Source of the DNA: Mayamaea pseudoterrestris
Lineage: Eukaryota
Direction of reading: 5' to 3'
Length of the DNA: 64,000 nt
Assembly (NCBI GenBank): GCA_027923505.1
Contig: BROI01000009.1
Span: 496,001-560,000, forward strand
Notes under the pieces: generated by a model
Told to the model about the DNA's origin: nothing
The model's database searches: none
What the model saw: only the letters and a program-made list of their open reading frames with translations
Program-made: the position numbers and the translations under genes
Shown here: positions 1-64,000 of the stretch, one piece after another
Position numbering within the stretch: the stretch's first letter is position 1
Layout: each line of letters begins with the position of its first letter

Positions 1-240
1 CTGTTGAAGGTTGAAGAAGCCATGCTCGACTTGAAACTCATTGGCAGCAGTCGTGGCGTCTTCTTGGACGGATCTCAAGGCAGCCGACGTTTCTCGTGCC
101 GCAAATTCTTCAGCCGTTTGAAGGTCAAGGGCAAGCTGCATGTCGCGAGCCATGAGCTCGTCTGCCATAGTGACAGTGGATGAGCTTGTCTTGTTGTTGT
201 CATCATTGACATTCCGGTCGATGTTGCTGTTGGCGGACAT
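1..240 (-). CDS. 5' part of a second copy of the DDI1-like aspartyl protease gene (continues off the left edge of the window)
   Basis: Bases 1-354 are identical by eye to 6975-7328. The ATG at 240 corresponds to the ATG at 7214 (MSANSNIDRN...). Confidence 0.8.
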   Translation of the reverse strand, partial: MSANSNIDRNVNDDNNKTSSSTVTMADELMARDMQLALDLQTAEEFAARETSAALRSVQEDATTAANEFQVEHGFFNLQQ

Positions 241-354
241 GACGGAGGAGGCGATGGCAAACGAACGACGAAAGGAGTGAGTGCAAGCAAGCCAAGGCGT
301 TTCAAATGATGTCTACTGACGCCGCAAGCAGCTTTGCGTTTCCTATCGTTTGTC
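1..354. repeat. Direct repeat, copy A (truncated by window edge), of 6975-7328
   Basis: Exact match at offset 6974; the copies diverge after ...CCTATCGTTTGTC (354 / 7328). Confidence 0.97.
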
Positions 355-1525
355 ATCTTTGCTTCCATCGTCGTCTGTTGCAGTGACTGTTTATGAGAGA
401 TTTGCATGGAACTCGACCAAATGTTGTGCGCCATATGTAGCTGAGACTTGGTCGGTCGACAAGTTCCAACGTCATCGCAGTCATTCCTATGACATGGCAC
501 TGTAGATTCTAGTTGTTGTTCATGTGGGCGCAAAATTAGAAAGCTTTATGATTGACAGCAAGCGGTTTGTCGTGGCCAATGAAAGACTTCCGACTCGTCC
601 AGAACAATCAAATTTGACGTCGCCTAGGCGTGTATCGGCGCGCTTACAAAATCAAGCACAAGGATTGATGATTTTGTAGTCTTACGCCAGCCGGTGCATT
701 TGAAATGGAACGATCATTTGAGCTGACTTTGGCAGTACTTGTGACGTTGTATGATGAAGTTGATGTTGCCTCTTCGCTGCTAATAGTGACTGTCGATTAG
801 TTAGGTTGATTGTCAGCGCAGTTGAGTCAGAGACCGCTCCCGAGTACTGTTGTACCGTTGATGCTTGACGCTTCGAACGTTGTCGAATCAGGCAAGCAAG
901 ATACGCGTCAATCCATGGAACAAGGTGCTGTAAAGGTGCAATCATTACCATGAGTGGCAAGGATGAGTCCGATGCTATGGCATAATGTATAATGATTGAT
1001 TTTCATGCATATGTATCTATAAATCGTCTCATTGTACAAACTCAAGTATGCGATTGTCGAAGTTAGCTTTGTATTCGCTGTAACTCCTGGCCATGGCTCG
1101 AAAAATCCGCCGCAATGAAGTTTGGATTTGTGCTTCAGACTACTGGTAAAGGCCAAACTGAGCGAAAGCCAAACTCTGTAACGTTTTATGAATGATGCCA
1201 TGTACTCGTATTCATGCGAGATCTGTGAAAGCTTTGATAATAAAATGACGGAACCACTGCCTGCCAAGCAAAATAATGTGATCTTGCGATAAAGTAACGA
1301 TTACCAGTCAGACAATCAATACCGTAACGACATGTGTTGCTCATGAGCGACGTTCAATTTGCCCTCGCTGACGGTTTGTAGTGCACGAGAGACGCTCCGG
1401 AGTGTCACGGTCACGGCGACCATGGGATCATGAGTTTCGCATCATTATTTCAACATCAAAAATAAAACATCATCATTAATGAAGCAGTCTGCGGCCGCCT
1501 GCCAAAGCATCCATGCGTTTTAAAC

Positions 1526-2935
1526 ATGAATAGTACAACGAGTCGATATTCGACTAAAGAACGTAGTCGGAGGATTGGTGTCTGTCTCGTAAAGCATTTG
1601 CTGCTTTTGCTGCTCGCACTTTCCTTCGCTTCTCCTCGCACCTCCGCTGCCGACGATGCTGCTGCACGGAAACCGACGCGCAAGAAGGAGTCCGACGCTG
1701 CGCTCTTTCAAGTTTCGGATCAAGTCAGAGTCATTGGCCCCACTCAATTTCCATCGCCAACTCGAACGCTCGACTTGCGCTACAATCAAACCATTTCCAT
1801 CCTTGTGAGACCCTCCTACGGAAAGCATCGACCGGAAGCGGACGCTATTTTGGCTTATGCGGAAGGATACCAAGTCGCCTACTATATCATGTTTATGGAA
1901 ACTTTACAAGGGACTGGTTACAAGGGAGATGTCGTATTGGCGATTGCAAATGATTCCTACCTTCATGATGGCGTCAAGGAATACTTGCTAAAGTTCGTCA
2001 TGAATCGCGACGACCACATACAACAGCACGAAGACTCCAAGCAGACTGGTACTCAATTAAATGTTATCATTTATCAATTGGATCTGGATTGTGATGGCAC
2101 GCCAGACGGTAAGCGGGCTGTCATGGATAGAAGCAAGGCGACGGATGTTTTTCAAATGTGTAGACTCGATCACATTTACGGGTACAACGACAAGGAGACT
2201 GGCGAAATGCTTCCACTAAAGGATCCACGCGAAGGTAGAGTAGTCGCAACGCTCCGATACGAATGGTACTGGATTTGGACGCGCCAATACTTTTCGCATT
2301 CGTGGCTCATGTTGATTGACGCCCGCGACACCTTTTTTCAGTCGAATCCCTTTGCAAATCTTCCAAGACGGTCAACTGCCAACTCGACTGCAGACGTTAT
2401 CGACGGACTGTTGTACTTTTTCGGTGAAAATGCCGACGCGACCCGCCTTGGTAAGTCACGCAAGAACGCCAATTGGTTGCGAAACGGCTATGGCGCAGGT
2501 TTACTTGATGCACTAGCAGAAAAGCCAACCATTTGCTCCGGTTCGTCAATGGGCGAACAAGTGGCTCTGGAAACGTACTTACGAGCACTCATTAATGAAC
2601 ATGACGAAGGTAGTGTGCGCATGACCGGCTCCGACCAAGGATTTCACAACTACTTGTACTACTCGGGCAAGCTACTGAATGCTGCAACCATTTCCAAATT
2701 GATCGTTTGGGAGCAAGGACGCGGCTTGATCAACAACCTTGGCGCGCTCCGAACAAATACCTTGACAAATTGGGGAGTCCGCGATCCAGACACTGATGTC
2801 GTTTATCAGTGGGACGGCGAAACTCCATCGCCCGTCGTGCACCAGTGGGATCGCGACAAGGATCTGCACAACTACATGCTAGCCAAGCACCGCACATGGA
2901 CGAAAGAGTGGGAGACAAAGCAGCTGCATCAATAG
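1526..2935 (+). CDS. Type II membrane putative glycosyltransferase-like protein, 469 aa
   Basis: Long uninterrupted ORF. Basic N-terminus followed by a hydrophobic anchor (VCLVKHLLLLLLALSFA). Motifs LIDARDTFFQSNPF (DxxD-like), SDQGFHNYLYY and PVVHQWDR resemble GT-A-fold transferases. Confidence 0.75.
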   Translation: MNSTTSRYSTKERSRRIGVCLVKHLLLLLLALSFASPRTSAADDAAARKPTRKKESDAALFQVSDQVRVIGPTQFPSPTRTLDLRYNQTISILVRPSYGKHRPEADAILAYAEGYQVAYYIMFMETLQGTGYKGDVVLAIANDSYLHDGVKEYLLKFVMNRDDHIQQHEDSKQTGTQLNVIIYQLDLDCDGTPDGKRAVMDRSKATDVFQMCRLDHIYGYNDKETGEMLPLKDPREGRVVATLRYEWYWIWTRQYFSHSWLMLIDARDTFFQSNPFANLPRRSTANSTADVIDGLLYFFGENADATRLGKSRKNANWLRNGYGAGLLDALAEKPTICSGSSMGEQVALETYLRALINEHDEGSVRMTGSDQGFHNYLYYSGKLLNAATISKLIVWEQGRGLINNLGALRTNTLTNWGVRDPDTDVVYQWDGETPSPVVHQWDRDKDLHNYMLAKHRTWTKEWETKQLHQ

Positions 2936-3804
2936 CTTTGCGAACTAGGCGCAGGCAAGTTGAGGAGGCGGTGCAGTAATGCGGAATATAATAGGCTTGA
3001 GCAGTCGACTTGGGAATTTCTCGTGGCCATACACAAGAATCGAAAAACAAGTTTATGGTACGTATTAAACATGGATCCTGCTTTTTGTCAGCCTGTATTC
3101 ACCAGCGACGATGTCGATGAATGCCAAATAGCACTGGGTTCTTAGCATCTAAATTCTGCTGATAGGACGCGCTTGCTCGTTGTCTTGAAACTGTCAAAGG
3201 AGACGTCGTCGATGGTTTTTAATTGTTTCACGAGGGTGATATAAATGATTGGATCTATCTGACAAATATTCCTTTAGCCTTTTCAGGCCCGACCTTTTTT
3301 TGTGTTCCGCCGATGCTTGTCGGCCGCATAGACATCCTGCGGCTGGCAAGCATTTTTGGAAAGCTGTACCAGCAGAAAAAGTGCCGACAAGCTTTACGAT
3401 CATGCTGATGACGATGATGATGATGCTGTCCATGTTGATGGACAATCGGTGGTTTCACTCCTCGGTTGAATTATTCCGCGTCCAATCGTTTACGTCGCTT
3501 CCGGTTGACACCAAAGGCCGAACGTTGCACAAGACAAGTAGAAATGCGGCCAATTTGCATGTTCATGATGACGTTCTGCGGGGTAAAAATGCACCGGCAC
3601 CGACACCGACACAGTCGGCACGGCCGCGCATCACATCTACGTCCTAGATCCATTACAATAATGCTTTAACACACCAGGCATCATAACTGTTTTTACGCCT
3701 TGTTCTCTTAGCTACAATTAAGGCTCCGTCCCAGATCCAACCGACGCAACGTTCCACATAGGCACCACAGCTCCTCGTCACTCTCAACTATTCATCATTC
3801 TGAT

Positions 3805-4738
3805 TTATACAATCTCCGGCGCATGCTTTGGCAAGCCAGTTTCGCTGCAGCACAAACTTGGATATGTATCATAGTCCGTGGTGTGTCGCATCAATTGCGT
3901 TGCTACCAAGCAGGGACACCAGCAACTGCAGCAGCAGTCTTCCGTTTCCGAACCAGGAATGGCATACTTGCGCCGAACGTATCCTCGCAAATTAAACAAG
4001 ACAATCGTCAAAGCTATCATGTATAGATAGTGCCAGATGCTTCGAATATAAAAGATTGCCATGTAGGCATTTGTCGGCACTTGCGCATTTGGGGCCAACG
4101 CCAACAAGACAAGATACAAGCCAATGTAAATGGTCAAGTAAACGACAAGCGCCATGAAAATGACCTTGAAGGCAATCTCCGTCTGGCCGACGGATCCCGG
4201 CTTGCCCCAGGCCGTCAACTTCAAACGACGAATGACCTGTCCAGCAGCCACTGCAAGGAATCGAGAGTGTGAATGGGTGAGAGTCGTTTAAAATGATGGA
4301 TGATTCATACGAGCAAATCAATACTTTCAATCCATCGACTACAATGTCATACTCACAAAGTCCGCAACAAAGACCTGTCCACAAGTGAGGATGACAAGGC
4401 CCATGGGAAAAGCAACCAAACAAGGAGTCGCGCCAATGTCCCACTGGAATAGCAATGGTTGCCGCCGACGCCACCATGCGCGACGGCAATGGCACTTCAA
4501 ACTTTTGTCCAATTTCCACTCCACCAGGAGGAACCGTGACCATGTATCGAGCGTTTCCAACAATGGTTTCAAACTCGTACCCTTCTGGAAGTGTCGCGGG
4601 CGCAATGACCGACAGGAGTGGCGTGTGACTCGACTGGAGTGTAGGAGCGTCTCGAGAGGGTCCGACAAGATTCATTGACAAGTCGTCCGACTCCAAATCA
4701 AAGTCAGAGTTAGGGAGATGCGAGTAAGCCGATGACAT
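3805..4738 (-). CDS. PLAC8/cornifelin-like Cys-rich membrane protein; 2 exons (4738-4357, 4250-3805), ~275 aa
   Basis: Motifs GHWRDSLFGCF, GLCCGL/LAAGQV, LRGYVRRKYAIPG and EDCCCSCWCPCLVATQLMRH. A GTGAGT...TTGCAG intron (4356-4251) joins the two ORFs in frame. Confidence 0.88.
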
Positions 4739-5104
4739 GATCGACTACTCGATAAAAAGAGTAAAGAAGCGTCTCTGTACTAGTACTATCAGCGAATGAA
4801 TTCGTGCCTCGAACGGATGAGAGATCAAGGCGGAATGTATCTTAGTGGATGTGGAGCTATGATCGCGCCCAATGCTTTGCCGCTATTATTTGCTTGCAAG
4901 TAAGAAATCAAGTATCAAGCTGTCGTCTATTCGAATACTGTAGCAAGTCCGATCACGATGAGTCGGAAGCTGGAGGAGCAATCGCGACAATGGTCATTCA
5001 CATCCACATGCCGCTAACGCACACCAGCAAGCATCGTGAACCACTCACTCTTCTCATTGTCCTATAGTAAAGTTGAGAATTCAAAATGTTACGTCACAAG
5101 AAGA

Positions 5105-5223
5105 TAGTACGAAACAGGCGCCAGTGAAAACTGCGTCATTAGGCAATAGTACAAAACGAATGATGATCGAAAAATGTCAAGAAGGCAATAGTATGAAACA
5201 AGCGTCAGTGAAAACTGCGACAT
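5105..5223. repeat. Two 35-bp imperfect direct repeats 84 bp apart (5105-5139, 5189-5223)
   Basis: TAGTACGAAACAGGCGCCAGTGAAAACTGCGTCAT vs TAGTATGAAACAAGCGTCAGTGAAAACTGCGACAT (31/35 identical). Confidence 0.85.
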
Positions 5224-6449
5224 GACGAATGCGGATGTCTTACTGGTACAGACCATGAAAGGTCGTGAGTCGTGACTTGGACGAAAGAATGTCACTTGAC
5301 GAAGCAGTGCTGTATGTAGCAGCTCTGTGACGCTGGCAGGGCTGCCAAGGAGCAATGGCTTCGAACGAGTCGCCTGCAACCAGCTCATATATTATGTCGA
5401 TCACTCTGTGTTCTGTTTTACTGGCTGCTAATAGAAAGAGGAGCACCAGTTTGTCAACGCCGTCCAGTGAAATTGCGTGGCAGCCATCGGCCATCATTCA
5501 TGGACTTGTAGACAGACGACGCACCATCATCTGACGTAGTCGACTTCGACCAAACAAGCCAGGCAAATGATTGATTGGCGCGTTGACAAGACGTTGGCGG
5601 TTAAGTAGACAAAGACGGAAGACGTCTCCTTCCTTGATTATTGCGCGACACGCGCACTCAGCTGATGGTCATGTTTCGCGATGGACCACCAGTCCACCAG
5701 TATGGAATCTGTTACGTACATTACGGAAGTAGAGGCACGAACTCACCTTCTTGGACAACTCGCTCGTCGAAGTGATCGTAAAAGAGGGGTGAATGCGTGT
5801 GTCGCAGACTGACGCGCCTTTGGGTGCAAAATATCAAAGCAATCGCTCCCTTTGCAAACCTTGTTCCGCGAAAAATTTTCAACCATGACGTTGACGCGCC
5901 TGAGCGTTCATTGTCAAGACTCTAGATGCAAGTTGAAGGTATTGGCTACCAAATTGTCGAGATACACTCACGCGATGAGGAGAAAAGGGTCGAAGAATGG
6001 CATGAGCCTGCATTCTCAGCACGATTCCGAGCAAGAGGAGCCGCAGCGCGATCTCAGCTTTATGGTGACTACGATAACATATATATCTCAAACAGCCTTT
6101 CATATGTTACCAATCTTATGGAACCTCGGGTCAGATGTCATTGACGCACTAGCTAACTCGCGATGATGTCAAATACTTGTACTTGGCCGACATCTTCATC
6201 TTTGCGATCGATAAACTAGTAGCAATACATCGCATACATATATATTATGATGATATAAAGCACTTTATTACCTCGTCACCTTGGTGGAGTTATTAATTGT
6301 CTACCGGTAGGCTGTTTACTCGTACAGTTAATATCGGCAAAGCTTGCTTGGTTGTCGTCCAGTCTGTAGACACTAAACCGGCCATCGAGGATCAAGCAAA
6401 CGAAAACGTATCCGCGACTTTATCACACTACCGGTAGGTGCAATACAAG

Positions 6450-7214
6450 CTAACCCCTTCCAGGACGGTGTCTTCGAAAGATTGATGGAATCCGGCTCGA
6501 GATGGACCTTGTCGCTTCTGTAGTTGGTGCTAGTCGACGGGCAGTGGCATCACGAATCATTCGCTCGCAGTCTTTACGAGCCTTGCGAGCATCCCGAACG
6601 TTTAAAAACGGTACCTTGACTCCATCCTTTCCTCCAAAGCACAAGCAGTCACTCTCCATGTCGATGACACATTGAAACCGTCTCATTTGATCCAATCCGA
6701 GCACAACCGATGGCAGCTCCGAGTCCAGCACCAAAAAGTATAGTCTAAACTCGACATGCCCAACGAGACAAATCAGATTCTCCACGACTCCCACAATATT
6801 AGCACTTCCAACGCCTCCGCAGGCACCGGAAACACTAGCATTGAGCTTGTCCATCAACCCAAGCTTTCGCAGGACAACAAGACTCATGGCTGACATTGAC
6901 GCACCCGAGTCAACCAGTAGATTCACCTTGCGATCATCAAGTGTGCAGTTGACAAATAACATGTGATCATCTTGCTGTTGAAGGTTGAAGAAGCCATGCT
7001 CGACTTGAAACTCATTGGCAGCAGTCGTGGCGTCTTCTTGGACGGATCTCAAGGCAGCCGACGTTTCTCGTGCCGCAAATTCTTCAGCCGTTTGAAGGTC
7101 AAGGGCAAGCTGCATGTCGCGAGCCATGAGCTCGTCTGCCATAGTGACAGTGGATGAGCTTGTCTTGTTGTTGTCATCATTGACATTCCGGTCGATGTTG
7201 CTGTTGGCGGACAT
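6450..7214 (-). CDS. DDI1-like retropepsin (retroviral-type aspartyl protease domain) protein, 254 aa
   Basis: Catalytic LLVDSGASMSAMS, flap-like GGVGSANIVG and LGLDQMRRFQCVIDM are typical of the DDI1 RVP domain. The N-terminus has a UIM-like segment (DELMARDMQLALDLQTAEE). No UBL or UBA domain is evident. Confidence 0.88.
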   Translation of the reverse strand: MSANSNIDRNVNDDNNKTSSSTVTMADELMARDMQLALDLQTAEEFAARETSAALRSVQEDATTAANEFQVEHGFFNLQQQDDHMLFVNCTLDDRKVNLLVDSGASMSAMSLVVLRKLGLMDKLNASVSGACGGVGSANIVGVVENLICLVGHVEFRLYFLVLDSELPSVVLGLDQMRRFQCVIDMESDCLCFGGKDGVKVPFLNVRDARKARKDCERMIRDATARRLAPTTEATRSISSRIPSIFRRHRPGRG

Positions 7215-7328
7215 GACGGAGGAGGCGATGGCAAACGAACGACGAAAGGAGTGAGTGCAAGCAAGCCAAGGCGTTTCAAATGATGTCTACTGACGCCGCA
7301 AGCAGCTTTGCGTTTCCTATCGTTTGTC
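6975..7328. repeat. Direct repeat, copy B, of 1-354
   Basis: Exact match to 1-354. Confidence 0.97.
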
Positions 7329-7706
7329 GGGCGAATGTTTATAAAGCAGTCAGCAATATGTATATCGCCACGAGGCAGTCTGCGTTGGTGTTTGAAGGAA
7401 AGGTCATCATCACGTTGCCCATGGTCATTTTCCAATCCGATTATTCATCAGCCCCATACGACATCCAAATTCAGTGCCGCTTTAATCATCATTGGATCAA
7501 TGACGTCATCCAATTGCTGTGCGACATAAAGAGAGGTTTGCCTCGTTACCGCGTTACTACGACTTGAATTTGCCGCCGCCGATGCCGATCGTCTCACAGT
7601 TGCTTAGCCGAGTACATTGCCAATTCACTACAAAGGACCTTTAGACAGCTTCATTGTTTGTTTATGATAAGGTTGATTTGAGTCTGAGTTCTTCGGGCTT
7701 GGAGTT

Positions 7707-7780
7707 GGGGACAGTCCATGGGGGAGCAGTCCACTGGGGAACAGTCCATCGGGGAATAGTCCATTGGGTATAGTCCAGTC
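7707..7780. repeat. Degenerate 15-bp tandem repeat, 5 copies (core GGGNRNAGTCCA)
   Basis: AGTCCA at 7713, 7728, 7743, 7758 and 7772. The minus strand reads ...QWTIPRWTVPQWTAPPWTVP. Confidence 0.9.
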
Positions 7781-8916
7781 GCAACGTCACAACTTTTATG
7801 TGTCGATTGCTGGTGCACACTTGTTCGAATGATTCTGGTGGTTGGGTCTGCTTGCTAGGATTAATCCTTTCCAGCTTTCTTAGATCATTAGTCTGAATGG
7901 AGTCTACTTTGGCCTCGGCTGGACGATTCACCTATTCGAGCAAGCACTTATAAATTTGGCGGCTCTGATCATGGATCGAGCGGCACTGGGTGTAACAGTG
8001 AATGTTGTCAGGTGTCACACAGCTGGGAGGCGTCCGGACGGTTTTGCGTGCAGTTACATAATAGCTACGAAAGTGGCTCCCAGACCTGGCGCCTCCATCT
8101 CAAGGCTTTGATACTAGCGCTTATGATTAACAATCGTGAGTCCCTTTATGGCACATCTCGCTGAACCCACGTTTTCCCTGGCGAAGATAGACCACCTTGA
8201 CGTGGTGCTGGGGCTTTCCCACTAAGAGTCTATCATAAAACAATTCTTGGACATGGAACTTTTGCTGATTATCGACATCGACCGACCTGCTGCCTGGCAT
8301 GGCAACCACTAAATGCCCGTGGCAGAGTGGCGCAAGGCAGTGGAGTGGGACTCAAGTTGGTGGCACTCGAGCTTGTGGTGGCGAGTGGCAAGACAGTAGG
8401 CACACTATGAAAGTACTTTACTGAATTGTGACTATTACAGTTTTCGTTTACATTTGTAACTTTTTGTGCTTACAAAATTGCTTTCGCTTCCTTGGTCAAT
8501 CGTGCTGCCCGTGAGTTGTACGAGCAGTGCAAAGCGATGCGCTTGATGATACAACTGCTCCTGCAAATGGTTGCAATGCAATCAATGTACTCGAGCAGTT
8601 TTCGTTGCCTTGCTGCCATTGGAGATGAGGATGAAACCACTTTCTAGTGCAGCGCGCTGCAAATCACGTAGCAATAGATCCCAGCTTTCTTGGTGTAGCG
8701 AAGTTGTATCATTTGCAACTTGCTTTAATCGATGGACTGCTCTACCATCTACCTACCTAGTCAAAAGCTTGCTACAAGTAAAAAGCAACTTGTAAGCTAA
8801 ATTAATTACTCTTGGTGCTTTTTCTCGGTATAAGAAACATATATATCATTATCTCCATCTCGTCCTTCATTCGTCGCTCGACACGACATACTCTTGTGCT
8901 CTCGCTTTCCATGAAC

Positions 8917-9055
8917 TTAAAAGTTCAAGCAGTGCTTGGGACCGACATTCTTGTCTTCCATGCTCTGCATGCATTCTTCGAATACATCCTCCTCTTCATT
9001 GTCTAGCTTTTGCATGCATTCTTCGAATACATCCTCCTCTTCATCGTCCAGCTTC
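8917..9055 (-). pseudogene. Displaced original C-terminal coding segment of the 12412-9952 gene
   Basis: Reads (Q)KLDDEEEDVFEECMQKLDNEEEDVFEECMQSMEDKNVGPKHCLNF*. It joins in frame to ...QKLDATTQKLDRYLIEG when one TGTCCCT copy and 9063-10153 are removed, and it continues the QKLD repeat. Confidence 0.82.
8966..9055. repeat. 45-bp tandem duplication (15-aa unit QKLDxEEEDVFEECM on the minus strand)
   Basis: TGCATGCATTCTTCGAATACATCCTCCTCTTCATYGTCYAGCTTY occurs twice. Two of the three differences are synonymous on the minus strand (CAA/CAG, CTA/CTG). Confidence 0.93.
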
Positions 9056-10395
9056 TGTCCCTTTTTCAAGCGCCGTCACTTTCTGCTATCAATACAGCCA
9101 AGATTGCTTTCAATGCAGCCATGGAGGAACTCCACCATCTCGACAAGTCATTCATGAGCAAGATCAATGATATTCTAGCTGGAGCAAAAGGCAGTGATGT
9201 CGCCTCGATTGGCAAGCATTTATACGCCTGTTATCCTTCCTTTGCCAAGCTGGACATGCAGAAACTGATTCCACTGGCACTCAAGCCAATTACGCAGGAA
9301 AAGATCAATTGGTTGGCACGAAACGATCTTCCTTTCAAGGATTGTATTGATAATTTGATCAAGGAGCATGTTGCGGAGTTGGCGGCGCAAGCCGCTCGAC
9401 TCAACGCCAATGACACAACTTTGCAGCAGCATGATGGGCGCTTGACCAGTCTTGAAGGTTGCCATGACGCTACTGAGAACCGCATCGATATGCACGATGG
9501 ACACTTGAAGCAGCTCAACAAATCCAACAAGATTCAGGCGAACGTGAATGAGCTCATTCATTTTCGTATCGAACAAAACGAAGACACTTTAAAGGCTCAT
9601 GACGTACGCCTGGGAGCCACGGAAGCCAACGTCCAGGAGCTTCGCAAAGACTTGGGGGCGCATGGATTTCGTCAATATGGCACGGAACTCAAAGTCCAGC
9701 AGATGGGCGGAGACTTGGCAGCGCATGGAGCACGTCATGATGCCACGGAAGCACGTCAGGATGTCTTGGAAGGCAAGGTCCAGCAGATGGGTGGAGACTT
9801 GGTGGCGCATGGGGCACGTCATGATGCCACGGAAGCACGTCAGGATGTCTTGGAAGGCAAGGTCCAGCAGATGGGCGGAGACTTGGAGGCGCATGGAGCA
9901 CGTCAGGGTGTCTTGGAAGGCAAGGTCCAGCAGATGGGCGGAGACTTGGTGTCACATGGAGCACGTCAGGAAGTCTTGGAAGGCACGGTCCAGCACATGA
10001 TCCAGCAGGACAAGAATGCGCGCTACAACTACCATCTTACGCTCCACGACACGCAAATCACGGCTCAGCAGGCAGTCAATGCCAACCAGCAGGAAGTCAA
10101 CGCCGCCACTGCGCAGAAGCTTGATGCCACTACGCAGAAGCTTGATCGATACTTGTCCCTCGATCAAGTATCGATCAAGCTTCTGCGTAGTGGCATCAAG
10201 CTTCTGCGCAGTGGCGGCGTTGACTTCCTGCTGGTTGGCGTTGACTGCCTGCTGAGCCGTGATTTGCGTGTCATGGAGCGTAAGATGGTAGTCGTAGCGC
10301 GCATTCTTGTCCTGCTGGATCATCGTGTTCGCCATGTCCTGCTGAATCATGTGCTGGACCGTGCCTTCCAAGACTTCCTGACGTGCTCCATGTGA
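9010..10395 (+). CDS. Mirror ORF created by the inverted duplication (near-copy of the C-terminal half of the minus-strand gene); translation doubtful
   Basis: 461-codon ORF that starts at TTG; the first in-frame ATG is at 9121. It reads through the loop into antisense sequence. Confidence 0.25.
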   Translation: MHAFFEYILLFIVQLLSLFQAPSLSAINTAKIAFNAAMEELHHLDKSFMSKINDILAGAKGSDVASIGKHLYACYPSFAKLDMQKLIPLALKPITQEKINWLARNDLPFKDCIDNLIKEHVAELAAQAARLNANDTTLQQHDGRLTSLEGCHDATENRIDMHDGHLKQLNKSNKIQANVNELIHFRIEQNEDTLKAHDVRLGATEANVQELRKDLGAHGFRQYGTELKVQQMGGDLAAHGARHDATEARQDVLEGKVQQMGGDLVAHGARHDATEARQDVLEGKVQQMGGDLEAHGARQGVLEGKVQQMGGDLVSHGARQEVLEGTVQHMIQQDKNARYNYHLTLHDTQITAQQAVNANQQEVNAATAQKLDATTQKLDRYLSLDQVSIKLLRSGIKLLRSGGVDFLLVGVDCLLSRDLRVMERKMVVVARILVLLDHRVRHVLLNHVLDRAFQDFLTCSM

Positions 10396-11277
10396 CGCCA
10401 AGTCTCCGCCCATCTGCTGGACCTTGCCTTCCAAGACACCCTGACGTGCTCCATGCGCCTCCAAGTCTCCGCCCATCTGCTGGACCTTGCCTTCCAAGAC
10501 ATCCTGACGTGCTTCCGTGGCATCATGACGTGCTCCATGCGCCACCAAGTCTCCGCCCATCTGCTGGACCTTGCCTTCCAAGACATCCTGACGTGCTTCC
10601 GTGGCATCATGACGTGCTCCATGCGCCGCCAAGTCTCCGCCCATCTGCTGGACTTTGAGTTCCGTGCCATATTGACGAAATCCATGCGCCCCCAAGTCTT
10701 TGCGAAGCTCCTGGACGTTGGCTTCCGTGGCTCCCAGGCGTACGTCATGAGCCTTTAAAGTGTCTTTGTTTTGTTCGATACGAAAATGAATGAGCTCATT
10801 CACGTTCGCCTGAATCTTGTTGGATTTGTTGAGCTGCTTCAAGTGTCCATCGTGCATATCGATGCGGTTCTCAGTAGCGTCATGGCGACCTTCAAGACTG
10901 GTCAAGCGCCCATCATGCTGCTGCAAAGTCGCGTCATTGGCGTTGGGTCGAGCGGCTTGCGCCGCCAACTCCGCAACATGCTCCTTGATCAAATTATCCA
11001 TACAATCCTTGAAAGGAAGATCGTTTCGTGCCAACCAATTGATCTTTTCCTGCGTAATTGGCTCGAGTGCCAGTGGAATCAGTTTCTGCAGGTCCAGCTT
11101 GGCAAAGGAAGGATAACAGGCGTATAAATGCTTGCCAATCGAGGCGACATCACTGCCTTTTGCTCCAGCTAGAATATCATTGATCTTGCTCATGAATGAC
11201 TTGTCGAGATGGTGGAGTTCCTCCATGGCTGCATTGAAAGCAATCTTGGCTGTATTGATAGCAGAAAGTGACGGCGC
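9070..11277. repeat. Long inverted repeat (fold-back): left arm 9070-10155, loop 10156-10164, right arm 10165-11277
   Basis: The arms are reverse complements, e.g. CTTGATCGATACTTG-tccctcgat-CAAGTATCGATCAAG at the centre. I counted about 15 substitutions plus one 27-bp indel (10324-10350, present only in the right arm). Confidence 0.98.
9694..9996. repeat. Coding heptad tandem repeats with 84, 84, 63 and 63-bp units (mirrored at ~10350-10655)
   Basis: GTCCAGCA anchor at 9694, 9778, 9862, 9925 and 9988. Unit VQQMGGDLxAHGAR(HDATEAR)QDVLEGK; all unit lengths are multiples of 21 bp. Confidence 0.95.
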
Positions 11278-12412
11278 ATGCGACTTTTCAACCTTCTCCA
11301 GCTTGAGCTGCGCCTGGCGCAAGCTCTTGGTCTTCAAAGTGATTTCCTTGGTGTGTACAACAAAGGCGGATCCTTGATAAAGGTCTAACATGCTTGGACT
11401 TGTTCGCTGTTTGCAGAATGCTTCGACGTGATTCTTGCTGTACCCCTGTAGGCCTGTCAAGCTCTTGGAAAGACGATCAACAGCGTTAAAACGATCCCAT
11501 TCTGCAATTGCAAGCATTCCTCCGAATGAAGCTGGAATGATTGGCTCACGAAGATATTTGAGGCCGCACGGCGAATCGACGGAGATGCCATCGGCGTAGT
11601 CCATGAGTGCTAGCTTGACCTCTTTCTCTCCTACCTTGATGCAATCGTTGGGACAAGCCTTGAGCGACTCCATGATCTTGAAAACGTCTTCAAGTGTGAA
11701 AGCGAAAACATTCTTGGGGAGCTTCATATTCTTGCCGTCGGCAGCCGCCTTGTTGATGTCGTCAACCGAAACGCCCATTTGGAGGCAGACGACTCGGGCC
11801 ATCGCTTCGAAAGCCATGATCTTGTGTTTCATGGCATCCAAGTCGCTCATATTGAAAGTCAAGGCGTCATCCTCGCCTATAATGGTCGAAAAGGAGTAGG
11901 CAAAAAGGTGTGAGTAGAGCAAGAGTCGAGAGGCATGGCAGGAGCGCTAGTTGGCAGCAGCAGCAGCAGCAGGCACGCCACGCTGCACGTTTGGTCTCAA
12001 CTGTAGACTTACCATGATCCGCCGCCGCCGCCGCATCGACTCCTCCCGATGACGTGAAAGCTCCAATCAAGTCGTTGCTTGCTCCATTGCTTGCTCCATC
12101 GCTGCTGCGCAGCGAGTCGCCGCCGTTGACAAGCTGGAGGGAGTCGCTCAACCCATCCCCATTCGTTCCATCACGCACGAGCACAAGGACGTCACCATCA
12201 AAGCCGTCACCCCAATCATCGTCGTTCATTCCAGAACGGCTGGCCGCAAGACTTGTAGCGCGCGCATTGCGCGCCGATCCGTTCGACTCGGCCGCAGGCG
12301 CATGGCTGCCGTCCTGCACGTTGCCGGTGCCGCTACCGACAAGACTGCTCGACACCGCTGTGCCATCCTGGCGCGGAGACCCCGCAGGGACATCCACTTT
12401 CTCTTTATTCAT
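9952..12412 (-). CDS. Orphan protein (low-complexity N-terminus, helical domain, long heptad coiled coil); 2 exons (12412-12013, 11876-9952); 3' end disrupted by its own inverted copy
   Basis: A GTAAGT...TACTCAC...ATAG intron (12012-11877) joins the 272-aa and 656-aa ORFs in frame (DH-G-EDDAL). The start codon is uncertain (upstream ATGs exist). Current product ~774 aa; reconstructed pre-insertion product ~753 aa. Confidence 0.72.
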
Positions 12413-12639
12413 TCGACTCGCCGCAGAAGGACTTCCAAACAAAGGTGTAGTAGTGCAATGGCTGTTCATGTCGAGAGTTGATCGCATGCTCCCAGCTAGA
12501 GCCGCTACGACATTAAGTTGCGTGTTAACTACCACGACCGGTACCGGTAGGTTTCGTTGACGAGAAAACTTCCCTGTAGAATAATGTCTGACGACAGTTA
12601 CAGTGGTACACACTTTATACATTAAACCATAGCAAGTTA

Positions 12640-13210
12640 CTGTAGCATGTACAATGAGCATACAATGGTCACTCATGTAAAGCAAAGCACATTCAAATTA
12701 CACCGGTAAGTCTGCCGCCTCATTCCCTAGCATGACCTCCCGGTAAGTATCACCGCTGGCGCCGTCGGACCCCAAACAAAATTACAAATGCATTGCGGTT
12801 ACAAGGAGTCATGGCAGGATGCTGTAGCACATATACTACATACAATGACCGTTTTCTGGGCCAAATCCAAGGTCTGCCACGCCGTTCCACGGCATGGCCT
12901 CAATATAAGCGCCCGCACTGACGGACTCCAACCAGATGGTTAACCATTGCATTGCGGATACCATGAGCCATGGCAGGGTTGTTGGAGCACACAGTCGCCG
13001 TTCTCTGGTGAAGTTAGGCGCCTTAAATCGAAGGTCTGCTGCGCCATTCCCTAGCATGGCCACAATATCAGCGCCGGCACTGCTCCAACCATGCATTGCG
13101 AATACCATGAGACTTGGCAGGAAGTTGCTGGGGCATACAATGGCCGTTCTCTGGAAAGTTAAGGCGCATCAAAATCCAAGGTCTGCCGCGCCGTTCCTTT
13201 GCATGGTTTC
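12640..13210. repeat. Degenerate ~150-160-bp tandem repeat, ~3.5 copies, upstream of the hairpin gene
   Basis: Anchor GTCTGC...TTCC..(A/G/T)GCATG at 12710, 12872, 13034 and 13181. Shared blocks TGCATTGCG, TGGCAGG, CATACAATG and CCGTTYTCTGG. Confidence 0.85.
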
Positions 13211-14559
13211 ATGACCTACTTATCATTTGCCAGCAAAGGCAGCACTCGATGTCATCAGAATGGCGGCGGAAGTGACAATCGGAGCGGTCCAAAAAGGAGC
13301 GTTGCCGCTTACACAAGGGGGAAGAGGAAGAGGTGCAGCAAATGCCACTGTTGATGCGGGATGCCCTGTTCCTGCTCCAGCATTGACCAAAGAAAATGCG
13401 AGCGCAATGAACCGAGCAAGAGTAGTAAACACCATGTCGGTTTTTTGTATCTGCAAGACTGTGAGGTAATGCAACAAAAGTATGGGTCAGTTGACCGTGC
13501 GGGCGAAGTGCAATACCTTCGGATTGTGAACCATTGGAACCTTGCGGAACGTTCATGCCCCTTTAAAGCGCGTGACAGCGTGTCATTCGACCTTCCTGTT
13601 GGAAATTCATGGCATCAGTCAAACGACAAGGTTTTGACACCATCTGCTCTGTAGTTGTCGCGTCACATCGCGATGTAGTAGTTGTCTCGTAAATGAGCAA
13701 CGAGCGCTGATGATGATGGTGCGAGGCAACCGGCGCTTCAATCGCGAAAATGTCGATGCTAGGGCTCAAGAGTTAAAAGAAATCTTACTTATGTAGCAGA
13801 CATTGACGCGCGCCACTTACATATTTACATGCAGTAAGAACACGTCTGGATCGACATTTGTATTCGATCCTCGGTGCGCTCAGTTACAATGCACGACAAG
13901 GCGTCGACTCGGTAGCTGAAATACCGACGTACGATTTATCGCGGCACTTGATTGTTTACGTTCTTTATCGGATTTGCGGTCGGGACTATCTTATGAACAG
14001 GCTGGATAATGGCATAGTACGGTATCTGGATGCTCCCGAACAGCAAGAACGTGCCGAATGCACGACAATTAAGCTAATGAGTTTTGTTCGTCGCGGCTTT
14101 CTTGACTAGGAAAAATTGACGATACGCTGAGCACACGCAATCTTGTTGGTAGCAGCATCGTCGATCGAAATGCTACAGATGACGTTCGCCGTAATCGCAA
14201 GTTTGCGCCTGTGTGCGATTATGGCGAAAGACTCGACAATGTTGCGGACCAGGGAGATGGTAGCCTGCAACAAGGCGGATCAGCGAGCCAGATTGTTAAC
14301 ATGAACAACGCGCGTATGGATGTGCACGGTAAATTGATCGACCTGTTATACATACGAAAGTAGATAATGACAATAATGATTATATATAGTATGCATAGTG
14401 GCTGTCGTCAATTTGCTGACAATGGCACATTGTGCAAGGAAAAGGAGCAGCACTGCTTGGTCTTGATTAGTTGAATGGTACGTGAAATTAAGTCAGTCGC
14501 AATGTTTATGTATATATTGGTTGTCAGACAGGCAATGGCACATTGCGCAAAGAAGAGGC

Positions 14560-15786
14560 CTAGGGAGCTCGGCGCTGCTTGTTCTTGATGAGTTGGATGA
14601 TTTGTGAAGCAAAGTTAGTCGCGTTGCCGGGATGACCAATGCGATTTTGAAGTTCTGTGAGATTCTTCTCAGTTACACCGAGGTCCTTCAAGCGCGCAGC
14701 AATCTGCTCGGCGTAGTCTTCCTTAGTAAGCTTCTTCACTTTGCCCGAGCTATCAAGCGCGCAAAGAATCTTGTGACGAGAATCATTCGTGAAAGCATTG
14801 CTCCGCATAAACTTGGTAAAGCTTGCACTGGCTTGAAGCTCGCTTACTCGTACATTGGCTTCATGATCGTCACGCTCGAGGAGACGTTCCAACATTTGTC
14901 CTTGCTTGACTTGGTTATCATTGGAACGTTTGAAAGCTTTCTTGAGGAATTCGACGACTTTCGTGAAACCATTCTCCAAAACCTGGCCCTGCTTGACTTG
15001 GTTATCATTGGAACGTTCGAAAGATTTCGTGACGAACTTTTGATGATTCTCATCGGCCTTGCGTTTCGCGTTGACGACATCGAGAGTCTGTTGGACGACG
15101 GCGAACCCTTTCTCCAAAACCTGTCCCTGCTTGACTTGGTTATCATTGGAACGTTCGAAAGCTTTCGTGACGAACTTTTGATGATTCTCATCGGCCTTGC
15201 GTTTCGCGTTGACGACTTTGAGAGTCTGTTGGCCGACGGCGAGACCTTCGGTGGTGGTGTCACGCACCTCCTTGTTGTTGTCCGTTAGATACGAAATCTC
15301 CGCCGCTGAACGTCGCTGCTGACGCTTCTCAAAGGCTTTCGTAATCTCCTCTCCCTTTGCAACAAAAATTTCAGGCCCATACTGGTTTAAAGCAGCCATA
15401 GGACTATACAATTCAAATTTGGCATCGACGAACGGAAAAAAAGCATTCACCCACGAACGTAGTTTAGGATCTTGTCGGATCGTACCATAACGAGCAGCCT
15501 CGAAAACAATGTCCGAAGTGGCATAGCTCTTTGCAAACTCGCCCGCTGCATGAGTCAATAACGCGAGAATGTTTGACTCTTTCGTGACAATTTTGTCAGT
15601 GCTAGCATTGCGCAAGCATTCCATGTTGCCGTAGTGCCCAACTTGATAATTCTCGTAGAAATACTTGCGACCGTCTTTGTCTTTAATACCGACGAATGTA
15701 GTTCCATTCTTTAAGCCATACATCAGGCTATCGTACGTACGGTCAAGGAGCGTGTAAAAATCGCGAGTTGGAGGTTGCTGGCTCAT
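14560..15786 (-). CDS. Orphan protein, 408 aa, with internal 46-aa (138-bp) tandem repeats forming a predicted coiled coil
   Basis: Uninterrupted ATG-initiated ORF. Unit G(L/F)AVxQQTLxVVNAKRKADENHQKFVTKxFERSNDNQVKQGQVLE occurs twice plus a partial third copy (~14890-15250). Confidence 0.72.
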   Translation of the reverse strand: MSQQPPTRDFYTLLDRTYDSLMYGLKNGTTFVGIKDKDGRKYFYENYQVGHYGNMECLRNASTDKIVTKESNILALLTHAAGEFAKSYATSDIVFEAARYGTIRQDPKLRSWVNAFFPFVDAKFELYSPMAALNQYGPEIFVAKGEEITKAFEKRQQRRSAAEISYLTDNNKEVRDTTTEGLAVGQQTLKVVNAKRKADENHQKFVTKAFERSNDNQVKQGQVLEKGFAVVQQTLDVVNAKRKADENHQKFVTKSFERSNDNQVKQGQVLENGFTKVVEFLKKAFKRSNDNQVKQGQMLERLLERDDHEANVRVSELQASASFTKFMRSNAFTNDSRHKILCALDSSGKVKKLTKEDYAEQIAARLKDLGVTEKNLTELQNRIGHPGNATNFASQIIQLIKNKQRRAP

Positions 15787-16297
15787 GGTCGAGGGAATCG
15801 GTGCAGACAGTTGTCAGGTATGTACTTTACAGTAACAATTAGTCAGTGTACGCCTTCGTCTGCTGCCTTGCAAAAAAAGTCAGAGGAAAGAAAGGAAAGC
15901 CAAAGGGGTGGAACTAAATCGTTCACGGCTAGATTGCGAGCGGAGGTTGCTGCTGCTGCTGCTGCTGCTTGCCTTGCTCTGAATGAAGAAAGCGCGAGAC
16001 GACGCAGCGAGCGTCCGCGCTCGGCCCGCGCTACGCCAAGGTTTTCATCCAATCAGATAGCTTAAAAATTTTACAAGCGGTACTGAAAGCATGTTGTCAC
16101 ATCGGTTTAAGATTGACAGTTGCGGCTTGCAGCAAGCAGAAATTCCAATCAAAACGCTGCTGCCGACTGCCACCAGTTTGTCGCTGCCTATCGCAACTGC
16201 ACAAGTCTATTCGACGCTCCTTAATAAAGTCACTGCGTCGACGGATTTATAACTTGTCGATATTCACCAAAAGAGATTTGTAGTCACCGATTTCAGC

Positions 16298-17055
16298 ATG
16301 TTTCCGAGCAGCAGCAAACACCCATCGGTTTTGGCGATGCATGACGCCAATACCTTGACAAATCGCCGTCTTGCCTCGACCAAAAAGCATCGAGATGTAT
16401 CAAACATTACCAAGACGCCGGCGACGAGTACTCGTCGCGCTTTGGGTGACATCTCGAATCGCGAAGTGACGTTTAAAGCAAGAATCAAGCCCACGACGAC
16501 TGTCGCCAAGCCACCTGCTACCACCAAGCGCTCGTCAACAGTGAAAGCGACAGCAACTCGCCCTCTCATTTTCAACCCGCCGGACGACAGCAATTATATC
16601 TACGACGCGATTGAAGTTTCCTCCGGCCGAACATGGGCGCAGCAGGAATTTCAGCATGTTGATTCTTTCGACTCGGTCACGTCGCTCGACAAGGAAGGTT
16701 CACCCATTCGCTGGGATTCGATTTTGCACGAAATGAATCGCATCCAAATTGCACAAATGGAGGAAGATGAAGCGTCAATGATGCGCGAAATGGATGCGCA
16801 TGTCAAGCAGGTTTTTGATGCGGATGGTACGTGATATTTGAACGTGTGAACGCGGCTAGTTTCAACGTAGCACTATCCGTATTCCGTATCCTACTCGCCA
16901 ACTCACCTTTTGCTCATTCCAAAGACAAGGAGGTGAATAATTTGAAGGCCAATTCGCCATTTACGAGCATGAAGTCGTTCTTTCCAGCGTATAGCGATGA
17001 TATTGATGACGACGAGGATGACTACGTTCCGATCGGGCTTGACATTTCATTTTAA
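16298..17055 (+). CDS. Small D-box protein, securin/PATRONUS-like candidate; 2 exons (16298-16826, 16925-17055), ~219 aa
   Basis: Canonical destruction box RRALGDISN; HDAN (DEN-box-like); basic N-half and acidic C-half. The GTACGT...ACTCAC...AAAG intron is in frame. Confidence 0.7.
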
Positions 17056-19360
17056 TTGTGAATCAGCGATGGCGCCACAATCTTCCGAGGTGACATGGTT
17101 GAGTCACAAAATCTTTAAACTCATACACTTGTAACTAGAATGTTTTGCGTTTTCAATTCAGCAGCCGGCACTAGAACAGAATAATACAAATCATTCATTC
17201 TCGTCGGACAGTCGTCAGACAGCAACACATCATCAAAACGCTCGGAAAAGTGTACGGTTTCAGTCTTTCATCGTCCGCTCCCATTACTGAAAGCTCGCCG
17301 TGAATGAGTCTGGCTAGAATAAATCTTTTGCATGAACTCAAGATGCTCCCGCTGCATCGCCAACAATGCTAGCTCACCGACGTCGTCGAAAGCATGCGCC
17401 GCTGCTTGCCGCGAGAATCTGAACAACATGAGAACCAGGTCCGATAGTCGTCGCCTTTGACAAAAAGTGAGCACATCTCCTCCAACAATCCATTGGAATG
17501 TTGCCGCTTGCGTCCGGTCGCGGCCTAGCTCGCGTTGAACCGTTGCGTTCGTCGCCGCCGTGAGCGAATAGGCCAAGCTTGCTCGATCCAGGCCAATACA
17601 CTTTCAGAAGTCATATCCACATGTCCAACCAACAGTCGATTGCATCTGTAGCCATTGACTTAGTACCATTGTGCCTGCTTAGTCTCGGACGGTCGGGGAG
17701 AAACTCCACTCGGGTCGACAGGTCCGCCAGGCGACCATGCAGCAAGAAGCGCACCTTTGTTCGCACCAGGATTTCAAAAATGACCTGGGTGGTCAAGGAA
17801 ATTGCAACAAAGTGTATTGGTAGCTTGTCAGAGGCTGTGATGATCCTTCGTATCGCAATTCGCATGTTTGAAGGGCCAGTGACAAATTAGGTTTTAGCAT
17901 TTAAACTCGAGCTTGTCGCGGCGATGCAAGCGAGATGAAATGTGGCTCGTCGATGATGATTGTAAGTGCCACTTATTCCCGGACACATTGTCCCAAGTAT
18001 AATTGGGTCAGTGGAAGGAGTAGTCGCCGAACGATGATGTGTAAACAAAGCGCCCGCAAGCTTGCTGCCGTCAACATCACGTCGGCAGCATGTTGCTTGG
18101 CCAGTTCAAGTGCGGCGAAATCGTTTCGAAATAGTGTAATGGTCGTTTGCGTCTCTGCTGTCGTTGGAAAAGATGTCGAAGGCAAAACCGCAGTAGGAAC
18201 TGGTGGAAGTGCATTTTCGGCAAAAAATACTGTTTGCGTTGTGAACCATTTGTCTGTCGATATTTTCCATTTCAAGCCTGCAAATTTGTTGGCACTATCC
18301 ATCATGATAATAACTTGTCGACAAGCACCAAAACGAGTGGGCTTGTAGGAAGAGATGGACTGATGAAGTCTCAGAGTGGCCGATGCAATCACGTATTCCC
18401 ATGCGATACAAAAAGCAACGAGCGCTCTCTGACACAAGGCTCGTTCCTCGGCGACAATATCCCAGAGGTTTTTTTGTTCGTTGCGATCATTTCGCGTCGT
18501 CGGAGCGCATTCATATATAGTAGTTATTGAACATTGAACATGCTGCTTGTGCGTGAGCAAGACGAGACGCGGGTTGTCAATCGATGACGCGGAGACTGAG
18601 TGCATGTGTGACTGCGATGTCACCTCCAAAGTCACAATCTAACTCATCTCTCTCGTGTTCATCATCATTATTTCCGCAGTCCTTCTGAGTGGACGACTTG
18701 GAGGTTCCTTGCCAATCGAACGATATATAGTAATCGCGAATCAGCGGCCGAACGGTCTGCGATGCGTCTGACGTCTGACATGTCTATAGTGCTTCCGAAT
18801 ATGGCAGAGGCCGAAAATTGCTGCGTGTTTGAACTGTATGCGATATCAATAGACATCGCCAAAGAATCGGACGGTTGCCGGTGGTCCTTGCGGGTGAGCG
18901 AACAAGTTGCTCACTGCCGCTGCGTCGTTGCGGCGCTCCGGAAAGTTTTTATGGCTCCTTAATAAGATGACGTCCTTGACAACGTTCATATTATACATTG
19001 AGTTACTAACTGCCAGCTTAAACATGTAAACGAAGCCTCGCCTTTGAATGATGCGGCCAAAATTCTTGAGTATCTGCATGATTTTTTTTTCGCATGGCCT
19101 CGGTACCGGTCCGACGAAATCACAGGAAGCGTCTACGAGTATGCCGTAGCACGGTATTCCACACCTAGGAGTACGTTTACGGTATGCGCGCACTTCGAGA
19201 AAGTCGAGATAAAGAGTAAATTTCAACTATAGTGTTCTATAAGTGCAGCCGCCCATGCTGATTGGTCATGGGTGTCAGGTGCCTCATGGTGCGCTGCCAT
19301 GAAAATGCGCCGAGCTCTCCAACACGGCCAGTTGCGCAAAAAGTTCGTGGTTTAAAATTT

Positions 19361-22300
19361 CTAGCGTTGCCCGTTCCAGTCCCAGGCCACTTGTTTTTGC
19401 CGCGGATCCACTTGACCTTGCCGCTGTTCTGCTTGACCTTGACGCTGTTCTGCTTGACCTTGCGGGAGGTTTGCCGCTGGAACATGCATGTCCATAACTG
19501 CTTGTTGGTGTACCGCTAATTCTTGTTTCATGTCATAAACCTTCGCATCCAGTTTGTCCAACTGTAATTGTACGCTCGCAATATCATCCCGATTTTCATC
19601 AATATCAGACTGATTATTAGTTCCGCTTTGTTGCTGAGCAATGAGTTGTTGTTGCAGTGCATCGATTTGTTGTCGCAGTGCATCGATTTGGGCGGCGAGA
19701 CCACCAGCATCATTACCACGACCAAAAAAAGGCGCAGCCATACGTCGGAGAAATGGCGCAACCATACGTAGCAAGAATGGCTGATTCGCCGGGTCGCCTT
19801 GTTGTACAGCATCAAATTGGGTAGCGACACTAACAACGTTGACGTCAACTCGATCAACAGAAACCTGCTGCGTCAGGTCACGCGTCGCTCCGCCGTGATC
19901 AGCCACAGCCTTGTTGAGATTGTCATCATCGCCACGCAAAGATGCTTCCAAAACTTGATTTTCGGGCTGACTCACTGTTGCATCACGCTCTACCTGTGGG
20001 TCAAGAGTGCGTGTCGCCTCGACATTGCCGAGATCAATTATGTCGCTTTCCAGAGGTGCTCCCATTGCTACATCATGCAATTGTTGATATTCCCCCGACA
20101 AATGCTCATTCGCTTGGACACTGATCTGTCGCGGCACAGAATTGTACCGTTTCGCTTCTTTGTTGCTTCTTTCGATTACCAAGCGTTCGAAGGTTTCCAA
20201 CTCGGCCAAAAGGTTCGTCATAGACGGCACGTGCGTGTAAAAAACAGTTCTGAAGAGTTTTTTCATGTGCATGACGTTATACTCCTCTCCACTCCGCTTT
20301 GCCCGCACAAGAAAAAACTTTCGCGCAATTCCAAAAAGCAAGTACACTGCTTTGGCGGAAAGAGGTAACACCATCTTCTGCCCCTCCCGTGACAAGTGAA
20401 CTAGGTCGTAAAGGGCAGCGGACTCCTCTCGATATATGTTAACATACCGCCTGCCTTCGGATCCAGCCTCCGTTTCATTTTTTTGGACTTTATTTAATAT
20501 CTGACGTGCCAAATCACAATTTAAATATCTTCTCTTTTTTGTACCAACTTCAAACTTTAGCTTCTCAGGACCAATGCCCAAATCATCCAAACATAAGCGT
20601 TCCGCTTGGATTTCCGACATAGCGTTAAGCTTGACCAACAATTCACTTGCAAACTTGCTCAACTTTTCCCAAGTATACTCGTCGACAATGTCACGGATTC
20701 CGTCGCGATTGATTGTCGACATAATCTGCCAGGTATCAACAACCTTGCCTATGTAATGAATATCAGAAAGAATGAATTATGTAAGACAATGATTGACGTC
20801 AAAAGTAGCAAGGCTGCTCCTGTCTGATACGTACGCATTCGTTCCTCCTCCTCAAAAATGACACTGTCATCGACGGCCAGTTTGGCAGTCTTGCGCTTAC
20901 TTGGATTGCTATTTTCAGCCTTGCGCTTGTTTTGCTTGTGAATCAGTTCTTGGCCCGCTTGTCCTTGCCGCTGTTTCGCTTGACCCTGTTCCGCTCGTTT
21001 GTCTTTCAGGGCCGCTCGTTCTTGCCGCTGTTCCGCTTGACCTTGCCCCTGTTCCGCTCGTTTGTCTTCCAGGGTCGCTCGTTCTTGCCGCTGTTCCGCT
21101 TGACCTTGCAGGAGTTCCGCTCGTTCGTGTCCATGCGCCGTTTGTTCTTGCCGCGGACCCGCTTCAATTGCTCGTTGGTTTACCGCTCGAACGTGTCTCA
21201 GGCCAGTACCAGTAATTTCAGGCCTCTTCTGTTCTTTGAAATGAATCTTACCTTTACGCGAATGACTCTTGACCACCGAACGGAAATCGGACATATTATA
21301 CAAAATATGGCACATGATCGGCGTGTTCGTATGAAATATTGTGCTGACAAGCTTGTCCATGTCCTTTTTGGTAAAACCGACTCCAGTGGTCATCGCGCGA
21401 TAGGTAAAGAATTGCATAAGACATTTTGCAAGAAAAAGGATGGCTTTAGCCGAAAGGGGCAGGACCATTTGTTCAACTCCATTGGCGCAGTATTTTAGAT
21501 CATACAACATGTTGGGGTCTTCCTTGTAACGCTTTCTCCGGTCTATGCAAGCTCTCGAGGCCTTCTTTTTCAAACAATCCTGGATCGTTAATATTCCAAT
21601 CGGGTCCAAAAACTTGTAGGCTTTGCAACGTTCCAAATACTCCTTGGAGTTTAGCTCTTTTTCTGTGATTCCTAGTTGGCTTAGCTCGAGTAACGCTTGG
21701 TCTTCCGACATGGGTCGGACCTCCTTCATCAGCAAGCTCGCATACTGGCCCAGCTCTTTCAATGTATCGTTGTCGGCCATGTCGCTAATACCTTTAAAAT
21801 CGACCTTTTGCATGAAATTGCATTGGTCGTTGGTCGAACTATGCTTTTGCTCTTTGTGGCTGCGTGCCGAGCCAGAGGGTCCACCACTAATGACAAACTC
21901 GCGCAGCTCCTCAAACATGTCTTTGAAGAAAGCAAGACCCTCGTTCGGTATCTTGGAGGAGCTCTTGTTGCTGTCGTCGTCATCGTTGCTGCCTTCCTCG
22001 TCTTTATTTTTGTCGTCGTCGTCGTCGTCGGTCTCGACGTCTTCGTTACTAGCTTTCAATGCCGCTCCCGACGGCCTTTTGCGTAAGTAACGGTGCTCGG
22101 TGACCTGGCTAAAGCGGGACTTGCGCTTATTTTGCTTGTGCGTCGTGCTATCTTCCGGTTCGTAGTCACTGTCCTCGTCCATCGACGAGTCAGCAGACGT
22201 GTACAGCACTTTCTGATGCGGCTGGCGAGGCAGCGGACATTTCGTCTCACTTTCCTCGTCATCTGACGACGAGGAGGCAATGTTGCGCTTGACTAACTGA

Positions 22301-22928
22301 TGCTTGTCTCTAGTGCGTAGCTTGCATGGATTTCCCGTATCGTCGGACTTGTTCGAGGAGTAAAGGGCCGCGCCAGCACGAGCCCGCGTGTCCGTGCGAG
22401 CCAGTGTGTCCGTCATATGCAATGAAGGATAGCGTTTATTTTCCAGGTCAAAGTTCACGCAACGATTGCGTTCTGTTTCAAAGTAACACAACAGATGAAA
22501 GAGTGAGTACATTGACAAACGATTTAGCAGCGACGGTGCAACAAATAATATTTACGACCTTCCGTGCAGCTTGACTTGGAATCGTCATCACTGCCATTGC
22601 CCATCAAATCAACTGATTCATTCAACCCAATCTTGCCATTCACTTTAGTTTTGCTATCAAAATGATACTGTTTATGCATTAGAGTAGACGAGCTTGCGGC
22701 GTGTTGATGCTGCTCCGCGACAATGCCTGTTGCCGATGCAGCGTCTTGCTGCTTGCGAGTTTGACGCCCATGAGCGGAAGGAGGGTTTTGCTGTTGCATG
22801 GCGGCGGTAGCGGCGGCGCTTCTGCTCCCTTCCGGTGGGTGATGGCAACGGCGATAGTGTGCGCAGGTACTGGTGTCACTGTCCACGCTAAAAATGTTGA
22901 AATTCCCGGGGTCATCAATACCGTCCAT
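19361..22928 (-). CDS. Orphan protein, ~1130 aa; 3 exons (22928-~22559, 22472-20835, 20748-19361); two copies of an unrecognised ~170-aa helical domain, QGQAEQR repeats and a C-terminal coiled coil
   Basis: Phase-1 GT-AG introns (~22558-22473 and 20834-20749) join the 134-, 589- and 453-aa ORFs in frame. Shared motif LYDLx9MVLPLSAKA. It could instead be two tandem paralogues. Confidence 0.68.
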
Positions 22929-23158
22929 ATTTCTGAACGCAGATGCTGTAAATTATTAGTATGCAATAATTGCAAAAGGTACAATTAATACTGAGGATGG
23001 AGTTGCTTGTTACAGAGTAGCTTCTTGTCGGCGTGGCTCCATTGTGGCGGCTGCAGCGCAATGCGCCCGACGACCACCCGTAAACCGCTGAGACTCCATT
23101 ATTCCAGTACCGGACCGACACAAGGCCTCATGTTTCACCGCGACCATCAAAGTTGAAC

Positions 23159-26100
23159 ATGACTGACAGCAGAAACCTTCCATTGTTCAAAAGCGACAAT
23201 ATGCCGTCGCCTCCACGACGTAGAAAGCGTCCTCGTATCCCTGATCCACCAGAATCATTAATCAAACTCATTCAAAATGATACGAAAGTTCTCGCATACA
23301 TGAAATCCCTACAAGCGAATCTGGATGAGGATGTTCGAATTTGGAAGGAACGAGCTCGCAACTATCAGAAGCGATTGGAAAAGCATGACAAACAGCAACC
23401 ACAGAAACACGAAACGACGAAACGGGTGAAACAAAAGGAGACGCCGCTGCAGCTTAATGAAGTGGAACGCACGGGCGACGAAGTTGCGGTCGACGAATCA
23501 ATGTTTGACTTGCTGTCATCGTCGGACTCCGACGAAGACATGGAGATCCAAACGCAGCAATTATCGCACGAAACTTTGGAACCAAAATTCGAGTCAGATA
23601 TCCTGCCTCACATTGATCAGGCGCTGTGGGCTCTCGAACGAATTGGCGTGCCGCTGGCCAGCAAAGAAAAAATGCCAGCCTCAAAGCCTGACGATAGCAT
23701 TGCCGATGGAGAAACTGACGACACCTTTATCGCACCGTTCACTACGAACATATATACTCGTCGAACGGACGCTCAAGTCATATCCGACATTTTGTTACAG
23801 GTGAACGCATGGACTCGTGTGGAACGTGCATTTGACGCGCAGACACTTTCACCGACCCTTGTGGTACAGCAAGGACTGCAGCTACTGTTTCGAGCACTTG
23901 TCATTCTAGACACATTTTATGAGTGCAATCATGATACACTACTAGCAAATCCAGCCAATTATGCCGGCATCGTGGGAGGTCGCAAGGAAATGGTGCAGAC
24001 GCTTCTTCGGACATTGTCGGCTGAAATTAGCGAAACTTGGGCTTGTCAAAACCGATCGAATCGACACGCCACTCCGAGCTTGCAGTATAGTCAAGATGAG
24101 AATGCAGGTCTCTCTCTTGCTGATACAGACGCTGCCGACGAAAGCATGGAAAACTGTAGCGACAACAACTACAAAAATCGCTCGAGACGGCTCGCGCCCC
24201 TTGTCAAAAGCCGCCTGCTGGCCGAACTGACCATTGGCATGTATTTGTCGCGAAATGATTACGATACAGCGTCTCAAGTAGCTTTCAACTATATTGCGTC
24301 GTCCGTCCCGACTCTCGTTGAAGACTATCCCAGCTTACCTCCTGTTTTGAGTCTCGTTGTCTTGGAGGGCATACTGCGTCCTTCGACTCTCTGCAGGAGT
24401 ATCGAGTCGAGTGGCGCAAAAGAGACTGATCATTGCAGCAATTGGTTCATTAATTCAATTTGTGAATTAGACAAAAATGTTGTTGCGTCGAAAAACGTTC
24501 AGTGTCAAGTCTTATCACGATGTATACATCGGACGGCCCGAATATGGAAATGGCGAATGAACTCTCCTGACGCTCGCATCCATGAGGTCGCCCAAGTGGA
24601 ATGTGCAAGTTACCGGCGAATGCTTGCATCTGATTCGTCGTGGCTCGTGAACGATGGAGAATTACCTGCAGTGGCACTACCAGTCCCAATGTACGACCAT
24701 TCACACGGGTGTGGACAGCAAACCTACTTCAACAAGACTCAACTGTTGTCATATCTACTAACCAAAAATTTTTATGGCATACAAGAATCTTTTCGTGAGG
24801 CGCTAGTGAGCAAAAAACATGCCGGCTTGGTGCCACTTGCTGAAGCAGGTCGGCAGTTAATTTTGCGACAGCTGGACTTGTATCAAGAATATTCGAATAA
24901 GACTGCTAATTCGGCGACACTTTTCGCCTTGACAGGTTTACTCGATCAAGCGTTGCGAAGTTTGGAATCAAACTCAGCCGGGTTTTTACACGCTTTTCTC
25001 TGCTTTGTGATGTGCTGCGGAATACTAGCAGATGGAAAGGTCTGTGTTCAACTTCTTGAAACGCTGGTACAAATGCCTTTGGCAACGCTTAAGAATGACA
25101 CCGTCCACATGCTCAACATGTACAGAGCTATCGATAATGTTTCAGATCAACCTTGCGTACACATTATAAATTTGAAAAGGAGGGCCGATCGAAGAAGTGC
25201 TTTCATGGCTCAAGCAATGCGAGAGAAACTGCTTGTTGCTCCAGCAATAGTTCCCTTGGATCCGCCATTGGGACAAATTGGAAACATTGATGCTTTAAAT
25301 GGTTATGCATTCGATAGCATGGGCCGAGCGGTCGAGGGACGAGCATATTCGTGGCGGGGAAGTGGTGCTGCGAGGACAGTGATCAAGGCGCTTGTCAATT
25401 GTAAATGGCGGCCGACGGACCTGCAACTGTTCGACAGAAACGCACCTGACAACGACGCGCTTGTCGAAATGTCAGACTCTGAAGTCGCGTGTGCCCTCTC
25501 ACATGTTGCCAGCTGGCAGGGGGCTAAAAAAGTTTTAAATGTGACCATATCAGTTTTTGATGACGAAGATAGGCCGATGAATAGTCTTTTCGAGTACCCT
25601 TTACATATGCTACGCCGATGCAAAATAGCTGGGTTTGCGCGTGGACAAGCACTTTTGTCAATAAATGCTGATATTGCTCCAGCTCCAGTTGTCGTCATTC
25701 TGGAAGATGACGCAGTTTTGGTTGACAGGTTTCGCGAGCGACTCGAGGAACTCCTTGAGCAGCTTCCAAGAGATTTTCACTTTTGTTCAATAGGATATGG
25801 ACGGCCCAAAACGGCTCCAATAGTTCCTTTCAATTCCCAGTGTGGTGTGCCGACTCACCTTTTCTATCTTACTGGGTATATCCTTAGTCCGAGCGGTGCC
25901 GAACACCTCTTAGCCTCGCTTCCAGTTGCTGGCCCAGTTGATTGTTTCATCGGGCTGAAAATGACGAGTAATTGGGACAATGTGTTTGGCGAAGCCGTGG
26001 GTCTAGGTGTTCAGGGTAAGCCTCTTTCCGGCGTGGTCGCCAAGGAGGAACTGGCGAGCCTTTTAAAATTTCGGGCGTTTTGTGCGCTACAGCCAATATG

Positions 26101-26200
26101 CTCGCAGCGCATAGGGCGGACGACGTTGACTGGAAGGGCTTGGCGACAGCGCGATACTGATATACAGTACAGCGGCGACCGCCGAAAACGTAACTTATGA
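23159..26200 (+). CDS. Large protein (~1013 aa): unknown N-terminal region plus C-terminal glycosyltransferase family 25 domain
   Basis: GT25 motifs HIINLKRRADRR, EVACALSHVASW, VILEDDA, GYILSPSGAEHLL and PVD. The N-terminus has an NLS-like PPRRRKRPR and a coiled coil. Confidence 0.82.
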   Translation: MTDSRNLPLFKSDNMPSPPRRRKRPRIPDPPESLIKLIQNDTKVLAYMKSLQANLDEDVRIWKERARNYQKRLEKHDKQQPQKHETTKRVKQKETPLQLNEVERTGDEVAVDESMFDLLSSSDSDEDMEIQTQQLSHETLEPKFESDILPHIDQALWALERIGVPLASKEKMPASKPDDSIADGETDDTFIAPFTTNIYTRRTDAQVISDILLQVNAWTRVERAFDAQTLSPTLVVQQGLQLLFRALVILDTFYECNHDTLLANPANYAGIVGGRKEMVQTLLRTLSAEISETWACQNRSNRHATPSLQYSQDENAGLSLADTDAADESMENCSDNNYKNRSRRLAPLVKSRLLAELTIGMYLSRNDYDTASQVAFNYIASSVPTLVEDYPSLPPVLSLVVLEGILRPSTLCRSIESSGAKETDHCSNWFINSICELDKNVVASKNVQCQVLSRCIHRTARIWKWRMNSPDARIHEVAQVECASYRRMLASDSSWLVNDGELPAVALPVPMYDHSHGCGQQTYFNKTQLLSYLLTKNFYGIQESFREALVSKKHAGLVPLAEAGRQLILRQLDLYQEYSNKTANSATLFALTGLLDQALRSLESNSAGFLHAFLCFVMCCGILADGKVCVQLLETLVQMPLATLKNDTVHMLNMYRAIDNVSDQPCVHIINLKRRADRRSAFMAQAMREKLLVAPAIVPLDPPLGQIGNIDALNGYAFDSMGRAVEGRAYSWRGSGAARTVIKALVNCKWRPTDLQLFDRNAPDNDALVEMSDSEVACALSHVASWQGAKKVLNVTISVFDDEDRPMNSLFEYPLHMLRRCKIAGFARGQALLSINADIAPAPVVVILEDDAVLVDRFRERLEELLEQLPRDFHFCSIGYGRPKTAPIVPFNSQCGVPTHLFYLTGYILSPSGAEHLLASLPVAGPVDCFIGLKMTSNWDNVFGEAVGLGVQGKPLSGVVAKEELASLLKFRAFCALQPICSQRIGRTTLTGRAWRQRDTDIQYSGDRRKRNL

Positions 26201-26229
26201 TACAGATATTAGCATTATATTACCGCTAT

Positions 26230-29200
26230 TCATTTAGATTGGATGAATTTATCGCTTTGAATCTGTCCTTCTGATAACAAAGTAATTTTCTTGGCAAGCT
26301 CTTCCGCTAATGGCAAGGACAACCGGTTTACGGTGAACATTTCGTTGCCCGAATTAATGAGAGTGGGGTCGTCATCAGGTTTGATGAGTCTAGAGTGATA
26401 AGCCACTTCATGAAACATCTGAGCAAGCTGCCTTTCCTCTGGAACAGTCCCTCGATCGTATTGACTCATGAGAAGCAAATCGCCGCCAGTATGAACAGAA
26501 GCACAGTGAGATTTACCAAGCGTCAAGCAACAACTAGCAGCTAGTTTTGCTGTCTCTGCTTCTTGCTTTGTTATGGTCGGATTCGTCCACCTGTGGATTA
26601 CATTATTGTACTCTAATTTTTCCAAAAAACGTTCAATGATCCACATAAGAGAATCAAGAACGCCTTCGTCCAGAAAGATACTGGCGTAAACCTTGTCCTT
26701 CGCAAGAATTGCAATCTCTTCCAACGCCTCCAGCTTCTCGTCGTCGGTCGAAGGTGCATTTGCTAGCACGTCCAGCCAGGCGCGTGGCTGCTCCGCAGGG
26801 CTAAGTGCGTGAATCTGGCAGACGGGTATAACCGGACCTTAAATAGCAAGCAAACAAAGATGAGAAAGCAGCAACCATAGAAATCAATTTTGAACCATTG
26901 TCACTTACCGTCTTTTAAACAAAGTACACTATTCTTCTGGTTGCGAGACCGCGCCGGTGATAAGTTACACTTAGTATCACCTGCTTTGATGTTCCAGGCG
27001 TCGACAGCCTTCCTGCCGCCAGTACGGCTAACATCACCCCCGGCAACACGTCCTTGAACCTTTCGATTCGCGGCATCAGTGCCTGGATTAGAATTTTCTT
27101 CCTCCAACACACCATCCTGCATTTTTCCACTGGATTGGACAACCTTGGTGACTTCCTCGTCAATCGCTTCACAACATTGCTTCATTTCCGTCGGGACATG
27201 ATCGGCAATGCCTGAGTCCGTGTAGGTATTGGCGCAACTGTTGGAAATAGTTTCGCTCACATTCATAACGTGGTCCTGCGCGCCCCGACATGCCTCTACT
27301 GCTTGATACTGCATGTTTTCTCGCTGCTCGGGCGGAATTTGCAGAACCCCCACACCGATTCCAACAGCGGCGGCACCGACCAACAAGCCAACCGGGCCCA
27401 TCAACAAACATCCCGCCGTGGCGGCAGCAGCAACACCACAGGCTGTTTGCACTGCAGGAGTTCCAAAGCGAGCGCGGGCCAAGTTTACAAACGAACCGTC
27501 ATTATTGTCGTGCGTCGTGTCAATAAGCAAACTGGCAACGGATCCATCCGTACGTTGGCGATTATTCAACATTTCCGCCTTAGGCTTTTGCGCTGCTGCC
27601 GTGCGTAAGTGAGCCTCCTGTTCGTGGCGGGTCCGGCGCGAGTAGGAAATAGATCCATCGTCATCGTCGTCAACTGTATCGTGGTCCGTCCGATACTGAT
27701 GACTGTAGCTGATGTGCTGTCGGTTGCTCGAGTAGCAACCAAAATTATTGCTGCTCTGATGATCATCATTATGTTCATGATAATCCTCATCTTCGTCTTC
27801 GTTATCCATCGTTTGGGAATCGCGCAAAGAAAGTTTCGGTAACGCGGAGGGTTTTAAACTTGTCGCCACATTTCGCTGGATGTTTCCTTGGTGGCTATTT
27901 TGTCGCGATCCATGACGTTGAGAATATATGTTGCTGTCTCGATATTGGTGGGGATCATCATGCCCAGAGTAGTCGTAGGTATCATCGTCATGAACGTGAT
28001 TCTTGTCTTGGGGCGAATAGTAGGCATCGGTATAGGTCGTAAGCTGCGTATCCTTGCTGTCAATATTGTAGATGGGATGCGGATGCTGCGGCCCCCCGTT
28101 GTCACTACCTTGCTGATGGTGATGCACTGCGGAAGTTGCGGTTAAGCTTCTATCGAAAAAGGCTGCAACCTCTGGAGTCATTTGCGAGGTAGACAAAGAT
28201 GTATCGTGAGGAAGCAAACGTTGAAGGTTGTTCTGTGCGTGATGCGCATCCTGCTGCTCCTCGTGGTAACGGTCATCCAATCGTTCTCGTCCGTAAATTG
28301 CTTTTCCATATGGCTGATGCTGTTGTAATGAATGCGACCGACTACTCGAGTCAAAGTCCGAGCTTGATGAGGGCGCCAACATGATGCGGTTCGTGTAAAT
28401 GGCCTTGCTGCTCTTTTCTTCTTCTGCTTCATGGTGTTCATAAAGTTTGGCAGGTGCCGGCGCTGGCGGCATTCGAGGGTTCGCAGTGGCTCGCCAGGAT
28501 GGCGTGGATGGCTGAATTTGATGCTGGTGCTGCTGTTGTTGCCGGTTGTTAACGAGGTCCAACTTGGCCTTTGCTGGAGTTAGCGGTCGCCTTCCCAATC
28601 TCGTCTCGTGTTTCAAAGGAATCTTTGCCGGCTCCTGCTGCATCAAGTCATCGTCACTTTTCTCCAGCTCTGGCTCTCCAGTAATCTCGTTCTCTTCCTT
28701 GTTAGAAGCAGCGGTTCGCATGAGTCGGAGGCGTTGGATCTTTCCAATACGTGTAGTTGCTGGACTCGGTGATCGACTGTTGACTGATATTGGTGCAATC
28801 GTTGTCTTTGCCAAGAGATTCTCTACATGCTCCTCATCTTGATGCTCCTTTTCCTTTTGTTGCTGCAGTTTCTTCGCTGAGTGATGCGCAAATAGTGAAA
28901 CTGCTGGTCCCTGGGGAGGACCAATGTTGCTGCTGCTCGCATAGGAAGCCACCGACGAGCCATCAGGTGGAGGAACATTAGCCAGGCCCATCAATCGTCG
29001 CGTTTCAAGGCTTCGCTGCTTTTGCTGCGCAATGAAATTATTATTGCGAGTTGTGGTTATTGCTGTCTTGTCTTGTTTGCTGCTGCTAGTAGATTGCTCG
29101 AGTCTGTTCATGCTGTCATTAAACGAGTCGGCAGCTGTCTGCTTCGAGAGTCGACTGCGACGGTTGCGACTGGCAGCCGCCGTGGTGGAGATATGAGCCG

Positions 29201-29411
29201 AGTCAATCGAAACATTATTTGCTTCTTTTGCTGCATCCTCTGCGTTGACTCGCTGAGCTGCAGCGCGACGCAGCAGGATGGACGTGCGTCCTGGACTGCT
29301 ACTTGTCATCGTTGTTCGACTTGCTGTTTCCTTCTGCGCTTCGAGTGTCGCAATGCGAGTGCGAACCACTGATGAGCAACTCGACGATGGAGACGTTGTC
29401 GCGGTTGACAT
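26230..29411 (-). CDS. Hypothetical protein, ~1036 aa; 2 exons (29411-26909, 26837-26230); long disordered N-terminus, Gly/Ala-rich hydrophobic segment and helical C-terminal domain
   Basis: A GTAAGT...TTTAAG intron (26908-26838) joins the 843-aa and 179-aa ORFs in frame (KD-G-PVIPVCQIH). Confidence 0.8.
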
Positions 29412-30161
29412 GACTGCTACTACCTTGCTCAAGTACTTGCGCGCGCTCCTCGTTTAATAGATATCGCCATGGTCTCAAAATCGCGTGGTGGGTTGATCCT
29501 GGAAAATTCGCTCGATGTCATACTGGTTCTCTTTCATTGGACGTTCTTGGCGCGGCTTGCTTGCTAACGATCACCCCAAATACCGAGTAGGGCGAGTTTA
29601 GCTATTACTCAATGCATATCACAAAAAAACGTCAAGCTCTCGCATTCTTCATTGAGGCCCCAAGGCCCTGTTATTGTGGGTTGACAGTGAGTTCACAGTC
29701 AAATCGTCGTGTCAAGGATAAGCAAATGGAGACTCTTGTGATTCAGCAAGCATCTGTAAACAACTACTGTACGTTGCGTTTCCGTTACTACTAATAGGTG
29801 ACCTACCGTACCTTGCCAGCAGTCAATTGGACAATCTCACATACTGTACGCTACACCTCCGTGGTACTGTCAGAAAATCGGGCAAGCTCCCTGCCACCAC
29901 TCTATGGCATGTCGGTTTCTCGTCCGTCGCACACAATAAATGTCTCCATCATCCGTCACCTTGCTCGTCTTCCTTCTTCGCTGACCGAGTGGAAGATTTG
30001 AAGTTGCTGTTGGAGCGAATGAAACCCCTTCAATCACAAAGTGAAAGCAATAATTATATGTTATACGTCTATTAGAGTGTCGATCATGATAAAAGATAGA
30101 AATCCAACATCGCCTTTATTGTCACAATAAATCATGAACTGCTCCAAGCTCCTTGTCAAAC

Positions 30162-32837
30162 TCACGACAAGCGCGAAAGTACAACGTCCACCGTCGATGA
30201 ACACTCTTCCGGAAAGTTTTTTGCGGCCGTCATGAGCAAAGGCTCCGTCTGTGACATTGGAAGCTCTGGTAGATAAGCGCTTGGAAAATCCGTCAACGAC
30301 TTTAGTGCCAAGCATCCATATGTTTGCACTCCCACCACAGTTGGATGCGCGGCAATCGCATTGATAATAGCTGTCACGCCGCTCACCGAAGCAACAACAG
30401 TCGCTCGATCCGCTCCGCCATAGCGAATAATTTCGGACAAAGCTGCGCATGCTTCCTCTTGGACACCAGCGTCGCTAACGTGAGCCTGCATGGCGCCCAC
30501 TAAAGCAGCAACTGCTCCAAGTGCAACGAACGAAATCTCATTTCGACCATCCGTCCTCGCCATGTGCCGAAGAGCGTTGCTCGCCTTTTCCTGGACGACC
30601 ACTTCGCTTGGGTGCGCCTTCATCGCATTCACCACACCAGCGACAGCCGAAAGGGCGATCCGCAAAACATCCTCACTCGCACGCGTATTCCGTATCGCCA
30701 AGTCGCCACTTTCATTCTGCAACTTCATCTCCGCCGCGGCCTTGGCAATGGCCGATTGAACAAGCCGTGAAATAGCCACGCAGCTCAACATTTGCACGCC
30801 AGCATCCTCCTCGTGTGCCCACATGCTTGCCACCACTTCCGTCGCATTTACGTTTACCTGCTGGACAAGCATAATTGCGTCATATGGCTGATCGCGGATC
30901 ATCCTCTTGCTGTGCAGAGGACTTGCTATGGCGGCAGCTGCTAGTTGGTCGAGCTTCTTTTCCTCAACACTTGATTCGTCCGACTTTATGCTCGTATCCT
31001 GCAGACTTTCCTCCTCGTCGTAGTCTTGATTCATGGGGGAGAGAGCGATCGAGTCTCCAATCAAGGCAAGACGTAAAGTTTCATGTTCTTTCAAATCAAT
31101 TTGCTGCAACGCTTCTGGGTACGCATCATAAAGAGACTTGATTCCGCCACCGATCCACTGCTTGCCCGAAACCACGGCGCATGTCAATGGGTAATTGCCT
31201 TCGGCGTCAGGGACACTTGCTGCTTCGGGAAACTTATAGAGCAGCTCGTCGACAACGTATTTTGTGTAAAAGGCTGGAACGTACTTGACGTCATCGGCAT
31301 CTTGAGTATCATCTTGCGATCGCCTCTTGCTGCTGCTAGCCTTGGCCTTTGGACCGTTCTTGTTCGTTTCCAGAGGCGGCGGTCTACTCTTTGCCGCGTA
31401 GTGCAATGGCAAGTTTCCGGCTGCGTCCTTGACAGTCAAGTCGTGCGCATTCGTCTCCACAATATATCGCAACAAGTCGGGCGGAGTTTGCAACTGGACA
31501 GCTCGGTGAACCAGTCGCCATGGCTCCTTGTGGGATGCGGTGTCGTTGGTAGCACCAATTTCATGAGGTAACTTTGGGCTCAACAGTAGCTCAATCAGTT
31601 TCCACGTATTTCCAGCCGCCGTCTTGTACGCCACTCGATGCTTTATTACATCCGGCCGTGAATTGTCGCCTTTGAAGAATTGTTCGGCCAAGTCAAATTG
31701 CCTCGTGAACCTTCTGTATAACAGTGCTAGTGGTTGATCACCATTGGAAGCGTTGCAGAGCGTGGTCGTTGCCATGTAAGTATTGGCATGATCATCATTG
31801 CAAGCGTCGCGAAGCAAGCCAACATAGTCAACTGCCAAGAGTGGCGGTGGAGGCGGCGCTGATACCAGTGCTTGTGAGTTTGTATTTTTGCCATGGCTGT
31901 GCACGACAATTGCATGCGAATCAAAATCGTCCGGGAGCAGTTGCAAAACTCTATATAGCGGACTGCAACGTTCCGTCTCGTCGTATGGCACATTGTGACG
32001 CTGCAAGTATTGGGTTGCTCCGTGCGGATCCGCCTGCAGTAGCATCTGCACTGCCGCCATGCGCAGGGCCCAATCGTGGATGTAATGGTTGCTAACGCTG
32101 GTATTGGCAATGTTGCTGCTTGCGTCCTTTTTATGATAAAGACTGCCGTATGGAATAATGGCATAGTGAAGCGGAAGGTTACCGTTCGTGTCCTGCAGCA
32201 GCATTGCCGCCGGATGGATGTGAAGTAGCTGCTGCATGATTTGAACCAGCGGATGCGCCATGGGATTAGTCGATTGCTGCTGCTGCTGCTGCTGCCTGGC
32301 CGTACGTTCGACCGCATTAATTTCATTCTTTTGCAAAGCAGTTTCGTTGAATGTCAAGCAGACCGCGTCAAGCAATTTGCAGACCAAATGTAGCGGCGTC
32401 TGTCCGGTGGAGCGCTCACGAAAGCTCGCCATGTATCTTGTAATGACCCATCTACGGTTGTTAGTATTGTTTGCGATAATAGTAGTCAGCATGCGGTGCA
32501 ACTCTTGCTGATACTGAGAGTGAGTCAATGTTGGCAGGGACGACAGCGACGCCGAGTTATTGACGAGTTGCGTCTGGGACTGAAGCGAGTATTGATAGAC
32601 TTGCGCGAGTGCCTTGTAGAGGGACGGATCAGAGTTAGTCGTCGTTTGTCTCTCCTTTGCTGCACTTTGCTGCTGCTGCTGCTGCTTTTTGTTATTGCTG
32701 CGAGGCGATGGTTGCTGCTGCTGCTGCTGCTTGTGGCTGGAGCGAATGGCAGGAGCAGCTGCAGCCGGAGGAGCCCTCGTTGGAGTCGTACTGCTTGGAG
32801 CCGTCTCGACGGCTGGCTTGCTAGCTTGACAGCCCAT
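30162..32837 (-). CDS. Ankyrin-like repeat plus armadillo repeat protein with a predicted N-myristoylation/palmitoylation motif, 891 aa
   Basis: MGCQASK N-terminus. Ankyrin-like motifs GQTPLHLVC, DTNGNLPLHYA and DAAGNLPLHYAA. ARM-like repeats AMKAHPSEVVVQEKASNAL and AMQAHVSDAGVQEEACAAL. Confidence 0.88.
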   Translation of the reverse strand: MGCQASKPAVETAPSSTTPTRAPPAAAAPAIRSSHKQQQQQQPSPRSNNKKQQQQQQSAAKERQTTTNSDPSLYKALAQVYQYSLQSQTQLVNNSASLSSLPTLTHSQYQQELHRMLTTIIANNTNNRRWVITRYMASFRERSTGQTPLHLVCKLLDAVCLTFNETALQKNEINAVERTARQQQQQQQSTNPMAHPLVQIMQQLLHIHPAAMLLQDTNGNLPLHYAIIPYGSLYHKKDASSNIANTSVSNHYIHDWALRMAAVQMLLQADPHGATQYLQRHNVPYDETERCSPLYRVLQLLPDDFDSHAIVVHSHGKNTNSQALVSAPPPPPLLAVDYVGLLRDACNDDHANTYMATTTLCNASNGDQPLALLYRRFTRQFDLAEQFFKGDNSRPDVIKHRVAYKTAAGNTWKLIELLLSPKLPHEIGATNDTASHKEPWRLVHRAVQLQTPPDLLRYIVETNAHDLTVKDAAGNLPLHYAAKSRPPPLETNKNGPKAKASSSKRRSQDDTQDADDVKYVPAFYTKYVVDELLYKFPEAASVPDAEGNYPLTCAVVSGKQWIGGGIKSLYDAYPEALQQIDLKEHETLRLALIGDSIALSPMNQDYDEEESLQDTSIKSDESSVEEKKLDQLAAAAIASPLHSKRMIRDQPYDAIMLVQQVNVNATEVVASMWAHEEDAGVQMLSCVAISRLVQSAIAKAAAEMKLQNESGDLAIRNTRASEDVLRIALSAVAGVVNAMKAHPSEVVVQEKASNALRHMARTDGRNEISFVALGAVAALVGAMQAHVSDAGVQEEACAALSEIIRYGGADRATVVASVSGVTAIINAIAAHPTVVGVQTYGCLALKSLTDFPSAYLPELPMSQTEPLLMTAAKNFPEECSSTVDVVLSRLS

Positions 32838-33337
32838 GATTCTACTTTAGACTCTGTGGACTTGTAGTGAGTGATCAATAGGCTTGTTTCAATTGAAGAC
32901 CATGAATGAATAATTCAACGACGGATGTTGACTGTGAATCAAAGGTGTCGTCGTCGTCGGATCGATCCAATGCCATGGTGCGTGCAGCGTTGGTTCGGCG
33001 TGCCAGTCGGAACGTTGAGCCATTGATTGATATTCAATTCTGAATATACAGCTATTTTAGATACTATTTGAATTACTATTGCCTCAAGCGTGAGACGAGT
33101 CAGCATGAGTCACGAGTTTCTTATAGTTAGGGATAGTTTCGCAAGATCGTCACCCACCGCTCGTCGAGGATGACCATGACGATGGCACGCGAGAAACGCC
33201 AGGATCAAGACGACGAGCCCGTTAACAAATCATCTACAGCGTGAGTCCATAAAGAAAACGAGCTTTTAATAAAAATTAAATAATTTCGTCACGGCAAAAA
33301 CAAACAAACGAACAAACGAACAAACAACAACGTCATC

Positions 33338-36300
33338 ATGTCGAACCTTTCGCGACCCAGTCTTCCCCGGCCGCCTTCAACGACGCCTGCCATTAAGCGC
33401 AGTATCAGTCCGCTACTGTCGTCGTCAAGCTTGATGAGTACGCCAGTGCATGCAACGAATACATCTACTACCACTTCAAGCAATTCGACTGCAGCAGCAG
33501 CGACTCGAACGATTGGAAGATTTCGATTGCCTCCGTCGAGAGCCGCAACTGCAGTTGGAATCACAACAGACACTGAATCTGCGACTGCATCGAATCTGGA
33601 AGCAACAATTGCTGCTGCTACCACTGCTGTTACTACAACGGGGACTGATGGTGAAACGACGCTGGAAATTACAGCACCAAGTGACAAGTTTAGAAAGGAT
33701 CATTGCTCACCATTCGCAGCAATGTCGATGGAGGATCAGTCGAACCTTGTTTTGGCGACGAAGAATGATGATTGTAACGAGACGACAATTAGCAATCAAC
33801 CGTTTAGAAAGCAGACCAGCGTCGAGCCGAATGATGCCACAGAACCTGACGACCATGATGCACAGGTGCAAGATTCTGCATGGAACGAGCTTGTTGATTC
33901 TGCGAGTGGAAACATATACTATTATAATGCCATGACGGGGGAAACGTCTTGGGAACGTCCAGTCGTGATAGAGGAGAAGCTGATTGCAAAGTTTTCCGAC
34001 GGTGAGGATCTCGTTGCCAGCAAAGCGATTGAGCAACAGCAAGCCGACTCGCTTCCTGCCGAAATTCATATTCAACCGGAAATGACAGCTCTCATGTCGA
34101 ATGACGATCGGCAGTCTGTTGTCAATGTGTCCACTGCTCCACTAAAATACATCAATGGTGCATCGGATTGGAGTGAAGCTGTTTACGAAGCTACTGGGCA
34201 AACCTACTACTACAACACGGTCACCCTGGAAACGTCTTGGGAGCGACCATCGTTACATAATAAGGCCATTGAAAAGGCAGCAGCAATGACTGGTTCTGTA
34301 GATCCGGATGTGTTTGTAGACTTAGACACACCGCCTGAGTTGACACTTCCCGAGCGAGAAGGAGAGTTGACTACGACAAATGCTTACGAAAATTATGAGC
34401 TGTCAAAGAGAGCCGACGAATATCAGCTGCCAAGGGGCTGGATGGTCGAGCTGGACGAAGCGACGGGCCGAACATATTACGTTCATCAAATGACAATGGA
34501 AACAACCTGGGATCGACCCTTGACCGTGCAATGCGTCCCAGAGGATGCGCTCATAAATGAAACGGCCAATGATAAACGGCCAGAGGAAGTCATTCAACAT
34601 CCGGCTCGTGGCACTATGTTGACGATGGAAGCAATGTGCGACACAGCACCACTTTCATTGTCAGCGACGGCAGACGAAGTCTCAATGTACGATAATGGCG
34701 TACCCGAGTCAGCTGGACACGAGCGCCCGTTAGCGGCATTCAAACACAACGCTGTTGAAGCAAGTAGTGTTTTAGACGAATGGACTGAATTATTGCATGG
34801 TTCGAATGGGGAATTGCACGTTTGCAATCAAGCAACTGGGGAAACAGTATGGGACCGTCGCGAGTCGGTGAGCAATGATACACAACAGTTGCTCGTGAAT
34901 GCAGACACTGGACCGGAAAATGTTCCCGAGACATTTGTAGACTCCGCAACGTATGAAACCGAAATTGAAAAATTGAATTTCGATGACGGTGAAGCCACCG
35001 GACCGTCCGAGGCAGAAGAAACGTGTGATTGGATCGAAGAATTGGAGGAGGCAAGTGGTCGGACGTATTATTATAACACAAAGACTGGCGAAACGACGTG
35101 GACACGAATAGGCGCCGACGTTTCGGCCTCCGAGGCTCCCATGGAGTATGTCGAAGATGCTGATATACGAAACGGAGCAGAATTCAACGCAGGGAATTCG
35201 AACGAAGGGTTGTTGAGCGAGGAATCGCAATCAGAAATGGTATCGTTGAAGCAGACACTTGTAGAAATTGCAAGTAACGACATGCCTTCGTTGGAGTGGG
35301 TGGCGCGTGTTGATGAATCGACAGGCAAACCATATTACTTGAATATTATGGCGCGAGCAACAGCTTGGGAACTACCCGAAATAACTGACGTTCCCGCTAC
35401 TTTTCCGGAGGGCGACAAAGGGGGTCTACCGGTAGATGCGATTGCGGAGCCGATTGCGTTAACTGTAAAGAACTCTACATATGGACAAAACCTTGACGAA
35501 TCAGGCGTCGACGAGCAATTAGGACAAGTTGGTGGCGGACTTTCAGACTGGGTCGAGGGTGTAGACGAATTAACAGGTCAGCCGTATATAGTTGACAAAA
35601 AAAGATCAGAGCATACGCTTGGATGCCATGATGCCTCCGAGAGAGGCGAAGGGATCGATGCGGGTTTGGTCAACCACGACGAAAGTGCTGTTGCAAGAAG
35701 CGATTATCCTTTGCCACAATCAATGTGGAGCGAAATGATCGAACCGTCGACTGGGTATAGCTTCTACGTCAACTCTGTAACTGGTGAAACTAAATGGGAA
35801 AGACCAGTTGAATTTGATTCGCGAAGAATGGCTGGCCCTTTGAAGTCATCCGCTGTTCAAAACACTCTGTTGTGTGCTTCACAGGCCGCGGCCCCAAACG
35901 ACCTAGCCAAAAGTATTGCGGACGATTCTTCCTTGGCTACTGATAATAATATTGACCTGGTGTCGAAACAAAACGAGTGCAACACCAAGGTGTCTGACGA
36001 TCAGAAAGACACACTCACCGAGAGTGAGCGAAGCATGGTGGAGTTAGAAAGAAACACGAAAGAGTCCGTACGACCATTGACTTTACCGGATGGCTGGGAA
36101 GAGTTAATTGATCATAACACAGGGAGCGTGTACTATTTTTGCGCGGAAAGAAGCATTACTTCGTGGGAGCGACCGATCAGTTATGCTGACGTCGATGAAT
36201 CAGATGCAATGGTCGATCAACCTGAAGTTACGGGATGCCAGGCCTGCATTCCATTTTCATGGGAGGAAGTGGCTGATGGCCAAGGATGCATTTATTATTT

Positions 36301-39179
36301 TAATGCCGAGACAAACGAAACGTCTTGGATGCTTCCTACAGACTCGATTGTAACAAATGAGGCCACTAGAGTAGGGATTGAAGATAACGATGAGGATCAT
36401 CCGCATGCCTCTGAGCCGCCGGTAGCGTTTCAGGACGCTAACGACGAATACAATATGGTGAATAATGAACGCGCTGACGAGTGGTCCGAGGCGGTCGATC
36501 CGATATCAGGAAAGATGTACTTTTTTAACGCCGTCACTGGTGAGACCTCCTGGGACCCACCTTGCCCAGATACTGGGTCACCTAATGGCAATGTTGCTGT
36601 TACCATAGAGTCTGAACAGACAGAGTCGCCTGTTATGAGCGTTGGAACGGCCGGCGATGCATCGCTAATCCAGCGACACAATCTGCCGAGGAGTTGGTCA
36701 GAACTCCGCGACGGAGAAGGCCGAGTTTATTACTTCAACGAAGAAACAAGCGAAACAACTTGGGAGTTCCCAAAGCTAGCGGACTGTGCAGCCGACAAGG
36801 TCCTGCCCAATGGTGCAAAGCCGATGGTTGATGAAAAGAGCCAAGATGGCTCTGCTCGCAATCATTCTCAAACACCAGTGAATTCAACTTCTCGCAGATT
36901 TGGGTCGATTGTTGCGAAATTTGGATTTGGTGGTCGACTACTTGTCTCAGCTCGCGGATCGCTCATGATTTACAAGACTTCAGAGGTCGTTCCAAGCGAC
37001 ATGATTCTTAAAATTGAATCTAGCAAACGCGCCAATAATGTCATAGGTTGTCTTGTTTCAGCTGATGCTTCGGATGTGGCTGCATACGTCAATTCTCAGT
37101 CTGAAACGGATCATGATATTTTATGGCGTCTCGTATCCATCGCAACAGAAACGAATGGCACATTAAGAGTCGACGACAAATCATTCAACCTCGAGCCGTT
37201 GCTTTTACACTATTTAAGAGCGAGCCTTGACCATGACGGACGCACTAACGTTTCTGCTCATGAGGTGCTGAACAAGATCAAGTTCGAAAGTGGAAATTTG
37301 CACAAGGTCCTAGAGCTTCTCATTAGCGGACATGCAGAAAAGGCTGCCGAGGAGGCATTTTTGGAAGGAAACCATGCAATTTCGCTCATAATTGCACACG
37401 GATGCGGCACACAAGTTTTTCAAAAAGCACTTGAAAAGTTTGGGACGAACGGTCTCCTGGAAGGATGTACATTACACATTTACACCATGATGCTTTCTCA
37501 GCAGATTAGTGACCCAGCAAAAGTCAATTGGGGCGACAATGTCGAGCTGTTATGCACGACATGGAAGCAAACCCTTGCTGTAATTCTCAGTAACCGAGTT
37601 AAAGGCTGGGATGTATTCGCGCTGTCACTTGCCGACCAATTGCACGCGGTGGGCAATGTTGCCGCAGCGCATTTTTGTTACTTGATATCAGGTGTGTCGC
37701 TCGCCTCACCAGCTCGCAAAGGTGGCAAAATGTCACTGATAGGCTGTGGATTAACGCATCCAATGGATTTGGCACTCGCGACGAAATCTTCAATTATGGC
37801 TTTTGCTCGTACTGAAGCTTACGAATGGGCGAGGCGACAAGGTAACTCCACTTACGTTTGCTCTTCTCTTCAACCTTTGAAGCTGGTTTACGCCGTGCTT
37901 TTGGCAGATTATGGGTTCGAAGAAGCTGCTTTAAGCTATGCCAGAAGCATCGTTGATTGTATTGGGGCTGCCGGCAATGATTTTGATGGCGCGACCAATA
38001 CGGTGCCGCTATGGTTATCTTGTCTTGGCGTCGACCGCAATCATACACTAGTTTCTCTCGCCGAGTTTATGCAGCGCCTCGAACGACGAGTCGCCCCTGC
38101 CAATGAGTCAATTACATCAGACAACAAGAAGGACGCAACGGGTTTTCCAGATCACACGCTTTACGCTGAACGAAGTGACAAGTGTCTTCCACCAGCGCCG
38201 TTACTGATGAAACCCAATGAGCGAGCAGAGCGAGCACCAGCGACGAGACAACAACGGCCGTCACTGTTGCAGACCCGAGATTTGCAGTCGATATCCCCAA
38301 CGCACAAAAGAGATGTGCCGGCAACACCTGAGTCTCATCAGTCGGTTGGGCAGATGCCACCGACCATGTTGCCTCTTAGGGAGACTATTAGCTCATTGAC
38401 GCGGGCGCAATCATCAAGTAAGACAGACACTTTGGAAGCAATCCTACCAAAGATGAAAGTGGCCGGTTCGGCGCCGGAGCTCCAATATCAGCAGACGCGC
38501 TCCAGTCAATTAGGCGATAGTATTGAGAAGAAACAAGCGTTGAATCCACCGTCAGCACCTCCAACACATCCTACAACCCCGACAGGCCAAATGGTGGCTC
38601 AACCTGCACAACAAGAAATAATCAAACCCATCAAAAGTGCACCATTGTCCGCACCGGCCCATTTAGAAGGAAGGAGTAAGTTTTGATGATATTCCGTCAA
38701 CTCGCTTGTTTACTTTCGTCGCACTCGGGACTATACTCATACGCTCTCAATTGTTTGTAAAAGGACGTAGCTATTTTAACTTTGGCATCAAGTCGAAGGT
38801 CACAAAATGGTTGAATCCTGATGCGCATGAGGCCGATTTAGGGGAGAAGATGGAAGCATACTACGACAACGAACGAAAGGTTTGGATATTCCCGGGCGAG
38901 AACCCCGACGACATTGCCAAGCCGATTGGTCCGCCTCCAACACCACAAATGTCCGTGCCTGATGATTTGAAACCAACTCCTCCATTTGCTGCACCGTCCA
39001 ACGATCCATTGGCAGCCATGATGGCTCCTCCACCTCGCGCTCTAGGCAATAAAGCTGCAAAATCACGGAACGCTTCTACCGGTATTACTCCTGGCCGTAT
39101 GCCTGGTATGATCATCCCAGGATCGGCAACTGGGGCACCGATGTTTGCTGTTTTCCAGCCTACTGCAGCTGCAACGTGA
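33338..39179 (+). CDS. SEC16: Sec16-like COPII scaffold with an N-terminal array of ~12 WW domains; 2 exons (33338-38675, 38764-39179), ~1917 aa
   Basis: Repeated W-x(7-9)-G-x2-YY-x-N-x4-ETSW-x2-P. Sec16 central-domain-like motifs FGFGGRL, WKQTLAVILSNR, AAAHFCYL, RTEAYEW and LKLVYAVLLADYG. C-terminal LGEKMEAYYDNERKVWIFPG. In-frame GTAAGT...AAAG intron. Confidence 0.8.
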
Positions 39180-40406
39180 CGAGTACTGGCCACGGACGAT
39201 ACTTCTAGATGGTAGCATAATGCTACGACACCTAGTCTTCGCAATTATACCACTCGATAGACTTTACTTTACTATAAGTGAAATTGTTGACGACGGATGC
39301 CAGCCAAACAAAACGATGAGCATCGCGCAAGCTATCAAACTTCGTTAGTAGTGGCTAAGTAACTCTCATTTAAGCACTCTGCGAATTCAATGCTTTGTGT
39401 CGAACAGTTGCAAGACAAAGCATGCGTGGACGAAATCAAGCCGTGTGTGTTTGTGGATGCATCGTCATAATCGCAGGCAAGCAGCTTTAGCGTCACAAAA
39501 TGCATTGACCACCTTTGATGGCGCAGTTTCGACGATGTAGTTGCGTCCCCATCACATTGTATGTTTGCAAAGTCTGGGTGAGACGAGAAACCGTGCGCAT
39601 AGCGGCGAAAGCACAGGCTTCGGTCGTGCAAGCATACTCATGGGTATACTCGCAATAGAGTTACATCAGACAAGCTCACTGGAGCGGCGCATACCGCCGG
39701 ATCAACTGACAATGTAGTATCGGTAGCGACTTCATCTCTGTATTTCTGTAAATCTTTCGCTGGGTCACAGGACCAATGTAGTAGTCATGATTGATGTTAC
39801 TTGTTACTTGTATTGCAGTCTGTAGAGTAAGCATTGGCGATGGAAAGTCGTGCGCGAAACGTTCAATATTGGCACGAAGTGCTACAGACGAGGAACATGT
39901 AGTCCATTGCTGAACAAATCGTCAATCCTTTCTTTATTAAAGCATGCAAGATATTCATTGCAACCATCAACAATGTCCGTTTCAAGTTGCTTGACTCGTC
40001 GTTTGTCCACATTGGCACGAGTCGCGATTAGAGCAATCGCATCCGTCGTCGTCGTGAGATAATGTTGGAGGAATCGTTGCATACAGCTATTGAGACGATC
40101 GAGATGAAATGACACCAATCGCCTGCATGGTCGAGACGTTGGCCATCGTCCATCGTCGTGGAATCAATCGGAAGGCCGACCCGGATTCGTGTCGCAGTAA
40201 GTTTCGGTGCGACAAGAATCTTTTCGACCGCGCATCACCATGAACTTCCTCCGGCAGCCGGCAAACTGAGAGCAGACAAGTACTCCTGTATAGCAGAATC
40301 CTTTCTTCGCGTCCAGACCAACCATTGTCGCAAGCCATAATCTCTATAACGAGTTTACCAGTCGTCAGTCATTGTATAACAGGAAAGCGACAGCAGCAGC
40401 AACAGC

Positions 40407-41621
40407 ATGAGAATCGTTTTGAGTAGCAGCAGCAGCTGCAAAAGCTTTCACTCCGCCCTTCGTAGACCTTCATCGCAACAACGATTGCTCTCTGCTTCGG
40501 CCAATGTTTGGATTAACAAAGATACGCGAGTCATTTGCCAAGGATTCACGGGAAAGCAGGTGCGTGATAGATTCGTCATAATAGAACAGGAAGAAGCGGC
40601 TGCTACTTTGACATTTTGTTTCACCCTTCTCGAGCATTCAATACTCTTCTTTCTTTCTCACTCCACTGCCCTTCTCACTGCTCCACTTCAGGGAACCTTC
40701 CACTGCACGCAAGCAATTGATTATGGCACCAACATGGTCGGCGGCGTGACGCCCAAGAAGGGAGGCTCTGAACACTTGGGACTGCCCGTCTTCAACACTG
40801 TCGCCGAAGCCAAGTCTGCCGTACAACCAGACGCCAGCGTCATTTACGTTCCTCCTCCGTTCGCGGCGCAAGCTATCTTGGATGCCGTTGAGTCGGAGAT
40901 TCCATTGGTCGTTTGCATTACCGAAGGAATTCCACAGCAAGACATGGCTCGCGTCAAGCATGCCCTTCGCTCACAGTCGGCGACGCGACTCATTGGCCCA
41001 AACTGTCCAGGTATGTAGTAGAACAACTCGCTCATGTTACAACGTCTTTGCGTTCGCCATTCTTATCTTCGTCATTTTACAGGTATCATCAAACCCGGCG
41101 AGTGCAAGATTGGAATCATGCCTGGATACATTCACACGCCTGGCAAGATCGGTGTAGTGAGTCGATCCGGAACTTTGACCTATGAAGCTGTTTGGCAAAC
41201 GACGGTTGCTGGTCTTGGTCAAAGTACCGTCGTTGGCATTGGCGGAGATCCATTCAACGGCACGAACTTTATCGACTGCCTGGAACGGTTTACTAACGAT
41301 CCAGAAACCAAGGGAATCATCATGATTGGCGAGATTGGAGGATCTGCCGAGGAGGAAGCAGCCGACTGGCTCAAGGAGTATGGCGACAAGAGCAAACCAG
41401 TCGTTTCGTTTATTGCAGGCATGACTGCTCCACCAGGCCGACGCATGGGGCACGCTGGTGCCATTATTGCTGGAGGCAAGGGAACGGCGCAGGCCAAATT
41501 TGACGCGCTGGAAGCGGTTGGCGTCCACGTTACACGAAGCCCAGCGCAGCTTGGAGCCACCATGATGGAAGCCATGGGTCTAGAGTATCCGCCTGGCGGA
41601 AAGGATCAAGTGGCGGCGTAG
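40407..41621 (+). CDS. SUCLG1: Succinyl-CoA synthetase alpha subunit, mitochondrial; 3 exons (40407-40559, 40692-41010, 41083-41621), 336 aa
   Basis: Motifs [37 protein letters not shown] and the phospho-His loop GRRMGHAGA. Ser/Arg-rich presequence; two GT-AG introns. Confidence 0.97.
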
Positions 41622-42061
41622 ATGGCGTTTGATAGTGGGTGAGCGTGAATTTTGAGCAGTAAGCCACAGCAGCGCGATGGTTAGTTGAGTTTGCGACGAT
41701 GCAAACTATTTAATCATAGCTCTATTCGATAGCATGTTTGTCGTAACAACAATTAGCATCTACATCTACATCTCTTACATCACAACAGCCCGCCTTCTTT
41801 GAGTGCAGAAAGGCTTTTCTTACGAACTAGTCTCAGCCAGCCGTGACATGCTAATGGCCATACATAAAGCCATGTACACGCTTTAATCTTCAATTACACA
41901 AGAATGATGCTAACATCTTTATTTAGACTGCACTACAAGTTGGTATACCTGGCTGGGGACTCAGTAGACTGCAATGTGACTGGTGAGAAGCATGTTTGAC
42001 ATTCAAATGCCCATACATCAAGCCACAGCCAGCGGATGCCATGACATTCAAAGGACTAAAT

Positions 42062-43199
42062 TTAATTGTGGACATCTTCATTCACCGAAGCCTGCTCACC
42101 AACCAGCTTGTCCAATTTGGCTTCGACACGCTGCATCCTCTGCGTAAGCCTGCGAATCTCTTCCTTCGATTCCCGTTCGATACGCTGCTCCTTCTGCGTA
42201 AGCCTGCGAATCTCTTCCTTCGATTCCCGTTCGATAAGCTGCTTTTTCTGCGTGAGCCTGCGAATCTCTTCCTCCGATTCCCGTTCGATACGCTGCTTTT
42301 TCTGCGTGAGCCTGCGAATCTCTTCCTCCGATTCCCATTCAGCAGTCATGAGCTTCTCTCGCATTCTATCTTCGAGAAAGTCCATACCTTGAGCGTGCTG
42401 CCTTACCTGCGTGTTCATCACCTCCAACATCAAGGTTATAATAGCTTAATGATCCATTCCCAGGGCCCTCAGCTCAATCACGCTTGTTTCCAAATCCTCG
42501 TATCGACTTGCTGGCATCCCATCAGTGATTTGCAACACGCCGCGCTGTCTCCAACTATCCTGCTGAAAGCAATCGCCCAAGCACTCAGGAGTGAAAGCAT
42601 CGTGCACAGGTACCGGTTAATCGGAATGCGAGTACGGTGAACGTCGCATAGGTGTGCAGAGAACAAGACGTCGGCTATAATCACTTCCAGATACACGTCT
42701 TGAGAGAGGATAACTAGTCACAAATTGAAGAGTGTCTTGAAGATGCTGTTTAATGAGACTAAGTTCGTCACGATCACGATTGTACGGGATCGAAGTTTGC
42801 GCGATGAAGAGTTGACACTCTGCCTGCAACTCGATGTCGCTGGTTTTCGGCGAGGACAAATGATTCATACTGCGGGCCAATTTTGATGTACTTGGTTCCG
42901 TTGCTGTCTCTTATCTGAATTGAATCGCCCAAATGTAAACCATCGTAGAATAGTGCGCAGAGGCTGCTCGAGACCTTGAGAATACATCTGCCATCATCCG
43001 TAAACAGATCTGAAAGATGCTCAAACTCTACAGAAGCAAGCTGCCAAATTTTCTTGTCATCTTTCAACTGATACACTGGAACCCCGAGAGACACGCGAAG
43101 GTCAAACTGGTGCTGCAAGTCTGAAGCGATGAGAGTCGTCTCCTCTGCCGGAACATCCGACAGAATTCGACGAATCGAGGCGTGCAGGACGTTAGCCAT
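42062..43199 (-). pseudogene. Disrupted orphan gene: globular N-terminus plus 18-aa coiled-coil repeats; one frameshift (~42880) and two in-frame TAA stops (42619-42617, 42448-42446)
   Basis: ORFs 42617-42880 and 42062-42433 are in the same frame, and the sequence between them is open apart from the two TAAs. ORF 42774-43199 overlaps in another frame. Confidence 0.65.
42124..42336. repeat. 54-bp tandem repeat, ~4 copies (EEIRRLTQKxQRIERESx on the minus strand)
   Basis: CTGCGTRAGCCTGCGAATCTCTTCC at 42140, 42194, 42248 and 42302. Confidence 0.95.
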
Positions 43200-43666
43200 A
43201 CTAAAGATATATATATCAAACCTTGTGAGCGAAAGTCTTGTAGAGCAAGCGATTTTGTTTTATATCAATTGGGATTGTAACTGGATCCGTTTTGTAACGA
43301 GGCATTTCGCAACAGCGTGTGGAACTCGTCGTCGCTTGCTCGAAGGCTGAGTACCACTAAGACGTAGAATGAGCTGCACCATGGCCCATGGCCGCCACGA
43401 CTTGATTGTATAATTGCCGAATAGCTCCTACTTTAATTGCCATTGATTGAAATCTGACTGATAACAAGCATAGTCATTACTACTAAAAAGAAAAACGATC
43501 AAGCAGAACTACATTGCAGCAGTCCTTGTTTTAATTGACTGAGAGCGGCTGAACAACGAGCGAACCGCGAACCGCGGACCTTTCCTTCTGGTGCGAGGCG
43601 AGCGAATACAGCAAGTAATTAATCACGACGACGCATTTGGATTATTCTGCTTTCGGTCGACGCATC

Positions 43667-45247
43667 ATGCCGGGGCAGCCCGAATCAGCGCCTCTTGGCG
43701 TAAATGGCGTCACTGCCGTCGAACCGCGGCGCTCGTTCGTTTCGCGGTGCTGGACCTGCATCTGTCTGCTTCTCGCTTCCTTCCAAACAATAATCATTGG
43801 AGGCCTCATTGTCGCTCTTGTATTCTTGGGTCTTCAAGTCCAATTCGTTACTTACGAGTTAGTCGATGTTCAAAACCAAGTCAAGACGCTTCAAGATAGT
43901 CTTCAGAACCAAACGCAGGGACAAATTGATGAATTATCTAAATCAGTCGAACAGGAACATTCGCTGACGCTTTACCAGATGGCTGGAACCTTCTCCATGT
44001 TGACTTGTCTACTGACCATGTTTCACATGTCCAATCACTTGCGAAACTACTACGAGCCGCTCATTCAGCGCAAGATTGTTGCACTTCTTTGGATGAGTCC
44101 AATCTACTCGCTGACTTCATTTTTGAGTCTAGTTTTTCCAGCCGCGAATAGTTACTTGGCCATTATACGAGAGTTTTATGAAGGTAAGGTGGCTTGTGCG
44201 ACACGCGACAGCTACGAGTGCGCTGCTGATTGCCCGTCTCTTATGTTCGTCGATCGACCGGCATTTGCATTTCACTCACCTTGGCAATCTTTCCACGCAC
44301 GCGCTTCATTAGCATACGCCATTTTCACCTTTCTCAGCTTTCTGATTGCTGTTTTGGGACGCGGCGATCGCCAAGCGGCTGTTGACACTTTGGCACTGGA
44401 TGCCAGTCACCTTCAGGAACCGACAAAGTGGCTTCGCGCCTGGTACCACCCACCGCCGGAAACGAGTGACATGGCCAAGGCTAATGCCGTCATTACGGAA
44501 TGCACTATACTGTGCATGCAGTATGTGTTTGTGCGACCAATTACAGCAATTATTTCGTTCGTGGCAACGACTATTGTGGAAACGCAGTTTGAATCATCTT
44601 CAACGCATGGAGCTACTACGTCGCACAGTAGCAACTGGCAGTACTTTACCAGCCCATCCTTTTACTGCGACATGATTATGAACGTTTCAATTATATTTGC
44701 TTTTAATGGACTCCTCAAGTTTCACCACGCCGTCGACAAGCAACTTGCCTGGTGCCAGCCTTTTCAAAAGTTCATCACCGTCAAGGCTGTGGTATTCTTG
44801 ACCTTTTGGCAGGGACTGTTGATCAATATTGTCGTTCAGCTTCAAGCATCGGACGATATGGTGGATTTGGACGTGGAGCAGCAAGCCTCTCAGATTCAAA
44901 ACTTTTTGATCTGCCTCGAAATGCTTTTGTTTTCAATTGCGCACTGGTGTGTCTTTCCCGTCGAAGAGTGGGAGCCGGATTATCGACCAAAAAAGTACGC
45001 CAAGCCTGGGATTGGACTCAAAGATTTTGCCAAGGACGTTGGTTACATTATGTCGTCTCGCAGCGATGCCAGGCGATATCGCAAGCGGGCGGATTCGTAC
45101 CAAAGTACCTGCAGCGATGCACCAGAGTCGATTGATTTGGAACTCGCCGACGATGACAATTACCACGTGGACGACCAACAGGCAGATTATGTTGAAGTGA
45201 CGCGACCAGATACACTTTCACCATCGTCCCGTCGTGAAATTCTATAG
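43667..45247 (+). CDS. TMEM184 / organic solute transporter alpha family membrane protein; 2 exons (43667-44183, 44313-45247), ~483 aa
   Basis: Motifs HLRNYYEPLIQRKIVALLWMSPIYS, REFYE/AYAIFTF, KFITVKAVVFLTFWQG and IQNFLICLEMLLFSIAH. 129-bp GTAAGG...TTAG intron. Confidence 0.92.
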   Translation: MPGQPESAPLGVNGVTAVEPRRSFVSRCWTCICLLLASFQTIIIGGLIVALVFLGLQVQFVTYELVDVQNQVKTLQDSLQNQTQGQIDELSKSVEQEHSLTLYQMAGTFSMLTCLLTMFHMSNHLRNYYEPLIQRKIVALLWMSPIYSLTSFLSLVFPAANSYLAIIREFYEGKVACATRDSYECAADCPSLMFVDRPAFAFHSPWQSFHARASLAYAIFTFLSFLIAVLGRGDRQAAVDTLALDASHLQEPTKWLRAWYHPPPETSDMAKANAVITECTILCMQYVFVRPITAIISFVATTIVETQFESSSTHGATTSHSSNWQYFTSPSFYCDMIMNVSIIFAFNGLLKFHHAVDKQLAWCQPFQKFITVKAVVFLTFWQGLLINIVVQLQASDDMVDLDVEQQASQIQNFLICLEMLLFSIAHWCVFPVEEWEPDYRPKKYAKPGIGLKDFAKDVGYIMSSRSDARRYRKRADSYQSTCSDAPESIDLELADDDNYHVDDQQADYVEVTRPDTLSPSSRREIL

Positions 45248-45379
45248 GGCGCAACCGCTTACTGTTAGTGCAGCTCGCCAGTGAGGCTGAACGAACATGA
45301 ACGTGCTTATATAGATAATATCATACATGGTTTTATAAACTACTTTTAAGTTGCGTACGCGATAACAATAACATCGCCA

Positions 45380-46894
45380 TCACCCATGGTCCACTTCAGC
45401 TTGCCTTGCCTTGTCGGCTTTTTTTCGAATTGTGTTTAGCAGTCCCCAAACCTCTTGCACGTTCCTACTCGAAAACCTATATTGAACATTCTCGACCTTT
45501 TGCTTATTGTTAGATGAATGATAAAGTAAATGCTTTGAGAATGCATCGACCTCAAGCATGACTACTCGCTGCAAATTGCATCCCAATACACCAGCGATTT
45601 GAATGCCCCCGCTCCAGTATTCCACAGTCTTGCTATTTAAACCATCATTCGTGTGGTGTGGCTTTGTAAACGGAGGTAGGAATCCACCCCGACACCACCG
45701 ACGATGCCAATCGACAATTTGCCGGCGCGTCGCCATCCATCCACCCTGATTAGACATGTACAAGCTCGTCTTCTTGTCGGGACGTACCGTAAAGTAACCA
45801 TCACGACCGGTCCAGTAGTCGCCAATGACAAAATTGGGATCCGCGTAGTACTGGTCCGAGTTGCCGCCAAGCAGCAACGCCCATTGATCATTGGGTAAAT
45901 TGCGAACGCCAAGGGCTTCAATTGACGTTTCCCAAAAATACAGTTGCTCAGCCGTCGGCGCAAGCGGAATATGTACGTTGACAGACTCTGGCGAGACGTG
46001 ACAGCAAACGGAAGCATTGATTCGACCCAGTGTACTTCTCCTGCGATCATTCCAAGTATAGTCGAGTGGAATCTGCGGTTGCTTGCTGCGAGAGTGAGGA
46101 TGGTAATGGTTCAAGACGGCTTCCACTCGAATAAATCCTGGAACGAGGCGCTCCAGCTGAATCTTACTCATGGGTCCGTAAAATACATTCTGCATGTCCT
46201 TGGTGTTTGTTGCGTTGCTATTGGTAGCAGCACTAACAGTGGTGTCGGGCGCAACTTGCCTCATCATATACCAATCCTGCGTCAGCTGCAGATAGTGCTG
46301 GACATGATCGGCCTTGACTATCATGTCGTCCTCAAAATTGACAAACAATTCATATTGACGAATCTTGTCTTTGATGACGTATCGGTGCTGTCGAGCAAGC
46401 GCTCGAGTGATTGGCCGCAGATGAGTCAAATTGGTGTCTGACGCGTATCCAAGCGGAGTAGCGTCGTCCCAAAATTGGAAACCGACTGATGGTGGCAATA
46501 CTCGACGAACCTGATCCAGTCGTTTCGCGGACAAGCTGTAGTGCGTGATCAAGCAAAGGTCGACAGCATATAGGTCATTCATCGACCGAGTCGACTCGCG
46601 GAGAACTGGAATGAGGGTCTCTGCGAAACGATCATATCCGAGTTGAGTCTCGCGCCGTCCATCGTCAAATTCGTGTATGGAAGTGACAATATAGAGGAGC
46701 TTTAGTTTGCGAATACCATGAAGGCGATCGGTACGAGAAGTCGAATTTCGTAACGTCTCTTTTAGTTGTCGTCGATGGATCCAATGTTCTGCGCCATGAC
46801 GCAGTCGCACATAGGCGGCACAAGCCAGCAGCAAAAGGCACCAAGAAACGATCAGGCGAGATGAACATTTTCTGAATGTCAGCAACCAACGCAT
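45380..46894 (-). CDS. Type II membrane putative glycosyltransferase-like protein, 504 aa
   Basis: Uninterrupted ORF with an N-terminal anchor (LIVSWCLLLLACAAYV), a DxD-like FVNFEDDM motif, and motifs NQGGWMATR and LLYHSSNNKQ. Confidence 0.72.
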   Translation of the reverse strand: MRWLLTFRKCSSRLIVSWCLLLLACAAYVRLRHGAEHWIHRRQLKETLRNSTSRTDRLHGIRKLKLLYIVTSIHEFDDGRRETQLGYDRFAETLIPVLRESTRSMNDLYAVDLCLITHYSLSAKRLDQVRRVLPPSVGFQFWDDATPLGYASDTNLTHLRPITRALARQHRYVIKDKIRQYELFVNFEDDMIVKADHVQHYLQLTQDWYMMRQVAPDTTVSAATNSNATNTKDMQNVFYGPMSKIQLERLVPGFIRVEAVLNHYHPHSRSKQPQIPLDYTWNDRRRSTLGRINASVCCHVSPESVNVHIPLAPTAEQLYFWETSIEALGVRNLPNDQWALLLGGNSDQYYADPNFVIGDYWTGRDGYFTVRPDKKTSLYMSNQGGWMATRRQIVDWHRRWCRGGFLPPFTKPHHTNDGLNSKTVEYWSGGIQIAGVLGCNLQRVVMLEVDAFSKHLLYHSSNNKQKVENVQYRFSSRNVQEVWGLLNTIRKKADKARQAEVDHG

Positions 46895-47738
46895 AGAGTT
46901 ATCAAGGACTCTACCGGTAGGTACAGGCTTTCGCTGGAAGGATTACGGTAGAAGAAGTTCGATGGCGTGTATGGCGGGCCATCATCACTCAGTACCGCTA
47001 CGATGCATGCTATCGTTTTCTTGTTCGCAATGCATTGCTCAAACAAATTAGCACGAAGAGGGACTTTCTTGATCAAGTCTCGTTTCGCATGAAACGTTAT
47101 ACTTTACAGACCTTTGTGGGCTCAATTCATTCAGTGGTCTGCATCAGGCAGCTCACTTGGACGAATAGACACAGCGAAAATTCTATCGACGAAACATCGA
47201 AAATATCGTTACTCACAGCCAGGTTCACGACAGTAACAGACAAAACTTAAAGAGAAAAAGACCACGCGATGAGTCGTGATGATCTCGCAGGCAGTCAGAC
47301 AGGCAATGGAAGCTACGATTGGCTATGTATAGGATTACGCAAAGAAAATCAAACTCGAATGCGAATCCGCCGACTTGCTAGTGTCAGTGTACACCGTCTT
47401 CAATTCAACAACTTTACTTGCTACTGGTTTAGTTGTATAGTTTGCTTTCATTCTCGACTTTGCGGCGGCAAATTCGCGACCTCGTTGGCATGTACATTGT
47501 CGGCCAAGTAGTTGATCTTAGTGTGTGGTGGCGACATAGCGCCGGCTTTCTCCATTTGTTGCATTCGCACAATGGATAAACAGTATGTCCTCCTATTCCC
47601 TGAATGCCATTTAGAGGCGCAGACTTTTCCAAGAGAAAACACTAGTATTTGGACCACTATGCTTTTTGTTGTGGCGCCAATACGAGTAGATCACCTTGTC
47701 CTATGTGAGAATCGATTGAAACGTATTGAAAGGTTGGT

Positions 47739-48350
47739 TGCGGCTGCGGCGGACCGCAGCGTACCATGTCATTTTGACATTGCATTGACTAAAAGTTCAA
47801 GTGCGACTGCGGTTGACGGTACATTCACTGCTGACAGACACAGCCGCCAAAAAGTGCAGCTGCGGTGGAGGTGTCGTTGTTGAAGACAAATCATTGACGC
47901 CAAAACGTACAAGTTGGATGATTGTGGCTGCAATGGAGCATGAGAACTATGCGGGCTTTTAACTCAAGATGGAAGAGATGGGTGTGGCGCCGCGGACCCA
48001 AAAAATCTTGGTGGCCATTCAATTGAACGGGACTCTTATTAGGCATTGGTTGAGCTGCGGTGGACCGCAAAGTTCTTTCGAACCATTATCAAAGCAAGAC
48101 AGCTGTGAACGAATTGCTTTGGCTGCGGTTGACCGTTGACCGCAACACTTTTGCTGACCGTCCAACACATCGGAATAAAGAGGTGTTTGTGCGTCCGCAG
48201 TGCACACTAAAATTCTTGTGACATTTCATTGACCACCGCTGTGGACGTGCGCTGCGGTTGCCGTGGAACTTTGAGTCACCGCATACCATCCATTGGCGCA
48301 TCATTGGCGCATCATGGCTGTAACAAAAAGGGTGCAGCTGCGGTCGACGA
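47739..48350. repeat. Array of ~9-10 degenerate semi-palindromic motifs (consensus TGCRGCTGCGGTKGAC(CGCA)) spaced ~55-85 bp apart
   Basis: Copies start near 47739, 47802, 47855, 47923, 47983 (weak), 48050, 48118, 48189 (inverted, weak), 48248 and 48333. Confidence 0.65.
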
Positions 48351-50120
48351 TCGTTCCCGTGGTGTCCATCCATATCGTCAACATCTGTCCGCGTAGGAGG
48401 GAGTTTATTTGGATAATGATCGTAGGTATGGAGTTGCCGACGCTTGATGATCGTTGCCTGGTAATTTACCAAGGTGAATTGTTGTTCGTGATTCGCGCTG
48501 CTTCCAACAAGGCCGGTGACTCACTCAAGCCTTTTTGATGGCGCCCATCAATGACCTATCACCTATCACCACGCTACCGGCAGTCAAGTGCTGGCATGCC
48601 CAAACACAAGCAGCAGCGGCCTTTCCAAAGCATTGGTCCAGCTGCTGTTCTTTCAGCGTATGGATGACAAGTTGACGCAGCGACGGGCCGTCAACAAGAA
48701 AGTTATGAAATGTTGTTCTTGCACATGCCTATGTTGCCTCAAAATTTTCTTGTGATTTAAGTTTAGACTGGCATGACTCAGGCAAATGCCATCGAAATAC
48801 CTTAGCAAACAATACGGGGCTAGTCATCCATCGATAGAAAAACATCAAGTCGCCATCGTCTGCAAAGTAATTTTTGATAATGCAATAGCTCTGGAAACTT
48901 GAAACGCTGGCAGGAAGACGCCAATCCCTGCCCCGCATTTTTACCAGAGTCATCTTTAAGAATTGAGATGCGGCAATCGCATCGCTACGAGGCTGCAGCT
49001 ACACTCCTCGTCGACCAGACATGATTGATCCAACGACGCAAGATTATGCGCCACCATGAAATGATTTGAGCAACTGTGATCAAAATCGCAATCGGATAAG
49101 AAAGGCTTGCCAAAAATAATTAATACTCATGGCAGCTGAACCTGTTTCAGCCCCATGCCATTTCGTTGCTCGCCATTACGGTATATCAAAAATAGTGTTG
49201 TCAAGTCAGCCACGAAAAGGAAATACGCTTGCATGCGACGACCTCGTAATTGGCGTACCAATTCCTCGATTTGGTGGCTCGCGGACGACGAACCGCCGTC
49301 GAAATCACGCTTGGACTCGAGACCCGACACTTCTGTTCTTCCACGTTCTTGAGCGGCACTTGTGATAGTAAAAGGGCCGGCTACTTGTAATTGTGCACGG
49401 AGTAGTGTTGTAAACAAGCAATCAAGCCCCAATTTGGTGCAAAACGTGTTGCTTCTTCGATTTGCCTTGTCACCAGCCTGGAACCTTCCTTTGCTCGTCT
49501 TTGTCTAAATTGCGCCAAATGAACGAACTTGGCGTATCAAACAGTGAGCGGCTTTCCGCAATAGTTTTTAGCCTTGTGCGAGAAGCGCCGTGATGACGCG
49601 ATAGCCCACGCTAGGATGAAGAATCCGCGACTGCGTCAAGTCGGACCAGTGCACGATCGGTAACCTACGACGTACGTCTTATCATAGCTGATCCTTTTTC
49701 CATCGCATATTTTGCCAACGTGAAAAGTAACTTCAGAAGAAATGGCAAGCATTTGACCTTCGAGCATTGAAGTTGCCATGGGAGAGCTAAACAAATGGCC
49801 CGTGCGGCCATTGGAGTTTCAGTCAATGGAATGCAAAAATGACGTGGCGTTCGTTTTCCAAGTAAGCAATAGTCATGATAGTTTTCATGTTCTCGACATG
49901 CACGATTGTTTTGTATAGCCTCCGTCTTTCATCGTCATATTTACATTGCCCCCGAGCCATTGATTCTGTTGTCCTTAAAGCGGGGATTGAACAGTGCGGC
50001 TTCGACTCCACTCAGACAAACCGGGATCATCCCATGGTGTTCATCGGAGTGCTTGGCCAACCTGGTGTTCCTTTACTGGACAACATTTGCAAAAGGGAAG
50101 TCTATTTGAGTAAATAGCCG

Positions 50121-51129
50121 ATGACACCGTCGAAAATTGAGCATCAAGCGCAATATAGTGCTGCTGCAAAGTCCTTTGGCAGCGTCGACAATTCGGAAAC
50201 CGATCGCCGCACTGGTGAGTCGCAAGGCACCATCATTTTTTGAATCAACTGCTACGGCAGGCGTTTGTGGAAGAGTGGTAGAGAAAATGCGATATCCCTT
50301 GGATAAAATGAGCATGGAATGCATATTCTTTTGTCAAGCGGCAGCCATGTTTCTAAAGTAAACAGCTCACAGCTCACTGATGCTTACTCTCAAACCATTT
50401 CCGGCAGGCACCTCTATAAATATCAACGTTGAAAAGCTGAACGATGCCATGAAAGACAAGATACATATTAAGAATGCGCCCATGTCGGCCACAGCCATTG
50501 TCCAGCAACGACGGCTTGAGGCAAAGCGAGAATATAGTAAGTCAGCCGATAGACGTCACATTTGTATGATACGAGGATGAGTCTTTTTCTCAAGCGATCA
50601 TATGCTTCCCCTTCACCTCGCAGACCGCAAGAATGCAGCCCTGACCCGTCGGCGCACCAAAGCTCAAATTGAGGATCTCCAGAGTCAGCTGAATGAATCA
50701 ACTAGTAAGAACAGCATGCTGACGCAAATTAACGCGGAACTGGTCGGCCAGCTCGAAATGCTGACGCAAGAAAACGTCGCGCTCCGACAAAGACTGAGTA
50801 TTAGCAATCTTCAAAGCGTTGCTCATCAAGCTGGACCATTCTTGTCGAGTACGTCATTGTCTTGGCCCATCGACTCGGCATCGACTTCTTCCATGGCACT
50901 TGGTCTCGTTCACCAACGCAATGCTAGTACTACAAGCTTGCTGGCGAGCCACTTTCCGGATCCTCTGTCGGCTAGCAGTCTGTTTCCGAGTAGTATTGGC
51001 AGTGCCGGTGCATTGCTTGGACGACACGAACGTCGCGAGTCGCAGCAAAACCAGTTGCTTCACGCGCTCTTGCTGCAGCAGGAGCGCGACAAGGCCGGCC
51101 TTCGAGATCACATGTATGACAAGCCATAG
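50121..51129 (+). CDS. bZIP transcription factor; 3 exons (50121-50214, 50408-50536, 50624-51129), ~242 aa
   Basis: Spliced basic region RRLEAKREY-N-RKNAALTRRRTKAQ followed by a leucine zipper (IEDLQSQLNESTSKNSMLTQINAELVGQLEML). Two phase-1 GT-AG introns. Confidence 0.85.
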
Positions 51130-51517
51130 ACTATTTCTTATTGGCGAATTCTTGTAGTAATTGAACCGTTTTGTATCAGTAAATATATACTGTATCTATG
51201 CTGCCAGCACTCATAGCTCATCCGAACACCCAAAAGGTTCCATGGCTGAGGTGCGTGCGTGCGTTGCTTGATGCCAAACCAGTTGGAGTTCGAATGTGCT
51301 CTCCACTCTCGTAGTTACACTCTGAGTTGATTTTTAGCAAGATGGATTGCCATCATCGTGGAATATTGTAATAATATAATAGCTGATGCCGTAATGTTTT
51401 ATTGAGTATTCATGATCGATAACGAGTATTCACCACAGCCTTTGCCGCAAGCGCACGAGCCTACTTATCAGATTCGGCGAGCCCTCCATCGACACGTTTG
51501 GCGAGCTTCCATCGACC

Positions 51518-52447
51518 ATGGAAAATCTTTCCACTCTATTGAACGTGCCCAACAACTCCAACAAAATGACGCTATCTAATTCTACAAGATTACGACGCCT
51601 TTTTACGATGCTTTGGATCACCTCGCCGTTGCAGGCATCTCCACTTGTGGGAGAATGCTTGAACACCAACGCCATCAACCAAGAACCAATCACCGATTTG
51701 CGGGAAACAGTACAGCGAGCCACGACACAAGAGGAGGAGGACCCCACGGCAAATTACACTGTGAATGATCTTTGGACGTATTACTTCCAATGTGACGATA
51801 TATTCGAAGACGAACGACCCGTCCACAACGAATCCATGTGGATGCTTTTGCGAGGCGTCTACCAAGGCATTGTAGGTCCAGCGAAAGCATCCATTGCACA
51901 GCCACTATCGACTGTTTCAGGCTTTTACATCGACTATGATGTGGATCAAACAGACGATAAAGGACGAGGTGTCTTTGCCGACCAAGACATTCGCAAGGGT
52001 CAGCTAGTTTACACGGCGCGTCGGCAAATGGCCAAATTTTCGAATGGATACGAATATCGAAGGTTTCTTCGTTCCATTCCAGCCGACTTGGCCTGCGATG
52101 TCATACAGTGGGCGTATGTGGAGAATTTGACGAAGGATAACTTGACAATCTGCTGCGATTTGGACGAGGGGTCCATTATTAACGATGGGGGTAAGGAAGA
52201 GGGAAATATTGGTTGCGATCCAGAGCAAGCGAAACTACACGAAGGAGGATGCGACTTGAATTATTTCGCGCTTCGTGACATAAAGAAAAATGAGGAGCTA
52301 CGTAGTGTACTAAATTTTTATTCATGTATCGCTTTGTCTGCGTATCTACATTCAACATCCACCTTTACGGAAATATCAACAACATACACAAAGTGGCTTA
52401 CGCATTGCGTCGCGCTTGGATCCTGGCCCACTCTTGACCCATCTTGA
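51518..52447 (+). CDS. SET-domain methyltransferase-like protein with a possible signal peptide (3' end uncertain)
   Basis: Motifs KGRGVFADQDIRKGQLV, CCDLDEGSIIND and YFALRDIKKNEEL. The tail after EEL lacks the usual post-SET Tyr motif, and the ORF overlaps the convergent gene by 50 bp. Confidence 0.78.
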   Translation: MENLSTLLNVPNNSNKMTLSNSTRLRRLFTMLWITSPLQASPLVGECLNTNAINQEPITDLRETVQRATTQEEEDPTANYTVNDLWTYYFQCDDIFEDERPVHNESMWMLLRGVYQGIVGPAKASIAQPLSTVSGFYIDYDVDQTDDKGRGVFADQDIRKGQLVYTARRQMAKFSNGYEYRRFLRSIPADLACDVIQWAYVENLTKDNLTICCDLDEGSIINDGGKEEGNIGCDPEQAKLHEGGCDLNYFALRDIKKNEELRSVLNFYSCIALSAYLHSTSTFTEISTTYTKWLTHCVALGSWPTLDPS

Positions 52448-54101
52448 CAACCCACCCGAGGACACCGACAGCAACAATGCCATGCTGCCACCACACCATG
52501 GCATCGTTTAAATATAATGACACTGTGCATCCAACGTACACAGTCGCAGAGCTCATAACATTGCCGGTCATCCAGCCGAAGGAAGGAACTTTTCCTTCGA
52601 ATTCGGCAAACAACGTTCCCAAAACGCCGCAGAGCAAGAAAGCCGCAACCTGCGGGTGAAAGCATATCATGCTCGGTTGGTATGGACTTGTAATGAGCCA
52701 GCTTCCAGGAGTGTTATATAACGTGCCAAAGGCCATCACAAATCCGAAGGCCCAAAAGCCCAGAAACTGAACTTTAGGGTAGCCGACGCATGTAATGGCG
52801 TACACCGCAAACGCAATCACCATTGCGGCAATTATGAAAAATCCAAAAGCCCTGTGAATGCGTTCAAACTCAATTTGTTCCTTCGCCGCAGCTTCTGCAG
52901 CAGCTATAGCAGCCATTTCAGCAGCATATATAGGATCAATAACTTCCACTTCAATCGTGCGAGGCCAAAGGCTGTAGGTAAACAGATCCATGCATTCATT
53001 GATACCATCACAAAAGGGCTTTGGCCTGTCCCACCAATACAAATTAGAGTTTCTGGACATGGCGCGGTTTGTCCGGTAAAAAGCAAAGCAGTTCAAGAAC
53101 GAGTGGCACCTGGGAATGACCCTTCCCGTTTTGGGATGATGAGTCAACAGCTGTTGCGCTTTGACATACCTAGGACCATAACTATCGGTCGTGGGAGTCT
53201 CGCTTGGAGTCATCATGGTGGGGGTCACACCCAAGGGCTTGGTAAACTTTTTCGTAGCCGTGGAAGGCACCAAGTCACGCGGATCACTCGGAAGAGGATC
53301 GACGCCCGACCTGTCCACAACACTCGAATCAATCTTGGACCGCTCATCGCTCTCGGGGTTTCGAGTCAGCGATGGCGAATCCTCTGCATCGAGCCCAGCA
53401 GAATCGTCCTGCTGGCCTTGCTTGAAAGGTGACTTGTCCAACGCGCGCTTGATAAGAGCCTTGGTAGGCGACGCGACGCGCTCGAGGCTTCGAGACAGCG
53501 AATGCGTCGCCTTCAACCAAACACTCTCAATCTCATGCTTGATTTGCTTATACGAGTGACTCTTCGAAACTTTGCCATCTTGCTCGTCCACTGTCGGCTG
53601 CTGATTGTTGACTGTGACTTGATATTCTTCGTTCGTGACCTCCAACAAGATGCGAAGAAGAAACTTTTCCACGCATTCCGCATACGACTCGCACTGAATA
53701 CTGTTTTGGCTTAATGCAGGAGCGTCCTTCGTAGAGCTCGACTGCGTCGTCAAGGCGGCTTCCTCGTCCATGGCAACCGTCCTTTGCAAGGCCGCCAAAT
53801 CGTCCAAGAGCACGCCCATGCAGTCAACCGCCGACGTGCAGTTGCGTTTCATCGTGGCAATGAATGCAGGCGTCTCTTCTGACTCAACGAGAAACAAGGA
53901 GCGAGCATTGTGACTGGGATGGCGGATATACTTGTCGGCGTTTCGCCCGCCGCGAACTGGAATCAAGGGAGCTGGCGGAGCTGGCTTGATGGCCTGGTAG
54001 TAGTGGATACCATGCTGTATGATCTCACTTGGAGCGTCAACGACTGGAGCTTGTGTGGACGCAAAGGCGACTTGGAGCGCCAGGACCGACAAGGACACCA
54101 T
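52398..54101 (-). CDS. Hypothetical secretory-pathway membrane protein, 567 aa (signal peptide, lumenal region with four Cx5C motifs, ~5 C-terminal TM helices)
   Basis: Uninterrupted ATG-initiated ORF with leader MVSLSVLALQVAFAS and hydrophobic C-terminal segments. Confidence 0.72.
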   Translation of the reverse strand: MVSLSVLALQVAFASTQAPVVDAPSEIIQHGIHYYQAIKPAPPAPLIPVRGGRNADKYIRHPSHNARSLFLVESEETPAFIATMKRNCTSAVDCMGVLLDDLAALQRTVAMDEEAALTTQSSSTKDAPALSQNSIQCESYAECVEKFLLRILLEVTNEEYQVTVNNQQPTVDEQDGKVSKSHSYKQIKHEIESVWLKATHSLSRSLERVASPTKALIKRALDKSPFKQGQQDDSAGLDAEDSPSLTRNPESDERSKIDSSVVDRSGVDPLPSDPRDLVPSTATKKFTKPLGVTPTMMTPSETPTTDSYGPRYVKAQQLLTHHPKTGRVIPRCHSFLNCFAFYRTNRAMSRNSNLYWWDRPKPFCDGINECMDLFTYSLWPRTIEVEVIDPIYAAEMAAIAAAEAAAKEQIEFERIHRAFGFFIIAAMVIAFAVYAITCVGYPKVQFLGFWAFGFVMAFGTLYNTPGSWLITSPYQPSMICFHPQVAAFLLCGVLGTLFAEFEGKVPSFGWMTGNVMSSATVYVGCTVSLYLNDAMVWWQHGIVAVGVLGWVVKMGQEWARIQARRNA

Positions 54102-54715
54102 TGTGACTGTTGTTGTTGCTTGTTAATGGGAATGTAGGCTTGCCTGATTGTCTTTTGTCTGGTAAGTGTCGCTTCACTTGGTCGGATAGAATGACGAGTG
54201 GGGTATCCTCCACGATGAATTTTGTGCGCAGCGAAATAAAGTGAGAGAATACGACCGACCGGTCGCAGTCAATCACGACTGGTCGACGGTCGACCGTTTC
54301 TCGCTGGTCGACCGGTTTTGTCCGTTTTTTGCTCGTGGCTCGTGGGAGTTCCGAGAAGCACCTCTATTGCAGGCAAAAGAGAGGAGCGTCTCTCGATCCT
54401 GTCGTTCCATGTCAAACTTATATTGTTGTAGTTAAAAGTGGAACGACGAGGCACTACCGTGGTCGACAATGGCGGATCTACTGGAATGAGCGCCATGGTG
54501 ACGGAAGGGTGAAGATGAATGCATCGTCGTGGGCGAAACGCCTGTTGTTAGTACCGGTCCGACTCAATTTTGGCGACGCGTGCCATGTCGCGCCAGTCGT
54601 CCCACGCACGATTCGCAAGCTGCTTCATTGAAACACTTCGGTTCGGCGGATACGGCGGTCCAGCTCCATCTCGAAACGGATCCAACTCGTAGAGCATTGA
54701 GCAGCATTAGAAATC

Positions 54716-55222
54716 ATGACGACGACAAAGAAAAGCATTGCAGCTTCTATTGGATCAGCTTATGGCGCAGAAATGACAAAGGCCATTGCGAGTGGCGACA
54801 TTTCTGGATTTCGGGCCCTGTTTATTGACGAACCAGTCCTTGTCGTTTTACAGAATGCGGTGGGCGAGGAAGCCGAGTTTACCATTGCTGATGCTGCTCC
54901 AGAGGGTGAAATTGATCCAGTAGTCACCATGACGTGGGACGACTTTCGCGACATGGCTCTCAAGGACTTGAAGGATCAGGACTACTCCAAGACTGAGACG
55001 CAGTGTCTCGGAACGCTTGGCAATCGCATGATTATGGAGAGTGGAAGATTTGATACGTCAGGAAATGTTTACTTGGAGACGTATCAATTGATTAGCTTTG
55101 ATGATCAGGGCAAAATTACGGCTGTTGAAATCTTTGCCGATCCGGCGGCGACGTCGCTCTTCGAGGCTGCCACTGCGTCGACTGTCGAGAAGGGTGATGG
55201 TGCCGTACTTGCTGCGGAGTAA
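54716..55222 (+). CDS. Small acidic protein, possibly NTF2/SnoaL-like fold, 168 aa
   Basis: ATG-initiated ORF. The pattern 'AIASGDISGFRALF...LISFDDQGKITAVEIF' resembles SnoaL-like domains. Confidence 0.7.
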   Translation: MTTTKKSIAASIGSAYGAEMTKAIASGDISGFRALFIDEPVLVVLQNAVGEEAEFTIADAAPEGEIDPVVTMTWDDFRDMALKDLKDQDYSKTETQCLGTLGNRMIMESGRFDTSGNVYLETYQLISFDDQGKITAVEIFADPAATSLFEAATASTVEKGDGAVLAAE

Positions 55223-55351
55223 ATAAATAGTAGCGATAGATCGCCAATGATTGCAAGTGTAATGATCCTACTGTATGCATACCGTAGCTTCCTGCTTGCA
55301 CAATTTGGTCTACCAAACACCAAACTAACTGTAAACTGAAAATCATTAGTA

Positions 55352-55957
55352 CTAGTAACGTCCCACCATGCGGGCCCGACGACGAGCTCCCAATCCACCC
55401 ATGGCTCCACCTGTTGCACCCATGGCTGCTCCAACCTTGGCTCCTTGACCGGGATCGCCACAAATGGCCCCGGCGACGGCTCCCATAATAGCTCCACGAG
55501 CTGCTCCACCAGCGGCACCACGAACGACTGGATGGCCCATTGGCGGCTGCTGTTGACGTGGAGCAGGCGCCGGGGCGTAGGCTGGAGCCGGTGCATATGC
55601 TTGCGACGATGGTTGCTGCTGCTGCTGCTGCTGCTGCTGGTTCGACGAATGGAGACGTTGAATTTCGGCTCGCAGCTGCGCATTCTCCGACTGCAGCTGT
55701 TGGATGCGCGCCACATCGTTTGAGCTGCCCGCACCAGTCGCCATTCCCTTGGAAACATCCAAACAGCGCAGAATCTTCTTGGCCTGCAAGCCAGAGCATC
55801 CGACCTCGCGCAAATCTTCCTCCGCCAAGTCGGTCAGCAAACCTCCATCCACGGCGGCCGACTTGAACTCCTGCGCCAGTTCGCCTAGTCCAACGGCGAC
55901 GAGCCACATGCCGACCTCATCAGTGGTAAAATCCTTTGGATGCTTGGGAGCGGACAT
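55352..55957 (-). CDS. SAM domain + coiled coil + polyQ/Pro linker + glycine-zipper protein, 201 aa
   Basis: SAM: FTTDEVGMWLVAVGLGELAQEF...VDGGLLTDLAEEDLREVG...KKIL. GxxxG zipper: GAAGGAARGAIMGAVAGAICG...GAAMGATGGAMGG. Confidence 0.85.
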   Translation of the reverse strand: MSAPKHPKDFTTDEVGMWLVAVGLGELAQEFKSAAVDGGLLTDLAEEDLREVGCSGLQAKKILRCLDVSKGMATGAGSSNDVARIQQLQSENAQLRAEIQRLHSSNQQQQQQQQQPSSQAYAPAPAYAPAPAPRQQQPPMGHPVVRGAAGGAARGAIMGAVAGAICGDPGQGAKVGAAMGATGGAMGGLGARRRARMVGRY

Positions 55958-56321
55958 GCTTGATTGCTTTTGTCAAACAATCAATCAATCAAAAAATAAT
56001 GTTTGCTGACGAAAACAGGAGCAGCTGTTTGCAGTTTGCAGATGGATCCAAGCTTGGGAACGAGAACCATCCTCGAAGCGTTTCGTGTGAATCGTGAATC
56101 GAGCTATGCTGGCGCGCTGGGTCATGACGTACTTTATTCTCACCAATGGGAACCGGGCATCCAACAGCCAATAGAAATGTCGGAAACAGTGATTCAGTTG
56201 TGGTGCGACAAATTGTTCCGCCCCGCCGACATTGTTTTTCTTTCGTCCACTCGCTCGACGCTTGATGATCTCGCTGTTGTCGCCTACACTACCTTAGTTT
56301 CGCTTGCTCTCACGGATTAGC

Positions 56322-56977
56322 ATGGTAGAGATAAAGAGACAATATAGTAGCGTAAGTCATCACTTGATTGGGTATCATAACGGATGTGATGCACTACACA
56401 CGTCGCTGTCGCCATCTAAATCAGCTTCGGCTTCGTTGCGCTTGTTGCTTGTCAACGCGTGGTTGTTGTTGCTTTCGTTGTGACTCATCTTCTCTTCTAT
56501 TTATTAGTCCAAGCTACCTCCAGAAGTGAATCGAGTGCTGTAAGTAAGGGCTGGTAGTGCCTAGCATGAGAGTTTCAGTGGGATGCTGTCATGATGCACT
56601 GGCTCTCCTCGCCATTATTTTCTTACATCCTCTTTTTATAACAACGCAGCTACGTTCGTAATCTGCCGTATATAATATCTGGCGAGGAGCTCTACGCAAT
56701 ATTTGGCAAATACGGTGCCGTCTATCAGATTCGACTTGGCGATAAGAACAAGGACACGCGCGGAACAGCCTTTGTCGTTTACGAGGATATCTACGACGCC
56801 AAGGCTGCCGTTGATCATTTGAGTGGGTTCCAAGTCGGTGGGCGCTATTTGGTCGTCTTATACTACCAACCACAAAAGTTTGAAAAGCGAGCGCAACTGA
56901 AGGAGAGGGAAGACGAGTTACAGGAACTGCGGACGCGAGTGCAGAACAAAAAGGCGGCCATGGAGAAAAAGAGATAG
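56322..56977 (+). CDS. SF3B6: Splicing factor 3B subunit 6 (p14, branch-site RRM protein); 3 exons (56322-56351, 56508-56539, 56650-56977), 129 aa; absent from the ORF track
   Basis: Spliced sequence [40 protein letters not shown]...TRGTAFVVYEDIYDAKAAVDHLSGFQVGGRYLVVLYYQ. Two GTAAGT...AG introns. Confidence 0.95.
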
Positions 56978-58012
56978 ATAACGAAGGCTCAATAGTATAT
57001 AATACGTGCACCACATTTTTGCAAGCTTGGTTACACGTTGAGATTGCTGCTGCAGCATGCGGCGCGTTGGGTTTGCCATTGCATGGGCAGAGACTGCGCA
57101 CATTTGCTAGTTGACTATCAAGTAAATTCGACGCTAATTGACTTTTTGCGACTATCGACTAATAGGATAGACATCATTTTCAAGTTATAGCGACAAGCGG
57201 CTCGACGCGGTGAAGAAAGGAGGACGCATTGGTGACAGAACTTGAAATCAACAAACCCACCTTGCGTACACGAAGGACACACATTGAACACATATTGTGG
57301 CCATCGATTAGGCCTCGAATCAATAACGTAAGCATTCATCGATAAAATTTGTGCATCGCATGCATGACAATGTGGCAAAGTGCGACTCGAGTCAGCCAGC
57401 CGAACTACAAGATCCACTGTCTTTCCGGCGCTAAACGCCCAGTTGAGTGGGATCAAGTAATGGCAAACGAAATGTTACTGTTGCACGGCCAACGCTTCAT
57501 CGCGGTTTGGTCCGAGTTACAACAGTTTTCGCTCGTCGCAACCAGCAGTGTTGAGATAGCTGTTGTGGGTCGAAGGGATGAAGCAAATGGGCCAACGTCG
57601 AAAGGTTCAAGCTCGAGCAGTTCCGGCCGTCCTGGTCTAAAACGAATCACATTGTCTTGTTGTATATCATCTGACTGACAGGGCTCTCAGTACCACCGGG
57701 TTGAACTTGGAACGTATACATACTCATAGAATGGCAGAATGCTCACGAGTCTGGAAGGTTAACGATCTTCGCAATGAAGCATCTATACTCGCCTAACACT
57801 ATAAGATCATAGTATAAACACCTCTTATCTCTGATATGTTTTTATCATCGGTTGTGTCTGGTTAATTCATTCAACATGTGAAAAAAAGAGGTGACGCTGT
57901 CGAGATGCACAAAATACCCAAGATCTTTCACGGCTCACACACGAAACCGCACCGCAAATCTCGACCAATCGCCATAGCAAAGTGACTGACCAATAATTAG
58001 AAGCCGTAAGGT

Positions 58013-58546
58013 TCACTGAAATTCGGTCGACTCGTCCCCGTCGTTCTCCGTGCATCCCAAAAAGTGGTTCCAACCACGCCAGTCCCCAGACTGTTGGTAG
58101 TATTCGTCCGGCATACTTGGAATATATGAGTTGCGCTTCTCCCCCAAGCTTATCCATGTTCGCCAATCTTCCTCACTTTGCCATCGTGAACCCCAAGCTT
58201 GCACCCATTTACGACAGTCGTCATAGGGCAGAAAACGTGGTTGCGACTTAAGAAAGCGGGCAGTATGTTGCTCCTCGAGACGAAGCTTCGCGACGCGCCA
58301 CGTAAGATCAGCAATGACTTGACCGTTGTTGTTGTTGCTATCCATAGAGTCAAAACCGTCATCATATATTTCGTCGTCACCCACATCGTCCATGTTTGCG
58401 GCGCCATGGAGTGCGCAATTGATAAGAGCGCTACCGGAACGCGACTGTCGCATCAGTGTACATTTTGACACAAGACCAATCCCAAGCACTATGTTGAAGC
58501 GCACAAGGCATAGACAAGATACAATTAATATTCTCTTCCAGTGCAA
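58013..58546 (-). CDS. Small protein with a Trp-rich helical domain of the helicase-associated / integrase-repeat-like type (start uncertain: TTG 58546 or ATG 58453)
   Basis: FLPYDDCRKWVQAWG...EDWRTWISLGEKRNSYIPSMPDEYYQQSGDWRGWNHFLG. Confidence 0.7.
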   Translation of the reverse strand: MHWKRILIVSCLCLVRFNIVLGIGLVSKCTLMRQSRSGSALINCALHGAANMDDVGDDEIYDDGFDSMDSNNNNGQVIADLTWRVAKLRLEEQHTARFLKSQPRFLPYDDCRKWVQAWGSRWQSEEDWRTWISLGEKRNSYIPSMPDEYYQQSGDWRGWNHFLGCTENDGDESTEFQ

Positions 58547-58581
58547 CGTGTTGATAGACGTGCGTCGCTGCCGTGCTGCGC

Positions 58582-59203
58582 CTACTCCTCCTTTTCGCCC
58601 GTAGGTGCTGCTGCAGCAAAAGTAGCAGCATCGTTTGGAAGTCCTAGGGCTTGCAAAATGGCTGCACGACCTTTCACGCTGTTGACAACTTTGTTGTTGA
58701 CTACCTGTAAATGAGATTTAAGAGACAAAGTTGAGTATACATAGTTTGAGAGGCATTGTCAAGTCTGTCATGGAACTCACCAAATTGGGACCGTAGCCGC
58801 ACTCTCCTTGGCACGAACAAGATTCGACCTTGAAACGAGGCTTTCTCTCGTCGTCTTCTTGGACAAGCTACACAGTGATAAATAGGTGAGAGTTTTATGT
58901 AACGACTCAGTCATATTGCTCGCATGTGCTTGCGCAATATTTACGTACCTGATCCACTGCCCTCAGTAGCTTCGGTCCGCCTCCGATTCGCTTGCAGTCC
59001 TTTCCGTGACAAACCTGAATAGTCGTCGTTGTGGGTGCAAATGTCTTGGTAGCATCTGTCACGGGCTCCTTGTTGCTCTTCATTGCGACAATGAATGTTC
59101 GACGAGCTGATGGTAACGGCGGAATCCATGCCGTCGCAGGCATTGGAATATTGACGAGAAACGAGACTGCAGCTGCCACAATTAGAGATGCACATGCTTT
59201 CAT
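58582..59203 (-). CDS. Thioredoxin-like [2Fe-2S] ferredoxin with a bipartite (plastid-type) leader; 3 exons (59203-58949, 58867-58781, 58704-58582), 154 aa
   Basis: Spliced sequence IQVCHGKDCKRIGG...VESCSCQGECGYGPNL/VVNNKVVNSVKG. The signal peptide ends ATA-W. Two phase-0 GT-AG introns. Confidence 0.88.
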
Positions 59204-59489
59204 GATACTCAAGCGTTTGTTCCCGATGGACTACTGCTTCCATATGATACACAGCTATGTCTTGGTGAGTTGCGTGATGCGCTCATGTTGAATGGCGAAG
59301 AAAGGCACCGTCATCGCATCGTCGTCGCCGTCGATGGTTTTGTTGCGGCCGAAATGAAAGAATGAGTATTCATGAATTGTGTACTCAAAAAACAATAGTG
59401 ATCAGCAAGTCACGGTCCGACATCTCTGTTCGTAATCGTGATCGTCCGTTTCCACACATTTGCGACATGCCTCTCCACACACTGAGACC

Positions 59490-60209
59490 ATGATTGGCAA
59501 CATGGACGAAATGTCGGCTCTCGAACTAATTGATGATGCTATTGCCAATTTGGAAGCTCGTCTTGGTATACATGAGCAAGGAACTAGCGGAACCTCGAAG
59601 AAGAAGGAGCCCCAAATGATACCCAAGACAAAGAAAGAGCAACCACCCAAGAACAAGCAGCCAAAAGCGTCGCCACCAGCTGAAATTGACGACAATCTGC
59701 CGGACATTTGCAAGATTGAGTTCAAAGTGGGCGTCATCACCAAAGTTTGGGTCCACGAAACGGCCGACAAGCTCTACTGCGAGGAAATTGACTGCGGCGA
59801 GCCAGCACTTCGTCAGATCGCCAGTGGACTGCGTCCGCACTTTTCCCTTGAACAAATGCAAGGGCAGCGACTCTTGGTGGTTGCAAACTTGAAGGCCAAG
59901 AACTTGGTCGGTTTCAAGTCGCATGGTATGGTTCTTTGTGCGGCTGCCACGCGAGAGGATGGAAGTGACTTGGTTGAGTTTGTCGAACCTCCACTTGATG
60001 CGCCCATCGGCGAAGTTGTCTCGTTTCAAGGTTTGCCAGCACCGCAACCAGCGACGGCAGCGCAAGTCGAAAAGAAGAAATTGTTTCAAGCATGCATGGA
60101 TGGCATGAAAACGACGGACGATTGTCAAGCGGCATGGAACGGTCATATCTTTACGACGAGTCGAGGTCCATGCACTGTCAAGACAATCAAGTGCGGCACC
60201 TTGCGTTAA
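59490..60209 (+). CDS. OB-fold tRNA-binding domain protein (EMAP-II / Arc1p / Trbp111-like)
   Basis: IEFKVGVITKVWVHETADKLYCEEIDCGE...RQIASGL...VVANLKAKNLVGFKSHGMVLCA. Confidence 0.93.
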   Translation: MIGNMDEMSALELIDDAIANLEARLGIHEQGTSGTSKKKEPQMIPKTKKEQPPKNKQPKASPPAEIDDNLPDICKIEFKVGVITKVWVHETADKLYCEEIDCGEPALRQIASGLRPHFSLEQMQGQRLLVVANLKAKNLVGFKSHGMVLCAAATREDGSDLVEFVEPPLDAPIGEVVSFQGLPAPQPATAAQVEKKKLFQACMDGMKTTDDCQAAWNGHIFTTSRGPCTVKTIKCGTLR

Positions 60210-60674
60210 ATGGGTAAATCTCAAATATTGTATAGTAGTGACTGTGAAACACCATGATAGGTTGTCATCCTTGTGCGAGTAGTCTACCGGTAGCTGGCAA
60301 TCATTGTTATTGACAGCAGAGCATCTTTCGCGACGTCGATGGCATCGATAGCTTCGCACGACTCCTCCATTTGTGCATTGCGTTACTCTGCCGGTATATG
60401 ATGTGCAGAAAAAATAATGAACACAACTACCGGTAGTAGAGTATTAGAGTAACACTACGACATTGGTCACAGCAAAAAGGAGCATGAATTTCGACTTTCG
60501 ACCGCATCGCATGCAGCATGATGTTGTGATGACCATGGCAGCTTGATCTCCAAATAGCGCTAGTATACCCTCGCAACATCCATGAACTAGAGGACTGTTT
60601 CCTATAGTGTCAAAGCCAAGGACGACGTGGACGACGTAGTGATTCCATTCTCTCTTTGCATCTTTTGATCCAAA

Positions 60675-63600
60675 ATGGCACCTTCAGACGCTAGCGACAC
60701 GGATTCTGCCAACGACGAGTCTGGAGCTGACTATGAATCCGATTCGGAATCGGATGAAATACAAAGGCAACGACGAAAGGAAGAAAAAAAGAAACGAAAA
60801 AAGGCGGAAAAGAAGAAGAAAAAGGCACAGAAGAAAAAAGTACGTTGGATCGACATGGATTGTGTTGTTGTCCCCAGCAGATCACTCAAGAAAGCCCTAT
60901 AAACTACTACACTTTATACAGGAGCAGAAAGAGAAGAAGGCCAAAAAGGAGAAGAAAAACTCCAAGATGGACAAAATAAAGAAGAAGTTAAAGTCCAACG
61001 ACTCGGAATCGTCTAGTGAATTTGAAGACGACGAGAGTGACGATGAACGGTCAGGCATGATGAAACAAAATGCGGTACGTGCAGAATTAAATTGGTGTAC
61101 GAGCATATCAATGAAGCTTCTTGCTCATATATGTTTTCAAGGAAATTGTGCATACGCCTGTTGACGTTACACCACTAGCAACAGTAACCGACTGTGTCGA
61201 GGAACACGTGGAGGACGAGGACGAGGATGATGATGACTTGGATATTTTGCTAATGCCAATTAACAAGCCAAATGTAAATGACTTTGCAGCCATTCGAGAG
61301 GCGGCTGCAATGAAGGAGCGAGAGCTACAGGAACGTAGAATGAAGGAAGATGCCAAGCGCCTCGAAATGCAGCGTCGCAACGAAGCTGAGCAAGCACAGT
61401 TGGAGTTACGGCGAGCTGATAACGAACGCCTCGCGGAGATAAAACGAGCGGAAGAGAGACGCCGCAAAGAAGAAGAGCAAAACTGTTTACAAGCGGAGGC
61501 AATGGAGAGGCAACGACTGGAAGATGCTCACTTGTTAAATCTTATCGCTCGAAAGGAAGCTGATGCTGCCAGTGAGCTCAAAGCTCTTCGAGAAGCGACA
61601 GCAAAGAAGGAGAAGATACGCCAGGAACGCATCAAAGAACAGGTAGAGACCAGGCGACTCAACGATGCTGCTGCGCGAGCGAGACAGGAAGAGCTCGATC
61701 GTATAGCGGCGGAACGATGCGCTCAACAAGCAACAGTAGACGATGAACGTCGACGACAAAATGAAGCTAAGCGCGCGCGTCGGGAACAAAAGGCGGCAAA
61801 GAAAGCACGAGAGCAGGCACGGATAGAAGAAGAGCGGGTAGCTGGCCTGAAAGCGAAAGAAGATGATGATCGAAAGAATCGCGAAGCGGAGCAACAGGCA
61901 TTGCTCGTCGAGGCAGCCAAAAAGCAGGCAGAGCTTGCTGAACGAAAATCGACGAAAGCCGCTCGGCTAGCAGCGTTTAAAGAAACAGAGAGATTGGAAC
62001 GTGAGGCTATCGACCAAATTAGAAACGCACGCTTAAAGCGAGAGGCGGACGGACGACGCATGCGCGATGTAGAACTCGCCCGAATTGCGGAGCAGGAAGC
62101 CCAGGAAGAACAAGCTCGTCGTAAAGAAGAACTGGCTTTCCAAACACAACTAAAACGCAGAAACATGCTGGAACAGCAGCGCAAAGAAGAGAAAATGGAA
62201 CAACTTTCACAAGAGCGAGCTTCCGAAAAAGAGCGACGTGCTGAAGCCCGGCGAAAAATTCGCGAGGCCAACGACGAATTGACGCGTAGCAATTTGGAAG
62301 AGTTGGAACGCGTTACTTGTGAACGGATTGCGCGAGAGGCTGAAGAGGCACGTTTGCGCGAGGAAATATTGCGGGGGCAACATGAGAAGGAATTTCAAGA
62401 GTTAGAGGCGCAGTGTTTGGCAGATTTAGCGGAAAAGGAAGCTGAGCTGCGCCGGAAGAAAGCTGATATGGAGCGACAGATAGAACTTGAGAAAGAAGAA
62501 GAAGTTCGCTGTGCTAGGAAGCGGGCGAAGAAGCGTGCTGAAGCTGCAACGAGGAAGTTAACAGAGCAGCTGAAGTGGGAGGAAGCTCATCGTCGCGATT
62601 TGGAAGAGATACAGAGGCTCAAGCAAGAGACACGAATTAAAGCCGCAGCGTTAGAGCATGAGCATTTAGAATTGCTGAAGAAAGTTGCCGAAGAAGAAGC
62701 CGCTGAACTGGAACGACAACGTGAGGAGCGAGCGGCTGAGGAACTCGATAAGTTGAAGCAGCAAAATGAGCAGGATCAAAGGAAATTTTTGGAGCATCAG
62801 CAGCTGATTGAGGATGCTTACCAGCGGGATAAGGAGCTAGCCAAGCAGAAAAAGTTAAAGCAGGCTGAGCAAAGGGCATGGGAGGAAAATTACCGTCGCG
62901 AACTTGCCGAGTTGGAGACTGTCAAAGAGGTATGTCGTTACACCGACAGTTTGGTTTGCTCGAGGAAAGCACAATCTAGGTATCAGTTGTTTGCGGGTGC
63001 GGGCATTTACATTCGCTTGCAATGGAAAGGTTCGATTCATGGCATGTTAACAGCAACTTCAAAATCTAACTCGAATTTTATATGTCCTGTAACAGGCGAG
63101 ACTCGATAAACGACGGCAAGAAGAGCTCGATATACAGGAGGCACTACGCAAACAACAGGAAGACGAAGGTGCTGCAAATGCTCAGGAAGCCGAAAATCTA
63201 CGATCTGCCCAAGAAGAGAAGCGCATTCAGCGTGAGGCTTGGCAACTTGAGAAGCAGCTTGAGTACCAGCAAGAACTAAAGGACGCCGAAGCGCGGATTC
63301 GTTTATTGGCAGAGCAGAGGCAACAAAAGGCCGCAGAACGATTGACATTCTTAGAAAAAAACCAACGCGATATGGACGAGATCGCGAAACAAGTTGCGAT
63401 TAGGAAGCGAAGCCAGGCTGAGCAAGAAGCTCTGGAGCGCCAGGAGGCTTTACGTGCTCAACATGACGCCGAGGCTGTAGAAAAGGCTCTTCTCGACGTA
63501 CAGCAACGGGCCAAGGACGATGAGCTGCGCCAAAAGCTCGAACGAAAAGCTGAAAGGGAACGAATTGCTTGCGAACGCGACATTAGGGAAGCCGCGGAGC

Positions 63601-64000
63601 ATGTTCAAGCATTGAAAGTCGCTAAAGCGTTGAAAGAGGCACGCCAAAAGGAATGGGAGGAGAATCATCAGAAGGAACTTGCAGACATTGAGAAAAATAT
63701 GCAGCTGCGAATCCTCAGGGAGGAACAAGAAGAGGAGGAGCGACGAGAAGCTCTTCGAATGGAAAGGCAGGAAGAAGAACTGGCTTTTGCGCGCGCCATT
63801 GCGGAGCAGGAAGCTATGGTTGATCTCAAACGTCGACAACAGACAGAAGATGCCCTGGTTTACAAACTGCAACGTGAAAAGGATTTGATCGAAGTTGAGT
63901 CTCATATTAAAAGGTTGGCGCTGCAAAAGTCCCAAAAAGAATTAGAAAAGCAAGTATGGGAAGAGAACTATCGCAAAGAGACTCTAGAGATTGAGCGATC
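60675..64000 (+). CDS. Very long E/R/K-rich coiled-coil (or single alpha-helix) protein, runs off the window; exons 60675-60839, 60922-61074, 61142-62929, 63096->64000
   Basis: Three phase-0 GT-AG introns join the ORFs in frame. The last exon reads ARLDKRRQEELDIQEAL... in charged helical sequence. Confidence 0.85.

Follow-up and report, generated by a model that had tools for sequence, protein, structure and literature searches.

MPSEU_000525900 is a minus-strand gene of the freshwater diatom Mayamaea pseudoterrestris that carries an inverted copy of its own exon 2 sequence. The gene lies within the 64-kb stretch of DNA analysed here (the window), and its parts, from the 5′ end to the 3′ end, are as follows.

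12013..12469, minus strand: exon 1, encoding a low-complexity N-terminus (tblastn of protein residues 1-154 on 12469-12008; donor G/GTAAGT).
11877..12012, minus strand: intact intron of 136 nt, GT..AG (from the sequence; the MPSEU_000525900 protein reads ...DHG/EDDA across it).
11281..11876, minus strand: unique 5′ part of exon 2, the globular domain common to the paralogue MPSEU_000528700 (phmmer best stretch, query 2-202; BLASTP).
10165..11280, minus strand: right arm or sense copy, which continues the frame of the gene and includes 63/84-nt coiled-coil repeats as well as 27 additional nt at 10324-10350 (alignment).
10156..10164, minus strand: 9-nt loop, across which the frame reads LIEGQ and which contains AGGGACA (repeat search and sequence).
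9067..10155, minus strand: left arm or inverted copy, which lies antisense in the transcript of the gene; the read-through frame stops at 9952-9954 (repeat search, open reading frames, alignment).
10042..10133, minus strand: candidate intron of 92 nt inside the left arm, reproducing the ending of the deposited model, ...VSIKLLP and stop (MPSEU_000525900 C-terminus).
8917..9066, minus strand: stranded native C-terminal coding tail, with LKKGQKLDDEEEDVFEECM twice and then ...CLNF, a stop at 8917-8919 and a 45-nt tandem duplication at 8966-9055.

The original prediction had placed the gene start at 12412, and the annotated start is instead at 12469. Its statement that the 5′ region, the intron and the original 3′ end have all been kept holds, since the intron (12012-11877, GT..AG) is intact and the tail frame, LKKGQKLDDEEEDVFEECM...CLNF and stop, is still open at 9066-8917. 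The minus-strand frame passes from exon 2 through the right arm and across the loop (...RYLIEGQ/VSIKLL...) to the stop at 9952-9954, and the candidate intron at 10042..10133 is the sole donor/acceptor pair that yields P and then a stop, as in the deposited model. The MPSEU_000525900 protein is truncated and its native end is lost; that the deposited gene model ends within the inverted duplicate is a warning to its users.

Global alignment of the arms (9070-10155 with 10165-11277) gave 15 substitutions in 1086 aligned bases, or 98.6% complementarity, and one 27-nt gap. The repeat search resolved the same structure into the pairs 9067-10012/10335-11280 (946 nt, 99%) and 9997-10155/10165-10323 (159 nt, 98%, 9 nt apart), and both analyses agree with the predicted intragenic inverted copy with a 9-nt loop and about 98-99% pairing. 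All six inverted pairs of at least 120 nt in the window lie at this locus, so that the repeat is not a product of chance. Folding of the RNA as a long hairpin had also been predicted, and the minimum free energy fold (−2397 kcal/mol, 1079 inter-arm pairs) has this form; RNA transcribed from the native promoter as far as the native 3′ end would thus be expected to fold into about 1.08 kb of near-perfect double-stranded RNA. Arms of 1086 nt around a 9-nt loop on one strand constitute the long, near-perfect inverted repeat by which hairpin RNA (hpRNA) loci are recognized. The loop and the left junction both carry AGGGACA, preceded in each case by TTGA three bases upstream. The copy abuts its template across a 9-nt spacer and the breakpoints have short words in common, as in a microhomology-mediated fold-back duplication. 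The approximately 1.4% divergence of the arms, together with the indel, indicates that the palindrome has persisted and was not quickly lost.

The structure was compared with short reads over positions 6000-10225, an interval that takes in the left arm and the loop and extends 61 nt into the right arm. Four of the eight sequencing runs were used, X1 and X2 (DNA runs) and X4 and X5, with X3 and X6-X8 left out; contigs in all runs are without strand. The left junction, between the tail and the inverted arm, was bridged by an X4 contig (9015-9203, 189 nt) and an X5 contig (9012-9194, 183 nt), both with 0 mismatches and 0 gaps and with at least 52 nt on either side. Arm contigs were deeper than the flanks in both DNA runs, at 62.4 against 38.3-38.6 in X1 (1.6x) and 406.6 against 140-152 in X2 (2.8x). 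A fold-back artefact is expected to leave junctions that are absent from short reads and arms at flank depth; here the left junction was found exactly in X4 and X5, and the arms exceeded flank depth. Moreover, left-type and right-type letters were both present in short-read contigs at six of the 15 sites where the arms differ (9256, 9283, 9348, 9460, 9580 and 10080), with X4 and X5 carrying different letters at 9460 and 9580.

From these results we conclude that the fold-back duplication is real and not purely an artefact of assembly, and we are largely confident that the hairpin exists as assembled. A partial error, with an inverted partial copy truly beside the tail but an incorrect 9-nt loop, the arms being separated by a spacer or being two collapsed neighbouring copies, appears unlikely. 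Such an error could have arisen during Nanopore assembly, during merging or where polishing failed in the repeat, and the available text on the assembly describes LSK109 Nanopore data at 52x, the merging of the output of two assemblers with MAC 2.0, haplotig purging and 2.97% heterozygosity (PMC9724779). No contig crossing the loop junction is among the matches listed (25 of 142 pieces and 12 of 26 loose ends, against a reference ending at 10225), the depth of the tail sums to 1.7-1.9x that of the flank, and an intact-type continuation departs from the arm at a point 32 nt short of the loop. However, 29 nt at the centre of the palindrome are absent from that continuation and therefore must come from reads, contigs of two short-read runs reproduce the left junction exactly, and the arms are deeper than the flank in both DNA runs. 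Fold-back read artefacts, in addition, typically show no difference between their arms and fail to return to the original sequence at the break, whereas here the arms differ at 15 sites, of which six were confirmed by short reads.

The depth figures do not reduce to clean copy numbers, the arm-to-flank ratio being 1.6x in X1 and 2.8x in X2. In the tail, the reference allele had a depth of 48.7 and the alternative allele 24.5 in X1 (flank 38.6), with corresponding values of 163.7 and 96.3 in X2 (flank 152). Neither a heterozygous hairpin accompanied by an intact allele nor a homozygous hairpin with an extra copy fitted all of these figures, and a simple model in which the left arm was copied from the other allele was rejected because the majority letters at 9460, 9580 and 10080 are right-type in both DNA runs.

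The only annotated paralogue, MPSEU_000528700, is intact, collinear and distant, with about 30% identity at the protein level (BLASTP), and it ends ...IWSTLKKAQKLDDEEVDVFEDC...KF. Its residues 520-550 are 64.5% identical to the stranded tail, and this matching end identifies 8917-9066 as the native C-terminus of MPSEU_000525900. At the DNA level, a 95% likeness threshold was reached in a few short patches, the longest of about 40 nt, and tblastn with MPSEU_000528700 in the window matched the hairpin locus alone. A closer copy was found in the DNA reads: at 10124, two X1 contigs depart from the arm into sequence encoding EHIWSTLKKA (QKL/EHIWSTLKKA), which defines a third, intact-type copy, either an allele or another locus, that is at least 95% alike up to 10124 and reads ...QKLEHIWSTLKKA. 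A homologous candidate target, another feature of hpRNA loci, is thus present among the X1 contigs. The original prediction had named an intact allele or paralogues as the targets of silencing; the intact-type copy in the DNA reads agrees with this, but the annotated paralogue, at about 30% identity, is too diverged to serve as a general target. The intact junction itself had been expected to read ...RYLIEGQKLDD, a sequence carried by no contig listed, the intact-type copy reading ...QKLEHIWSTLKKA instead. Likewise, no joint skipping from ~9059 to ~10160, as in the predicted intact allele, is listed in the read comparison, in which contigs can attest the presence of a sequence but not its absence, and the loose-end sequences from 10124 and 9483 are absent from the window at up to three mismatches.

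That the gene belongs to an orphan family was corroborated by homology searches, in which only MPSEU_000525900 and MPSEU_000528700 matched below 1e-10. In a phmmer search of 1.84 billion representatives, eight matches had E values of at most 0.001, and the six other than these two proteins were coiled-coil matches. The search for homologues of near lengths recovered only the protein itself among 8000 scored candidates, that for shorter homologues none among 4541 candidates, and the protein atlas structure search gave no usable match. A Tropomyosin match (PF00261, 19.7 bits) fell below the Pfam gathering cut-off of 38.6 and was dismissed as coiled-coil likeness only. Rfam gave 0 matches, metagenome scans with the loop word and the tail word gave 0 and 0, and the two available text files of the PMC9724779 supplement contain 0 occurrences of either locus tag.

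Transcription was assessed from X4 and X5, whose identity as RNA we infer from coverage, no run being recorded as RNA. Contigs of these runs cover 15 and 16 of 30 bins, respectively; depth is zero on 7410-8114, the deepest stretch in the DNA runs, versus 7-17x on a neighbouring gene, and neither run has cover on 8538-8960. Depth at the hairpin locus is low (2-3.3), and X5 shows a transcribed piece upstream at 8201-8432. Given this transcriptome-like coverage, transcription likely reaches the inverted arm and the old tail, and the contigs, though without strand, bridge tail and left arm and carry both arm types of letters. We consider transcription into the left arm probable; the RNA might be antisense, or its start might lie within the locus itself.

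The differences between the arms are enriched in CpG transitions, which account for 11 of 15 sites as against two of nine flank SNPs (Fisher p=0.033), and five of the seven differences between the reference and alternative tails are of the same kind. Relative to the right arm, the left arm has undergone nine CpG-to-TpG/CpA losses (left/right asymmetry 9 vs 2, p=0.065). These statistics come from small samples, of 15 and nine sites. The observed/expected CpG ratio averages 1.11 in the window, as against 0.87 for the right arm and 0.79, at the 1.9th percentile, for the left arm, and sliding windows of 1086 nt outlined one further feature.

7301..13686, no strand: CpG-depleted patch with the locus and flanking repeats, the only one in the window (sliding windows).

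The ratio was below 0.85 in 26 of 630 sliding windows, all of which start within 7301-12601. The transition excess and the local depletion may possibly be a footprint of methylation; the patch also spans the neighbouring high-copy repeat at 7551-8255 and tandem repeats at 12784-13229, so that methylation, if present, may be driven by the high-copy repeat and not by the hairpin.

The explanation that best accommodates the whole is a fold-back insertion giving rise to a hairpin RNA, siRNAs and CG methylation, with possible action in trans; we advance this chain as a tentative reading that falls somewhat short of an even chance. During replication or repair, a snap-back would have copied the preceding 1.1 kb of exon 2 in inverted orientation before switching back to the original template, placing the insertion just before the conserved acidic C-terminal tail, with AGGGACA common to both junctions. 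FoSTeS/MMBIR-type variants include inverted duplications and fold-back inversions that arise by template switching at microhomologies, and the Mayamaea locus resembles them in that only a very short spacer lies between the copy and its template, AGGGACA lies at both junctions and the original sequence resumes; here the mechanism is deduced from the junction sequence alone, and the pre-insertion allele was not recovered. An RNA containing the tail/left-arm junction would then be made, as the contigs of the two presumptive RNA runs suggest. Diatoms possess RNAi genes and respond to hairpin transgenes, and this machinery may dice the hairpin RNA into siRNAs, which could feed back on the locus as CG methylation, with the CpG transitions and depletion read as the footprint, and could act in trans on the intact-type copy in the same strain. 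Production of siRNAs from the locus seems to us possible, at a little under even odds, and a selected trans-silencing role is improbable.

Natural inverted-repeat silencers are known in plants, where rice Lgc1, the soybean CHS I locus and Arabidopsis PAI1-PAI4 act dominantly on homologous copies via siRNA and methylation. There too, a gene comes to form an inverted repeat through rearrangement, but the repeat consists of two gene copies lying tail to tail or head to head and its effect was shown genetically, whereas the Mayamaea repeat is an intragenic fold-back with a 9-nt loop read from sequence. In the available portions of the reports on Drosophila hpRNA endo-siRNA loci, including Drosophila simulans suppressors of de novo drive genes, the loci likewise consist of a long inverted coding duplication with a short loop and are young and lineage-specific, with an intact homologue in the genome as a potential target (PMC10317233, PMC10292708). 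The Mayamaea locus, known here from sequence, differs in that the inverted copy lies inside its parent gene and uses the parent promoter and 3′ end, the host is a diatom and the gene family is an orphan one. Closest in host is another pennate diatom, Phaeodactylum tricornutum, in which, according to the accessible text of De Riso et al. 2009 (PMC2724275), inverted-repeat transgenes silenced their target and brought about de novo methylation that was CG-only and spread along the transcribed region. That spread matches the CpG-transition footprint in the arms and tail, although those repeats were engineered against a reporter and their methylation was measured, whereas the Mayamaea repeat is natural and its methylation is suggested by substitutions. 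A small-RNA survey of P. tricornutum records, in its accessible text, no canonical Dicer-substrate pre-miRNA-like hairpins (PMC4247016), and inverted-repeat small-RNA loci of Phytophthora, also a stramenopile with endogenous siRNAs, belong to a different lineage (PMC3804510, available text). Our literature search found neither a natural gene-derived hairpin locus in diatoms nor a paper joining Mayamaea and Argonaute.

The MPSEU_000525900 locus is a credible but unproven candidate for a natural hairpin-RNA locus. A hairpin, a homologue of intact type and what may be a methylation footprint occur together in one cultured strain; should small RNAs be found, the locus would offer a natural entry point for studying endogenous RNAi and RNA-directed CG methylation in diatoms, and should there be none, MPSEU_000525900 would be an ordinary broken allele. 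The boldest version, a first natural diatom hairpin-RNA silencer, 1.4% diverged, that methylates itself at CG sites and represses an intact copy of a Mayamaea-specific, fast-evolving coiled-coil family, is a long shot. If true, it would amount to a suppressor/target pair of the kind known from genetic conflicts in Drosophila; that such a system has been selected here is speculation.

There is a considerable, though minority, chance that the locus is real but inert, a structural variant that merely abolishes gene function, being transcribed at a low level into a hairpin RNA that is degraded or left undiced, silencing nothing in trans, with CpG decay that is repeat-driven or due to chance. The truncated reading frame with its lost conserved tail, the low RNA-like depth, the extension of the CpG-depleted patch to the high-copy and tandem repeats and the roughly 30% identity of the sole annotated paralogue all suit a broken allele. 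Yet inverted-repeat RNAs trigger both silencing and CG methylation in another pennate diatom (PMC2724275, accessible text), the palindrome has persisted long enough for its arms to diverge by about 1.4% and acquire an indel, and the intact-type copy, whose likeness near the 3′ end is at least 95%, is a possible target. It is far less probable that the inverted copy has created a new gene on the opposite strand, the plus-strand reading frame at 9121-10395 (424 aa, MEELHH...). This frame is open, and the strandless contigs and the transcribed piece upstream of it in X5 could be assigned to it, but over its final 80 codons it reads through the right arm in antisense, neither a promoter nor a start context is evident, and nine of the 15 arm differences are non-synonymous, so that no constraint on the frame is visible.

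The original prediction, that the minus-strand gene MPSEU_000525900 carries an inverted copy of its own coding sequence, held in the sequence itself: a repeat search and a global alignment both recovered the arms of an inverted duplication with a 9-nt loop. The repeat search returned two collinear inverted pieces, 9067-10012/10335-11280 (946 nt, 99%) and 9997-10155/10165-10323 (159 nt, 98%), with 9 bases separating the inner ends of the arms, and all six inverted pairs of at least 120 nt in the 64-kb window lay at this locus. When the left arm (9070-10155) was aligned globally with the reverse complement of the right arm (10165-11277), 15 substitutions and one 27-nt gap were found across the 1086-nt core. 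The 27 nt extra in the right arm (10324-10350) duplicate MIQQD-MANT-MIQQD, and 63- and 84-nt tandem coiled-coil repeats are present within each arm. The gene is laid out as follows.

12469-12013, minus strand, exon 1
12012-11877, minus strand, intron of 136 nt (GT..AG)
11876-11281, minus strand, unique part of exon 2
then, in minus-strand order, the sense arm, the loop, the antisense arm and the 150-nt tail
9066-8917, minus strand, tail of 150 nt, in frame: LKKGQKLDDEEEDVFEECM QKLDNEEEDVFEECM QSMEDKNVGPKHCLNF-stop

The frame that crosses the loop meets a stop at 9952-9954, and AGGGACA, with TTGA three bases upstream, is present at the loop and at the left junction alike. A fold-back of the transcript had also been predicted, and the computed fold of minus-strand RNA 8917-11400 agreed (−2397 kcal/mol, 1079 inter-arm pairs); on this computation, about 1.08 kb of dsRNA is unavoidable in any full-length transcript. 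The long inverted-repeat structure that is a defining feature of hpRNA loci is therefore found here.

The 562-aa translation of 10165-11850 matched a single database protein at 100%: MPSEU_000525900 from Mayamaea pseudoterrestris, a 734-aa hypothetical protein whose contig measures 1,088,187 bp. The deposited model has the C-terminal ending ...RYLIEGQVSIKLLP, and the only donor/acceptor pair giving that ending belongs to a 92-nt intron (10133-10042) in the inverted arm; thus, the published model ends inside the duplicate.

The family is almost orphan. Word-indexed searches found only the protein itself among 8000 scored candidates of near length and nothing among 4541 shorter candidates, and a phmmer search of 1.84 billion representatives returned 8 matches at E ≤0.001, with only the protein itself and a paralogue, P0002, below 1e-10. 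A Pfam search returned only a Tropomyosin match below threshold, and a protein atlas search gave nothing usable. P0002 (MPSEU_000528700), a 550-aa protein encoded on this contig but outside the window, is about 30% identical to MPSEU_000525900, and the two are collinear from their N-terminal regions through to their ends. P0002 ends in ...NQQEVNAANAQEFELIWSTLKKAQKLDDEEVDVFEDCIQSEEGENVDPKRRLKF, and the arm in the window ends in ...NQQEVNAATAQKLDATTQKLD, followed by RYLIEGQ. Because the tail matches P0002 residues 520-550 at 64.5%, we conclude that 9066-8917 is the native C-terminus, severed by the insertion, and that the protein is truncated. The tail also contains a 45-nt tandem duplication (8966-9055) that encodes QKLD(D/N)EEEDVFEECM twice; the motif occurs once in P0002.

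According to the accessible part of the genome report, the assembly was built from LSK109 Nanopore reads (52x, read N50 8.6 kb), the outputs of Raven and NextDenovo were combined by MAC 2.0 and polished with Illumina reads, haplotigs were purged, and k-mer heterozygosity was 2.97% (PMC9724779). Given that history, an artefact is a serious rival explanation, and the structure was therefore checked against reads. Contigs of four of eight sequencing runs (X1 and X2, DNA-like; X4 and X5, transcriptome-like; none recorded as RNA) were compared over 6000-10225, which runs from the 3' flank through the tail, the complete left arm and the loop to 61 nt inside the right arm; the results hold among the pieces listed (25 of 142) and the loose ends listed (12 of 26). 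The runs may share source material with the assembly, and are then not independent of the organism, but they are independent of the Nanopore chemistry and the assemblers. The left junction was spanned, with no other letters and no gaps, by X4 record 20 (189 nt, 9015-9203) and X5 record 24 (183 nt, 9012-9194), so two short-read data sets contain exact 31-mers across the boundary between the tail and the inverted arm's outer end. Contig depth on the arm was 62.4 in X1 and 406.6 in X2, compared with 38.3-38.6 and 140-152, respectively, on the unique flanks, and the right-arm contig with its own upstream flank appeared as a loose end at 9070, the pattern that two existing arms would give. At 6 of the 15 sites that differ between the arms (9256, 9283, 9348, 9460, 9580 and 10080), left-type and right-type letters were both found among the contigs of the four runs taken together, so the differences come from reads and not from polishing noise. 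No contig across the 9-nt loop was seen among the 25 of 142 pieces and 12 of 26 loose ends listed for the four runs. An assembly error at the loop is unlikely, and the locus very probably exists as assembled. At 6596, all four runs have C and the assembly has G; the assembly probably retains a base error there or represents a minor allele.

The intact joint expected in the original prediction, with the tail running directly to 10165, did not appear among the joints listed for X1, X2, X4 and X5. Two other irregularities are the P0002 gene itself: a loose end before 9483, which encodes DGQVATLNSS, and a "goes back" joint at 10120/10081 with 23 inserted letters encoding AKYEQFI (depth 42.1, about that of the flanks). 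Two X1 contigs tracked the arm at no less than 95% likeness to 10124 (...CAGAAGCTTGA) and then encoded EHIWSTLKKA; P0002 reads ELIWSTLKKA after a different preceding sequence, so these contigs are not P0002. Since this continuation looks, by comparison with P0002, like an uninterrupted C-terminus, the strain holds an intact-type copy. The genome thus contains a homologous copy, another defining feature of hpRNA loci; such loci are further defined by one transcript that includes both arms, by small RNAs and by de-repression of a target. The tail region 8825-8982 was represented by two contigs with 7 differing sites, one of the reference type (depth 48.7 in X1, 163.7 in X2) and an alternative (24.5 and 96.3) that possibly represents the intact-type copy's tail; the summed depth was 1.7-1.9x that of the flank. 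Neither one hairpin allele with one intact allele nor a homozygous hairpin with one extra copy fitted cleanly with the tail sums and the unequal arm/flank ratios of X1 and X2. No third annotated protein of the family was found in the word-indexed or phmmer searches, which fits, but does not prove, loss of an intact-type allele to haplotig purging.

X4 and X5 covered 15 and 16 of 30 bins, respectively, and had zero depth on 7410-8114, where X1 and X2 were 3.5-7x deeper than elsewhere; the neighbouring Ddi1-like protease gene (6305-7385) was covered at 7-17x in X4 and X5. Because a thin DNA library would recover a high-copy repeat first, we infer from coverage that X4 and X5, whose kind is not on record, are transcriptomes. 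If so, RNA contains the junction between the tail and the left arm. Contigs of these runs had left-type letters at 9283, 9348, 9460 (X5) and 9580 (X4) and right-type letters at 9460 (X4) and 9580 (X5); depth on the locus was low (2-3.3) and the contigs carry no strand. Transcription into the left arm is probable. The protease ORF itself (6450-7286, minus strand; Ddi1-type retropepsin-like aspartyl protease, PF09668, E 8.4e-18) is well covered by X4 and X5 and carries heterozygous sites at 6838, 7222, 7247 and 7302. An isolated 232-nt X5 contig of depth 18.5 lies at 8201-8432 in intergenic DNA otherwise uncovered; a search of Rfam gave no match for it.

Sequence context classifies 13 of the 15 differences between the arms as transitions, 11 of them changes of CpG to TpG/CpA, compared with 2 CpG transitions at the 9 variant positions listed from the read contigs between 6238 and 8331, which served as a control (Fisher's exact test, p=0.033, with small samples). 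At the 11 CpG sites, the CpG stands in the right arm at 9 and in the left arm at 2 (asymmetry p=0.065). The two tail contigs differ by CpG transitions at 5 of their 7 sites, and in 4 of these the CpG was lost from the assembled, hairpin-linked version. CpG observed/expected was 0.79 in the left arm (1.9% of 630 sliding windows were lower), 0.87 in the right arm, 1.05 in the unique 5' part of the gene and 1.11 as the window mean; all 26 sliding windows below 0.85 start at 7301-12601. In P. tricornutum, the accessible text of one study describes inverted-repeat transgenes as causing CG-only de novo methylation that spreads in both directions along the transcribed region (PMC2724275), and we read the CpG decay as a putative mutational trace of hairpin-induced CG methylation. 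Alternatively, methylation could fall primarily on the high-copy repeat 7551-8255 and the tandem repeats 12784-13229, both within the depleted patch. The former, which adjoins the hairpin gene and is probably a dispersed repeat or transposon fragment, has a contig depth 3.5-7x that of its flanks in X1 and X2, a very low CpG observed/expected of 0.70-0.80, and 15-nt tandem repeats at 7707-7766; the latter comprises about 3 copies of a repeat of about 150 nt (families D3, D4 and D6) just upstream of exon 1.

The inverted copy most likely arose by snap-back: a nascent strand would have folded on itself near ...CTTG(9 nt)CAAG..., run backwards along its own template for 1.1 kb, and switched to the original template again at TTGAAAAAGGGACAG, which would leave AGGGACA at each junction. 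The 1.4% divergence and the indel between the arms imply either a palindrome of some age or fast CpG decay. The hairpin RNA might be diced to siRNAs that direct CG methylation in cis and possibly act on the intact-type copy; a few stretches of P0002, none longer than about 40 nt and aligned at a 95% likeness threshold, are further possible targets. The production of siRNA has nearly an even chance. The main rival, a broken allele without RNAi consequence, is a somewhat less probable reading, and a selected trans-silencing role is very unlikely. At present the locus is an unusual structure, verified as such, whose signs of RNA-directed silencing are suggestive but indirect.

The candidate locus, known from sequence, contigs and a computed fold, would resemble Drosophila hpRNA loci and natural plant inverted-repeat silencers in mode of action, and its effect, with methylation deduced from CpG decay, would match that of P. 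tricornutum hairpin transgenes. The accessible part of a small-RNA survey of P. tricornutum reports no canonical Dicer-substrate hairpins (PMC4247016), and a literature search of titles and abstracts turned up no diatom hairpin locus that had formed naturally from a gene; if validated, the locus would be a known silencer class in a new lineage. Elsewhere in the window, an 1800-aa open frame (33284-38686, plus strand) encodes 10 WW domains (E 2.4e-92) and a Sec16 Sec23-binding domain.

What the first reader, a model, noticed from the sequence alone, without database searches (positions are those of the whole stretch)
9256..10767. Arm divergence is dominated by CpG transitions: a methylation footprint on the hairpin
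Manual comparison gives ~15 substitutions, of which 11 are CG>TG/CA. Nine CpGs are lost in the left (inserted) arm, at 9283, 9415, 9417, 9460, 9720, 9792, 9950, 10027 and 10080. Two are lost in the right arm, at 10273 and 10767. The other four differences are at about 9256, 9348, 9401 and 9813. Established: 5-methylcytosine deaminates to T, and diatoms methylate repeats mainly in the CG context. Inference: the inverted repeat has been persistently CG-methylated, consistent with homology- or small-RNA-directed silencing. It is also a real, aged structure rather than a read fold-back. The 9:2 asymmetry may reflect residual coding constraint on the original arm.
Basis: partly seen in the sequence, partly recalled or inferred. 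Interest (0 to 1): 0.72.

Follow-up and report, generated by a model that had tools for sequence, protein, structure and literature searches.

The report
CpG-decay footprint at a diatom hairpin gene
A diatom gene carries a real inverted copy of its own tail, and most differences between the two copies are the kind left by methylated DNA, but the same bias appears in the unrepeated DNA beside it, so it marks the locus and not the hairpin alone.

Summary
The arms 9067-10155 and 10165-11280 differ at 16 of 1089 aligned bases plus a 27-nt indel. Eleven differences are CpG transitions at exactly the listed sites, 9 lost on the left and 2 on the right (odds ratio 16.7, p=2e-7).

The right arm belongs to an orphan coiled-coil gene of Mayamaea pseudoterrestris. 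The left arm lies between that gene body and its true last 49 codons. Short-read contigs from two studies bridge the outer junction, so it is not a nanopore fold-back. They also show a second, un-duplicated copy.

- Allelic SNPs in the adjacent single-copy flank show the same bias, 5 of 7 (odds ratio 15.5).
- The 7.5-11.5 kb stretch, with one further window at 12.5-13.5 kb, is the only CpG-poor part of the window.
- The footprint is therefore locus-wide, and probably older than the duplication.
- Coding constraint does not explain the 9:2 asymmetry, because synonymous losses are 4:1.
- Methylation, small RNAs and the phase of the variants remain untested.

The parts
8920..9066 (-). Region C: the authentic last 49 codons and stop codon of the gene. 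It is now separated from the gene body by the inserted arm, and contains a 45-nt tandem repeat (8966-9055).
   Evidence: The minus-strand frame is open to a stop codon. The last 31 residues of the paralogue P0003 match 9012-8920 at 65% identity.
9058..9069 (.). Outer junction between region C and the inserted arm. The arm mismatch at 9069 suggests that true homology starts at 9070. The 3-nt CAA at 9067-9069 recurs at 10165-10167.
   Evidence: The junction is bridged with 0 differences by X1 record 4 and X2 record 12 (9028-9099) and by X4 record 25 (9012-9194).
9067..10155 (+). Left (inserted) arm: an inverted copy of the 3' 1.1 kb of the gene body. It carries 9 of the 11 CpG losses and lacks the 27-nt segment.
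10156..10164 (.). 9-nt spacer at the centre of the palindrome.
   Evidence: No listed short-read piece bridges it (69 pieces were not shown).
10165..11280 (-). Right (original) arm, continuous with the upstream coding sequence. It carries 2 of the 11 CpG losses.
   Evidence: The junction at 11280/11281 is bridged by X1 record 8 and X2 record 16 (11248-11900, 0 differences).
10324..10350 (-). 27 nt present only in the right arm. They lie between two 15-nt direct repeats, so the likeliest reading is a deletion in the left arm.
   Evidence: The right-arm form is seen in X1 record 5 and X2 record 15.
11281..12469 (-). Upstream, unduplicated part of gene MPSEU_000525900. Exon 2 runs to about 11877 and exon 1 is at 12008-12469.
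   Evidence: tblastn of P0002 on the window.
8825..8982 (.). Single-copy flank with two allelic short-read contigs that differ at 7 sites. Five are CpG transitions (8873, 8897, 8931, 8933, 8952).
   Evidence: tables 3 and 8.
7501..11500 (.). CpG-poor, TpG/CpA-rich stretch. Its CpG observed/expected ratio is 0.76-0.93, against a window mean of 1.11 (sd 0.13).
   Evidence: The seven lowest of 127 one-kb windows start at 7501, 8001, 8501, 9001, 9501, 11001 and 12501.

Best explanation
The 2.2-kb palindrome is a genuine inverted duplication. The 3' 1.1 kb of the body of an orphan coiled-coil gene (MPSEU_000525900, minus strand) was copied in reverse and inserted between the gene body and its true last 49 codons. 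This truncates the reading frame on this haplotype.

The locus lies in a roughly 4-kb CpG-poor stretch that is most likely CG-methylated. Recent substitutions there are dominated by 5-methylcytosine deamination (CpG to TpG/CpA). This holds both between the two arms and between alleles in the adjacent single-copy DNA.

Shown: the structure, the substitution spectrum, its enrichment, its presence in the flank, and the local CpG deficit.
Inferred: that methylation is the cause, and that the arm differences arose after the duplication on one chromosome.
Not shown: that the hairpin itself recruits the methylation. The footprint reaches beyond the repeat and seems to predate it.
For: Spectrum in the arms:
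- 11 of 16 arm differences are CpG transitions, odds ratio 16.7, p=2e-7.
- 0 of the 11 are transversions, and the left-arm losses are 4 C>T and 5 G>A.

Spectrum in the flank:
- 5 of 7 allelic SNPs in the single-copy flank are CpG transitions, odds ratio 15.5, p=0.0014.
- This fraction is indistinguishable from the arms (Fisher p=1).

Controls and composition:
- Older tandem-repeat differences in the window show no such bias: 5 of 34 outside the gene and 9 of 48 inside it.
- The seven lowest CpG o/e values among 127 one-kb windows all lie at this locus. TpG+CpA o/e peaks at 1.43-1.45 over 9001-10001.
- Both arms are CpG-poor, at 0.79 and 0.86.

Structure:
- The outer junction is bridged by short-read contigs in 3 of the 4 runs laid, from two studies.
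- The left arm shares with the right arm the 31 nt next to the centre, which the un-duplicated copy lacks. It was therefore copied from this haplotype's own gene.
- Comparison with the gene's internal repeats polarises 9720, 9792 and 9813 as changes in the left arm.

Literature, passages read:
- Inverted-repeat constructs in Phaeodactylum cause de novo CG-only methylation that spreads along the transcribed region (PMC2724275).
Against: - No methylation measurement was available.
- Phase is not verified. Short-read contigs are mosaics of left-type and right-type letters. Both letters were seen at only 4 of the 9 sites covered by listed pieces in 9256-9720 (9256, 9283, 9348, 9460). G at 9580, and the right-type letters at 9401, 9415 and 9417, were seen in 0 of the 4 contigs that cover them.
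- The palindrome centre is not bridged by any listed piece.
- The assembly is nanopore-based, merged from two assemblers and short-read polished, in a strain with 2.97% k-mer heterozygosity. Nanopore accuracy is reported to drop in inverted duplications (PMC7229812, abstract only).
- The CpG deficit does not follow the transcription unit. It misses 11.5-12.5 kb and runs about 1.4 kb past the stop codon.
- No transposon domain was found nearby to explain a methylated island.
Confidence: 0.5

Rival explanations
1. Hairpin-specific silencing. Transcription through the palindrome makes a 1.1-kb double-stranded RNA. Small RNAs from it direct CG methylation to both arms, with spreading. The CpG decay is then a consequence of the duplication.
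For: A near-perfect 1.1-kb inverted repeat lies inside a transcription unit. There is a precedent in Phaeodactylum: inverted-repeat constructs induce CG-only methylation that spreads along the transcribed region, terminator included but not the promoter (PMC2724275, passages). 25-30 nt small RNAs coincide with methylated regions (PMC4247016, passages). Flank C, which shows the same bias, is transcribed 3' sequence of the same gene. CpG losses cluster on the rearranged block: left arm plus flank C lost 13, their comparators 3, binomial p=0.021.
Against: Small RNAs would match both arms equally, yet the losses are 9:2. Both arms share the CpG deficit, and it continues to 7.5 kb, about 1.4 kb beyond the stop codon. 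That points to a state older and wider than the duplication. No RNA or small-RNA evidence could be obtained.
Confidence: 0.2
2. The arm differences are not post-duplication mutations. They are allelic variants of the un-duplicated homologue, placed on one arm by consensus or polishing of a collapsed diploid assembly, or by real gene conversion from the homologue into the collinear right arm. The spectrum would then simply be the local allelic SNP spectrum.
For: A second copy with the native B-C arrangement is present in runs X1 and X3, and its C-side end also in X2. Reported heterozygosity is 2.97%, and the assembly was merged, polished and purged of haplotigs. Arm divergence (1.5%) is below the flank's allelic divergence (4.4%), and both the CpG-transition share and the roughly 4:1 asymmetry are the same in arms and flank. 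The short-read contigs are mosaics.
Against: Right-arm-specific sequence, including the 27-nt segment, and left-type letters at six sites both exist in short-read contigs, so at least two forms are real. The un-duplicated copy differs from both arms near the centre, in its 28 other letters and in G>C at 10230. The bias would still be a CpG-transition footprint; only its timing would change.
Confidence: 0.2
3. CpG sites mutate faster for reasons unrelated to methylation, or the CpG-poor stretch is foreign or compositionally odd DNA. On this reading no methylation is involved.
For: CpG sites are hypermutable in Schizosaccharomyces pombe, which lacks 5mC (PMC4704713, passages). In Phaeodactylum mutation-accumulation lines, CG, CC and TG dinucleotides were mutagenic (PMC6604790, passages). 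The gene is an orphan with a single distant paralogue.
Against: In S. pombe the CpG changes were mainly C>A (23 of 44). Here 16 of 16 CpG changes (11 in the arms, 5 in the flank) are transitions. The rest of the window has CpG o/e of 1.1, which argues against a general CpG decay.
Confidence: 0.06
4. A repeat-induced point-mutation-like process, in which a cytosine-methyltransferase-related enzyme mutates duplicated DNA, acted on the duplication.
For: The changes are C-to-T type and lie on a duplicated sequence. [quoted passage not shown]
Against: The density is low (1%) and the two copies are hit unequally, 9:2. The same changes occur in single-copy flank DNA. No such process is known in diatoms. 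Whether this genome has DNMT4 was not tested.
Confidence: 0.03
5. The differences are nanopore miscalls at methylated CpGs that survived polishing because short reads map ambiguously to the two arms.
For: The assembly is nanopore-based. Base-calling degrades in inverted duplications (PMC7229812, abstract).
Against: Left-type (CpG-less) letters at 9256, 9283, 9348, 9401, 9415, 9417 and 9460, and the right-type A at 9580, are all present in short-read contigs. The flank SNPs come from short reads alone.
Confidence: 0.01

Closest known systems
CG-methylated islands of diatom genomes (Phaeodactylum, Thalassiosira, Fragilariopsis; PMC9998398, passages read)
   Same: An isolated stretch of a few kb in an otherwise CpG-replete region, involving repeated DNA and CG-context-specific changes.
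   Different: Known islands are defined by measured 5mC and mostly cover transposons. Here methylation is only inferred from substitutions and CpG o/e, and no transposon domain was found.
Inverted-repeat transgene silencing with de novo CG methylation in Phaeodactylum tricornutum (PMC2724275, passages read)
   Same: An inverted repeat of gene sequence inside a transcription unit, with a CG-only signature that extends outside the repeated part.
   Different: That case is an engineered construct acting in trans on a reporter, with methylation measured by bisulfite. This one is a natural rearrangement in cis, with no RNA or methylation data, and its footprint also lies outside the transcribed region.
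CpG decay of methylated repeats and pseudogenes in vertebrates and plants (general knowledge, recalled)
   Same: A 10- to 20-fold excess of CpG>TpG/CpA among recent substitutions, with a local CpG deficit and a TpG/CpA surplus.
   Different: It occurs in a genome region whose overall CpG o/e is 1.1, so the decay is confined to one locus.
Fold-back (inverted) duplications formed by replication template switching or break repair (general knowledge, recalled)
   Same: The A-B-spacer-B'-C layout, a short 9-nt spacer, and a 3-nt repeat (CAA) at the two insertion borders.
   Different: The mechanism was not tested. The centre is known only from the long-read assembly.

Membership tests
5mC-deamination footprint of a CG-methylated locus | Excess of CpG>TpG/CpA transitions among recent substitutions | tested here: met
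   11 of 16 arm differences, odds ratio 16.7, p=2e-7. 5 of 7 flank SNPs, odds ratio 15.5.
5mC-deamination footprint of a CG-methylated locus | Changes are transitions and occur on both strands | tested here: met
   16 of 16 CpG changes are transitions. The left-arm losses are 4 C>T and 5 G>A.
5mC-deamination footprint of a CG-methylated locus | Local CpG deficit with a TpG/CpA surplus | tested here: met
   CpG o/e is 0.76-0.93 at 7.5-11.5 kb against 1.11 (sd 0.13). TpG+CpA o/e reaches 1.45.
5mC-deamination footprint of a CG-methylated locus | 5-methylcytosine actually present at the surviving CpGs | not testable with these tools
   Only contigs of the runs could be laid. No signal-level or bisulfite data were available.
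Hairpin-RNA / small-RNA-directed methylation locus | Long near-perfect inverted repeat inside a transcription unit | tested here: met
   1089 nt at 98.5% identity with a 9-nt spacer, inside gene MPSEU_000525900.
Hairpin-RNA / small-RNA-directed methylation locus | Transcript through the repeat, and small RNAs from it | tested here: inconclusive
   No listed holder is on record as RNA. X4, whose kind is not on record, has contigs at 9012-9194 and 9274-9617. Small RNAs could not be tested.
Hairpin-RNA / small-RNA-directed methylation locus | Footprint confined to the repeat and the transcribed region, and equal on both arms | tested here: not met
   The CpG deficit runs to 7.5 kb, past the stop codon at 8920, and misses 11.5-12.5 kb. 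The arm losses are 9:2.
RIP/MIP-like repeat mutation | C>T changes restricted to duplicated DNA and affecting both copies | tested here: not met
   The same changes occur in the single-copy flank, and the two copies are hit 9:2.
RIP/MIP-like repeat mutation | A RID/DNMT4-type enzyme encoded in the genome | not tested
   No whole genome is held for this window.
Long-read fold-back chimera / assembly artefact | Junctions absent from independent short reads, and an A-B-B'-A' layout | tested here: not met
   The outer junction is bridged with 0 differences in X1, X2 and X4. The layout is A-B-B'-C, with C confirmed as the gene's own C-terminus. The centre itself is not bridged by any listed piece.

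The most novel reading that the evidence does not exclude
One chromosome of this diatom carries a natural, self-made hairpin allele of an orphan gene, beside an intact allele on the homologue. The hairpin triggers RNA-directed, CG-only methylation in cis, and this has eroded CpGs preferentially on the rearranged block: 13 losses in the left arm plus flank C, against 3 in their comparators. That would make it a natural case of allele-specific, hairpin-induced methylation in a diatom, and the strain's existing long reads could test it directly.
Probability: 0.15. Interest if true: 0.65.

Novelty: new member of a known kind. Interest (0 to 1): 0.4.

Why it matters
If methylation is confirmed, this locus is a natural counterpart of the inverted-repeat transgenes used to silence genes in diatoms. 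It would also be a rare case in which a methylated island in a diatom covers an ordinary-looking orphan gene and not a transposon. It leaves a measurable mutational cost of roughly 16-fold faster CpG loss.

The practical lessons are more certain. The annotated protein MPSEU_000525900 ends inside the palindrome and misses its true C-terminus. In addition, arm-to-arm differences in a polished long-read assembly of a 3%-heterozygous diploid cannot be read as post-duplication mutations until they are phased.

Tried and rejected
- Whole genome of the window: not held. No genome-wide SNP spectrum, DNMT search or repeat census was therefore possible.
- Earlier scan notes: none for this genome.
- Polarising with a homologue: near-length and shorter searches found only the protein itself. 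The full HMMER search found one paralogue at 28-31% identity, too distant for nucleotide polarity.
- RNA evidence: no RNA holder was listed.
- Copy number and zygosity from contig depths. In X1 the flanks are about 39, the arm contig 62.4, the right-arm-specific piece 33.6 and the alternative pieces 14-24. In X2 the figures are 138-152, 406, 428 and 96. The two runs disagree, and the tool states that depth is not a copy number, so I abandoned this.
- Palindrome centre: no listed piece bridges 10156-10164, and 69 pieces were not shown. The centre is neither confirmed nor refuted.
- Left-type letters at 9792-10080 could not be checked in listed pieces.
- LTR-retrotransposon reading of the 100%-identical repeat 1-354 / 6975-7328: rejected, because the ORFs between carry no reverse-transcriptase or integrase domains.
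- Pfam on ORFs in the CpG-poor flank 7.2-8.8 kb and at 12.8-13.2 kb: nothing above cut-off.
- Literature: the listings showed no paper describing a CpG-decay footprint on a natural diatom hairpin. Only the listings were checked, so this is not a claim of absence.
Full report
**1. The observation**

The repeat finder reports arms 9067-10012/10335-11280 and 9997-10155/10165-10323. A local alignment of the left arm with the reverse complement of the right arm joins these into one inverted repeat of 1089 aligned bases. It has a 9-nt spacer (10156-10164) and 27 extra bases in the right arm (10324-10350).

- CpG is intact on the right and lost on the left at 9283, 9415, 9417, 9460, 9720, 9792, 9950, 10027 and 10080.
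- CpG is intact on the left and lost on the right at 10767 and 10273.
- The non-CpG differences are at 9256, 9348, 9401 and 9813.
- The sixteenth mismatch (9069/11278) sits at the arm's edge and probably lies outside the true homology.

Eleven differences fall on 136 CpG bases and five on 953 other bases (odds ratio 16.7, p=2e-7). Against non-CpG G/C bases only, the odds ratio is 9.7. The 9:2 split alone gives p=0.065.

**2. What the locus is**

The right arm is part of a 664-codon open frame on the minus strand. Its translation (P0001) matches one database protein at 100% identity: hypothetical protein MPSEU_000525900 of the diatom Mayamaea pseudoterrestris. Pfam gives only sub-threshold coiled-coil hits.

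A full HMMER search finds one real relative, P0003 (MPSEU_000528700). It is on the same contig and is 28-31% identical. Its last 31 residues match the minus strand of 9012-8920 at 65% identity, ending at a stop codon.

The gene's authentic C-terminus (region C, 8920-9066) therefore lies to the left of the left arm. Reading along the gene, the layout is:
- A: 12469 to 11281, with an intron.
- B: the right arm.
- A 9-nt spacer.
- B': the left arm, inverted.
- C: the true C-terminus.

The annotated protein runs 11 residues into the antisense of the left arm, so its C-terminus is a product of the rearrangement. A CAA triplet occurs at both insertion borders (9067-9069 and 10165-10167). Together with the short spacer, this fits a fold-back duplication made by template switching or break repair. 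That mechanism is inferred, not tested.

**3. Is the structure real?**

The genome paper (PMC9724779, passages read) reports the following:
- a nanopore assembly at 52x with read N50 of 8.6 kb;
- two assemblers, merged;
- short-read polishing and purging of haplotigs;
- a diploid strain with 2.97% k-mer heterozygosity.

Artefacts therefore had to be considered. Seven public runs hold part of the stretch. Four were laid, all as short-read contigs.

The outer junction 9066|9067 is bridged without differences by X1 record 4 and X2 record 12 (9028-9099) and by X4 record 25 (9012-9194). These come from two studies, although the tool warns that the best holder may be the source sample. The native junction 11280|11281 is bridged by X1 record 8 and X2 record 16. 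A read fold-back would give A-B-B'-A' and would have no short-read support, so that reading is rejected. The centre is not bridged by any listed piece (69 pieces were not shown), and it rests on the long-read assembly alone.

**4. A third copy**

In X1 and X3 a contig follows the arm up to 10124 and then runs on for 33 other letters. The reverse complement of those letters overlaps the 8 loose letters that follow 9057 in X1, X2 and X3 (table 7; compared by eye).

This describes a copy in which B runs through 28 other letters straight into C. That is the un-duplicated arrangement. The length difference from this haplotype's inferred native join is 12 nt, so it stays in frame.

This copy lacks the 31 nt next to the centre that both arms share, and it carries G>C at 10230. 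The left arm was therefore copied from this haplotype's own gene and not from the other copy. In flank C (8825-8982), two allelic contigs differ at 7 sites in both X1 and X2.

**5. Controls for the spectrum**

Five of those seven flank SNPs are CpG transitions (8873, 8897, 8931, 8933, 8952). The odds ratio is 15.5, p=0.0014, and the share is indistinguishable from the arms. All 16 CpG changes (11 in the arms, 5 in the flank) are transitions.

Older differences between tandem-repeat units in the window show no bias: 5 of 34 outside the gene and 9 of 48 inside it.

The window as a whole is not CpG-depleted (o/e 1.10). In 127 one-kb windows (mean 1.106, sd 0.13), the seven lowest values (0.76-0.85) start at 7501, 8001, 8501, 9001, 9501, 11001 and 12501. 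TpG+CpA o/e peaks at 1.43-1.45 over 9001-10001.

The locus is therefore the only CpG-poor stretch of the window. The deficit covers non-coding single-copy DNA to the left of the gene, and both arms share it (0.79 and 0.86).

**6. Polarity and asymmetry**

Comparison with the gene's own internal repeat units shows that 9720, 9792 (both CpG) and 9813 changed in the left arm; 9950 is ambiguous. The 27 nt lie between two 15-nt direct repeats, so a deletion in the left arm is the simplest reading.

| CpG losses | Non-synonymous | Synonymous |
|---|---|---|
| Left arm | 5 | 4 |
| Right arm | 1 | 1 |

Both classes are equally lopsided, so coding constraint on the original arm does not explain the asymmetry.

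In the flank, the window's allele lacks CpG at 4 sites and the other allele at 1. Taken together, the contiguous block of left arm plus C lost 13 CpGs and its comparators 3 (p=0.021).

**7. Phase caveat**

The arm contigs from short reads are mosaics.

| Piece | Left-type letters at | Right-type letters at |
|---|---|---|
| X1 record 7 | 9348, 9401, 9415, 9417 (equivalent positions) | 9256, 9283, 9460, 9580, 9720 |
| X2 record 13 | 9256, 9283, 9401, 9415, 9417 | 9348, 9460, 9580 |
| X3 record 20 | 9401, 9415, 9417 | 9460, 9580 |
| X4 record 26 | 9283, 9348, 9401, 9415, 9417, 9460 (6 of 7 sites) | 9580 |

- Both letters are confirmed at 9256, 9283, 9348 and 9460.
- G at 9580, and the right-type letters at 9401, 9415 and 9417, were seen in 0 of the 4 contigs that cover them.
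- Right-type sequence, including the 27-nt segment, is confirmed by X1 record 5 and by X2 records 14 and 15.

Contigs show presence, not absence, and they do not give phase. With a third copy present, some arm differences could be allelic letters placed by consensus, polishing or gene conversion.

**8. Mechanism**

The most economical reading is a CG-methylated locus in which 5mC deamination dominates recent substitutions. Literature, passages read:
- Diatoms have isolated, highly CG-methylated islands in otherwise unmethylated genomes (PMC9998398).
- Inverted-repeat constructs cause de novo CG-only methylation that spreads along the transcribed region in Phaeodactylum (PMC2724275).
- 25-30 nt small RNAs coincide with methylated regions (PMC4247016).
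- Methylation-independent CpG mutability exists in S. pombe, but there the changes are mainly C>A (PMC4704713), unlike here.

The data do not show that the hairpin is the cause. The footprint is wider than the repeat, is shared by both arms, and is unequal between them.

**9. Verdict**

- The structure is real at its outer junction.
- The methylation inference is reasonable but indirect.
- The hairpin-specific and coding-constraint parts of the interpretation are not supported.
- It is a new instance of a known phenomenon, of moderate interest.
- It can be tested directly with the strain's existing long reads.

Noticed in passing
window 1-354 and 6975-7328: A 354-nt direct repeat, 100% identical and 6974 nt apart, which may extend beyond the window start. 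The ORFs between the copies have no retrotransposon domains (one PLAC8 hit, one DDI1-like protease). It is therefore not an LTR pair. It could be a very recent segmental duplication or an artefact of merging the two assemblies.
   Followed up: partly
window 6450-7286 (-): The ORF has an aspartyl protease domain of the DDI1 type (PF09668, E=8e-18). It overlaps the right-hand copy of the 354-nt repeat.
   Followed up: partly
window 10135-10165 (-), end of annotated protein P0002: The public gene model MPSEU_000525900 ends with residues read from the antisense of the left arm. It misses the conserved C-terminus encoded at 8920-9066.
   Followed up: yes
window 10076 / 10200 and 10230: One short-read contig (X1 depth 14.4, X3 depth 3.83) carries G>C at 10230 and a joint between opposite strands at 10076 and 10200. 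It may reflect a different repeat arrangement in the un-duplicated copy. I could not resolve its geometry.
   Followed up: no
window 8787 and 11863: Contigs in X1 and X2 (and in X3 at 8787) match the window only to the right of these points, and carry 65 and 255 other letters before them. This suggests further structural differences between the two copies or haplotypes around the gene.
   Followed up: no
window 8966-9055: A 45-nt tandem duplication (93% identical) inside the C-terminal coding region. The paralogue P0003 aligns to a single unit. One of the three differences between the units is a CpG transition.
   Followed up: partly
window 12701-13211, 14965-15246, 20952-21164, 42122-42340: Further tandem repeats, with units of about 54-162 nt at 82-94% identity. 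I used them only as a control for the substitution spectrum.
   Followed up: partly
P0003 (MPSEU_000528700, outside the window): The only relative of the gene has a weak, sub-threshold aspartyl-protease hit (PF13650, 20.3 bits against a cut-off of 24.3). With the protease gene next door, this hints that the family may derive from a mobile element. That would fit a methylated island.
   Followed up: no
run X2, loose ends at window 10022 and 10414: Two low-depth contigs begin with letters that look like a library adapter (recognised from memory, not tested). They should not be read as biological junctions.
   Followed up: no
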